Shown here: positions 1-64,000 of the stretch, piece by piece
Layout: each line of letters begins with the position of its first letter
Position numbering within the stretch: the stretch's first letter is position 1
Source of the DNA: Eledone cirrhosa
Lineage: Eukaryota
Direction of reading: 5' to 3'
DNA: 64,000 nucleotides
Assembly: GCA_964016885.1 (NCBI GenBank)
Contig: OZ024744.1
Location: 114,080,001-114,144,000, forward strand
Position numbers and translations under genes: made by a program
The notes under the pieces: model-generated
Databases searched by the model: none
Seen by the model: only the letters and a program-made list of their open reading frames with translations
Told to the model about the DNA's origin: nothing

Positions 1-3000
1 AAGTGTTCATGTAGGTGTCACAACAAAAAGTACCCAGTGCACTCTGTAAAGTGGTCATGTAGGTCTCTGAACAAAAATTACCCAGTCCATACTGTAAAGT
101 AGTCATGTAGGTGTCACAACAAAAAGTACCCAGTCCACACTGTAAAGTGGTCATATAGATGTCACAACAAAAAGCAACCAGTACCCACTATAAATTGGTC
201 ATGACAAAAAGTACCCAGTACACACTGTAAAGTGGTCATGAGGTGCTACAACAAAAAGTACGCAGTACACACCGTAAAGTGATCAAGTAGGTGTCTCAAC
301 ATAAAGTACCCAGTCGACACCGTAAAGTGATCATATAGGTGTCAAAACAAAATTACCCAGTACACAATGTAAAGTGGTGAAGTATGTACCACAACAAAGA
401 GTACCCAGTACACACTGTAAAGTGGTCATGTAGGTGTCACAACAAAAACTACCAAGTACACACTGTAAAGTGTCATGTAGGTGTCACAACAAAAATAACC
501 CAGTCCACTTTGTAAAGTGTTCATGTAGGAGTCACAACAAAAAGTACCCAGTGCACACTGTAAAGTAGTCATAAAGGTGTCACAACTAAAAGTACCCAGT
601 ACACACTGTAAAGTGGTCATGTAGGTGTCATGACAAAAATTACCAAGTACACACTGTAAAGTGGTCATGTAGGTGTCATGACAAAAATTACCCAGTACAC
701 ACTGTAAAGTGGTCATGTAGGTGTCATGACAAAAATTACCCAGTACACACTGTAAAGTGTTCATGTAGGTCTCAGGACAAAGAATACCCAGTCCATACTG
801 TAAAGCGGTGAGATAGGTGTCACAACGAAAAGTAGCAAGTACACACTGTAAAGTGCTCATGCAGGTGTCACTATAAAAATTACCCAGTACACACTGTAAA
901 GAGTTTGTGTAGGTCTCACAACAAAGCGGCACCCTGTCCACACGGTAAAGTGGTCATGTAGCTGTCACAAACACACAGTACACATTGTGAAGTGGTCATG
1001 TAACTGTCACAACAAAAAACACCCATTCCACACTGTAAAATGGTCAGGAAGGTGTGACAACAAATACTACCCAGTAGGTGTCACAAGAAAAAACACCCAG
1101 TATACATTGTGAAGTGTCACATTGTAGGTGTCACAACAAAAAGCACCCAGTGCACACTGTAAAGTGGTCATGTAGGTGTCATGACAAAAGGTACCCAGTA
1201 CACACTGTAAAGTGGTCATGTAGGTGTCACAACAAAAAGTACCTAGTACACAATGTAAAGTTTTCACGTAGGTATCACAACAAAAAGTACCCAATCCACC
1301 CTGTAAAGTGGTCATGCAGGTGTCACAACAAAACGTACCCAGTACACACTGTAAAGTGGTCACAGCAAAAAGTACCCAGTACACACTGTAAAGTGGTCAT
1401 GTTGGTGTCACAACAAAAAGTACCTAGTACACTCTAAAGTGGTCATGTAGGTGTCACTACAAAAAGTACCCAGTACACATTGTGCAGTGGTTATGTATGT
1501 GTCACAACATAATGTACCCAATACACTCTAAAGTGGTCATGTAGGTGTCACTATAAAAAGTACCCAGTACACACTGTAAAGTGGTCATGTAGGTGTCACT
1601 ACAAAAAGTACCCAGTACACACTGTAAAGTGGTCATGTAGGTGTCACAACAAAAATACCCAATACACACTGTAAAATAGTCATGTAGGTATCACTACAAA
1701 AAGTACTCAGTACACACTGTAAAGTGGTCATGTAGGTGTCATGACAAAATTACCCAATCCACACTCTAAAGTCCTCATGTAGGTGTCACAACAAAAAGCA
1801 CCCAGTCCACACTGTAAAGTGGTCATGTAGGTGTCACAACAAAAAGTACCCACTACACACTGTAAAGTGGTCATGTAGGTGTCACAACAAAAGGTACCCA
1901 ATCCACGCTGTAAAGTGGTCTTGTAGGTGTCACAACAAAAAGTACCCAGTACACACTGTAAAGTGGTCATGTAGGTGTCACAACAAAACTAACCAGTACA
2001 CACTGTAAAGTGGTCATGTAGGTGTCACAACAAAAGGTACCCAGTACACACTGTAAAGTGGTCATGTAGGTGTCACAACAAAAAGTACCTAGAACACATT
2101 GTAAAGTGGTCATGTAGCTGTACCAACAAAAAATACCCAGTACACACTGTAAAGTGGTCATGTAGGTGACACAACAAAAAGTTCCTAGTACACAGAGTAA
2201 AGTGGTAATGAAGGTGTCACAACAAAAAGTACCCAGTCCACACTGTAAAGTGGTCATGTAGGTGTCAACAAAAATTACCCAGTACACACTGTAAAGTGGT
2301 CATGTAGGTGTCACAACAAAAAGTACCTAGTACACACTGTAAAGTGGTCATGTAGGTGTCACAACAAAAAGTACCTAGTACACACTGTAAAGTGGTCATG
2401 CAGGTGTCACAACAAAAAGTACCCAGTACACACTGTAAAGTGGTCATGCAGGTGTCATAACAAAAAGTACTCAGTACACACTGTAAAGTGGTCATGTAGG
2501 TGTCACAACAAAAAGTACCTGGTACACGCTGTAAAGTGGTTATGTAGGTGTCACAACAAAAGGTACCCAGTTCACACTGTAAAGTGGTCATGTAGGTGTT
2601 ACAACAAAAAGTACCAAGTACACACTGTAAAGTGGTCATGTAGGTGTCACAACAAAAGGTATCCAGTACACACTGTAAAGTAGTCATGTAGGTGTCACTA
2701 GAAAAATTACCCAGTTCACACTGTAAGGTAGTGATGTAGGTGTCGCAACAAAATGTACCCAGTACACACTGTATAGTGGTCATGTAGGTCTCACAACACG
2801 CAGTCCACACTGTAAAATGGTCATGTAGGTGTCTGAATAAAAATTACCAAGTCCACAATGTAAAGTTCTCATGTAGGTGTCACAACAAAAAGCATCCGGT
2901 CCACACTGTAAAGTCTTGTAGGTGTCACAACAAAAAGTACCCAGTACACACTGTATAGTGGTCATGTAGGTGTCACAACAAAATGTAACCAGTACACACT

Positions 3001-6000
3001 GTAAAATAGTCATGTATGCGTCACAACAAAATTACCCAGTCCACACTGTAAAGTGGTCATGTAGATGTCATGACAATAAGTACACAGCACACAATGTAAT
3101 GTAGCCATGTAGATGTCAGAACAAAATGTACCCAGTACACACTCTAAAGTGGTCATGTAGGCGTCACAAAAAATACCCAGTACACATTGTAAAGTGGTCA
3201 TGTAGGTGTCATGACAAAAAGTACCCAGTACACACTGTAAAGTGGTCATGTAGGTGTCACAACAAAAGGTACCCAGTATACACTGTAAAGTAGTCATGTA
3301 GGTGTCACAACAAAATTACCCAACCACACTCTAAAGTGCTCATCTAGGTGTCACAACAAAAATCACTCAGTCCACACTGTAAAGTGGTCATGTAGGTGTC
3401 ACAACAAAAAGTACCCAGTACACACTGTAAAGTGGTCATGTAGTTGTCTCAACAAAAAGTACCCAGTAGACACTGTAAAGTGGTCATGTAGGTGTCACTA
3501 CAAAAAGTACCCAGTACACACTGTAAAGTGGTCATGTAGGTGTCACAACAAAAATACCCAGTACACACTGTAAAGTGGTCATGCAGGTGTCACAACAAAA
3601 AGTACCCAGTACACACTGTAAAGTGGTCACAGCAAAAAGTACCCAGTACACACTGCAAAGTGGTCATGTAGGTGTCACAACAAAAAGTACCCAGAACACA
3701 ATGTAAAGTTTTCACGTAGGTATCACAACAAAAAGTACCCAATCCACCCTGTAAAGTGGTCATGTAGGTGTCACAACCAAAAGTACCCAGTACACACTGT
3801 AAAGTGGTCATGTAGGTGTCACAACAAAACTACGCAGTACACACTGTAAAGTGGTCATGTAGGTATCACAATAAAAAGTACCCAGTACACACTGTAAAGT
3901 GGTCATGTTGGTGTCACAACAAAAAGTACCTAGTACACTCTAAAGAGGTCATGTAGGTGTCACTACAAAAAGTACCCAGTACACACTGTGCAGTGGTTAT
4001 GTATGTGTCACAAGAAAATGTACCCAGTACACTCTAAAGTGGTCATGTAGGTGTCAACAAAAAGTACCCACTACAAACTGTAAAGTGGTCCTGTAGGTGT
4101 CACAATGAAAACTACCCAGTACACTGTAAAGTGGTCATGTAGGTGTCACAACAAAAAGTACCTAGTACACACTGTAAAGTGGTCATGTAGGTGTCACAAC
4201 AAAAAGTACCCACTACACACTGTAAAGTGGTCCTGTAGGTGTCACAACAAAAACTACACAGTACTGACTGTGAAGTGGTCATGTAGGTGTCACAACAAAA
4301 AGTACCCAGTACACACTGTAAAGTGATCATGTCGGTGTCACAACAAAAAGTACCCAGTATACACTGTAAAGTGTTCATGTAGGTGTCACAACAAAAAGTA
4401 CCCAGTACACACTGTAAAGTGGTCATGTAGATGTCACAACAACAAGTACCCAGTACACGCTGTAAAGTGGTCATGTAGGTGTCATAACAAAAGGTACCCA
4501 GTCCACACTGTAAAGTGGTCATGTAGGTATCACAACAAAAAGTACCCAGTACACACTGTAAAGTGATCATGTAGGTGTCACAACAAAAAGTACCCACTAC
4601 ACACTGTAAAGTGGTCATGTAGGTGTCATGACAAAATTACCCAATCCACACTCTAAAGTCCTCATGTAGGTGTCACAACAAAAAGCACCCAGTCCACACT
4701 GTAAAGTGGTCATGTAGGTGTCACAACAAAAAGTACCCACTACACACTGTAAGGTGGTCATGTAGGTGTCACAACAAAAGGTACCCAGTCCACACTGTAA
4801 AGTGGTCATGTAGGTGTCACAACAAAAAGTACCCAGTACACACTGTAAAGTGGTCATGTAGGTGTCACAACAAAACTACCCAGTACACACTGTAAAGTGG
4901 TCATGTAGGTATCACAATAAAAAGTACCCAGTACACACTGTAAAGTGGTCATGTTGGTGTCACAACAAAAAGTACCTAGTACACTCTAAAGAGGTCATGT
5001 AGGTGTCACTACAAAAAGTACCCAGTACACACTGTGCAGTGGTTATGTATGTGTCACAACATAATGTACCCAATACACTCTAAAGTGGTCATGTAGGTGT
5101 CACTATAAAAAGTACCCAGTACACACTGTGCAGTGGTTATGTATGTGTCACAAGAAAATGTACCCAGTACACTCTAAAGTGGTCATGTAGGTGTCAACAA
5201 AAAGTACCCACTACAAACTGTAAAGTGGTCCTGTAGGTGTCACAATGAAAACTACCCAGTACACTGTAAAGTGGTCATGTAGGTGTCACAACAAAAAGTA
5301 CCTAGTACACACTGTAAAGTGGTCATGTAGGTGTCACAACAAAAAGTACCCACTACACACTGTAAAGTGGTCCTGTAGGTGTCACAACAAAAACTACACA
5401 GTACTGACTGTGAAGTGGTCATGTAGGTGTCACAACAAAAAGTACCCAGTACACACTGTAAAGTGATCATGTCGGTGTCACAACAAAAAGTACCCAGTAT
5501 ACACTGTAAAGTGTTCATGTAGGTGTCACAACAAAAAGTACCCAGTACACACTGTAAAGTGGTCATGTAGGTGTCACAACAACAAGTACCCAGTACACGC
5601 TGTAAAGTGGTCATGTAGGTGTCATAACAAAAGGTACCCAGTCCACACTGTAAAGTGGTCATGTAGGTATCACAACAAAAAGTACCCAGTACACACTGTA
5701 AAGTGATCATGTAGGTGTCACAACAAAAAGTACCCACTACACACTGTAAAGAGGTCATGTAGGTGTCATGACAAAATTACCCAATCCACACTCTAAAGTC
5801 CTCATGTAGGTGTCACAACAAAAAGTACCCAGTACACACTGTAAAGTGGTCATGTAGGTGTCACAACAAAAAGTACCTAGTACACACTGTAAAGTGGTCA
5901 TGCAGGTGTCACAACAAAAAGTACCCAGTACACACTGTAAAGTGGTCACGCAGGTGTCACAGCAAAAAGTACCCAGTACACACTGTAAAGTGGTTATGTA

Positions 6001-9000
6001 GGTGTCACAACAAAAAGTACCCAGAACACAATGTAAAGTGTTCATGTAGGTTTCACAACAAAAAGTACCCAACCACCCTGTAAAGTGGTCATGTAGGTGT
6101 CACAACCAAAAGTACCCAGTCTACACTGTAAAGTGGTCATGTAGGTGTCACAACAAAACTACCCAGTACACACTGTAAAGTGGTCATGTAGGTGTCACAA
6201 CAAAAGGTACCCAGTCCACACTGTAAAGTGGTCATGTAGATGTCATGACAATAAGTACACAGCACACAATGTAATGTAGCCATGTAGATGTCAGAACAAA
6301 ATGTACCCAGTACACACTCTAAAGTGGTCATGTAGGCGTCACAAAAAATACCCAGTACACATTGTAAAGTGGTCATGTAGGTGTCATGACAAAAAGTACC
6401 CAGTACACACTGTAAAGTGGTCATGTAGGTGTCACAACAAAAGGTACCCAGTATACACTGTAAAGTAGTCATGTAGGTGTCACAACAAAATTACCCAACC
6501 ACACTCTAAAGTGCTCATCTAGGTGTCACAACAAAAATCACTCAGTCCACACTGTAAAGTGGTCATGTAGGTGTCACAACAAAAAGTACCCAGTACACAC
6601 TGTAAAGTGGTCATGTAGTTGTCTCAACAAAAAGTACCCAGTAGACACTGTAAAGTGGTCATGTAGGTGTCACTACAAAAAGTACCCAGTACACACTGTA
6701 AAGTGGTCATGTAGGTGTCACAACAAAAATACCCAGTACACACTGTAAAGTGGTCATGCAGGTGTCACAACAAAAAGTACCCAGTACACACTGTAAAGTG
6801 GTCACAGCAAAAAGTACCCAGTACACACTGCAAAGTGGTCATGTAGGTGTCACAACAAAAAGTACCCAGAACACAATGTAAAGTTTTCACGTAGGTATCA
6901 CAACAAAAAGTACCCAATCCACCCTGTAAAGTGGTCATGAAGGTGTCACAACCAAAAGTACCCAGTACACACTGTAAAGTGGTCATGTAGGTGTCACAAC
7001 AAAACTACCCAGTACACACTGTAAAGTGGTCATGTAGGTATCACAATAAAAAGTACCCAGTACACACTGTAAAGTGGTCATGTTGGTGTCACAACAAAAA
7101 GTACCTAGTACACTCTAAAGAGGTCATGTAGGTGTCACTACAAAAAGTACCCAGTACACACTGTGCAGTGGTTATGTATGTGTCACAACATAATGTACCC
7201 AATACACTCTAAAGTGGTCATGTAGGTGTCACTATAAAAAGTACCCAGTACACACTGTGCAGTGGTTATGTATGTGTCACAAGAAAATGTACCCAGTACA
7301 CTCTAAAGTGGTCATGTAGGTGTCAACAAAAAGTACCCACTACAAACTGTAAAGTGGTCCTGTAGGTGTCACAATGAAAACTACCCAGTACACTGTAAAG
7401 TGGTCATGTAGGTGTCACAACAAAAAGTACCTAGTACACACTGTAAAGTGGTCATGTAGGTGTCACAACAAAAAGTACCCACTACACACTGTAAAGTGGT
7501 CCTGTAGGTGTCACAACAAAAACTACACAGTACTGACTGTGAAGTGGTCATGTAGGTGTCACAACAAAAAGTACCCAGTACACACTGTAAAGTGATCATG
7601 TAGGTGTGACAACAAAAATACCCAGTACATACTGTAAAGTGGTCGTGTAGGTGTGACAACAAAAAGTACCCAGTACACACTGTAAAGTGGTCATGTAGGT
7701 GTGACAACAAAAAGTACCCAGTACACGTAAAGTAATCATGTAGGTGTCACAAGAAAAAGTATCCAGTACACACTGTAAAGTGGTCATATAGTTGTCTCGA
7801 CAAAATTCACCCAGACCACACTGTAAACTGGTTATGCAGGCGTCATAGGAGGCTCCCAGTTCACACTGTTAAGTGGTCATATAGGTGTCAGAACAAAGAG
7901 TCAGGACACACTGTAAAGTGATCATATAGTTGTCACAACAAAAAACTGCTAGTCCATACTGTAAAGTGGTCATGAGGTGCCACAACAAAAAGTACGCAGT
8001 CCACACCGTAAAGTGGTCATGTAGGTGCCACAACACAAAGTAGCCAGTCGACACCGTAAAGTGGTCATATAGGTGTCAAAACAAAATTACCCAGTACACA
8101 CTGTAAAGTGGTCATGTAGGTGTCATGACAAAAAGTACCCAGTACACACTGTAAAGTAGTCATGTAGGTGTCACAACAAAAAGTACCCAGTACACACTGT
8201 AAAGTAGTCATGTAGGTGTCACAACAAAAATAACCCAGTCCACTTTGTAAAGTGTTCATGTAGGTGTCACAACAAAAAGTACCCAGTGCACTCTGTAAAG
8301 TGGTCATGTAGGTCTCTGAACAAAAATTACCCAGTCCATACTGTAAAGTAGTCATGTAGGTGTCACAACAAAAAGTACCCAGTCCACACTGTAAAGTGGT
8401 CATATAGATGTCACAACAAAAAGCAACCAGTACCCACTATAAATTGGTCATGACAAAAAGTACCCAGTACACACTGTAAAGTGGTCATGAGGTGCTACAA
8501 CAAAAAGTACGCAGTACACACCGTAAAGTGATCAAGTAGGTGTCTCAACATAAAGTACCCAGTCGACACCGTAAAGTGATCATATAGGTGTCAAAACAAA
8601 ATTACCCAGTACACAATGTAAAGTGGTGAAGTATGTACCACAACAAAGAGTACCCAGTACACACTGTAAAGTGGTCATGTAGGTGTCACAACAAAAACTA
8701 CCAAGTACACACTGTAAAGTGTCATGTAGGTGTCACAACAAAAATAACCCAGTCCACTTTGTAAAGTGTTCATGTAGGAGTCACAACAAAAAGTACCCAG
8801 TGCACACTGTAAAGTAGTCATAAAGGTGTCACAACTAAAAGTACCCAGTACACACTGTAAAGTGGTCATGTAGGTGTCATGACAAAAATTACCAAGTACA
8901 CACTGTAAAGTGGTCATGTAGGTGTCATGACAAAAATTACCCAGTACACACTGTAAAGTGGTCATGTAGGTGTCATGACAAAAATTACCCAGTACACACT

Positions 9001-12000
9001 GTAAAGTGTTCATGTAGGTCTCAGGACAAAGAATACCCAGTCCATACTGTAAAGCGGTGAGATAGGTGTCACAACGAAAAGTAGCAAGTACACACTGTAA
9101 AGTGCTCATGCAGGTGTCACTATAAAAATTACCCAGTACACACTGTAAAGAGTTTGTGTAGGTCTCACAACAAAGCGGCACCCTGTCCACACGGTAAAGT
9201 GGTCATGTAGCTGTCACAAACACACAGTACACATTGTGAAGTGGTCATGTAACTGTCACAACAAAAAACACCCATTCCACACTGTAAAATGGTCAGGAAG
9301 GTGTGACAACAAATACTACCCAGTAGGTGTCACAAGAAAAAACACCCAGTATACATTGTGAAGTGTCACATTGTAGGTGTCACAACAAAAAGCACCCAGT
9401 GCACACTGTAAAGTGGTCATGTAGGTGTCATGACAAAAGGTACCCAGTACACACTGTAAAGTGGTCATGTAGGTGTCACAACAAAAAGTACCTAGTACAC
9501 AATGTAAAGTTTTCACGTAGGTATCACAACAAAAAGTACCCAATCCACCCTGTAAAGTGGTCATGCAGGTGTCACAACAAAACGTACCCAGTACACACTG
9601 TAAAGTGGTCACAGCAAAAAGTACCCAGTACACACTGTAAAGTGGTCATGTTGGTGTCACAACAAAAAGTACCTAGTACACTCTAAAGTGGTCATGTAGG
9701 TGTCACTACAAAAAGTACCCAGTACACATTGTGCAGTGGTTATGTATGTGTCACAACATAATGTACCCAATACACTCTAAAGTGGTCATGTAGGTGTCAC
9801 TATAAAAAGTACCCAGTACACACTGTAAAGTGGTCATGTAGGTGTCACTACAAAAAGTACCCAGTACACACTGTAAAGTGGTCATGTAGGTGTCACAACA
9901 AAAAGTACCCAGTGCACTCTGTAAAGTGGTCATGTAGGTCTCTGAACAAAAATTACCCAGTCCATACTGTAAAGTAGTCATGTAGGTGTCACAACAAAAA
10001 GTACCCAGTCCACACTGTAAAGTGGTCATATAGATGTCACAACAAAAAGCAACCAGTACCCACTATAAATTGGTCATGACAAAAAGTACCCAGTACACAC
10101 TGTAAAGTGGTCATGAGGTGCTACAACAAAAAGTATGCAGTACACACCGTAAAGTGATCAAGTAGGTGTCTCAACATAAAGTACCCAGTCGACACCGTAA
10201 AGTGATCATATAGGTGTCAAAACAAAATTACCCAGTACACAATGTAAAGTGGTGAAGTATGTACCACAACAAAGAGTACCCAGTACACACTGTAAAGTGG
10301 TCATGTAGGTGTCACAACAAAAACTACCAAGTACACACTGTAAAGTGTCATGTAGGTGTCACAACAAAAATAACCCAGTCCACTTTGTAAAGTGTTCATG
10401 TAGGAGTCACAACAAAAAGTACCCAGTGCACACTGTAAAGTAGTCATAAAGGTGTCACAACTAAAAGTACCCAGTACACACTGTAAAGTGGTCATGTAGG
10501 TGTCATGACAAAAATTACCAAGTACACACTGTAAAGTGGTCATGTAGGTGTCATGACAAAAATTACCCAGTACACACTGTAAAGTGGTCATGTAGGTGTC
10601 ATGACAAAAATTACCCAGTACACACTGTAAAGTGTTCATGTAGGTCTCAGGACAAAGAATACCCAGTCCATACTGTAAAGCGGTGAGATAGGTGTCACAA
10701 CGAAAAGTAGCAAGTACACACTGTAAAGTGCTCATGCAGGTGTCACTATAAAAATTACCCAGTACACACTGTAAAGAGTTTGTGTAGGTCTCACAACAAA
10801 GCGGCACCCTGTCCACACGGTAAAGTGGTCATGTAGCTGTCACAAACACACAGTACACATTGTGAAGTGGTCATGTAACTGTCACAACAAAAAACACCCA
10901 TTCCACACTGTAAAATGGTCAGGAAGGTGACAACAAATACTACCCAGTAGGTGTCACAAGAAAAAACACCCAGTATACATTGTGAAGTGTCACATTGTAG
11001 GTGTCACAACAAAAAGCACCCAGTGCACACTGTAAAGTGGTCATGTAGGTGTCATGACAAAAGGTACCCAGTACACACTGTAAAGTGGTCATGTAGGTGT
11101 CACAACAAAAAGTACCTAGTACACAATGTAAAGTTTTCACGTAGGTATCACAACAAAAAGTACCCAATCCACCCTGTAAAGTGGTCATGCAGGTGTCACA
11201 ACAAAACGTACCCAGTACACACTGTAAAGTGGTCACAGCAAAAAGTACCCAGTACACACTGTAAAGTGGTCATGTTGGTGTCACAACAAAAAGTACCTAG
11301 TACACTCTAAAGTGGTCATGTAGGTGTCACTACAAAAAGTACCCAGTACACATTGTGCAGTGGTTATGTATGTGTCACAACATAATGTACCCAATACACT
11401 CTAAAGTGGTCATGTAGGTGTCACTATAAAAAGTACCCAGTACACACTGTAAAGTGGTCATGTAGGTGTCACTACAAAAAGTACCCAGTACACACTGTAA
11501 AGTGGTCATGTAGGTGTCACAACAAAAATACCCAATACACACTGTAAAATAGTCATGTAGGTATCACTACAAAAAGTACTCAGTACACACTGTAAAGTGG
11601 TCATGTAGGTGTCATGACAAAATTACCCAATCCACACTCTAAAGTCCTCATGTAGGTGTCACAACAAAAAGCACCCAGTCCACACTGTAAAGTGGTCATG
11701 TAGGTGTCACAACAAAAAGTACCCACTACACACTGTAAAGTGGTCATGTAGGTGTCACAACAAAAGGTACCCAATCCACGCTGTAAAGTGGTCTTGTAGG
11801 TGTCACAACAAAAAGTACCCAGTACACACTGTAAAGTGGTCATGTAGGTGTCACAACAAAACTAACCAGTACACACTGTAAAGTGGTCATGTAGGTGTCA
11901 CAACAAAAGGTACCCAGTACACACTGTAAAGTGGTCATGTAGGTGTCACAACAAAAAGTACCTAGAACACATTGTAAAGTGGTCATGTAGCTGTACCAAC

Positions 12001-15000
12001 AAAAAATACCCAGTACACACTGTAAAGTGGTCATGTAGGTGACACAACAAAAAGTTCCTAGTACACAGAGTAAAGTGGTAATGAAGGTGTCACAACAAAA
12101 AGTACCCAGTCCACACTGTAAAGTGGTCATGTAGGTGTCAACAAAAATTACCCAGTACACACTGTAAAGTGGTCATGTAGGTGTCACAACAAAAAGTACC
12201 TAGTACACACTGTAAAGTGGTCATGTAGGTGTCACAACAAAAAGTACCTAGTACACACTGTAAAGTGGTCATGCAGGTGTCACAACAAAAAGTACCCAGT
12301 ACACACTGTAAAGTGGTCATGCAGGTGTCATAACAAAAAGTACTCAGTACACACTGTAAAGTGGTCATGTAGGTGTCACAACAAAAAGTACCTGGTACAC
12401 GCTGTAAAGTGGTTATGTAGGTGTCACAACAAAAGGTACCCAGTTCACACTGTAAAGTGGTCATGTAGGTGTTACAACAAAAAGTACCAAGTACACACTG
12501 TAAAGTGGTCATGTAGGTGTCACAACAAAAGGTATCCAGTACACACTGTAAAGTAGTCATGTAGGTGTCACTAGAAAAATTACCCAGTTCACACTGTAAG
12601 GTAGTGATGTAGGTGTCGCAACAAAATGTACCCAGTACACACTGTATAGTGGTCATGTAGGTCTCACAACACGCAGTCCACACTGTAAAATGGTCATGTA
12701 GGTGTCTGAATAAAAATTACCAAGTCCACAATGTAAAGTTCTCATGTAGGTGTCACAACAAAAAGCATCCGGTCCACACTGTAAAGTCTTGTAGGTGTCA
12801 CAACAAAAAGTACCCAGTACACACTGTATAGTGGTCATGTAGGTGTCACAACAAAATGTAACCAGTACACACTGTAAAATAGTCATGTATGCGTCACAAC
12901 AAAATTACCCAGTCCACACTGTAAAGTGGTCATGTAGATGTCATGACAATAAGTACACAGCACACAATGTAATGTAGCCATGTAGATGTCAGAACAAAAT
13001 GTACCCAGTACACACTCTAAAGTGGTCATGTAGGCGTCACAAAAAATACCCAGTACACATTGTAAAGTGGTCATGTAGGTGTCATGACAAAAAGTACCCA
13101 GTACACACTGTAAAGTGGTCATGTAGGTGTCACAACAAAAGGTACCCAGTATACACTGTAAAGTAGTCATGTAGGTGTCACAACAAAATTACCCAACCAC
13201 ACTCTAAAGTGCTCATCTAGGTGTCACAACAAAAATCACTCAGTCCACACTGTAAAGTGGTCATGTAGGTGTCACAACAAAAAGTACCCAGTACACACTG
13301 TAAAGTGGTCATGTAGTTGTCTCAACAAAAAGTACCCAGTAGACACTGTAAAGTGGTCATGTAGGTGTCACTACAAAAAGTACCCAGTACACACTGTAAA
13401 GTGGTCATGTAGGTGTCACAACAAAAATACCCAGTACACACTGTAAAGTGGTCATGCAGGTGTCACAACAAAAAGTACCCAGTACACACTGTAAAGTGGT
13501 CACAGCAAAAAGTACCCAGTACACACTGCAAAGTGGTCATGTAGGTGTCACAACAAAAAGTACCCAGAACACAATGTAAAGTTTTCACGTAGGTATCACA
13601 ACAAAAAGTACCCAATCCACCCTGTAAAGTGGTCATGTAGGTGTCACAACCAAAAGTACCCAGTACACACTGTAAAGTGGTCATGTAGGTGTCACAACAA
13701 AACTACCCAGTACACACTGTAAAGTGGTCATGTAGGTATCACAATAAAAAGTACCCAGTACACACTGTAAAGTGGTCATGTTGGTGTCACAACAAAAAGT
13801 ACCTAGTACACTCTAAAGAGGTCATGTAGGTGTCACTACAAAAAGTACCCAGTACACACTGTGCAGTGGTTATGTATGTGTCACAACATAATGTACCCAA
13901 TACACTCTAAAGTGGTCATGTAGGTGTCACTATAAAAAGTACCCAGTACACACTGTGCAGTGGTTATGTATGTGTCACAAGAAAATGTACCCAGTACACT
14001 CTAAAGTGGTCATGTAGGTGTCAACAAAAAGTACCCACTACAAACTGTAAAGTGGTCCTGTAGGTGTCACAATGAAAACTACCCAGTACACTGTAAAGTG
14101 GTCATGTAGGTGTCACAACAAAAAGTACCTAGTACACACTGTAAAGTGGTCATGTAGGTGTCACAACAAAAAGTACCCACTACACACTGTAAAGTGGTCC
14201 TGTAGGTGTCACAACAAAAACTACACAGTACTGACTGTGAAGTGGTCATGTAGGTGTCACAACAAAAAGTACCCAGTACACACTGTAAAGTGATCATGTA
14301 GGTGTGACAACAAAAATACCCAGTACATACTGTAAAGTGGTCGTGTAGGTGTGACAACAAAAAGTACCCAGTACACACTGTAAAGTGGTCATGTAGGTGT
14401 GACAACAAAAAGTACCCAGTACACGTAAAGTAATCATGTAGGTGTCACAAGAAAAAGTATCCAGTACACACTGTAAAGTGGTCATATAGTTGTCTCGACA
14501 AAATTCACCCAGACCACACTGTAAACTGGTTATGCAGGCGTCATAGGAGGCTCCCAGTTCACACTGTTAAGTGGTCATATAGGTGTCAGAACAAAGAGTC
14601 AGGACACACTGTAAAGTGATCATATAGTTGTCACAACAAAAAACTGCTAGTCCATACTGTAAAGTGGTCATGAGGTGCCACAACAAAAAGTACGCAGTCC
14701 ACACCGTAAAGTGGTCATGTAGGTGCCACAACACAAAGTAGCCAGTCGACACCGTAAAGTGGTCATATAGGTGTCAAAACAAAATTACCCAGTACACACT
14801 GTAAAGTGGTCATGTAGGTGTCATGACAAAAAGTACCCAGTACACACTGTAAAGTAGTCATGTAGGTGTCACAACAAAAAGTACCCAGTACACACTGTAA
14901 AGTAGTCATGTAGGTGTCACAACAAAAATAACCCAGTCCACTTTGTAAAGTGTTCATGTAGGTGTCACAACAAAAAGTACCCAGTGCACTCTGTAAAGTG

Positions 15001-18000
15001 GTCATGTAGGTCTCTGAACAAAAATTACCCAGTCCATACTGTAAAGTAGTCATGTAGGTGTCACAACAAAAAGTACCCAGTCCACACTGTAAAGTGGTCA
15101 TATAGATGTCACAACAAAAAGCAACCAGTACCCACTATAAATTGGTCATGACAAAAAGTACCCAGTACACACTGTAAAGTGGTCATGAGGTGCTACAACA
15201 AAAAGTACGCAGTACACACCGTAAAGTGATCAAGTAGGTGTCTCAACATAAAGTACCCAGTCGACACCGTAAAGTGATCATATAGGTGTCAAAACAAAAT
15301 TACCCAGTACACAATGTAAAGTGGTGAAGTATGTACCACAACAAAGAGTACCCAGTACACACTGTAAAGTGGTCATGTAGGTGTCACAACAAAAACTACC
15401 AAGTACACACTGTAAAGTGTCATGTAGGTGTCACAACAAAAATAACCCAGTCCACTTTGTAAAGTGTTCATGTAGGAGTCACAACAAAAAGTACCCAGTG
15501 CACACTGTAAAGTAGTCATAAAGGTGTCACAACTAAAAGTACCCAGTACACACTGTAAAGTGGTCATGTAGGTGTCATGACAAAAATTACCAAGTACACA
15601 CTGTAAAGTGGTCATGTAGGTGTCATGACAAAAATTACCCAGTACACACTGTAAAGTGGTCATGTAGGTGTCATGACAAAAATTACCCAGTACACACTGT
15701 AAAGTGTTCATGTAGGTCTCAGGACAAAGAATACCCAGTCCATACTGTAAAGCGGTGAGATAGGTGTCACAACGAAAAGTAGCAAGTACACACTGTAAAG
15801 TGCTCATGCAGGTGTCACTATAAAAATTACCCAGTACACACTGTAAAGAGTTTGTGTAGGTCTCACAACAAAGCGGCACCCTGTCCACACGGTAAAGTGG
15901 TCATGTAGCTGTCACAAACACACAGTACACATTGTGAAGTGGTCATGTAACTGTCACAACAAAAAACACCCATTCCACACTGTAAAATGGTCAGGAAGGT
16001 GTGACAACAAATACTACCCAGTAGGTGTCACAAGAAAAAACACCCAGTATACATTGTGAAGTGTCACATTGTAGGTGTCACAACAAAAAGCACCCAGTGC
16101 ACACTGTAAAGTGGTCATGTAGGTGTCATGACAAAAGGTACCCAGTACACACTGTAAAGTGGTCATGTAGGTGTCACAACAAAAAGTACCTAGTACACAA
16201 TGTAAAGTTTTCACGTAGGTATCACAACAAAAAGTACCCAATCCACCCTGTAAAGTGGTCATGCAGGTGTCACAACAAAACGTACCCAGTACACACTGTA
16301 AAGTGGTCACAGCAAAAAGTACCCAGTACACACTGTAAAGTGGTCATGTTGGTGTCACAACAAAAAGTACCTAGTACACTCTAAAGTGGTCATGTAGGTG
16401 TCACTACAAAAAGTACCCAGTACACATTGTGCAGTGGTTATGTATGTGTCACAACATAATGTACCCAATACACTCTAAAGTGGTCATGTAGGTGTCACTA
16501 TAAAAAGTACCCAGTACACACTGTAAAGTGGTCATGTAGGTGTCACTACAAAAAGTACCCAGTACACACTGTAAAGTGGTCATGTAGGTGTCACAACAAA
16601 AAGTACCCAGTGCACTCTGTAAAGTGGTCATGTAGGTCTCTGAACAAAAATTACCCAGTCCATACTGTAAAGTAGTCATGTAGGTGTCACAACAAAAAGT
16701 ACCCAGTCCACACTGTAAAGTGGTCATATAGATGTCACAACAAAAAGCAACCAGTACCCACTATAAATTGGTCATGACAAAAAGTACCCAGTACACACTG
16801 TAAAGTGGTCATGAGGTGCTACAACAAAAAGTACGCAGTACACACCGTAAAGTGATCAAGTAGGTGTCTCAACATAAAGTACCCAGTCGACACCGTAAAG
16901 TGATCATATAGGTGTCAAAACAAAATTACCCAGTACACAATGTAAAGTGGTGAAGTATGTACCACAACAAAGAGTACCCAGTACACACTGTAAAGTGGTC
17001 ATGTAGGTGTCACAACAAAAACTACCAAGTACACACTGTAAAGTGTCATGTAGGTGTCACAACAAAAATAACCCAGTCCACTTTGTAAAGTGTTCATGTA
17101 GGAGTCACAACAAAAAGTACCCAGTGCACACTGTAAAGTAGTCATAAAGGTGTCACAACTAAAAGTACCCAGTACACACTGTAAAGTGGTCATGTAGGTG
17201 TCATGACAAAAATTACCAAGTACACACTGTAAAGTGGTCATGTAGGTGTCATGACAAAAATTACCCAGTACACACTGTAAAGTGGTCATGTAGGTGTCAT
17301 GACAAAAATTACCCAGTACACACTGTAAAGTGTTCATGTAGGTCTCAGGACAAAGAATACCCAGTCCATACTGTAAAGCGGTGAGATAGGTGTCACAACG
17401 AAAAGTAGCAAGTACACACTGTAAAGTGCTCATGCAGGTGTCACTATAAAAATTACCCAGTACACACTGTAAAGAGTTTGTGTAGGTCTCACAACAAAGC
17501 GGCACCCTGTCCACACGGTAAAGTGGTCATGTAGCTGTCACAAACACACAGTACACATTGTGAAGTGGTCATGTAACTGTCACAACAAAAAACACCCATT
17601 CCACACTGTAAAATGGTCAGGAAGGTGTGACAACAAATACTACCCAGTAGGTGTCACAAGAAAAAACACCCAGTATACATTGTGAAGTGTCACATTGTAG
17701 GTGTCACAACAAAAAGCACCCAGTGCACACTGTAAAGTGGTCATGTAGGTGTCATGACAAAAGGTACCCAGTACACACTGTAAAGTGGTCATGTAGGTGT
17801 CACAACAAAAAGTACCTAGTACACAATGTAAAGTTTTCACGTAGGTATCACAACAAAAAGTACCCAATCCACCCTGTAAAGTGGTCATGCAGGTGTCACA
17901 ACAAAACGTACCCAGTACACACTGTAAAGTGGTCACAGCAAAAAGTACCCAGTACACACTGTAAAGTGGTCATGTTGGTGTCACAACAAAAAGTACCTAG

Positions 18001-21000
18001 TACACTCTAAAGTGGTCATGTAGGTGTCACTACAAAAAGTACCCAGTACACATTGTGCAGTGGTTATGTATGTGTCACAACATAATGTACCCAATACACT
18101 CTAAAGTGGTCATGTAGGTGTCACTATAAAAAGTACCCAGTACACACTGTAAAGTGGTCATGTAGGTGTCACTACAAAAAGTACCCAGTACACACTGTAA
18201 AGTGGTCATGTAGGTGTCACAACAAAAATACCCAATACACACTGTAAAATAGTCATGTAGGTATCACTACAAAAAGTACTCAGTACACACTGTAAAGTGG
18301 TCATGTAGGTGTCATGACAAAATTACCCAATCCACACTCTAAAGTCCTCATGTAGGTGTCACAACAAAAAGCACCCAGTCCACACTGTAAAGTGGTCATG
18401 TAGGTGTCACAACAAAAAGTACCCACTACACACTGTAAAGTGGTCATGTAGGTGTCACAACAAAAGGTACCCAATCCACGCTGTAAAGTGGTCTTGTAGG
18501 TGTCACAACAAAAAGTACCCAGTACACACTGTAAAGTGGTCATGTAGGTGTCACAACAAAACTAACCAGTACACACTGTAAAGTGGTCATGTAGGTGTCA
18601 CAACAAAAGGTACCCAGTACACACTGTAAAGTGGTCATGTAGGTGTCACAACAAAAAGTACCTAGAACACATTGTAAAGTGGTCATGTAGCTGTACCAAC
18701 AAAAAATACCCAGTACACACTGTAAAGTGGTCATGTAGGTGACACAACAAAAAGTTCCTAGTACACAGAGTAAAGTGGTAATGAAGGTGTCACAACAAAA
18801 AGTACCCAGTCCACACTGTAAAGTGGTCATGTAGGTGTCAACAAAAATTACCCAGTACACACTGTAAAGTGGTCATGTAGGTGTCACAACAAAAAGTACC
18901 TAGTACACACTGTAAAGTGGTCATGTAGGTGTCACAACAAAAAGTACCTAGTACACACTGTAAAGTGGTCATGCAGGTGTCACAACAAAAAGTACCCAGT
19001 ACACACTGTAAAGTGGTCATGCAGGTGTCATAACAAAAAGTACTCAGTACACACTGTAAAGTGGTCATGTAGGTGTCACAACAAAAAGTACCTGGTACAC
19101 GCTGTAAAGTGGTTATGTAGGTGTCACAACAAAAGGTACCCAGTTCACACTGTAAAGTGGTCATGTAGGTGTTACAACAAAAAGTACCAAGTACACACTG
19201 TAAAGTGGTCATGTAGGTGTCACAACAAAAGGTATCCAGTACACACTGTAAAGTAGTCATGTAGGTGTCACTAGAAAAATTACCCAGTTCACACTGTAAG
19301 GTAGTGATGTAGGTGTCGCAACAAAATGTACCCAGTACACACTGTATAGTGGTCATGTAGGTCTCACAACACGCAGTCCACACTGTAAAATGGTCATGTA
19401 GGTGTCTGAATAAAAATTACCAAGTCCACAATGTAAAGTTCTCATGTAGGTGTCACAACAAAAAGCATCCGGTCCACACTGTAAAGTCTTGTAGGTGTCA
19501 CAACAAAAAGTACCCAGTACACACTGTATAGTGGTCATGTAGGTGTCACAACAAAATGTAACCAGTACACACTGTAAAATAGTCATGTATGCGTCACAAC
19601 AAAATTACCCAGTCCACACTGTAAAGTGGTCATGTAGATGTCATGACAATAAGTACACAGCACACAATGTAATGTAGCCATGTAGATGTCAGAACAAAAT
19701 GTACCCAGTACACACTCTAAAGTGGTCATGTAGGCGTCACAAAAAATACCCAGTACACATTGTAAAGTGGTCATGTAGGTGTCATGACAAAAAGTACCCA
19801 GTACACACTGTAAAGTGGTCATGTAGGTGTCACAACAAAAGGTACCCAGTATACACTGTAAAGTAGTCATGTAGGTGTCACAACAAAATTACCCAACCAC
19901 ACTCTAAAGTGCTCATCTAGGTGTCACAACAAAAATCACTCAGTCCACACTGTAAAGTGGTCATGTAGGTGTCACAACAAAAAGTACCCAGTACACACTG
20001 TAAAGTGGTCATGTAGTTGTCTCAACAAAAAGTACCCAGTAGACACTGTAAAGTGGTCATGTAGGTGTCACTACAAAAAGTACCCAGTACACACTGTAAA
20101 GTGGTCATGTAGGTGTCACAACAAAAATACCCAGTACACACTGTAAAGTGGTCATGCAGGTGTCACAACAAAAAGTACCCAGTACACACTGTAAAGTGGT
20201 CACAGCAAAAAGTACCCAGTACACACTGCAAAGTGGTCATGTAGGTGTCACAACAAAAAGTACCCAGAACACAATGTAAAGTTTTCACGTAGGTATCACA
20301 ACAAAAAGTACCCAATCCACCCTGTAAAGTGGTCATGTAGGTGTCACAACCAAAAGTACCCAGTACACACTGTAAAGTGGTCATGTAGGTGTCACAACAA
20401 AACTACGCAGTACACACTGTAAAGTGGTCATGTAGGTATCACAATAAAAAGTACCCAGTACACACTGTAAAGTGGTCATGTTGGTGTCACAACAAAAAGT
20501 ACCTAGTACACTCTAAAGAGGTCATGTAGGTGTCACTACAAAAAGTACCCAGTACACACTGTGCAGTGGTTATGTATGTGTCACAAGAAAATGTACCCAG
20601 TACACTCTAAAGTGGTCATGTAGGTGTCAACAAAAAGTACCCACTACAAACTGTAAAGTGGTCCTGTAGGTGTCACAATGAAAACTACCCAGTACACTGT
20701 AAAGTGGTCATGTAGGTGTCACAACAAAAAGTACCTAGTACACACTGTAAAGTGGTCATGTAGGTGTCACAACAAAAAGTACCCACTACACACTGTAAAG
20801 TGGTCCTGTAGGTGTCACAACAAAAACTACACAGTACTGACTGTGAAGTGGTCATGTAGGTGTCACAACAAAAAGTACCCAGTACACACTGTAAAGTGAT
20901 CATGTCGGTGTCACAACAAAAAGTACCCAGTATACACTGTAAAGTGTTCATGTAGGTGTCACAACAAAAAGTACCCAGTACACACTGTAAAGTGGTCATG

Positions 21001-24000
21001 TAGATGTCACAACAACAAGTACCCAGTACACGCTGTAAAGTGGTCATGTAGGTGTCATAACAAAAGGTACCCAGTCCACACTGTAAAGTGGTCATGTAGG
21101 TATCACAACAAAAAGTACCCAGTACACACTGTAAAGTGATCATGTAGGTGTCACAACAAAAAGTACCCACTACACACTGTAAAGTGGTCATGTAGGTGTC
21201 ATGACAAAATTACCCAATCCACACTCTAAAGTCCTCATGTAGGTGTCACAACAAAAAGCACCCAGTCCACACTGTAAAGTGGTCATGTAGGTGTCACAAC
21301 AAAAAGTACCCACTACACACTGTAAGGTGGTCATGTAGGTGTCACAACAAAAGGTACCCAGTCCACACTGTAAAGTGGTCATGTAGGTGTCACAACAAAA
21401 AGTACCCAGTACACACTGTAAAGTGGTCATGTAGGTGTCACAACAAAACTACCCAGTACACACTGTAAAGTGGTCATGTAGGTATCACAATAAAAAGTAC
21501 CCAGTACACACTGTAAAGTGGTCATGTTGGTGTCACAACAAAAAGTACCTAGTACACTCTAAAGAGGTCATGTAGGTGTCACTACAAAAAGTACCCAGTA
21601 CACACTGTGCAGTGGTTATGTATGTGTCACAACATAATGTACCCAATACACTCTAAAGTGGTCATGTAGGTGTCACTATAAAAAGTACCCAGTACACACT
21701 GTGCAGTGGTTATGTATGTGTCACAAGAAAATGTACCCAGTACACTCTAAAGTGGTCATGTAGGTGTCAACAAAAAGTACCCACTACAAACTGTAAAGTG
21801 GTCCTGTAGGTGTCACAATGAAAACTACCCAGTACACTGTAAAGTGGTCATGTAGGTGTCACAACAAAAAGTACCTAGTACACACTGTAAAGTGGTCATG
21901 TAGGTGTCACAACAAAAAGTACCCACTACACACTGTAAAGTGGTCCTGTAGGTGTCACAACAAAAACTACACAGTACTGACTGTGAAGTGGTCATGTAGG
22001 TGTCACAACAAAAAGTACCCAGTACACACTGTAAAGTGATCATGTCGGTGTCACAACAAAAAGTACCCAGTATACACTGTAAAGTGTTCATGTAGGTGTC
22101 ACAACAAAAAGTACCCAGTACACACTGTAAAGTGGTCATGTAGGTGTCACAACAACAAGTACCCAGTACACGCTGTAAAGTGGTCATGTAGGTGTCATAA
22201 CAAAAGGTACCCAGTCCACACTGTAAAGTGGTCATGTAGGTATCACAACAAAAAGTACCCAGTACACACTGTAAAGTGATCATGTAGGTGTCACAACAAA
22301 AAGTACCCACTACACACTGTAAAGAGGTCATGTAGGTGTCATGACAAAATTACCCAATCCACACTCTAAAGTCCTCATGTAGGTGTCACAACAAAAAGTA
22401 CCCAGTACACACTGTAAAGTGGTCATGTAGGTGTCACAACAAAAAGTACCTAGTACACACTGTAAAGTGGTCATGCAGGTGTCACAACAAAAAGTACCCA
22501 GTACACACTGTAAAGTGGTCACGCAGGTGTCACAGCAAAAAGTACCCAGTACACACTGTAAAGTGGTTATGTAGGTGTCACAACAAAAAGTACCCAGAAC
22601 ACAATGTAAAGTGTTCATGTAGGTTTCACAACAAAAAGTACCCAACCACCCTGTAAAGTGGTCATGTAGGTGTCACAACCAAAAGTACCCAGTCTACACT
22701 GTAAAGTGGTCATGTAGGTGTCACAACAAAACTACCCAGTACACACTGTAAAGTGGTCATGTAGGTGTCACAACAAAAGGTACCCAGTACACACTGTAAA
22801 GTGGTCATGTAGGTGTCACAACAAAAAGTACCTAGAACACATTGTAAAGTGGTCATGTAGCTGTACCAACAAAAAGTACCCAGTACACACTGTAAAGTGG
22901 TCATGCAGGTGTCACAACAAAAAGTACCCAGTACACACTGTAAAGTGGTCATGTAGGTGTCACAACAAAAAGTACGCAGTACACACTGTAAAGTGGTCAT
23001 GTAGGTGTCACAACAAAAAGTACCCAGTACACACTGTAAAGTGGTCATGTAGGTGTCACGATAAAAAGTACCCAGTACACACTGTAAAGTGGTCATGTAG
23101 GTGTCACAACAAAAAGTACCCAGAACACACTGTAAAGTGGTCATGTAGGTGTCACAACAAAAAGTACTCTGTACACTGTAAAGTGTTCATGTAGGTGTCA
23201 CAACAAAAAGCACCCAGTGCACACTGTAAAGTGGTCATGTATGTGTCATGACAAAAAGTACCCAGTACACACTGTAAAGTGGTCATGTAGGTAACACAAC
23301 AAAAAGTACCCAGTACACACTGTAAAGTGGTCATGTATGTGTCACAACAAAAAGTACCCAGTACACACTGTAAAGTGGTCATGTAGGTATCACAACAAAA
23401 AGTACCCAGTACACACTGTAAAGTGGTCATGTAGGTGTCACAACAAAAAGTACCCAGTACACACTGTAAAGTGGTCATGTAGGTATCACAACAAAAAGTA
23501 CCCAGTACACACTGTAAAGTGGTCATGTAGGTGTCACAACAAAAAGTACCCAGTACACACTGTAAAGTGGTCATGTAGGTGTCACAACAAAACATACCCA
23601 GTACACACTGTAAAGTGGTCATGTAGGTGTCATGACAAAACATACCCAGTACACACTGTAAAGTGGTCATGTAGGTGTCACAATAAAAAGTACCCAGTAC
23701 ACACTGTAAAGTGGTCATGTAGGTGTCACAACAAAAAGTACCCAGTACACACTGTAAAGTGGTCATGTAGGTGTCACAACAAAAAGTACCCAGTACACAC
23801 TGTAAAGTGGTCATGTAGGTGTCACAACAAAAAGTACCTGGTACACGCTGTAAAGTGGTTATGTAGGTGTCACAACAAAAGGTACCCAGTTCACACTGTA
23901 AAGTGGTCATGTAGGTGTTACAACAAAAAGTACCAAGTACACACTGTAAAGTGGTCATGTAGGTGTCACAACAAAAGGTATCCAGTACACACTGTAAAGT

Positions 24001-27000
24001 AGTCATGTAGGTGTCACTAGAAAAATTACCCAGTTCACACTGTAAGGTAGTGATGTAGGTGTCGCAACAAAATGTACCCAGTACACACTGTATAGTGGTC
24101 ATGTAGGTCTCACAACACGCAGTCCACACTGTAAAATGGTCATGTAGGTGTCTGAATAAAAATTACCAAGTCCACAATGTAAAGTTCTCATGTAGGTGTC
24201 ACAACAAAAAGCATCCGGTCCACACTGTAAAGTCTTGTAGGTGTCACAACAAAAAGTACCCAGTACACACTGTATAGTGGTCATGTAGGTGTCACAACAA
24301 AATGTAACCAGTACACACTGTAAAATAGTCATGTATGCGTCACAACAAAATTACCCAGTCCACACTGTAAAGTGGTCATGTAGATGTCATGACAATAAGT
24401 ACACAGCACACAATGTAATGTAGCCATGTAGATGTCAGAACAAAATGTACCCAGTACACACTCTAAAGTGGTCATGTAGGCGTCACAAAAAATACCCAGT
24501 ACACATTGTAAAGTGGTCATGTAGGTGTCATGACAAAAAGTACCCAGTACACACTGTAAAGTGGTCATGTAGGTGTCACAACAAAAGGTACCCAGTATAC
24601 ACTGTAAAGTAGTCATGTAGGTGTCACAACAAAATTACCCAACCACACTCTAAAGTGCTCATCTAGGTGTCACAACAAAAATCACTCAGTCCACACTGTA
24701 AAGTGGTCATGTAGGTGTCACAACAAAAAGTACCCAGTACACACTGTAAAGTGGTCATGTAGTTGTCTCAACAAAAAGTACCCAGTAGACACTGTAAAGT
24801 GGTCATGTAGGTGTCACTACAAAAAGTACCCAGTACACACTGTAAAGTGGTCATGTAGGTGTCACAACAAAAATACCCAGTACACACTGTAAAGTGGTCA
24901 TGCAGGTGTCACAACAAAAAGTACCCAGTACACACTGTAAAGTGGTCACAGCAAAAAGTACCCAGTACACACTGCAAAGTGGTCATGTAGGTGTCACAAC
25001 AAAAAGTACCCAGAACACAATGTAAAGTTTTCACGTAGGTATCACAACAAAAAGTACCCAATCCACCCTGTAAAGTGGTCATGTAGGTGTCACAACCAAA
25101 AGTACCCAGTACACACTGTAAAGTGGTCATCTAGGTGTCACAACAAAACTACGCAGTACACACTGTAAAGTGGTCATGTAGGTATCACAATAAAAAGTAC
25201 CCAGTACACACTGTAAAGTGGTCATGTTGGTGTCACAACAAAAAGTACCTAGTACACTCTAAAGAGGTCATGTAGGTGTCACTACAAAAAGTACCCAGTA
25301 CACACTGTGCAGTGGTTATGTATGTGTCACAAGAAAATGTACCCAGTACACTCTAAAGTGGTCATGTAGGTGTCAACAAAAAGTACCCACTACAAACTGT
25401 AAAGTGGTCCTGTAGGTGTCACAATGAAAACTACCCAGTACACTGTAAAGTGGTCATGTAGGTGTCACAACAAAAAGTACCTAGTACACACTGTAAAGTG
25501 GTCATGTAGGTGTCACAACAAAAAGTACCCACTACACACTGTAAAGTGGTCCTGTAGGTGTCACAACAAAAACTACACAGTACTGACTGTGAAGTGGTCA
25601 TGTAGGTGTCACAACAAAAAGTACCCAGTACACACTGTAAAGTGATCATGTCGGTGTCACAACAAAAAGTACCCAGTATACACTGTAAAGTGTTCATGTA
25701 GGTGTCACAACAAAAAGTACCCAGTACACACTGTAAAGTGGTCATGTAGGTGTCACAACAACAAGTACCCAGTACACGCTGTAAAGTGGTCATGTAGGTG
25801 TCATAACAAAAGGTACCCAGTACACACTGTAAAGTGGTCATGTAGATGTCATGACAAAAAGTACCCAGTCCACACTGTAAAGTGGTCATGTAGGTGTCAC
25901 AACAAAAAGTACCCAGTACACACTGTAAAGTGGTCATGTAGGTATCACAACAAAAAGTACCCAGTACACACTGTAAAGTGATCATGTAGGTGTCACAACA
26001 AAAAGTACCCACTACACACTGTAAAGTGGTCATGTAGGTGTCATGACAAAATTACCCAATCCACACTCTAAAGTCCTCATGTAGGTGTCACAACAAAAAG
26101 CACCCAGTCCACACTGTAAAGTGGTCATGTAGGTGTCACAACAAAAAGTACCCACTACACACTGTAAGGTGGTCATGTAGGTGTCACAACAAAAGGTACC
26201 CAGTCCACACTGTAAAGTGGTCATGTAGGTGTCACAACAAAAAGTACCCAGTACACACTGTAAAGTGGTCATGTAGGTGTCACAACAAAACTACCCAGTA
26301 CACACTGTAAAGTGGTCATGTAGGTATCACAATAAAAAGTACCCAGTACACACTGTAAAGTGGTCATGTTGGTGTCACAACAAAAAGTACCTAGTACACT
26401 CTAAAGAGGTCATGTAGGTGTCACTACAAAAAGTACCCAGTACACACTGTGCAGTGGTTATGTATGTGTCACAACATAATGTACCCAATACACTCTAAAG
26501 TGGTCATGTAGGTGTCACTATAAAAAGTACCCAGTACACACTGTGCAGTGGTTATGTATGTGTCACAAGAAAATGTACCCAGTACACTCTAAAGTGGTCA
26601 TGTAGGTGTCAACAAAAAGTACCCACTACAAACTGTAAAGTGGTCCTGTAGGTGTCACAATGAAAACTACCCAGTACACTGTAAAGTGGTCATGTAGGTG
26701 TCACAACAAAAAGTACCTAGTACACACTGTAAAGTGGTCATGTAGGTGTCACAACAAAAAGTACCCACTACACACTGTAAAGTGGTCCTGTAGGTGTCAC
26801 AACAAAAACTACACAGTACTGACTGTGAAGTGGTCATGTAGGTGTCACAACAAAAAGTACCCAGTACACACTGTAAAGTGATCATGTCGGTGTCACAACA
26901 AAAAGTACCCAGTATACACTGTAAAGTGTTCATGTAGGTGTCACAACAAAAAGTACCCAGTACACACTGTAAAGTGGTCATGTAGGTGTCACAACAACAA

Positions 27001-29037
27001 GTACCCAGTACACGCTGTAAAGTGGTCATGTAGGTGTCATAACAAAAGGTACCCAGTCCACACTGTAAAGTGGTCATGTAGGTATCACAACAAAAAGTAC
27101 CCAGTACACACTGTAAAGTGATCATGTAGGTGTCACAACAAAAAGTACCCACTACACACTGTAAAGTGGTCATGTAGGTGTCATGACAAAATTACCCAAT
27201 CCACACTCTAAAGTCCTCATGTAGGTGTCACAACAAAAAGCACCCAGTCCACACTGTAAAGTGGTCATGTAGGTGTCACAACAAAAAGTACCCACTACAC
27301 ACTGTAAGGTGGTCATGTAGGTGTCACAACAAAAGGTACCCAGTCCACACTGTAAAGTGGTCATGTAGGTGTCACAACAAAAAGTACCCAGTACACACTG
27401 TAAAGTGGTCATGTAGGTGTCACAACAAAAAGTACCTAGTACACACTGTAAAGTGGTCATGCAGGTGTCACAACAAAAAGTACCCAGTACACACTGTAAA
27501 GTGGTCACGCAGGTGTCACAGCAAAAAGTACCCAGTACACACTGTAAAGTGGTTATGTAGGTGTCACAACAAAAAGTACCCAGAACACAATGTAAAGTGT
27601 TCATGTAGGTTTCACAACAAAAAGTACCCAACCACCCTGTAAAGTGGTCATGTAGGTGTCACAACCAAAAGTACCCAGTCTACACTGTAAAGTGGTCATG
27701 TAGGTGTCACAACAAAACTACCCAGTACACACTGTAAAGTGGTCATGTAGGTGTCACAACAAAAGGTACCCAGTACACACTGTAAAGTGGTCATGTAGGT
27801 GTCACAACAAAAAGTACCTAGAACACATTGTAAAGTGGTCATGTAGCTGTACCAACAAAAAGTACCCAGTACACACTGTAAAGTGGTCATGCAGGTGTCA
27901 CAACAAAAAGTACCCAGTACACACTGTAAAGTGGTCATGTAGGTGTCACAACAAAAAGTACGCAGTACACACTGTAAAGTGGTCATGTAGGTGTCACAAC
28001 AAAAAGTACCCAGTACACACTGTAAAGTGGTCATGTAGGTGTCACGATAAAAAGTACCCAGTACACACTGTAAAGTGGTCATGTAGGTGTCACAACAAAA
28101 AGTACCCAGAACACACTGTAAAGTGGTCATGTAGGTGTCACAACAAAAAGTACTCTGTACACTGTAAAGTGTTCATGTAGGTGTCACAACAAAAAGCACC
28201 CAGTGCACACTGTAAAGTGGTCATGTATGTGTCATGACAAAAAGTACCCAGTACACACTGTAAAGTGGTCATGTAGGTATCACAACAAAAAGTACCCAGT
28301 ACACACTGTAAAGTGGTCATGTATGTGTCACAACAAAAAGTACCCAGTACACACTGTAAAGTGGTCATGTAGGTATCACAACAAAAAGTACCCAGTACAC
28401 ACTGTAAAGTGGTCATGTAGGTGTCACAACAAAAAGTACCCAGTACACACTGTAAAGTGGTCATGTAGGTATCACAACAAAAAGTACCCAGTACACACTG
28501 TAAAGTGGTCATGTAGGTGTCACAACAAAAAGTACCCAGTACACACTGTAAAGTGGTTATGTAGGTGTCACAACAAAACATACCCAGTACACACTGTAAA
28601 GTGGTCATGTAGGTGTCATGACAAAACATACCCAGTACACACTGTAAAGTGGTCATGTAGGTGTCACAATAAAAAGTACCCAGTACACACTGTAAAGTGG
28701 TCATGTAGGTGTCACAACAAAAAGTACCCAGTACACACTGTAAAGTGGTCATGTAGGTGTCACAACAAAAAGTACCTAGTACACACTGTAAAGTGGTCAT
28801 GTAGGTGTCATGACAAAACATACCCAGTACACACTGTAAAGTGGTCATGTAGGTGTCACAACAAAAAGTACCCAGTACACACTGTAAAGTGGTCATGTAG
28901 GTGTCACAACAAAAAGTACCTAGTACACACTGTAAAGTGGTCATGTAGGTGTCACAACAAAAAGTACCCAGTACACACTGTAAAGTGGTCATGTAGGTGT
29001 CACAACAAAAAGTACCCAGAACACACTGTAAAGTGGT
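1..29037 (+). repeat. 48-bp tandem satellite, about 600 monomers, open at the left edge; consensus CAGTACACACTGTAAAGTGGTCATGTAGGTGTCACAACAAAAAGTACC
   Basis: The monomer is read directly throughout. The ORF track shows a 16-aa periodicity (MTTLQCVLGTFCCDTY). Identical variant blocks recur at offsets of 1140, 1626, 6698, 8249 and 16573 bp. Confidence 0.99.
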
Positions 29038-29075
29038 TCCTGTTAGAAACGACATCCAGCTGTAGAAACCAAACC
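29038..29075 (+). mobile_element. SINE body segment continuing from the satellite
   Basis: TGTTAGAAACGACATCCAGCTGTAGAAACC matches TGTTAGGAAGGGCATCCAGCTGTAGAAA in dispersed SINE copies (61480-61508, and the reverse complement of about 38360-38390). Confidence 0.85.
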
Positions 29076-29116
29076 ATAAATGCGGATGTAAGAATATTGA
29101 CGTTGATGATGTTGAT

Positions 29117-29854
29117 GAACCAGTTCTGTGTGAGCAAGACACTGTCACATGACCTGACTTGCCTCAAATCGGACAACCCGTTTAGCCCATGCTAGTATGA
29201 ACCAGTTCTGTGTGAGCAAGACGCTGTCACTTGACCTGACTTGCCTCAAATGGGACAACCCGTCTAGCCCATGCTAGTACGAACCAGTTCTGTGTGAGCA
29301 AGACACTGTCACTTGATCTGACTTGCCTCAAATGGGACAACCCGTTTAGCCCATGCTCGTATAAACCCGTTCTGTGTGAGCAAGACACTGTCACATGACC
29401 TGACTTGCCTCAAATGGGACAACCCGTCTAGCCCATGCTAGTATGAACCAGTTCTGTATGAGCCAGACACTGTCACTTGATCTGACTTCCCTGAAATGGG
29501 ACAACCCGTCTAGCCCATGCTAGTATGAACCAGTTCTGTGTGAGCCAGACACTGTCACTTGATCTGACTTCCCTGAAATGGGACAACCCGTCTAGCCCAT
29601 GCTAGTATGAACCAGTTCTGTGTGAGCCAGACACTGTCACTTGATCTGACTTCCCTGAAATGGGACAACCCGTCTAGCCCATGCTAGTATGAACCAGTTC
29701 TGTGTGAACCAGACACTGTCACATGACCTGACTTGCCTCAAATGGGACAACCCGTTTAGCCCATGCTAGTACGAACCAGTTCTGTGTGAGCCAGACACTG
29801 TCACATGACCTGACTTGCCTCAAATGGGACAACCCGTCTAGCCCATGCTAGTAT
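29117..29854 (+). repeat. 82-bp minisatellite, 9 copies, derived from the SINE/RTE-like 3' region
   Basis: GAACCAGTTCTGTGTGAGC... recurs at 29117, 29199, 29281 ... 29773. The unit resembles the reverse complement of 59067-59147 and is followed by an RTE-like end (GGAAAATAGATGTTAAA). Confidence 0.95.
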
Positions 29855-29899
29855 GGAAAATAGATGTTAAACTATAGTATTGAAATTGTTGTAACCAGA

Positions 29900-30180
29900 G
29901 GAAATGCAGGGTAGATGTTCAGGTAGCTGTTACCTTTGCTGGCAACAAAGGCTTTCTGTATCAAGGTTTAAGGGCAGATTATATAATGTTTGTATTTATG
30001 CTACATGGTAATGAGATGTGGGCCTTGAGTGCAGAAGATCTGTTGTGGCTAAAGAGAAATGAGGCAAACTTTTTATGCTGGATGTATAATATTGGTGTAA
30101 TAGAGAGAGAACACAAATTGAATGTAGTTTCGTATGTAAGATAGTTTATATATAGAAGACTGTATTGTGAGCGTATAGGC
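29900..30180 (+). mobile_element. Decayed RTE-type LINE fragment
   Basis: Resembles the RTE segments at 55900-56180 (minus) and 56545-56750 (plus), e.g. GCTACATGGTAATGAGATGTGGGCC. Confidence 0.6.
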
Positions 30181-30198
30181 TAGTATCTATCTATATAC

Positions 30199-31179
30199 AC
30201 CGAGTGTGCCCAGGCACTCACGGCTCTCTGGCAGGCGGACCCGGCTGTCAGTGGAGAATCCACCTCGTCATTCTATAGAGGGCTGGTGGTTAGCAGGTGC
30301 GACGACGCCCTCGGAGAAGCCCTAGGCATGGAGGAAAACAAACTAGCCAACCTGTTCGGTAGGACATTCAGCCCGGGACCTATGGATAACTTCCAGAGGT
30401 CCCTGGCCTGGCAGTGCTACCGAGGGGCTCTGCCTATTCGAGAAAGGCTCTACAGACACGGGCGCCCGGGTAGGGACCCCTTGAAAAAAATCTGTCCCAG
30501 ATGCGTGTGCGACGAGGAAACCGTTGCACACGCATTGGTACACTGCTCGGGCATTGCCAATCCGTGGGTCTATGTAGAACAACTGCTGTCAAGTGTCGGA
30601 CCGATCCGGTTGACCACCGAGTCTATTGTAACGATCAAGCCGCCTCCCCTCTTCAAAAACGAAGAAGAGGCGGTGTTTCTGTGCGTAATAGCCATGGCGA
30701 AAGAGGTTGTATGGTGGACAGGTCTGAAAGGACTGAGGTCAGACACCTTTCTCTCTGGCCAACAACTGGTCCGTTTCTTCCGATATCATTTCGGAAGAAG
30801 GATCAGGATGGAGAGAGAGGTGTTGCACCCCAGCCGTTTCTATGAAAGATGGGTGAAAAGTGGCGAGAATGGCCTGTGTGAATGGGCCTTCACTCTACAT
30901 CAGACTGTAGGTGAGGAAGATGAAAGATCAAGGGAGCACCCTCTCTCTGTGCTCCTGAGGAGAAAGGTTGGATACTTTTTTCGGGGGTGTGTGCGACACC
31001 CCAAGGCGCCTCCTCCCTATTGAGGATTTTGTTATTCAATTTATTTTTGTTATATTTTATATTTTATATTTTTATATTTTGTTATTGCCTCCTCTTTATT
31101 GAGGACGCCTTTTTATGTAAACTTCCCCCATTGTACTTGTCCCACTCTTTGATGCCCTGGTGGCAAATAAAAAGAAAGT

Positions 31180-31200
<21 letters not shown>
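30199..31200 (+). mobile_element. 5'-truncated Tx1/L1-like LINE: ORF2 C-terminus (zinc-knuckle region), 3' UTR, AATAAA and (TATC)n tail
   Basis: ORF 30286-31023 contains CPRC..DEETVAHALVHC (zf-RVT-like) and is homologous to the minus-strand copy at 31250-32200. Confidence 0.9.
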
Positions 31201-31212
<12 letters not shown>

Positions 31213-31249
31213 CTATCTATATATATATATAGATATATATATATAGATA

Positions 31250-34200
31250 TGTTTCTTTATTAGCCACAGGGGCACAAATGAAGGGGACAAATACAAAGGG
31301 GGAAGTTTACATACAATAAAAACGTGTAAAATATTATCACACATGTAATTTTAAAATTAGTCGATTTTCCCCAATAGGTGGAGACATTTCATATGGGTAA
31401 CACATACCCCCGAAAAAAAATGTGCAACCCTCATCTCCAGGAGTATGAAGAGTTTGTACTCCTTTCCTACCCTCCTCTTTTTCCTCAACATACAGGCTGA
31501 TATAGAGAGAAGGCCCATTCACTCAGGCCATTCTCGCCACTTTCACCCACCTTTCATAAAACTTGCTGGGGTACAGCACCTCTCTCTCCATCCTGATTCT
31601 TCTTCCAAAGTGGTATTTGAAAAAAAGAATCAGTTGTTGGCCGGAGAGAAAGGTGTCTGACCTCAGCCCTTTCAACCTTGTCCACCATACAACCTCTTTC
31701 GCCATAGCTATCACACAAAGGAAAACCGCCTCTCCTTCATTTTTGAAGGAGGGTGGCGGTTTGATCATGACAATGGACTCGGTGGTCAACCGGATTGGTC
31801 CCACCTGCGACAATAGTCATTCTACATAGCCCCACAGGTCCGTGAAGCCCTGGCAGTGTATAAATGCGTGCACGACGGTTTCTTCGTCTCGCACGCACCT
31901 CGGACAGATCTTTTTTGCAGGGTGCCTGCCTGGGCGCCCATGTCTGTAGAGTTTGTCTCGAACTGGTAGAGCTCCTCGGTAGGACTGCCAGGCCAGGGAC
32001 TTTTGGAAGTTGTCCATTGGTCCCGAGCGGAAGGTCCTACCGAACAGACTGGCCAGTTCGTCTTCCTCTACGCCCAGAGTTTCACCAAGCATGTCGTCGC
32101 ACTTGCTGCGGATCAACCCTCTATAGAATGACGAAGTGGAGTCTCCACTGATCACCGGGTCCGCCTGCCAGAGGGCTGTGAGCGCCTGAGCACATTCAAT
32201 GTGCCAGTCGCCCATTTTCCTCGGACTTTGCTTGACCCAGGACTGCAGCTCGGTCAGCGAGACGAGTCGTGGGAAGGCTCACCTCACGAACGGGGCCCAC
32301 ACCGGTTGTCCGGTGAGGAATACGTAGAGATGCCGCAGCCTGAGTGCGTGTTTGCGCATCATCAGCCACGGCATCCCCAGCCCTCCGTTGGAAGGGTGTT
32401 GGCAGCAGATGGATCTTCTCACCAAAGGAGCCCACCTCTTCCAAAGGAATTGGAAGAGCGCGCACTCCATTTTGGCAAGCGTTTTGGCTGGACAAGGCAT
32501 GATGGTCAAGCGGTAATAGATGACGGATGCTATAAAAGCGTTTTCCACCTCCGCTCGACTTTCGAGGATAGTTTGCACTCGGCCCACTTCTGGGTGAGTG
32601 CAAACACCTGGCCGACACCTCATTCCAGTTCTTCTCCACCTGGAGGTCCGAACCAAACCAGACCCCGAGCAGCTTTACTGGTCCTTCCGTCCAGCATCCG
32701 GCAACGCCATCGGAAGGCATCGGTTTGCCTCTCCACGATCTGAGTTGCAAACCGATGGACTTGTCCCGGTTCAGCTTCGCTCCTGTAAACCTTTCGTATT
32801 CCTTCAGTAAGGTGCTGACTTCCTCGATTTGCGAGGCGCTTGACACCATTACTGTCACGTCGTTGGCGTAGGCCGACGCCGTTTTCCGCAGTCCCGGTTC
32901 CAGAGGGATGCCCTGCAATAGCTCCAACTTCCGCAGTAGTGGCTCGAGAGTCAGTACGTACAGAAGGGAGGAGAGAGGGCATCCCTGTCGAATGGATCGC
33001 GTGATATGGAACGGCTCTGAGAGGTAGCCGTTCACCTTAACCCTTGAGCAGATGTTGCTGTTATGCATTGCAGCAATCCAGCCCCTGAACACGGGTCCGA
33101 AGCCTGCCGCCTCGAGCACCGCATCCAGGTAACGATGGTCAACCCTATCGAAAGCCTTAGGCTGATCCAAGTTGATCAGGGCCCCACCGAAGCCGGGTTT
33201 ACACCCTACCCTCTCTATGATGTATCGCATGAGGTGGAGGTTGTCGTGTATGGACCTGGTCGGGATTGTGCATGTCTGCGCTTCTCCCACCAGGTTTTCG
33301 ACGACAAGCGCCAGCCTCTTTGCCAACACCTTGGCCAAAATCTGTAACTCTGTGTTTAGCAGAGTTATGGGCCGGAAGTTACCTATGTCATCCCCCTTAT
33401 TCTCGTCCTTCCTGACTAGTGTGACTACGCCCCCAGTCACAGAACTGGGAATTCTCCCGTTCTGTTGCCAGTTGCAGTAGACCGCTTCCAGGAGACCGGA
33501 GAATAAGTCCGGCATTGCTACGTAAAATTCGTAGGGTAGACCGTCGAGACCTGGAGATTTGTGTTTGCCGCATTGGCTCAGCGCGTCCCCAATCTCAGCG
33601 GCTGAAATCGGCTTTTCGCAGAACTTTGCCTCGCTGTCCGAGAGTCGCGGTAGGCCGTCGAGGTATGGACCGAAATCCATAGCCCCTCCCGGCGCGCCGC
33701 CCTGCCCGAACAGCTGAGCAAAGTGCCGCTGAAAGGCCGCACACATCTGCTTCGGCTCACGTATCACGCGTCCGTTTTGGTCCTTCAAAGACCGAATCGT
33801 GGACTTGTTACCACTTTTTGCCTCCGTCACTTGCTGCCCAGCTAACAGATTTGGCTCCCTCGTTTCCCAGAGCACGTATTTTGCTTCTGACAACGCAGCC
33901 CTCATGCTTTGCGTGGAAGAACTGGTCCAATGCCATTCTCGTTGCTAGCACGCTGGCTACGTTGCCACTTCTAATTGCCTCTTCTACTTTATCTACCAGT
34001 TCTTTCTCGGTTCTATTTCTCTCTAATGCTAATTCTTTACTAAAAACTAACGAGTCTAATCTAACTGCCCTCTTGAGAGAGTACCACGATCTGTTGTTGA
34101 CAATGGCCCCTGTCAAGTGCTGTTTAACTAAAGTGCTAATCCGTCTACTGTAGGCTTTGCATGTCGGTAACGACAAGTTCAGCTGCCTGTAGCGGGTCCT

Positions 34201-34532
34201 TGTCTATGGGTTCTATCAAGGTTGACCATGCAGGTCACTAGTTTGTGATCTGAATAGGCAACCATGAACATTTGTGGACAGCTTAACATGTCCCTATCCT
34301 TATTTCTAATTAGAACCCTATCTAGGTACGATCTAGATGTTCCGCTATGATTAGTCCACGTCCACAGTGGCACAGTCGGAAAATCTAGTCGATATCTATC
34401 AGCCGATTAACTGTTTGAGAATGTTACATCCCCCTTTATCGGGACATACTCCCACATAGTCCCAACGTGCATCTAGGATTCCATTCCAGTCCCCCACTAA
34501 AAGCAAGGAGCGGGACATTCCCAGAAAAGTCT
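31250..34532 (-). mobile_element. Tx1/L1-like non-LTR retrotransposon ORF2, 5'-truncated and frameshifted (endonuclease C-half, RT, zinc knuckle)
   Basis: Motifs LLVGDWN (~34480-34505), SYLDRVLI and YSDHK (APE). KSPGLDG, NFRPITLLN, KAFDRVDH, RQGCPLS and YAND (YADD mutated) in the RT. GGLG and CPRC..ETVVHAFIHC near the C-terminus. 3' AATAAA at about 31262. Confidence 0.95.
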
Positions 34533-34744
34533 CTAGACGTATATAGATAGATATATAGATAGATATGGTACCGCAGAGGCGGTACCATAGCCAATGAGGA
34601 TTATCCGAGGCGTGGTTATTGCTAGTTGAAAACTATATATATATATATATGCGTGTGTGTGTGTGTGTATTCTCTCTGTCACTATATATAAAGAGAGAGA
34701 GAGAGAGAGAGAGAGAAAAAGGACAGTGTGTGGTGTGTATATGA

Positions 34745-35460
34745 TAGTATTATTATCATCATCATCGTTTTTCCATGCTTGCATGGGTTGGACAGGTCCT
34801 ACTCAGCACAGCATCTCTCCACTTGTCGCGTTCCTTTGTCATCTTCTCTGCCTGTCTTAGCGATTTGAGATCTGCTCTCACCTCTTCCCAGGTCATTCTT
34901 TGTCTACGTTGACCGCGACTTACCTTCAGTGGCATTTCCTGGCATTTTTTCACCCAACAATAATTGTCCATGCATATTACATGTCCATACCAATGCAGTC
35001 TTCGCTCTTGCACACCATCTCAGCTTTTCTCTTAGCTCGTCCAAGCTCTGCCTTTCTCTCACATTTACATTGCACATCCAAGGAAACATGGTTGCTCCAT
35101 TTCTCTCCAGTCAACACATCTCCTCTCTGGTTACAGGGGAGATGTGTTGTACATAGGGAGAAATCATTTGTTGTCAACAGTGGGAGTAGGTCTCTAAACT
35201 TCTTCCATCTTATCCTTATTCTAGTTATTATGCTCTCAGAGCACCCTCCTCTGCTGCTAATTAGGTCACCTTGTTAACAGAAGCTATCAACCACTTCTAT
35301 AGATCGTTCCTGGGATGGGAACAGGTTTATATCATAAGCAGTCTTCCTCTCGATTACTCCTGTGCATCTTCTATATGCAAAGTCCTCCCTTCCTGTTAGT
35401 CTACTCGTTATCCCACTACATCTTTTGTGTACCCAAGAATTACATTGTGTACGTAGTATG
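34745..35460 (-). mobile_element. RTE-type LINE 3' fragment with (GAT)n-type tail
   Basis: ERRLHWYGHV and CNSWVHKRCSG motifs, and a 3' end CCCATGCAAGCATGGAAAAACGATGATGAT on the minus strand. Confidence 0.8.
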
Positions 35461-35519
35461 GAGTTTATGCCTAAGCATTCATTATCAAATCTTTTGTATA
35501 TAATTCCAATGACACTCAT

Positions 35520-36130
35520 CTTCTCAAGGAAGCTTGTGCAGTGCACTCTACATGTGAATGGAGTTCCACTGAAGCAGGTGTAGAATTTGAAGTATCTAAG
35601 AGCTGTATTCATGAGTAATGGAAAGCAGGAAGCTGAATTAAGTGCAAGAATTGCAAAAGCTGGTGCAGTAATGTGTCAGCTTCAGCATTCGGTAATCAGA
35701 AGAATGGAGGTAGGTGTAAAAGCTAAACTCGCTATCTTCAATTCAGCTTTTGTGCCAACCTTTATCTATGGTCATGAATCTTGGGTAATGACCGAAATAC
35801 GATCGCAAATGCAAGTGGCCAAAATAGGGTTCCTCTGAAGGATCTTTGGAGTAACATTACTTGATAAAGTACATAGCTTTGAGATCAGAGAGTCACTCCA
35901 AGTAGAGCTGCTACTTCTCCGAAATGAGAGATCACAGCTCTGATACTATGGACATGTGGTTAGAATGTCTCAGGAAAGAATCTCTGGACATATTTTACGG
36001 TCAAAACCAACTGGCAGAAGACTCAGGGGTAGACCCGTAGCAAGATGATTGGATGACATCTATGAGATTGGCTGGTCTTGCTTGGAGATTGTTGTTTCTG
36101 ACAGGACCCTCTGGAAGGAGAGTTTGAGGA
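35520..36130 (+). mobile_element. RTE-type LINE 3' fragment (a different family)
   Basis: KYL...PTFIYGHESW, YYGHVVRM and GRRLRGRP motifs, interrupted by stops. Confidence 0.8.
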
Positions 36131-36445
36131 CTTTGCCCTCTGTGATTCTCTCAGGAAGAAGGAGAAAAAGGAGAAGAAGAAGAAAGCAAAGAAGTAGAAG
36201 GAGAAGAAGACTGCCTTAGAATTAGTTTCTAAGCTTAAAGAAAATGACCATGGCATTCAGTTGTTTGTTGTCTGAGTTGGTGTTGTAGAAAAATATCTTT
36301 CATCAATTTATTACAAAGTTTATGGTCTCTTCATAGCTGTCTCAATCTGTGAGCAATTTGAATAATTCATGAGATACAACATTTAGGAAAATGCATCATC
36401 TGTAGTCATTAAGAATATGATCAAGAACATTTGTGCCTTCACATG

Positions 36446-36690
36446 AAGGTGAGTGGCTTAGTGGTTAGGGAATTGGATTTGTAATTGTGAGGTTATGAGT
36501 TCAATTCCTGGATCGGGTGATGCATTATGTCTGAGCAAAACACTTTATTTCACGTTGCTCTTTTGCCAAGTGTTGCAACTGGTAGATAGTATCAGCAATA
36601 GAAAGACCACTGGAAACATTGTTCCTTTGGTCCTATTGGATGAATTCCATCCCACTCGGTATCCAAATGAGGTCTGGAAACTTGTTAATT
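36446..36690 (+). mobile_element. Decayed tRNA-headed SINE (family A head)
   Basis: A-box TGGCTTAGTGG, B-box GAGTTCAATTCC, and TGAGCAAAACACTTTATTTCAC shared with the copies at 38290 and 45866. Confidence 0.75.
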
Positions 36691-37600
36691 GATTCCTCTC
36701 TCTCTCATTCTTTCTCTCCCTCTCCTTCTCTCTCTATATATATATGAATGTACATAATGTACATTTAATAATATACTGTATGTTTATTTTAAAACATTTT
36801 GAAGGCCATGCACTATGAATTTTAAGGTACTGACTAACGTCACATACCTATCTTCAACAAAAGCTAAGGGGAGTAATCAACGGTGACTGTTTCTTACTTG
36901 TAAGTGGTTGTCCAGACTACATACCTCTTCACTTTTGCCGAAAGCTATAGAAGTTGGATTCTTATAAAATCCCAGTTATGTTTATGGGCTGTTGAAACTT
37001 ATTTGCATACAGAACAGTTGCCAGCCTAGCATCAATTAGAAATTTGTATTGGTGCTCAGAAATAGCGATGTATATATGAATATACGTATTGTTTATTTAA
37101 TAATATACTGAACATATATATACATCGTTATATACATATATATACATCGTTATTTCAGAGCACCAATACAAATTTATATGTATATATATATATACATATG
37201 TAGTGAAAGAAATGTTTTCCCACTGTGTTTTCCCAAACGAATGACCTGCGATCTTGCAGGGAAGACAATAGATAAAATTCCCCTGATGGAAGGATTTACA
37301 GTGCCAGTTGTATGAATGAGAACATTTTCTAAGGCTATCTATCAGTAAAATAACTAGTGGTCATTACAAATCGGCTGTCGTATGGTGCTAACATCACTCA
37401 GTCCACTGCCTTTTCGCCTGTACAATACAGTTTGTCAATGTAACGGTTGATGGTTATGTCTGCTAGATTCACACTGCTCACTACAACTTCTCACCTTTCT
37501 TTTAAGGGAACATCTCATTGTAAATAAAAGATTTGTGCACGACACTGAAGCTTTACTCAACACTGTATTCATTTGTGTATTCTATAATCAAACATTATAT

Positions 37601-37787
37601 GGTGGATTGGCAGTATCGGTAGAGGGTCGGACGCCATGCTTTCCAGCATAGTTACGTCCCTTTACGATCTGAGTTCAAATCCCGCCGAGGTTGACTTTGC
37701 CTTTCATCCTTACGGGGTTGATAAAATAAAGTACCAGTAATGCACTGGGTAATTGCTGGCCTTGTGCCTAAAGTAGAAACAATTATA
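37601..37787 (+). mobile_element. tRNA-derived SINE family B
   Basis: B-box GAGTTCAAATCC and core GCCGAGGTTGACTTTGCCTTTCATCCTTACGGGG. Near-identical copy at 46696-46882. Confidence 0.9.
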
Positions 37788-37917
37788 TTTACAATTTGAA
37801 GTAATCATTTTTTCTTTTTGCTGAAGTGAAGTAAAGATATAAATTAAACCAGGATTGTTGGTATTTGTCGTGTTTGTCATTTCTTCCACAACAAATAAAC
37901 TTCACTTCATATATATA

Positions 37918-38235
37918 TATATATATATATATTTATTTATAAGAAAATGAGGGTTTTTTTAAAAAAGATGTCCCACACAGGTGAAAGTATAAAGAAAAGA
38001 AATTGAAAATGGAGGGTTTGTGTTTCTGGTGTGGTTTGTCTCTGTTTCTTGCAGAGACAAACCACACCAGAAACACAAACCATCTCAACTTTACTTTTGA
38101 AAATCATAAGAACTGTGAAACTGGTAAAGTAAATAAATAAATATTCTTAAAAGATTCCAGTTGCATTTTCAATTTCTTTTCTTTATATTTTCACCCATGT
38201 GGGACATCTTTTTTTTAAATCTCATTTTCTTATAT
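37918..38235. repeat. Foldback element with ~75-bp terminal inverted repeats, an internal 29-bp hairpin and a degenerate hammerhead
   Basis: ATAAGAAAATGAG...GATGTCCCAC at the left and GTGGGACATC...CTCATTTTCTTAT at the right. Internal hairpin GGTTTGTGTTTCTGGTGTGGTTTGTCTCTG / CAGAGACAAACCACACCAGAAACACAAACC. (TA)n flanks. Confidence 0.85.
38090..38133 (+). ncRNA. Degenerate type I hammerhead motif
   Basis: TTTACTT-TTGAAAA-tcataagaactgt-GAAA-CTGG-TA-AAGTAAA, followed by AATAAA. The core has two changes from CUGAAGA. Confidence 0.45.
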
Positions 38236-38241
38236 ATACAT

Positions 38242-38289
<48 letters not shown>

Positions 38290-38291
<2 letters not shown>

Positions 38292-38613
38292 TCACCATCA
38301 TCATTTTACGTCCACTTTTCCCTGCTTGCAAGGGTAGGACGGGAACTGATTCTGGCTTGATTTCTACAGCTGGATGCCCTTCCTAACACCAACCTCATTT
38401 ACAGTGAGTGCTGGGTGCTTTTTTGCCGTGGCACCTCCACGACCACTTTGCAGTGGAATGATATGGACCCCAGTCCCTATCATCTCATTTCTACAGCTGA
38501 GTTACCTGGAACAATGTGAAATAAAGTGTCTTGCTCAAGGAAACAACACATCACCCGGTCTGAGAATTGAACTCACAACCTTTCGATTGCAAGGCCAATG
38601 CTCTAACCGCTAA

Positions 38614-38618
<5 letters not shown>
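38290..38618 (-). mobile_element. tRNA-headed SINE family A with RTE-like (GAT)n tail
   Basis: Minus strand reads TGGCTTAGCGGTTAGAGC...GAGTTCAATTC...CCTTGAGCAAGACACTT...GGACGTAAAATGATGAT. Near-identical to 45866-46208. Confidence 0.9.
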
Positions 38619-38647
<29 letters not shown>

Positions 38648-38869
38648 CTATGGAGGCTGACATCAGTTGAGAAGGGTTGTGTTAAGTATTCCACAATGTA
38701 GAACTCTGCCAATATTAGATTTGTGAAATAAACTGCTGTAAAAAGTAACAAGAAGAATCTATATGAGAGTCTTTATTCAACAAATAATGATACAACTTGT
38801 AGGGAAAATATAGATTACATCAATTGGTAGAGATTGAAGAATGGCAATATTGATTACTGAATGTGGTAC

Positions 38870-39252
38870 CTAATAATATCATCAACACCATTATCATTAA
38901 CATCATTATCATCACTACCATCACCATCATCATCATATACCATCATCATCACAATCATCACAATCATCACCATCATCATCACCACCATCACCATCATCAT
39001 CACCATCACCATCACCATCATCATCACCATCATCATCATCATCACAATCATCACCATCATCATCACTATCATCACCATCATCATCATCATCATCACTACC
39101 ATCACCATCACCACCATCATCATCACAATCACCACTATCACCATCACTACCATCACCATCACCATCACCATCATCATCATCACCATCACCATTACCATCA
39201 CCAACACCATCACCATCACCAACACCATCACCATCATCATCACCATCACTAT
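38870..39252. repeat. (CAT/CAC)n trinucleotide microsatellite
   Basis: Read directly. It generates spurious poly-His, poly-Met and Ile/Thr ORFs. Confidence 0.98.
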
Positions 39253-39424
39253 ATCTAGCCTAATTTCCCGAAGTTTAAATGAGTTAAACAAGTCAGCCAA
39301 GAAGTAATCAGTTATTATTCAGTCATGGTTCAACTAAAATTACTGTAGCAATTAACAACATGGTTAATTAACTCACAGTAATTAAAATTATGTTAAATAA
39401 TTACTACCAAATGTGATATCAATG

Positions 39425-41935
39425 CTGGTCTGTCTGGTGTGTCTGATGTGCCTGGTCTGTCTGGTGTCTGATGTGTCTGGTGTGTCTGGTGATTCTTGTA
39501 TGTCTGGTCTGTCTGGTGTCTGGTGTGTCTGGTATATCTGGTGATTCTTGTATGTCTGGTCTGTCTGGTGTCTGATGTGTCTGGTATCTGATGTGCCTGG
39601 CGTGTCTGATGTGCCTGGTCTGTCTGGTGTCTGATGTGTCTGGTGTGTCTGGTGATTCTTGTATGTCTGGTCTGTCTGGTGTCTGATGTGTCTGGCATCT
39701 GGTCTGTCTGGTGTGTCTGATGTGCCTGGTCTGTCTGGTGTCTGATGTGTCTGGTGTGTCTGGTGATTCTTGTATGTCTGGTCTGTCTGGTGTCTGATGT
39801 GTCTGGTATCTGATGTGCCTGGTCTGTCTGGTGTCTGATGTGTCTGGCATCTGGTCTGTCTGGTCTGTCTGATGTGTCTGGTGTGTCTGATGTGTCTGGT
39901 CTGTCTGGTGTCTGATGTGTCTGGCATCTGGTCTGTCTGGTGTGTCTGATGTGCCTGGTCTGTCTGGTGTCTGATGTGTCTGGTGTGTCTGGTGATTCTT
40001 GTATGTCTGGTCTGTCTGGTATCTGATGTGCCTGGTCTGTCTGGTGTCTGATGTGTCTGGCATCTGGTCTGTCTGGTCTGTCTGATGTGTCTGGTGTGTC
40101 TGATGTGTCTGGTCTGTCTGGTGTCTGATGTGTCTGGTATCTGATGTGCCTGGCATGTCTGATGTGCCTGGTCTGTCTGGTGTGACTGGTGATTCTTGTA
40201 TGTCTGGTCTGTCTGGTGTCTGATGTGTCTGGTATCTGATGTGTCTGGCATGTCTGATGTGCCTGGTCTGTCTGGCATCTGGCATCTGGTCTGTCTGGTC
40301 TGTCTGATGTGTCTGGTGTGTCTGATGTGTCTGGTCTGTCTGATGTGTCTGGTGTGTCTGGTGTCGGATGTGTCTGGTGTCTGATGGGTCTGGTATGTCT
40401 GGTGATTCTTGTATGTCTGGTCTGTTTGGTGTCTGGTGTGTCTGGTGTCTGGTGTGTCTGGTGTCTGATGTGTCTGGTAAGTCTGGTGTGTCTGATCTGT
40501 CTGGTGTCTGATGTGTCTGGTGTCTGATGTGTCTGGTCTGTCTGGTGTCTGATGTGTCTGGTCTGTCTGGTGTCTGGTCTGTCTGGTGTCTGATGTGTCT
40601 GGTATGTCTGGTGATTTTTGTATGTCTGGTCTGTCTGGTGTGTCTTTGTATGTCTGGCTTGTCTGGTATATCTGGTCTGTCTGGTATGTCTGGTGTGCCT
40701 GGTGAGTCTTGTATATCTGGTATGTCCAGTATATCTGGTATGTCTGATGTGTCCAGTATATCTGGTATGTCAGGTGTCTGGTATGTCTTGTATGTCTTGT
40801 ATTGCATGTATATCTCGCAAGTCTGGTGTGTCTGTTATATCTGGTATGACTAGTGTGTCTGGTGCATCAGGTGTCTGGTATATCTGGTGTGTCTGGTCTG
40901 TCTGGTCTGTCTGGTCTGTCTGGTCTGTCTGGTCTGTCTGGTCTGTCTGGTATGTCTGGCGTGTCTGGTATGTCTGGCGTGTCAGGTGACTGGTGTGTCT
41001 GGTATGTTTGGTGCCTGGTATGTCTGGTATGTTTAGTGTGTGGTGTCTCTGGTATGTCTGGTATATCTGGTGTGTCTGGTGAGTCTGTTATATCTGGTAT
41101 GTCTGGTATGTCTTCTATATCTGGTATCTCATGTGTCTGGTATATCTGGTGTGTCTGGTATGCCTTGCAAGTCTGGTGTGTCTGTTATGTCTGGTGTGTC
41201 TGGTCTGGTAATACTGGTATGACTGATGTGTCTAGTTACTCTGGTGAATCTGGTGTGTCTTCTATGTCTGGTATATCTAGTATGTCTGGTGACTTGTATG
41301 TCTGGTATGTCTAGTATGTCTGGTATATCTGGTATGTCTGGTGTGTCTGTTATGTCTGGTGTGTAGGTATGTCTGGTATGTCTAGTGTGTCTGGTATGTC
41401 TGGTGTGTCCGATGCCTTATTTGTTCGGTATATCTGGTTTGTCTAGTATGTCTTGTACATCTGCTAAATCTGGTGTCTGGTATGACTTGTGTGTCTGGTA
41501 AGTCTGGTTTGTATGTTATGTCTGGTGTGTCCAGTAAGTCTGATTTGTTTGGTTTGTCTGGTGTGTCTGGTGTCTTATATGTCTGGTGTGTCTTCTATGT
41601 CTGGAGTATCTGGAGTGTGTGGTATATCTGGTATGTCTGGTTTGTCTGTTATGTCTGGTGTGTCTGGTATGTCTGGCATGTCTGGTGTCTGGTATATCTG
41701 GTATGTCTGGTGTGTCTGGTGTGTGTGGTATGATTGGTATATCTGGTGTGTCTTTTGTGTCTGTTATGTCTGGTATATCTGGTGCTAGTGATGTGTATGG
41801 TATTGGTGTGTCTAGTGTGTCTGGTATGTCTGGTGTCTTGTATATCTGGTGTGTCTGATGTATCTGGCGTTGGGCATGTCTACTATTTCTGGTGTGTCTT
41901 GTATATCTGGTACGTCTGGTGTGTCTGGTGTTTGT
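39425..41935. repeat. TCTGG/TCTGA-based low-complexity minisatellite (7-9-bp units)
   Basis: TGTCTGG(TG/TC/TA) units. The left part has recurring higher-order blocks containing GGTGATTCTTGTA; the right part is more decayed. Confidence 0.95.
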
Positions 41936-42332
41936 ATGAACATTGATTAGCCTTATTTCAATACTTTCAGCTGAACTGTGCTAATCCTTATATTCCAAAG
42001 TGTTATATTTACTGTCACATGTGGCCTCATAATGATGTATGCATGCAATATATTCCTGTATATAAACATGTATACACAAGGTGTACATCTCATGATAACT
42101 GACAATAAATGTAAAGAAAAAGAAGAGCAGAAAACTGTGTAAATTTCAACGTTATATCTTTAAATCTGTCAGTTGAAAATCTTCTACTGTAGAGATACAG
42201 AAATTTGAGCTGGTGTCTTTAACCCCTTCCTAATTATATTTCTAATGAACTACACTTTATTGCAATTAATTCAAGATGAATTTGAAAGGATCTACTAACA
42301 ACATTTGTTATTTTGTAACATGTGGTCAGTAT

Positions 42333-42713
42333 TTAACCCTTTAACATTTACATTACTCTATATTTACTATTATATTTATATTTTTTAAAAATCTTTACCT
42401 CACATAATTATTTCACATAATATCGAATCTATGAGATTTTGATATTATTTATTTAACCCTTTGGTATTTAAACCAGCCGTATCCAACCAGAACTCTCTCA
42501 CCTCTTTCTGTTCAGACCAGCTGTAACTGGCCGCTCATACTGATGTTAAGGTATTGTTTACAAAATAAATAACATCAAAATCTTACAGATTCGATATTAT
42601 GTGAGATAATTATGAGAGACTCAGCATTTACTGTGAAAATACAATAGTATATATATAGAGTAGTATAAATACAATAGTATATATATAGAGTAGTATAAAT
42701 GCTAAAGGGTTAA
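42333..42713. mobile_element. piggyBac-like non-autonomous element
   Basis: TTAA|CCCTTTAACATTTACATTACTCTATAT ... ATATAGAGTAGTATAAATGCTAAAGGG|TTAA gives terminal inverted repeats with a TTAA target duplication. Confidence 0.7.
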
Positions 42714-43041
42714 AGTTATGTTGAAAGATTTTAATTTATGGACAGTGATATTTTGTTATTGGACCATCACTATTACTACCATCATAAACACCATCACAAC
42801 CATGACCATCACTACCACCGACACCACCACTGACACCTCCAACACCCTTACCACTCCCACCACCACCATTAGTGACACCATCACTGTCACCCCCACCACC
42901 ACCATTATCCCCCCCCCCACCACATTACCCCCACCCCCACCACTATCACTACTATTTTTCATCTAATTAACGCCAATGTTGTATTATACATTCGAAGGAT
43001 AATGTAAATAGTTTTATATTAATTTGGAAGAAGCATTTGTC

Positions 43042-45660
43042 TAGTGTTTAGCTATATATTAATATGTTAAATCTAATACTATAGTGTTTAGCTATATATT
43101 AATATGTTAAATCTAATACTATAGTGTTTAGCTATATATTAATATGTTAAATCTAATACTATAGTGTTTAGCTATATATTAATATGTTAAAACTAATACT
43201 ATAGTGTTTAGCTATATATTAATATGTTAAATCTAATACTATAGTGTTTAGCTATATATTAATATGTTAAATCTAATACTATAGTGTTTAGCTATATATT
43301 AATATGTTAAATCTAATACTATAGTGTTTAGCTATATATTAATATGTTAAAACTAATACTATAGTGTTTAGCTATATAATAATATGTTAAAACTAATACT
43401 ATAGTGTTTAGCTATATATTAATATGTTAAATCTAATACTATAGTGTTTAGCTATATATTAATATGTTAAATCTAATACTATAGTGTTTAGCTATATATT
43501 AATATGTTAAATCTAATACTATAGTGTTTAGCTATATATTAATATGTTAAATCTAATACTATAGTGTTTAGCTATATATTAATATGTTAAATCTAATACT
43601 ATAGTGTTTAGCTATATATTAATATGTTAAATCTAATACTATAGTGTTTAGCTATATATTAATATGTTAAAACTAATACTATAGTGTTTAGCTATATATT
43701 AATATGTTAAAACTAATACTATAGTGTTTAGCTATATATTAATATGTTAAAACTAATACTATAGTGTTTAGCTATATATTAATATGTTAAAACTAATACT
43801 ATAGTGTTTTGCTATATATTAATATGTTAAATCTAATACTATAGTGTTTAGCTATATATTAATATGTTAAAACTAATACTATAGTGTTTAGCTATATATT
43901 AATATGTTAAAACTAATACTATAGTGTTTAGCTATATATTAATATGCTAAATCTAATACTATAGTGTTTAGCTATATATTAATATGTTAAAACTAATACT
44001 ATAGTGTTTAGCTATATATTAATATGTTAAAACTAATACTATAGTGTTTAGCTATATATTAATATGTTAAAACTAATACTATAGTGTTTAGCTATATATT
44101 AATATGTTAAATCTAATACTATAGTGTTTAGCTATATATTAATATGTTAAAACTAATACTATAGTGTTTAGCTATATATTAATATGTTAAAACTAATACT
44201 ATAGTGTTTTGCTATATATTAATATGTTAAAACTAATACTATAGTGTTTTGCTATATATTAATATGTTAAATCTAATACTATAGTGTTTAGCTATATATT
44301 AATATGTTAAATCTAATACTATAGTGTTTAGCTATATATTAATATGTTAAATCTAATACTATAGTGTTTAGCTATATATTAATATGTTAAATCTAATACT
44401 ATAGTGTTTAGCTATATATTAATATGTTAAATCTAATACTATAGTGTTTAGCTATATATTAATATGTTAAATCTAATACTATAGTGTTTAGCTATATATT
44501 AATATGTTAAATCTAATACTATAGTGTTTAGCTATATATTAATATGTTAAATCTAATACTATAGTGTTTAGCTATATATTAATATGTTAAAACTAATACT
44601 ATAGTGTTTTGCTATATATTAATATGTTAAATCTAATACTATAGTGTTTAGCTATATATTAATATGTTAAATCTAATACTATAGTGTTTAGCTATATATT
44701 AATATGTTAAATCTAATACTATAGTGTTTAGCTATATATTAATATGTTAAATCTAATACTATAGTGTTTAGCTATATATTAATATGTTAAAACTAATACT
44801 ATAGTGTTTTGCTATATATTAATATGTTAAATCTAATACTATAGTGTTTAGCTATATATTAATATGTTAAATCTAATACTATAGTGTTTAGCTATATATT
44901 AATATGTTAAATCTAATACTATAGTGTTTAGCTATATATTAATATGTTAAATCTAATACTATAGTGTTTAGCTATATATTAATATGTTAAATCTAATACT
45001 ATAGTGTTTAGCTATATATTAATATGTTAAATCTAATACTATAGTGTTTAGCTATATATTAATATGTTAAATCTAATACTATAGTGTTTAGCTATATATT
45101 AATATGTTAAATCTAATACTATAGTGTTTAGCTATATATTAATATGTTAAATCTAATACTATAGTGTTTAGCTATATATTAATATGTTAAATCTAATACT
45201 ATAGTGTTTAGCTATATATTAATATGTTAAAACTAATACTATAGTGTTTAGCTATATATTAATATGTTAAATCTAATACTATAGTGTTTAGCTATATATT
45301 AATATGTTAAAACTAATACTATAGTGTTTAGCTATATATTAATATGTTAAAACTAATACTATAGTGTTTAGCTATATATTAATATGTTAAATCTAATACT
45401 ATAGTGTTTAGCTATATATTAATATGTTAAAACTAATACTATAGTGTTTAGCTATATATTAATATGTTAAAACTAATACTATAGTGTTTAGCTATATATT
45501 AATATGTTAAATCTAATACTATAGTGTTTAGCTATATATTAATATGTTAAAACTAATACTATAGTGTTTAGCTATATATTAATATGTTAAAACTAATACT
45601 ATAGTGTTTTGCTATATATTAATATGTTAAAACTAATACTATAGTGTTTTGCTATATATT
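43042..45660. repeat. 40-bp AT-rich minisatellite, about 65 copies (ATAGTGTTTAGCTATATATTAATATGTTAAA[T/A]CTAATACT)
   Basis: Near-perfect 40-bp period. Degenerate copies continue to about 45865, and at 46250-46330 and 46945-47110. Confidence 0.99.
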
Positions 45661-45865
45661 ATGTTAAAACTAATACTATAGTGTTAAAACTAATACTATA
45701 GTTATAGTTAACTAATACTAATATGTTAAAACTAATACTATAGTTATATATTGATATGTTACAACTAATACTATAGTGTTTTGCTATATATTGATATGTT
45801 ACAACTAACACTATCGTGTTTAGCCATGTATTAACCTATATGTTAAAACTAAACTAGTGTTTAGC

Positions 45866-46208
45866 TTCATTTCATCCTCATTTCAATTAAGTCCGCTTTT
45901 TCCCTGCTTGCAAGGATGGGACGGGACTGATACTGGCTTGATTTCTACAGCTGGATGCCCTTCCTAACACCAACCTTATTTACTGTGAGTGCTGGGTGCT
46001 TTTTTGCCGTGGCACCTCCACGACCACTTTGCAGTGGAATGATATGGACCCCAGTCCCTATCATCTCATTTCTACAGCTGAGTAAACTGGAGCAATGTGA
46101 AATAAAGTGTCTTGCTCAAGGAAACAACACATCACCCGGTCTGAGAATTGAACTCACAACCTTTCGATTGCAAGGCCAATGCTCTAACCACTAAGCCATG
46201 TGCCTCCA
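45866..46208 (-). mobile_element. SINE family A, full length
   Basis: Homologous to 38290-38618, with tRNA head GGAGGCACATGGCTTAGTGGTTAGAGC. Confidence 0.9.
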
Positions 46209-46437
46209 TAGCTATATATAAATATATAAATATGTATATTAAAATAAAAACCAGTGTTTAGCTATATATTAACAAACATTAAAACTAATCTAGTGTTTAA
46301 ATATATATAAACATATGTTAAAATATAAACTATATGTAAACAAAGTAAGTATGTTTGGAACACGGCGAGTAAAATTTATAATTGAAATAGAAATAGAAGC
46401 TCTGCCATAGTATTTTTGTCTATAATATAGTCTAATA

Positions 46438-46605
46438 ATTGTTTCTACTTTTGGTACAAGGCCAGCAATTATCCAGTGTATTACTGGTACTTTATTTTAT
46501 CGACCCCATAAGGATGAAAGGCAAAGTTAACCTTGGCGGGATTTGAACTCAGAATAGCAAGGGCCATAACTCTATGTGTCAAAGCATGGCGTCCGACCCA
46601 TATAA
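46438..46605 (-). mobile_element. SINE family B
   Basis: Reverse complement of the family B core (AAGGATGAAAGGCAAAGTTAACC on the plus strand). Confidence 0.85.
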
Positions 46606-46695
46606 AGGCACCGAACAGACAAAGATGGGTATCGAAACCCATCTTTTTCTGTTCAGTGGCTTTATATGCCCCATTATTAGACTATATTATTAGAG

Positions 46696-46882
46696 GGTGG
46701 TGGATTGGCAGTATCGGTGGAGGGTCAGACGCCATGCTTTCCAGCATAGTTACGTCCCTTTACGATCTGAGTTCAAATCCCGCCGAGGTTGACTTTGCCT
46801 TTCATCCTTACGGGGCCGATAAAATAAAGTACCAGTAATGCACTGGGTAATTGCTGGCCTTGTGCCTAAAGTAGAAACAATT
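46696..46882 (+). mobile_element. SINE family B with an ~18-bp target-site duplication
   Basis: ATTATTAGACTATATTAT occurs at 46673-46690 and 46880-46897. Confidence 0.9.
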
Positions 46883-47110
46883 ATTAGACTATATTATAGA
46901 CAAAAATACTATGGCGAAGCTTCTATTTCTATTTCAATTAATTAACTATAGTGTTTAGCTATGTACTAATATATACAATGAAACTAATATTATAGCATTT
47001 AGCTATATATTAACATATATGTTAAAAGTAATACTATAGTGTTTAGCTATATACTAATATATATGTTAAAACTAATACTATAGTGTTTAGCTATAATATA
47101 TATTAATATA

Positions 47111-47148
<38 letters not shown>

Positions 47149-47264
47149 TAAAAGGAATTCCAACTTTGTCTGATTTATTCGTTTTATTTACAATCCTTTA
47201 AAATTTATAATGGTATTAGAAAGAATGAAATAGTATGGTAGAATATTAAATGTTAAGTGTTAAT

Positions 47265-47303
47265 TGAACAAGTACTTTCATGCTTTCGCAATCTTCAGTT
47301 TCA
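47265..47303 (-). ncRNA. Minimal type I hammerhead ribozyme
   Basis: Minus strand: TGAAA-CTGAAGA-T-TGC GAAA GCA-T-GAAA-GTAC-TT-GTTCA, with one stem I mismatch. Confidence 0.75.
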
Positions 47304-47388
47304 TATTGTATGGTGACAGTCAAGTTTGCAATTTTCAACTGTTGAAAATTGCATTGAAAATTGCAAACTTGACTGTCACCATACAATA

Positions 47389-47427
47389 TGAACCTGAAGA
47401 TTGCAAAAGCATGAAAGTACTTGTTCA
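47389..47427 (+). ncRNA. Minimal type I hammerhead ribozyme
   Basis: TGAAC-CTGAAGA-T-TGC AAAA GCA-T-GAAA-GTAC-TT-GTTCA. Stem I is TGAAC/GTTCA and stem III is the palindrome AGTACT. Confidence 0.85.
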
Positions 47428-47585
47428 ATTAACACTTAACATTTAATATTCTACCATACTATTTCATTATAATACCATTATAAATTTTAAAGGATTGTAA
47501 ATAAAACGAGTAAATCAGACAAAGTTGGAATTCCTTTTATTAATATAATCTTCTATACACAATCATAGACACCCGTGTATATTTA

Positions 47586-47617
<32 letters not shown>

Positions 47618-48668
47618 CAGGTTAAACTAATATTGTGTTTAGCAATATATATGTTTATATATGTTTAAACTGTAACTGTTAGACGTAAACTAAGATATCT
47701 ACATCAACTTTTTCCAATTCTCTGCTGTCTGTTATAAGAAAGAAATATCACCATTTAATTATCTCCAATTCTTCATTTACAGAGTTCCGCCATCTGATTG
47801 GCTGAAAATGAAAAAAAAGAGACAATTTTATCAATAAAATGATTGAACAGATAAAAAGAAAGAATTTTGTGAAAAATAAAAGACAAATGTTGTAATTCTT
47901 TGATGTTTGTTAAAACTATGAAATATGTTAGTAAAATATCACACACTAATTAGTGTACTAATTAGTGTACTAAACTGTAGAATTGTATCACTTCTCAGAG
48001 GTAGTAGTGTGGAATAGTTCTTCAAATATTCAAGCTTTTATAGATGCAATGTATAAAATATTGCTTCTATTGTTCCAGCCCAGAAAAACAGACCAAATCA
48101 ATGACCCCAATGTGACAGCGCCTGTGATCCCCAAAGACCACAAACACTGGCACATTCATATTTGTCCCATGAATGACTTCATGAATAAAAAAGTAAAAAG
48201 AATTAAAAAAGAAAACAAATTGGCATTTCGACTGAAATGTTATTTTAAAAACCAATTACGGAGAAATAAAATAAATTTTTGTCTTACTCAACAGTTCCTG
48301 GAACACTGGGGTTATCTTCAGGCAATGCTGGTACTTGGACACTTTTACTGAAAGACAGAAACATAGAATGAAAGGAGCTGATGATCAGATGAGATGAAAG
48401 AAACAATGTTTCCATTGGTCTTTCCATTACTGATACTATCTGTCAGTCACAACTCCTGACAGTAGAAAGGAGCTGATTTATAAACAACTACATTTTCTCA
48501 TTCTCAACTACTTTGCTGGCATGCAATGTTGTGCATTAAGGTGATATTGCACTTGTAATATATAAATATATATATATATATAAATTAATAATTTATACTG
48601 CTCAGAAGCGATTCTTAGAGCCGAAATAATTGTAAATGACCCCATTGAGTGTAAACTCTAAGTTATAT

Positions 48669-48700
<32 letters not shown>

Positions 48701-48858
48701 TAAATATACACGGGTGTGTATAAGTGTGTATAGAAGATTATATTAATAAAAGGAATTCCAACTTTGTCTGATTTACTCGTTTTATTTACAATCCTTTAAA
48801 ATTTATAATGGTATTATAATGAAATAGTATGATAGAATATTAAATGTTAAGTGTTAAT

Positions 48859-48897
48859 TGAACAAGTACTTTCATGCTTTCACAATCTTCAGGTTCA
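48859..48897 (-). ncRNA. Minimal type I hammerhead ribozyme
   Basis: Minus strand: TGAAC-CTGAAGA-T-TGT GAAA GCA-T-GAAA-GTAC-TT-GTTCA. Confidence 0.82.
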
Positions 48898-48970
48898 TAT
48901 TGTGTGGTGACAGTCAAGTTTGCAATTTTCAACAGTTGAAAATTGCAAACTTGACTGTCACCACACATTA

Positions 48971-49009
48971 TGAACCTGAAGATTGTGAAAGCATGAAAGT
49001 ACTTGTTCA
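48971..49009 (+). ncRNA. Minimal type I hammerhead ribozyme
   Basis: TGAAC-CTGAAGA-T-TGT GAAA GCA-T-GAAA-GTAC-TT-GTTCA. Confidence 0.82.
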
Positions 49010-49124
49010 ATTAACACTTAACATTTAATATTCTACCATACTATTTCATTATAATACCATTATAAATTTTAAAGGATTGTAAATAAAACGAGTAAATCAG
49101 ACAAAGTTGGAATTCCTTTTATTA

Positions 49125-49152
<28 letters not shown>

Positions 49153-49160
<8 letters not shown>

Positions 49161-49713
49161 TTTATGGTATATATCAATAATATTTATGTCTTTATTAGAT
49201 GATTTGAGGATCATTAAATCACTGATCGTATTGAATTATTGTTGATTGCCTTTCAATTTTTGCCACCTCACTACTAAATTCCATAGAGATATACTCTGCA
49301 ACTAATTAAGCCCAGTCAGCATTGAGTAGGACAGTGAGGGACATGATGTTGCAATACTATACATTGTGTGAAGTACCTTGTGGTATTGTGATTTGGTCAA
49401 CCTATATATATATATATATATATATATATGATTCTCGCTGAATTTATATTTATATATATATATAGGTTGACCAAATCACAATACCACAAGGTACTTCACA
49501 CAATGTATAGTATTGCAACATCATGTCCCTCACTGTCCTACTCAATGCTGACTGGGCTTAATTAGTTGCAGAGTATATCTCTATGGAATTTAGTAGTGAG
49601 GTGGCAAAAATTGAAAGGCAATCAACAATAATTCAATACGATCAGTGATTTAATGATCCTCAAATCATCTAATAAAGACATAACTATTATTGATATATAC
49701 CATAAATTAATTA
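49153..49713. repeat. ~560-bp palindrome with a (TA)n-containing centre
   Basis: TAATTAATTTATGGTATATATC...TTGGTCAACCTATA and TATAGGTTGACCAA...GATATATACCATAAATTAATTA form arms of about 250 bp that are nearly identical. Confidence 0.92.
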
Positions 49714-50510
49714 TGGTGATCAAGAAAAATTAATACTGTTAACCTTAAACAATTTATAACTGGTTCAGTCATTAAAAACATAGAAAAATATTGATAATTA
49801 CACAAACTAGTGTGAGTTTCATTAAAACCTGGATTATTATTAGTAATTACGTGTTTATTCCAATAGTCAGTTGTAACATCTAGAACTGTCACATGGAACG
49901 TCACTTGGTATTGTCCAGTAAAACAGCACAGGGAAAAACAATACATTTTTTCCAATATACACAATGTCAGAATTCACCAGCTCTCCTTCGTGTGTCTGTC
50001 ACCACAATGAAGATAGTAATATTTCTGTGTTATTCAAAAGAGGTGGGAAAAGGGAAGTAATTCACTCGCCTCTTCAGGGGAAGTATTCAGACTGGGAATT
50101 TTAACTTGAACTTAAATTTAAATTCAAAATGCAGGAGTTAAATGTCCATTTTCCATTCTAACATGAATTAGTTGAGTTGTCTCGTTTTGAACAAGTCAAA
50201 TCAGGTGACCATGTCTTGCTCATACAAACTGGGAAATTTTAAGTGCAGCTTGTGTTTCGTGGAGACACTCAAAATTACTGGTCCTAGATAAAATTTATTA
50301 AACAAGAAATCTGAAATTTTCTCATCCTGTCTACATAAATATGTTCATTCTTTCCTTTACAATAACTATGAACCAACTTAGTCAACTAATAATTGTTAGT
50401 ATTTGACTATACCTTACATCTAGGTTGGTTATTAAACCTTTAGTTACCAACCCAGCCAAAACCAGCTCTGGTTCTATGAAATAAAACCACCTATTTTAAA
50501 GAGTTCTTAT

Positions 50511-50784
50511 TTAACCCTTTAGTTACCAACCTGGCCAAAACCAGCTCTGGTTCTATCAAATAAAACCACCCATTATAAAGAGTTCCTATTTAACCCAGCC
50601 AAAACCAATTTCTGTTTCTATGAAATAGAGCCACCCATTTTAAAGGTTTCCTATTTAAATTCAAATCTTCCAACATAATTCATCTTAGCAATGAAATAAT
50701 TAATAATTTTAGTAAATTCCTCAAAATTCTTCATTAATTAAAATAGAGTGTATTTCATTAGAAATGTGAATATGAAAGGGTTAA
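50511..50784. mobile_element. piggyBac-like MITE remnant with ~80-bp internal repeats nearby
   Basis: TTAACCCTTT...AAAGGGTTAA ends. Repeated CCAACCCAGCCAAAACCAGCTCTGGTTCTAT units at 50432-50660. Confidence 0.5.
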
Positions 50785-51224
50785 ATAGATATTGTTACAC
50801 TTTTACCAGTGACCATTATATATCAACTTCTGTCTGCTTTTAATCCTTACTTATGTACCCCTCTATTAATACTTTCTAAATCTATATTTGTCTATATGTT
50901 GTTTCTTTATAAATACGACAATGCCAGATTTAACCTTTGCTATATCTCCATCGGTCACATTTTCATTGTATTTTTTTTTTATTAAATCTAAACATGATAA
51001 ATATTTGTTAAGTTATGTTCCAAACACCAACTTAATATAGAGAAAGATATATTACTAAATGATTCTAAATTCTTGATTATTTTCAAAATTAATGGAAAAT
51101 CATAAGCAATGTTTTAGAAATATGGTAACAAGATGGTGAAGCTGTTTATATTTAGGTAATGCCTATCATCATAATATTATGTAAGAAACTTTGTTATGTT
51201 ATGTTCCAAACACCAACTTAATAA

Positions 51225-51442
51225 TGGTTCCTGATTTAGGCAGAAGGCCAACAACTTTGGGGCAGGGGAAAATCGATTAGATAGTACCCAGTATGTTACT
51301 GCTACTTTATTTTTTGACCCCGTAAGGATAGAAGGCAAAGTTAACCGTGGCAGGATTTGAACTCCGAACATAAAGGGCTGTAACTATATGTCACAAAGCA
51401 TGTTGCCCAACACTCTACCAATTACTACTAATTCCCCCGCCC
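51225..51442 (-). mobile_element. SINE family B, diverged
   Basis: GACCCCGTAAGGATAGAAGGCAAAGTTAACC...GGATTTGAACTC on the plus strand. Confidence 0.75.
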
Positions 51443-51879
51443 TAAACACCAACTAAATAATGAAAATGTTAGTTAAATTACTAAATTCCTCCAAATACTT
51501 GATTATTTTCAAAATTATTGGAAAATTATTGGCACTTCTTTTTCCTTCTACTCCTCCTCCCAACCCTCCACCCTCCACCCCACATCCCTCTTCCTCCTCC
51601 CCACCCTCCTTCTTACCCCTCTACTCCCCCACCCCCTTCTTTGGTAACCTCTTGTGATTTAACACTAACTATTGCTGATGTAGACTTAAGCTCAACAATC
51701 CTATGTAAACTACAGTTATGTTGTTTCACTAAATATTTGTTCATATAGATGTTAAACAGTGATGTTGATGATGATGACGATGATATATATATATATATAT
51801 ATATATATTTATTTATATAACTTGTTTTTGAATTTGTTTTGTGAGATTTCTTATCTGAACACATGTGTTGAAACAGATA

Positions 51880-52175
51880 TTGTTATACTTTGGTATGGTC
51901 ATGTTGCCAATAAAAACACATGCATCTGTTGGTTTTCACTTCAATTTATTATGAATTTCTGGTTGGTTGGTTCTATAACCAGAGGTTGTTTACATATTGT
52001 CAAAGCTCTTTCATCACACATTCTGTAACCTCCTCAGTGACTGGGTTTTTATTTTGTGTGTCTCTCCTTTGTTCTGTCCTACACCATCTTGTGTGTTGTG
52101 TATTGTGTGTTGTGTGCTTAGTTTGCACATGCGTTACATCTGGGTGTGTGTGTTTATTTATTTATTTATTCATTT
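51880..52175 (-). mobile_element. Penelope-like element terminal fragment, an inverted homologue of 57780-58060
   Basis: Shared sequence in opposite orientation (matching ORFs in the track) and contains a hammerhead. Confidence 0.7.
51999..52041 (-). ncRNA. Type I hammerhead ribozyme
   Basis: Minus strand: GTCA-CTGAGGA-G-GTTACA gaatg TGTGAT-GAAA-GAGC-TT-TGAC. Confidence 0.72.
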
Positions 52176-52430
52176 ATATGGGACAAACCCGTCTAACCCA
52201 TCCTAACGTGAAGATGGATATATATATGTATATATATATATATAGATTTTGAGTTTATGTTGGTTGTATACCAACACCTCAGTATGCAGGCTGGAGCACT
52301 TGACGAAGTGCGCAGGTTGGTTTGGTTCCTCATTGAAATAACAACCCAACAGGGAACTGGGCATATCAGAGTATTGACAATATTATACACCTAAACAACA
52401 TATGTACTTGTCTATACCATACTAATTCAA

Positions 52431-52485
52431 ACTGCCTGAAGAGGTCACAGCCAAAGATGGCTGTCACTGAAATATATATAGCAGT
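52431..52485 (+). ncRNA. Type I hammerhead ribozyme
   Basis: ACTGC-CTGAAGA-G-GTCACAGCCA aaga TGGCTGTCAC-T-GAAA-TATATA-TA-GCAGT, followed immediately by AATAAA and then (TA)n. Confidence 0.88.
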
Positions 52486-52529
52486 AATAAACGAAGCTAA
52501 ATTTTAATCATTTGACTTTTATTTAACTT

Positions 52530-52633
<104 letters not shown>

Positions 52634-52776
52634 TTTCTTTAATTTCTTTAGTCAAAATAAGGCGATAGCTTACATTTCTAATAATTTCAAACCAACTTGC
52701 TGTTTCGAAAATATTCTTACTTGACATTACAGTCGCTAAGTTTATAGCTTCTAATTTGAATGGAAAAAGATGGGTG

Positions 52777-52848
52777 ATGTGTTGGTGTAAATGGTAGCAC
52801 AGTGGTCCGGATAACCAAAGATGTGGGTTCGACTCCCAAGTACGTCAA
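52777..52848 (+). other. tRNA-like cloverleaf (non-canonical anticodon loop) inside a small element with ~58-bp direct repeats
   Basis: GATGTGT-TG-GTGT aaatggta GCAC-A-GTGGT ccggata ACCAA-agatg-TGGG TTCGACT CCCA-a-GTACGTC-A. A and B boxes are present, U33 is absent. Confidence 0.6.
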
Positions 52849-52952
52849 TACTCATCTTTTTCCATTTCTCCGAGGGTTCTTAACCCCACTATCAGGCTAA
52901 ATAATTTCTTTAATTTCTTTAGTCAAAATACGGCGATAGCTTACATTTCTAA

Positions 52953-52989
<37 letters not shown>

Positions 52990-52994
<5 letters not shown>

Positions 52995-54654
52995 GTGAAA
53001 GACTGAAGAATAACATGGGGTCGACTGTACAACAAGGGGCTTTATTTCAAGTATTAACAATTGTTTCATTGATCAGGTGAGTCTAAAGGCCGCTAATCAC
53101 TCGAAGTTGCATCACTCGACCTCAAATACAGTGTTTACTTCTGATCAAATCCTCAGAATACTAGAGAACTCACATATGGCATTGGTATATATAGAGATAC
53201 AGCGTAGAATCAAAACAATAACATCAATAATAAAATATAATGATAAATAGGTAAAGACGTTACAGATGTAAAAAGTAAAAAAAAATATAAAGAAATAAAA
53301 AATAAGTAAAAGTATGTAAGTACAGAATACATAGTTGATAATGGTGGTGGTGGTGAGTAAGTGTATGTATAAGGATGCTGGGATGAAAAGCAATATTAGA
53401 TACATAGATACGTGTAAAGAATAAGAGGTTGTAACAAATGACAGTTAAAAAAAACAATAATTTAAAAATTAAGTGAGAGATACTAGTATGAGACCCAAGG
53501 GTGAAGGATGGATGGTGAGGGGGCTTTTGATATGTGTGTGTGGTAAATATTTAGCCTGCTGATTGTATTGTATTAATGGGGCTGATGTGGTTTTAGGGAG
53601 AGAGAGTGAAAGAAAGGTTAGGAGATTTATGATCTAGTGACCAGTCAGGCAGTTGACAGCTAATAACAGTGGGGTGGTGTGTATTCTGTACATTAAAATC
53701 CGGGTGCTTCAGTTCGAATTTTGGGATTGCTGGGTTGAATCATGCTGGTTTGAAATTTGTGAACTTGGTAGCTGCTTTGTGCCTACAGAAAACTGATCTT
53801 TCTATTTTGCTGTTAAGCAGCATCTTATCGTACTTTAAAATATGGAATAGTCGATATTGCAAAGTCTGCAGTGGGACATTCCATTGTTGTAGGCCCTTGC
53901 TCCCGATAATTTCGACCAGCTAATCCTATATTCCTGGTTTGTGTTCTTAGGCTGCCATATTTTATTGGCCAGCGTTGTAGAGTTCTCTTGTCTACGGTTC
54001 TTCATGGAGTGTCTGTGAACATACAATCTTTTTTGAACTCCCCAGCCGTGGACCCTATGTAGTGCCATGTTAAGTTGCCTGAATTTATAGTACACAGGTA
54101 CACCATACTTGAACCCAGGCATCTATTTTGTAGTGGGCACTTATCCGGAAGGTGGCAGTTACAGTTGGAGGCCTTCCTGTGTGCAGGTTCTCCGTTGCGG
54201 TTTTGCATGTTGTTGTGGGTGGGTTGAGATTTAGGCCTATTAATGTTTTATTGTGATGCACCCTGATGTGTGTGTGGTTGTGATGTTATGTGTTTACGTT
54301 TTGTATTTGGTGCTATGGTGTATGTTGGTAGGTTATTTTCTTTAGAGATTCTTTTGTAGTTGATTTTATATATGTGTGATTCTATGTTGGTTGCAGTAGA
54401 GTAAGATAGTTTGATAGTTTTTCTGTTAAAGATTCTATGGTATTTGTATAGTTTAGGGACGTGTTTGTCAATTAGCTTAAATAATGTAGAAGGTAGTTTG
54501 GTTTTTATAGAGGAGTTGAATATTGGATTGAACCATAAGTATTTCCTATCTCTGGATTTTCTATAGTTCCTAGGGGTCCCTATATTAGTATTCGGTTCAG
54601 TTATTTCTGGTTCTCGTTGTCTAATTCTATGTTTAGTCCTATGTTTGTTATTTC
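52990..54654 (-). mobile_element. Decayed Penelope-like element 3' portion (RT thumb, Cys linker, GIY-YIG endonuclease, 3' hammerhead)
   Basis: RKYLWFNPIF...YHRIFNRKTIKLSYS; CNCHLPDKCPLQNRCL..MVYLCTI...YIGST; YNNGMSHCRLC. Frameshifted, with (TA)n on both sides. Confidence 0.9.
53050..53162 (-). ncRNA. Type I hammerhead ribozyme with extended stem II, in the Penelope-like 3' end
   Basis: Minus strand: AGTATT-CTGAGGA-T-TTGATCAG [~64 nt] CTGATCAA-T-GAAA-CAATTG-TT-AATACT, then AATAAA. Confidence 0.85.
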
Positions 54655-54889
54655 TATATATATATATATAAATACACATATCAGAGTTTTGTAGCTTGTT
54701 TGAAGCATTGTTTAATAGTAAACACAAATTTAAATTTTGAAGACCAACACAATGCATATGAAGAATGTTAAATTGCAAGAAAACAAAAGAATCTCACCTT
54801 AGCAAATTTAACAATCCCAAATATTTTCGGGTTTAAAAACCCATAATCAAAGGACTGACCCTATGAGAGACTTAAAAATGGATCGGATG

Positions 54890-54892
54890 TAT

Positions 54893-54971
<79 letters not shown>

Positions 54972-55004
54972 TAAATACATATATATATACATATATATAT
55001 ATAC

Positions 55005-55057
<53 letters not shown>

Positions 55058-55080
55058 TATATACATATATATATACATAC
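54890..55080. repeat. (CA)n/(TA)n/(TACA)n microsatellite
   Basis: Read directly. Confidence 0.97.
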
Positions 55081-55340
55081 AAAAGTGACACAGAGAAGAC
55101 TGAGGTTGGCTGGACATGCTCACCGACATCCAGAGTTGACATTGCACTCAGTGCTCCTTTGGGAGCCCCTACATGGACACACTAGAAGAGGAAGACCAAG
55201 GTTAACATATGTTGATGCCCTAAGGACAGACACTGGTCTGTTGGAGATGCAGGATATGGCAGCGATAATGAGGGACAGAGACCGCTGGAGAGAACTCGTC
55301 CATGGATCTCGGGAATTTTACCCGCCTTAGATAGATAGAT
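55081..55340 (+). mobile_element. RTE-like LINE 3' end with (TAGA)n tail
   Basis: [13 protein letters not shown]...LLWEP...[11 protein letters not shown]...DRDRWR motif. Confidence 0.85.
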
Positions 55341-55366
55341 ATACATACATACCTATATATATATAT

Positions 55367-55650
55367 CATCATCATCACTGTCACTGTTTTATGTCCATTC
55401 TTTCACGCTAGATTGGGTTAGATGGGTTGTCCTGTTGTGGGCAGTGTCTGGTCAGCTGACCTTGTCTTGCTCATACAAGAACTGATTTTGGCCTGATTTC
55501 TACAGATGGATGCCCTTCCTAACACCAACCTCATTTACAGTGAGTGCTGGGTGCTTTCTTCCATGGCGCCTACACGTCCACTTTACAGTGTGGGCTGCGT
55601 GCTTTTTTGCCGTGGCACCTCCATGACGACTTTGCAGTGGGAGGGTGTGG
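55367..55650 (-). mobile_element. SINE family A body and 3' part (two internal ~48-bp units)
   Basis: Homologous to 59026-59300. Confidence 0.85.
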
Positions 55651-55669
55651 CGCATATTATCAATTTGCT

Positions 55670-56506
55670 TCAGCTTCGGCTTGTATCCGTGGGAAGTCGG
55701 GTTTTCTGTATTACTGCGTAACGCCAGAGATCACGGTTGTGTGTCATCGCCTTTGAGAGGTGTAATTGGGTAAGGTCGGCTTTTGTCACCTCATCCCAGG
55801 TTTTCATAGGTCCCCCCACTCCACGGCTTCCATTGACTTCTAGTGCTCTGTACCTTTTTATGCAGTTGTCATCCTTCATACGCATCACATGTCCATACCA
55901 ATACAACCTCTTCTCCTGCACACATTTAATTCCTCTTATGCTCAGTCTCTCTCTCAATTCGTTTATGCTTTGCCGTTCGAGCACATTACTATTACACATC
56001 CATCAGAGCATGCAAGCTTCATTTCTTTCTAATCTACGCAAATCTTCTACACACAGTGCCCAAGCCTCACTACCATGTAACATTGCTGTTCGTATACACA
56101 CATCATACAGTCTGCCTTACATTTTGAGGGAAAAGCCCTTTGTAGCTAGCAGTGGCAGTAGCTCCTTGAACTTCTTCCAACCCGTTCTTACCCTAGTTAT
56201 TGTACTTTCAGAACACTCACTTCTGCTGTTAATTCGGTCACCTAGGTAGCAAAAGCTGTCTACTATTTCTACAGAGCCCTCCCAGAGTTTGATGGTGCTT
56301 GTTTCCTGTGGCTGTTTGCTGCTTGCTGTCCCAGCGCAACTGCTACATGTGCAGCCTACGTTCTTAGTTAAGGTTCCTGAGATCCCACTACATCTCTTGT
56401 GTACCCATTGTTTGCATTTGGGGCAGAGAATGGAGTTCCTACCTACACCTTTCCTACATACTGAGCAAGGCAATTTCCCTGAGGGGATCTGGGTTCTGTT
56501 TTTCAT
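55670..56506 (-). mobile_element. RTE-type LINE 3' fragment with a PHD-like Cys motif
   Basis: PCSVCRKGVGRNSILCPKCKQWVHKRCSG, VDSFCYLGD and KRLYWYGHVMRM. Confidence 0.88.
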
Positions 56507-56509
56507 CTA

Positions 56510-57083
56510 CTTACGAGGAGCAATGTTACATGGTAGTGAACAGCAATGTTACATGGTAGTGAAACCTGGGCGTTGTGTGCTGAAAACTTGTGTAGATTGG
56601 AAAGGAATGAAGCTTGCATGCTCCGATGAATATGTAATAGTAATGTATGCAAACGGCAAAGCATAAACGAATAAAGAATGAGACTAAGCATAAGAGGTAT
56701 CAAATGTTGTTTTCTGGAGAGGAGATTACATTGGTATGGACATGTGATACATATGAAGGACAACAGCTGTTTAAAAAAGTGCAGGGCAATGAAAATTGAT
56801 GGAAGCTAGGGAGTAGGTAGACCAAGAAAAACCTGGGATGAGGTGATAAAAACTGACCTTGCTCACTTACACCTCTCTAAGACAATGACACTGGATCGAG
56901 ACCTTTGGTGCCATGCAGTTGTACAGAAGACCCGACTGCCATTGCATACAATCCTATAGTCAGTAGGCACCTCTTAACCCAATGTACATCCCATCCCACA
57001 CACCCTACCCCATCCTCTCTTTCCCATTCCATCCACTGTGTCGATGTCACAACAGTCCACACTGTAAATGTGGTTGATGTTAG
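56510..57083 (+). mobile_element. RTE-type LINE 3' fragment, inverted relative to 55670-56506, running into SINE-like sequence
   Basis: AMLHGSE..., RLHWYGHV and GRPRKTWDEV motifs. Continues in parallel with 61150-61490. Confidence 0.85.
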
Positions 57084-57163
57084 GTTGACAAAAGATGACA
57101 AGCCCCCACCTGACACACCTGAGTGTGGATTTGATGGTGATCTCTGTATCTATGACAACTCAA
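57084..57163 (+). CDS. Single exon of a receptor (membrane) guanylyl cyclase / natriuretic-peptide-receptor-like gene, extracellular juxtamembrane segment
   Basis: ag|G-TTG...TCA-A|gtgagt encodes LTKDDKPPPDTPECGFDGDLCIYDNS, which matches the PP.D.P.CGF.G..C motif. Strong donor; a phase-2 acceptor could complete the conserved Trp codon. Confidence 0.75.
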
Positions 57164-57224
57164 GTGAGTAACAAGCTACATTCCATATCTTCTCTTATTT
57201 TATAATGTATATGAATGTACATAG

Positions 57225-57292
<68 letters not shown>

Positions 57293-57356
57293 ATGTGTGT
57301 ATGTAGGTATGTGTTCTTTCTATTACCAACTACTTTATAGTGTAGATTGGATGTAT

Positions 57357-58055
57357 TTTATAATGCCACCAGCACTAGAGAGGTTGTTTGGCAGGAGTTA
57401 AGTGTCCTCTTTACCCTGTGTCTGAGTTTATTCCGGGATAAGAATATAACATACATAGATGAAACAACCCGTAGAAAGGATAAGTGAACACTGGTGAGAA
57501 CTCCAGGATGGGAAAAACTCATCAGTACCCCACCAACATGCCAAAATAGAACATAGGTGCACATTAGAGAACATAGAGATAAAGATTATATCCACACACA
57601 GAAAAGATGCAATATTCAGACAAATCACAGAGGCAACAAACATAAACAAACTCCAACCAAAATGAAACAGAAACCATGAGTGGAGGACAAAATGAAGACA
57701 TACAGACACACACAAAAACCAAACTAACAAAACAAATCAGACACAGATAGAACAAACAACCAACTAGTGACATAAATCAACAAATAAATAAATAAAAACA
57801 CACACACACACCCAGATGTAACGCATGTGCAAATTAAGCACACAACACACAACAACAAGATGGTGTAGGACAGAACAAAGGAGAGACACACAAAATAAAC
57901 CCAGTCACTGAGGAGGTCACAGAATGTGTGACGAAAGAGCTTTGACAATATATAAACAACTTTCTGGTTATCGAACCAACCAACCGGAATTTATAATAAA
58001 TTGAAGTGAAAACCAACAGATGCATGTGTTTTTATTGGCAACATGACCAAAGTAT

Positions 58056-58060
<5 letters not shown>
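57357..58060 (+). mobile_element. Decayed Penelope-like 3' end
   Basis: Possible YIGET relic (ITYIDETTR, ~57445-57475), CA-rich UTR, hammerhead at 57904, AATAAA and (TA)n. Confidence 0.6.
57904..57946 (+). ncRNA. Type I hammerhead ribozyme
   Basis: GTCA-CTGAGGA-G-GTCACA gaatg TGTGAC-GAAA-GAGC-TT-TGAC. Confidence 0.82.
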
Positions 58061-58146
<86 letters not shown>

Positions 58147-58234
58147 GGAGGTGAGTTTTATTGTAGTACAATAAAGCAATGCAGATATCGGATAAGAAGC
58201 ACTCTACAGTTTGTAGGACTGGAGTATACATAAG

Positions 58235-58407
58235 ATATAAGATCAAAAGATGGTTAAAAGAGTTCCATGTATTTTATTATGCGCATTTCAAAAACAAATA
58301 TCATCATGCAATAACATTTGTGTTTTCATAAATGTTATTGCATGATGATATTTGTTTTTGAAATGCGCATAATAAAATACATGGAACTCTTTTAACCATC
58401 TTTTGAT

Positions 58408-58415
<8 letters not shown>
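58235..58415. repeat. ~180-bp palindrome with a degenerate hammerhead in each arm
   Basis: Arms ATATAAGATCAAAAGATGG... / ...CCATCTTTTGATCTTATAT. The plus arm has ATGATGA...GAAA-TGCGCA-TA-ATAA. Confidence 0.85.
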
Positions 58416-58464
<49 letters not shown>

Positions 58465-58547
58465 TTAAAATGTTCTCACAACAAGAAATATGAACAGACT
58501 CTCTTCAACCCTTAATCCTTGATTTTAAAATTCTAATTGTAATATTT

Positions 58548-58587
58548 AATATTTGATAAGATGGATTACATCGAAACATGTTATATT
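58548..58587 (+). ncRNA. Degenerate minimal hammerhead
   Basis: AATAT-TTGATAA-GATG gatta CATC-GAAA-CATG-TT-ATATT. All stems are intact and the core has two substitutions. Confidence 0.6.
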
Positions 58588-58795
58588 TTATATAGTTTAT
58601 AAAACTCTTTTTGTAAAATTGTTTTTCTCCTTTTTTAATAATAACACTTTGTCAGATTAAAGAAAAAAAAAAGATTCTTTAAATATATTTCTGAGCTGTT
58701 TCTATTCTTACTTTTTTCTATAACCTTTGATTTGTATAGAAATTTATCCCCTCCTCAACTATATATATATATATATATATATCAATAATATTAAT

Positions 58796-59025
58796 AAATG
58801 GAAACTATCTTTATAAAACCATATTTATTCTATTATATATATTTCAAGGGGTACCAAAAGTTTGGTACGCTCTCATCAGATAAAATACAAAAGTTGTTTT
58901 ATAAATAGTGACATATCCAAAAAACAAGAACTTATCGTCTTAAGTTCTGTTTGACTATTCAAACAGAACTTAAAACGATAAGTTCTAATAGAATAAATAT
59001 GGTTTTATAAAGATAGTTTCCATTT
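58796..59025. mobile_element. Short element with 40-bp terminal inverted repeats, same family as 63300-63663
   Basis: AAATGGAAACTATCTTTATAAAACCATATTTATTCTATTA and its reverse complement at about 58986-59025, plus an internal hairpin at 58928-58986. Confidence 0.8.
58829..58884 (-). ncRNA. Type I hammerhead ribozyme
   Basis: Minus strand: TTTAT-CTGATGA-GAGCGTACCAAA ct TTTGGTACCCCTT-GAAA-TATATA-TA-ATAGA. Confidence 0.82.
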
Positions 59026-59300
59026 CATCATCATCATCATCACCGTTTTACGTCCGTTCTTCCACGCTAGCATGGGTTAGACGGGTTGTCCTGTTGTGGG
59101 CAGTGTCTGGTCGGCTGACCATGCCTTGCTCATACAGGAACTGATTCTGGCTTGATTTCTACAGCTGGATGCCCTTCCTAACACCAACCTCATTTACAGT
59201 GAGTGCTGGGTGCTTTTTTTCCGTGGCGCCTTCATGTCCACTTTACAGTGTGGGCTGGGTGCTTTTTTTGCCGTGGCACCTCCACGACCACCTTGCGGTG
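59026..59300 (-). mobile_element. SINE family A body and 3' part
   Basis: (CAT)n tail on the plus strand, then CGTCCGTTCTTCCACGCTAGCATGGG and two ~48-bp units. Confidence 0.85.
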
Positions 59301-59473
59301 GGGGGAGTGGGGGTATATTGTTTATATGCTTCAGCATGTACCCATGGGAGGTCGGGTACCCTGTATTACTGCATTTATTAATATTATTTATATAATACCC
59401 CAAGTGCTTCGAATCTGTTATAAATAAATTTGTTGAATAACCAACAAATTAAATAATTCTTTGCTTATATATA

Positions 59474-59814
59474 TCATCATCATTTTACGTCCACTTTTCC
59501 CTGCTTTCAAGGGTGGGACAGGAATTGATTCTGGCTTGATTTCTACAGCTAGATGCCTTTCCTAACACCAGCCTCATTTACAGTGAGTGGTGGGTGCTTT
59601 TTTTCCGTGGCGCCTACACGACCACTTTACAGTGTAGGCTGGGTGCTTTTTTGCTGTGACACCTCCATGACCACTTTGCAGTGGAATGATAGGGAACACA
59701 GTCCTATCATCTCATTTCTACAGCTGAGTAAACAGGAGCAATGTGAAATAAAGTGTCTTGTTCAAGGAAACAACACATCACATCTGAGAATTGAACTCAA
59801 AACCTTTTGATTGC

Positions 59815-59818
<4 letters not shown>
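59474..59818 (-). mobile_element. SINE family A carrying two tandem ~48-bp units homologous to the satellite
   Basis: 59641-59683 GGGTGCTTTTTTGCTGTGACACCTCCATGACCACTTTGCAGTG versus the satellite reverse complement GGGTACTTTTTGTTGTGACACCTACATGACCACTTTACAGTG. Confidence 0.9.
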
Positions 59819-59851
<33 letters not shown>

Positions 59852-60211
59852 TATCTGAAAAAAGGTTTGTATCTTTTATATATATATATATATATATTTA
59901 TATATGTATAACATAACGAAGGAAATGTGGTAAGGAACCAGGTGGACCATAACGCACCAAAGTACTCAATACTTAGGGTAGTAGAGTGGGTAATAGGAAC
60001 GAGTAGGACCCCGACAATTTATATAATATTGTTTACCGATGGGTAGAACTAGTTATTAAATATGATGCAATAAATTAAAGTACTCAATATTATGCAAACC
60101 ATCTATTGTAAATGTGGTATCCAGTGGTCAATGCAGGAATGGAGTGAAATATTCAGTAAAAGCAACAGAAGGCCAGACTGGAAACTTTCTTTAGAATTTT
60201 AATTCCATGAA

Positions 60212-60286
60212 AACACTATACATATTTCAATGGCCCAGCCTCAACATCCAAATAGGATCAAGACTTAGCTGATTTCATCAGGTGTT
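60212..60286 (-). ncRNA. Type I hammerhead ribozyme
   Basis: Minus strand: AACAC-CTGATGA-AATCAGC...GCTGGGCCATT-GAAA-TATGTA-TA-GTGTT. Confidence 0.75.
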
Positions 60287-60401
60287 AATTTTTAATTGGA
60301 GATGGCTCGCCAATTCCATGTTATACTACAAATGAATATATATATATGTATATATATAAATATGGATCGAGAGGAATGAGGCTGCCTAGTTACTGATAAC
60401 G

Positions 60402-60765
<364 letters not shown>

Positions 60766-60880
60766 AAAATTAAGATAAATTAAATGAATTTAATCTAAAT
60801 CGAAATTGTGGGTGTCATGCCATAACGGCGTGCGCCATATCGCCTGGAAATAAGCTCAAAGATATGTCCGAGCATTTTAT

Positions 60881-61124
60881 AATAACTACAAATTGATTAA
60901 CATATATATATACATGAATAATCACAGGAGATAATTTTTACATGCCTGTAACCACGCATGGCTAGTTGGGTAACAAATAAATATATACCTTTAAGTATGA
61001 TTAATCATACTTAAAGGTATATATTTATTTGTTACCCAACTAGGCATGCGTGGTTACACGCTTGTAAAAATTATCTCCTGTGATTATTCATGTATATATA
61101 TATGTTAATCAATTTCTAGTTATT
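60881..61124. repeat. ~245-bp spacerless palindrome
   Basis: Centre GTATGATT|AATCATAC at 61002/61003; the arms differ at only a few positions. Confidence 0.92.
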
Positions 61125-61149
61125 AAAACGACGAGCTGATAAATTCCGA

Positions 61150-61850
61150 CCTCACACACTTACACCTCTCCAAGACAATGTCACTGGACTGAGACCTTTG
61201 GCGGTACTCAGTAATAGAGAAGACCCGCCTCACCTAAATACAAAGTAAAACCTACTACAGTCAGTAGGCATCTCTAACAAAATACACCCCCGTCCCACCA
61301 CCCCCACCCCATCCACACCGCCCCTTTCAATGTAAAGTTATGTTGGTGCCACAACATCCAGGCCGAAACAAATGAGATCGTGTAGGTGTCACGTAAAAAA
61401 AACACACAGTTCACGCTGTAATGTGGCCGTGTAGGCAACACGGTAAAAACCTCCCAGTCCACACTGTAAATGTGGTTGGTGTTAGGAAGGGCATCCAGCT
61501 GTAGAAAACCCGCCAGACAGTCCACGCTGTAATGTGGCCGTGTAAGCAACACGGTAAAAACCTCCCAGCCCCACACTGTAAATGTGGTTGGTGTTAGGAA
61601 GGGCATCCAGCTGTAGAAAACCCGCCAGACAGTCCACGCTGTAATGTGGCCGTGTAAGCAACACGGTAAAAACCTCCCAGCCCCACACTGTAAATGTGGT
61701 TGGTGTTAGGAAGGGCATCCAGCTGTAGAAAACCCGCCAGATAGTCCTATGCGAGCAAGATAATCACTCTTGCCTCAAGTGGGAAAACCTCCGTCCAAAC
61801 CCATGCAAGCATGGAACACGGACGCTAAACCTGATGATGATGATGATGAT
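61150..61850 (+). mobile_element. RTE 3' end joined to a SINE-A-like body, with an internal 111-112-bp unit in three copies (61407-61745) and a (GAT)n tail
   Basis: Units start at 61407, 61518 and 61630. Ends with CCATGCAAGCATGGAACACGGACGCTAAACCTGATGATGAT. Confidence 0.85.
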
Positions 61851-62122
61851 ATATATATATATTTAGAAGTGATTGTTTTGGTAAAAAACAGGAGTAAGCA
61901 GGAGAAAGCTCTCAACAATCATAGTTTTTAGTTACAATGGAGAATTCTGACAACAACAACAACAACGAAAGCAACAACAACAACAACAACAGCAACAGCA
62001 ACACCGACAACAACAACAGCAAAAACACAGACCAGCGTCGTGTACACAGGCCGTAGAAGTTGTAGTGACGGTATCACCCTACCGACAATAATAACGATAA
62101 CACCACAGCAATGAAAGGAGTT

Positions 62123-62887
62123 CTGAGGTAGGTGGATACACAGAATTGGTGGCGTCTGTCCCCATGACTAAATATTACAATAGAAACTGAGGTAGGTGGA
62201 TATACAGAATTGGTGGCGTCTGTCCCCATGACTAAATATTACAATAGAAACTGAGGTAGGTGGATATACAGAATTGGTGGCGTCTGTCCCCATGACTAAA
62301 TATTACAATAGAAACTGAGGTAGGTGGATACACAGAATTGGTGGCGTCTGTCCCCATGACTAAATATTACAATAGAAACTGAGGTAGGTGGATACACAGA
62401 ATTGGTGGCGTCTGTCCCCATGACTAAATATTACAATAGAAACTGAGGTAGGTGGATACACAGAATTGGTGGCGTCAGTCCCCATGACTAAATATTACAA
62501 TAGAAACTGAGGTAGGTGGATATACAGAATTGGTGGCGTCTGTCCCCATGACTAAATATTACAATAGAAACTGAGGTAGGTGGATATACAGAATTGGTGG
62601 CGTCTGTCCCCATGACTAAATATTACAATAGAAACTGAGGTAGGTGGATACACAGAATTGGTGGCGTCTGTCCCCATGACTAAATATTACAATAGAAACT
62701 GAGGTAGGTGGATACACAGAATTGGTGGCATCTGTCCCCATGACTAAATATTACAATAGAAACTGAGGTAGGTGGATACACAGAATTGGTGGCGTCTGTC
62801 CCCATGACTAAATATTACAATAGAAACTGAGGTAGGTGGATATACAGAATTGGTGGCGTCTGTCCCCATGACTAAATATTACAATAG
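62123..62887. repeat. 64-bp minisatellite, 12 copies
   Basis: CTGAGGTAGGTGGATA[C/T]ACAGAATTGGTGGCGTCTGTCCCCATGACTAAATATTACAATAGAAA at 62123, 62187, 62251 and so on. Confidence 0.98.
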
Positions 62888-63343
62888 TAACGGCAACAAA
62901 CATTAACACCATCCATCACCTACCTCCGGTCGTTGTAGTAGTGGTGGTATCATTGATATTAGTATCAAGTCAATGGCAGTGAGCACCCATTACCCGGGAG
63001 CTAGACAGTGGTAACACCACAACAATAACAACAACAACACCAGTGATGAGCCTACCACGGTGACGGCAGCAACAAGAAAAGACCGCGCTTCTATCCAAAA
63101 GCACAAGGCCAGCAGTAAATACATTGCAAAAAAAAAAAAAAACTATCCACATTAGTAGTCCGTTGATACAAGGAAGCGAAAAATAGGACAGAAATATAGA
63201 TGGATATTTATGCAAAGTTTTATTTAAATTGTTGGGTTACAACGAGTAAATATTTATAACTGATATAAAAGCACTCAACAAGTATTTGGAGTATATTTAC
63301 GATATTAAATAAATGGAAACTATATTTATAAAACCATATTTAT

Positions 63344-63403
63344 TTCATTATATATATTTCAGGGATATCATATTAAAAATATGGTATGCCTTCATCAGAC
63401 AAA
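63344..63403 (-). ncRNA. Type I hammerhead ribozyme
   Basis: Mirror image of 63560-63619. Confidence 0.8.
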
Positions 63404-63559
63404 ATACAATATAAACAGTCTTATAAATAGATAGATTTGACATACCTTACAACTTCAACTTCCATTTAAAAAGTTGATTATCAAATCAACTTTTTAAATG
63501 GAAGTTGAAGTTGTAAGGTATGTCAAATCTATCTATTTATAAGACTGTTTATATTGTAT

Positions 63560-63619
63560 TTTGTCTGATGAAGGCATACCATATTTTTAATATGATATCC
63601 CTGAAATATATATAATGAA
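63560..63619 (+). ncRNA. Type I hammerhead ribozyme
   Basis: TTTGT-CTGATGA-AGGCATACCATATT ttt AATATGATATCCCT-GAAA-TATATA-TA-ATGAA, then AATAAA. Confidence 0.8.
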
Positions 63620-63852
63620 ATAAATATGGTTTTATAAATATAGTTTCCATTTATTTAATATCGATGGATATTATTATATATAAATAAATACATGCACAGT
63701 TAATACGATCCTCTCTATCACTCTAAGCAATGATTACAGTGCAGAAAATCAACTAACCACAATAGCATTCAGTTGTAACTACAGTGGCTACTATTAAAAG
63801 GGCTGTTAGACTATGGAAGAGAGTTACGGGAAGCGAAAGTAGGGACAGAAAC

Positions 63853-64000
63853 ATCATCATCATCATCATCATCATTTTACGTCCGCTTTTTCCCTGCTTG
63901 CAAGGGTGGGACGGGAACTGATTCTGGCTTGATTTCTACAGCTGGATGCCCTTCCTAACACCAACCTCATTTACAGTGAGTGCTGGGTGCTTTTTTTTTT
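63853..64000 (-). mobile_element. SINE family A 3' part, cut by the window edge
   Basis: (CAT)n followed by TTTTACGTCCGCTTTTTCCCTGCTTGCAAGGG, as at 38290. Confidence 0.88.

Follow-up and report, generated by a model that had tools for sequence, protein, structure and literature searches.

Hammerhead-bearing palindromes in Eledone cirrhosa are debris of a Penelope-like retrotransposon whose short copies begin at recurrent positions

Insertions of Penelope-like elements (PLEs) are described as carrying an inverted copy and a tail on one side only (PMC8557442, PMC3846280), and for the PAc Poseidon element of Anolis both target strands are reported to be cut and extended, with two internal reverse transcriptase (RT) start sites bounding the tail (PMC11167929; this and the other papers are cited here for the available parts of their text). 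Pairs of minimal hammerhead ribozymes on opposite strands, 100 to 700 bp apart, are also already in print (PMC4209133), while the accessible account of PAc records no RNA-seq ends at the hammerhead cut (PMC11167929). Here we report palindromes of this kind in Eledone cirrhosa. Their architecture is already known, and they are ordinary PLE debris; the contribution of the Eledone family is the spacing of a TATA box at the major 5' end and a set of blunt joins between element ORF and predicted cut.

The window, a stretch of 64,000 nucleotides (contig OZ024744.1, positions 114,080,001 to 114,144,000), contains two near-spacerless palindromes, copy 1 (47141 to 47547) and copy 2 (48740 to 49128), which an earlier note on this DNA had described together with four hammerhead-like cores; all are present. 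We number arm positions from hammerhead C3 as 0, which puts the predicted cut between +28 and +29. In copy 1 a tail-less pLTR arm on the minus strand (47142 to 47342), whose 5' end at 47342 corresponds to a probable transcription start at -44, meets a tailed pLTR arm on the plus strand (47354 to 47546, starting at -40) across a head-to-head junction that contains a short repeated piece of the arm start (47343 to 47353). The tailed arm runs into a 36-nt PLE tail (47547 to 47582, plus strand), an AC-rich stem-loop that continues into (CT)n/(TA)n. Copy 2 has its 36-nt tail (48704 to 48739) and tailed pLTR arm (48740 to 48933) on the minus strand and a tail-less pLTR arm starting at -44 on the plus strand (48932 to 49128), the arms overlapping in the commonest junction form, centred on 48934. 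Because the tail is on the plus strand in copy 1 and on the minus strand in copy 2, the two copies are mutually inverted.

The arms of copy 2 are mismatched at 2 of 194 positions; those of copy 1 are distinguished by a 4-nt indel and four substitutions, and the middle of that copy contains a 12-nt duplication. The near-palindromic layout thus holds for the arms and fails for the symmetry, the tail beyond one arm having been overlooked in the earlier reading. Copy 2 is flanked by (TA)n at 49129 to 49155. Satellites with units of 48 bp, organised in higher-order repeats, and of 40 bp occupy 1 to 29037 and 43042 to 45685 of the window, and copy 1 is located in the decayed end of the latter, where its (TA)n flank (47092 to 47141) lies within units of 40 to 44 bp and a target-site duplication is not readable. 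Two other inverted structures, neither with a hammerhead core, lie nearby: an almost perfect inverted duplication adjoining copy 2, whose 273-nt arms enclose (TA)n (49153 to 49714), and inverted pieces of another dispersed repeat, which we take to be SINE-like, around a short central hairpin (46379 to 46940).

These neighbouring inverted duplications would suit an assembly or chimeric-read artefact, or a local inverted duplication unrelated to retrotransposition, as would the fact that no public contig spans a whole palindrome (contigs of four runs were aligned to copy 1). We nevertheless consider such an origin extremely improbable: arms differ from one another by 1 to 9% and only one is tailed, junctions at 1,148 loci gather at one position of the element, and the same ends recur in solo arms. 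The public contigs did show loose ends on copy 1 that coincide with the junction and tail positions.

The four cores read as minimal type I hammerheads, located in copy 1 at 47389 to 47427 (plus strand, predicted cut after 47422) and 47265 to 47303 (minus strand, after 47270), and in copy 2 at 48971 to 49009 (plus strand, after 49004) and 48859 to 48897 (minus strand, after 48864). The CUGANGA and GAAA boxes, helices I and II, an NUH triplet and a palindromic helix III are present, and helix I is intact in three of the four: the TGAAC ascribed to every arm is found in three, the left arm of copy 1 having TGAAA on the minus strand, so that the inner stem I pair is lost. With its loop of 2 nt, helix III is predicted to require two copies, which would pair over 6 bp (-4.8 kcal/mol for the AGUACU self-duplex). 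The base of helix II is U-U in place of G10.1-C11.1, and the triplet is CUU. That pair is highly conserved in minimal type I hammerheads according to the accessible text of PMC4209133, and an axolotl family with U-U at the same place is described in PMC7229834. An AATAAA with a putative role lies at 47500 to 47505 on the plus strand of the copy 1 pLTR, 73 nt past the core, and one is found in each of the four arms, in agreement with the earlier estimate of about 70 nt.

The centroid fold shows helices I and II, and the monomer fold is no more stable than shuffled sequences (z = +1.2 and +0.7). An Rfam scan of 44000 to 52000, the check proposed in the earlier note, gave no hammerhead match at E<=10 and returned solely hairpin-type miRNA look-alikes scoring below their cut-offs. 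With no Rfam match and no fold excess over shuffles, the hammerhead reading draws on the core motif and its position in a PLE pLTR. A loose hammerhead pattern has 7,297 matches in the genome; the first 100 all belong to the present young family and lack compensatory changes, and no diverged hammerhead family was found among them. Positions -12 to -6 of the arm (48964 to 48970 in the window), just 5' of stem I, are hypervariable, and identical multi-base variants recur there on different subfamily backgrounds.

Coding sequence lies upstream of some arms, and each arm is a pLTR of about 200 nt from a 4.2-kb Penelope-like retrotransposon with RT and GIY-YIG domains. The proposal that the palindromes are Penelope-type termini set head to head, each bearing a minimal type I hammerhead whose stem III is palindromic, is therefore supported. 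Two complete insertions (L031, L032) consist of an inverted truncated copy, a 5' pLTR, the tail, the ORFs and a 3' pLTR in a unit of about 4.2 kb; partial-tandem pLTRs with an inverted 5'-truncated copy are seen in these and in L247, L248 and L249. In the full-length element 4.2 kb separate two sense cores, and the ATG lies 238 nt after C3.

Two overlapping frames are found in the parent (L248:682-4343; also L031, L032, L247, L249 to L254 and L260). The first, of 449 aa counted from its ATG, has no convincing Pfam match. The second matches RVT_1 and GIY-YIG in Pfam and contains the DKG and YLDD motifs, a CX4CxxC linker and endonuclease motifs; this RT-EN frame of 775 codons is open in L247, L248, L252, L254 and L260. 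It lies in -1 relative to ORF1, with an in-phase T TTT TTA slippery heptamer within the 90-nt overlap and a spacing identical in 14 of the 16 arms read; no stimulatory structure stood out. A frameshifted ORF1 is an optional PLE feature in PMC8557442, and we dropped the two-ORF arrangement as a novelty on that ground. The linker of the CX2-5CxxC type before the endonuclease and the (TA)n targeting are Neptune traits, and the parent fits a Neptune-type EN+ PLE, an assignment made by motif rather than by tree. A PDB sequence search gave no match, and the only NCBIfam match, to a group II intron RT, was weak and scored far under the cut-off. The supplements of PMC4209133 and PMC8557442 may already list this family or a close relative.

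A search of the 3.0-Gb genome for the core pattern finds 5,817 exact matches, against none for the reversed control. We examined the first 100 exact matches (76 loci in the first 65 Mb of contig C1), a sample that requires an exact core and in which BLAST ends are uncertain by a few bases. The 5' ends of 64 of these arms fall in a 13-nt window, -46 to -34, with the mode at -44 (25 arms); five lie in -33 to 0, two in -100 to -47 and 29 further up. Across the genome, 5,440 matches to a pattern just downstream of the site compare with 1,259 that read through it, the two patterns being unequal in length and in subfamily coverage. In 40 of 43 read-through arms, TATAWAWR starts exactly 31 nt above the A at -44, a spacing kept across two sequence types with different spacers. 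Both the TATA motif and the -31 rule are textbook values. With most 5' ends gathered there and a TATA box 31 nt above, the -44 site is probably a transcription start, as read from genomic sequence.

The site also resembles a 3' splice acceptor. An RT stop is another possible reading, since the site forms the 3' strand of a short hairpin in one subfamily. We also considered that a first exon might be spliced on at the hot spot and rejected this, as no recurring upstream exon sequence was seen in solo arms. Among arms with TA flanks, a cap-derived G before the start was not found (31 G, nine of them in one local array, versus 43 C). The Penelope element of D. virilis has a TATA-less internal promoter (PMC2377424), from which the promoter proposed for the present family would differ.

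At the other end of the 100 arms, 47 terminate after the tail and 41 before it, two continue into the ORF, and 10 have no end motif. The tail is confined to a single arm in 26 of 28 short palindromes (loci chosen by likeness to copy 2, together with loci from the 100-arm sample). When head-to-head pairs are taken regardless of size, this holds for 43 of 49 (p = 6e-8), the partner in two of these being a 5' pLTR and not an insertion end. The 36-nt tail folds as an AC-rich stem-loop (z = -1.95), and both 3' ends lie within TA-like sequence that could pair with the target. By analogy with the anole element, the two 3' ends may correspond to two internal RT start sites.

Full palindromes occur widely in the rest of the genome, the near-spacerless junction pattern being present at 1,148 loci. 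About 18 junction forms were counted by hand in the first 50 of these, four forms accounting for 20, 9, 3 and 3 loci and the other 15 loci being private; the commonest form is found on several subfamily backgrounds. The abundance of junctions, the one form shared by 20 of the first 50 loci, and the co-variation of arms could suggest that the palindrome is a non-autonomous ambisense retrozyme or MITE, transcribed or excised and reinserted whole, as the earlier note had proposed. The comparison of palindromes with one another argues against it: in 378 pairs of the 28 short palindromes, arm asymmetries are shared in register 44 times, no more than in the opposite register (51). No convincing non-simple repeat was found as a target-site duplication in the flanks of the 28 palindromes, which are (TA)n, and the two ends are asymmetric. 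Foldback and MITE elements would call for symmetric terminal repeats, a fixed target-site duplication and copies that descend as units; the palindromes have a one-sided tail, variable junctions and uninherited asymmetries, and the parent is a retroelement. A retrozyme would call for head-to-tail units; these pairs are head to head with one sense core per strand and without head-to-tail repeats.

Arms that begin at -44 contain no TATA box, and RNA reading through a palindrome is predicted to form a hairpin of -306.9 kcal/mol with a single sense core per strand; such a transcript would bury the ribozyme in a duplex of about 195 bp. The long hairpin RNA with one sense core on either strand, as first described, is thus retained. 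Its operation as a working ambisense ribozyme is unlikely, since the core is buried. With variable junctions, uninherited asymmetries, a TATA box outside the arms and an autonomous, coding parent, the proposal of unit copying finds no support, and we think it very unlikely. In one region (G000:C12:16979169-17443356), nine solo arms with the same flank motif recur about 40 to 65 kb apart, probably as a large tandem duplication.

Each palindrome is instead a pair of head-to-head pLTR copies, which we consider likely to have been made afresh at each (TA)n site by run-off priming from both cut ends. The source RNA would begin at -44, with an RT start signal some 200 to 260 nt from its 5' end, and the endonuclease would cut both strands of a (TA)n run. 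One target end could prime after the tail, and the second end before it. If the front copy of the signal is used, the cDNAs would run off the RNA 5' end and have a fixed length, and two such short cDNAs could join head to head through 1 to 5 bases of microhomology or short templated patches; both would usually come from one source RNA or locus. Priming at the 3' pLTR would give long arms of variable length. Such a product lacks its own promoter and is probably a dead end.

The main rival is fold-back self-priming, in which a cDNA that has reached the RNA start folds and copies itself as the second arm, and which Arkhipova et al. favour for PLE palindromes (PMC3846280). The two most frequent junction forms, with 20 and 9 of the 50 loci counted, fit a cDNA ending at -44 with its last base pairing 4 to 5 nt back, two annealed cDNAs and one folded-back cDNA look alike at the sequence level, and arms usually have markers in common. 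This last point can be put in numbers: at non-CpG diagnostic sites, in the 40 pairs (of 49) whose alignment covers 150 nt or more, the arms of a pair differ at 2.55 sites on average, compared with 6.39 for shuffled partners (minimum 5.15 in 2,000 shuffles), and nine pairs have a rare allele common to both arms where 0.25 are expected. Yet only 8 of the 40 pairs are identical at diagnostic sites, several differ at 5 to 8 of them, and one locus (L011) joins arms of two different subfamilies. L011 is the one clear join of this sort, and gene conversion at a later time could account for it. The blunt joins and templated patches found at junctions, and the presence of the tail on either arm relative to the junction asymmetry, also speak against fold-back, and one fold-back alone gives no target-primed second end. 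We regard fold-back self-priming as improbable, and prefer run-off from both cut ends.

The co-variation of arms pointed out earlier is therefore real beyond chance, but the later homogenisation invoked for it is not needed: a shared source at insertion followed by decay, and perhaps conversion, is enough. In both window copies the arms differ at common polymorphic sites. The arm variant quoted as an example is a CpG, of which TGTG and TGCA are the two deamination products; TGCG is found in 97 of the first 100 of the 5,817 core matches.

A second class of 5' ends lies at the predicted hammerhead cut. All 80 matches with a non-T base before +29, a pattern blind to breaks preceded by T, were read and comprise 37 point changes and 43 breaks exactly at +29, where the arm adjoins a head-to-head partner (19), other flanks (15), the element ORF (6) or a deletion (3). 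The six ORF joins represent five independent events at different ORF positions, and microhomology is absent in the four events resolved by script. ORF pieces are fused directly to the base after the predicted cut in L263 (5758-6980), L262, L264, L265 and L266; in L263 a unit from +29 to +873 forms a tandem repeat, the outcome expected of a template jump or of a circular RNA. At L260:254-8962 two almost complete elements make up an 8.7-kb palindrome with its junction at the predicted cut (+28/+37), the exact base being ambiguous through hairpin microhomology.

Head-to-head junctions near the cut fill 226 rows of matches; a control window placed about 25 nt further downstream yields 40 (23 loci). 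By hand count of the first 100 of the 226 rows, both arms start at +27 or beyond in about 52 to 53 of 61 loci, versus about 17% under even spacing, and only two of the 61 are centred on the perfect 8-nt palindrome just above the cut. Ends could arise here with no cleavage at all: a natural 4-bp hairpin at +28 to +40 possibly produced them and accounts for about 34 of the 61 junctions, and breaks are also numerous at +31 (35 of 66 read, of 119 matches). We had taken +31 as a negative control for +29 and discarded it as too close, about half of its 35 breaks being one microhomology junction. An RT pause at the ribozyme fold is another possible source. Judged from these genomic ends, the derivation of the minor class from hammerhead-cut RNA, that is, from cleavage in vivo, appears evenly balanced, and we see an equal chance for and against the wider reading of the short copies as a fossil map of two RNA 5' ends, a major one at a TATA-directed start and a minor one at the hammerhead cut. 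If true, this would amount to genomic evidence for germline cleavage by a minimal PLE hammerhead, and would imply reverse transcription of the cut RNA and its blunt joining to internal ORF positions, either by a template jump or by way of a circle.

The regularity of the ends bears on how PLEs make inverted ends with a one-sided tail and on whether weak PLE hammerheads cut in vivo, subjects of the accessible parts of PMC4209133, PMC11167929 and PMC8557442. Since the family is young, with intact RT-EN frames and two sharp classes of 5' ends, it offers exact positions for 5'-end sequencing and reconstitution. Neither start-site run-off nor cut-site ends of PLE insertions were found in the titles and opening abstract lines of the papers listed by literature searches outside subscription journals.

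As far as the available texts go, the Eledone family is closest to Neptune-type EN+ PLEs (PMC8557442, PMC3846280) in its partial-tandem pLTRs, its inverted 5'-truncated copy, a tail at one end (30 to 40 bp in those elements), (TA)n targets, a C-terminal GIY-YIG domain with a CX2-5CxxC linker and an optional, frameshifted ORF1. Unlike theirs, its copies are mostly a pLTR alone, with 5' ends fixed below a TATA box and not randomly truncated. The cores resemble the minimal hammerheads of PMC4209133 in their type I core, short helix I, small palindromic helix III and predicted action as dimers, and differ in having U-U for the usual G10.1-C11.1 and a CUU triplet; that paper reports an absence of in vivo evidence, whereas Eledone has a genomic class of ends at the predicted cut. 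With PAc (PMC11167929) the family has in common two 3' ends at the tail borders, probably corresponding to the two internal RT starts of PAc, an AC-rich stem-loop and AT-rich targets, PAc extending both strands. The PAc ORF starts inside the hammerhead and the Eledone ORF well downstream of it, and unlike those of PAc both Eledone 3' ends lie in TA-like sequence able to pair with the target. Metazoan non-LTR retrozymes (PMC7229834; 10.64898/2026.07.22.740005) are likewise short non-coding hammerhead repeats related to PLE pLTRs, but they form head-to-tail tandem arrays that yield circular RNA, whereas the Eledone palindromes are head to head with one sense ribozyme on each strand.
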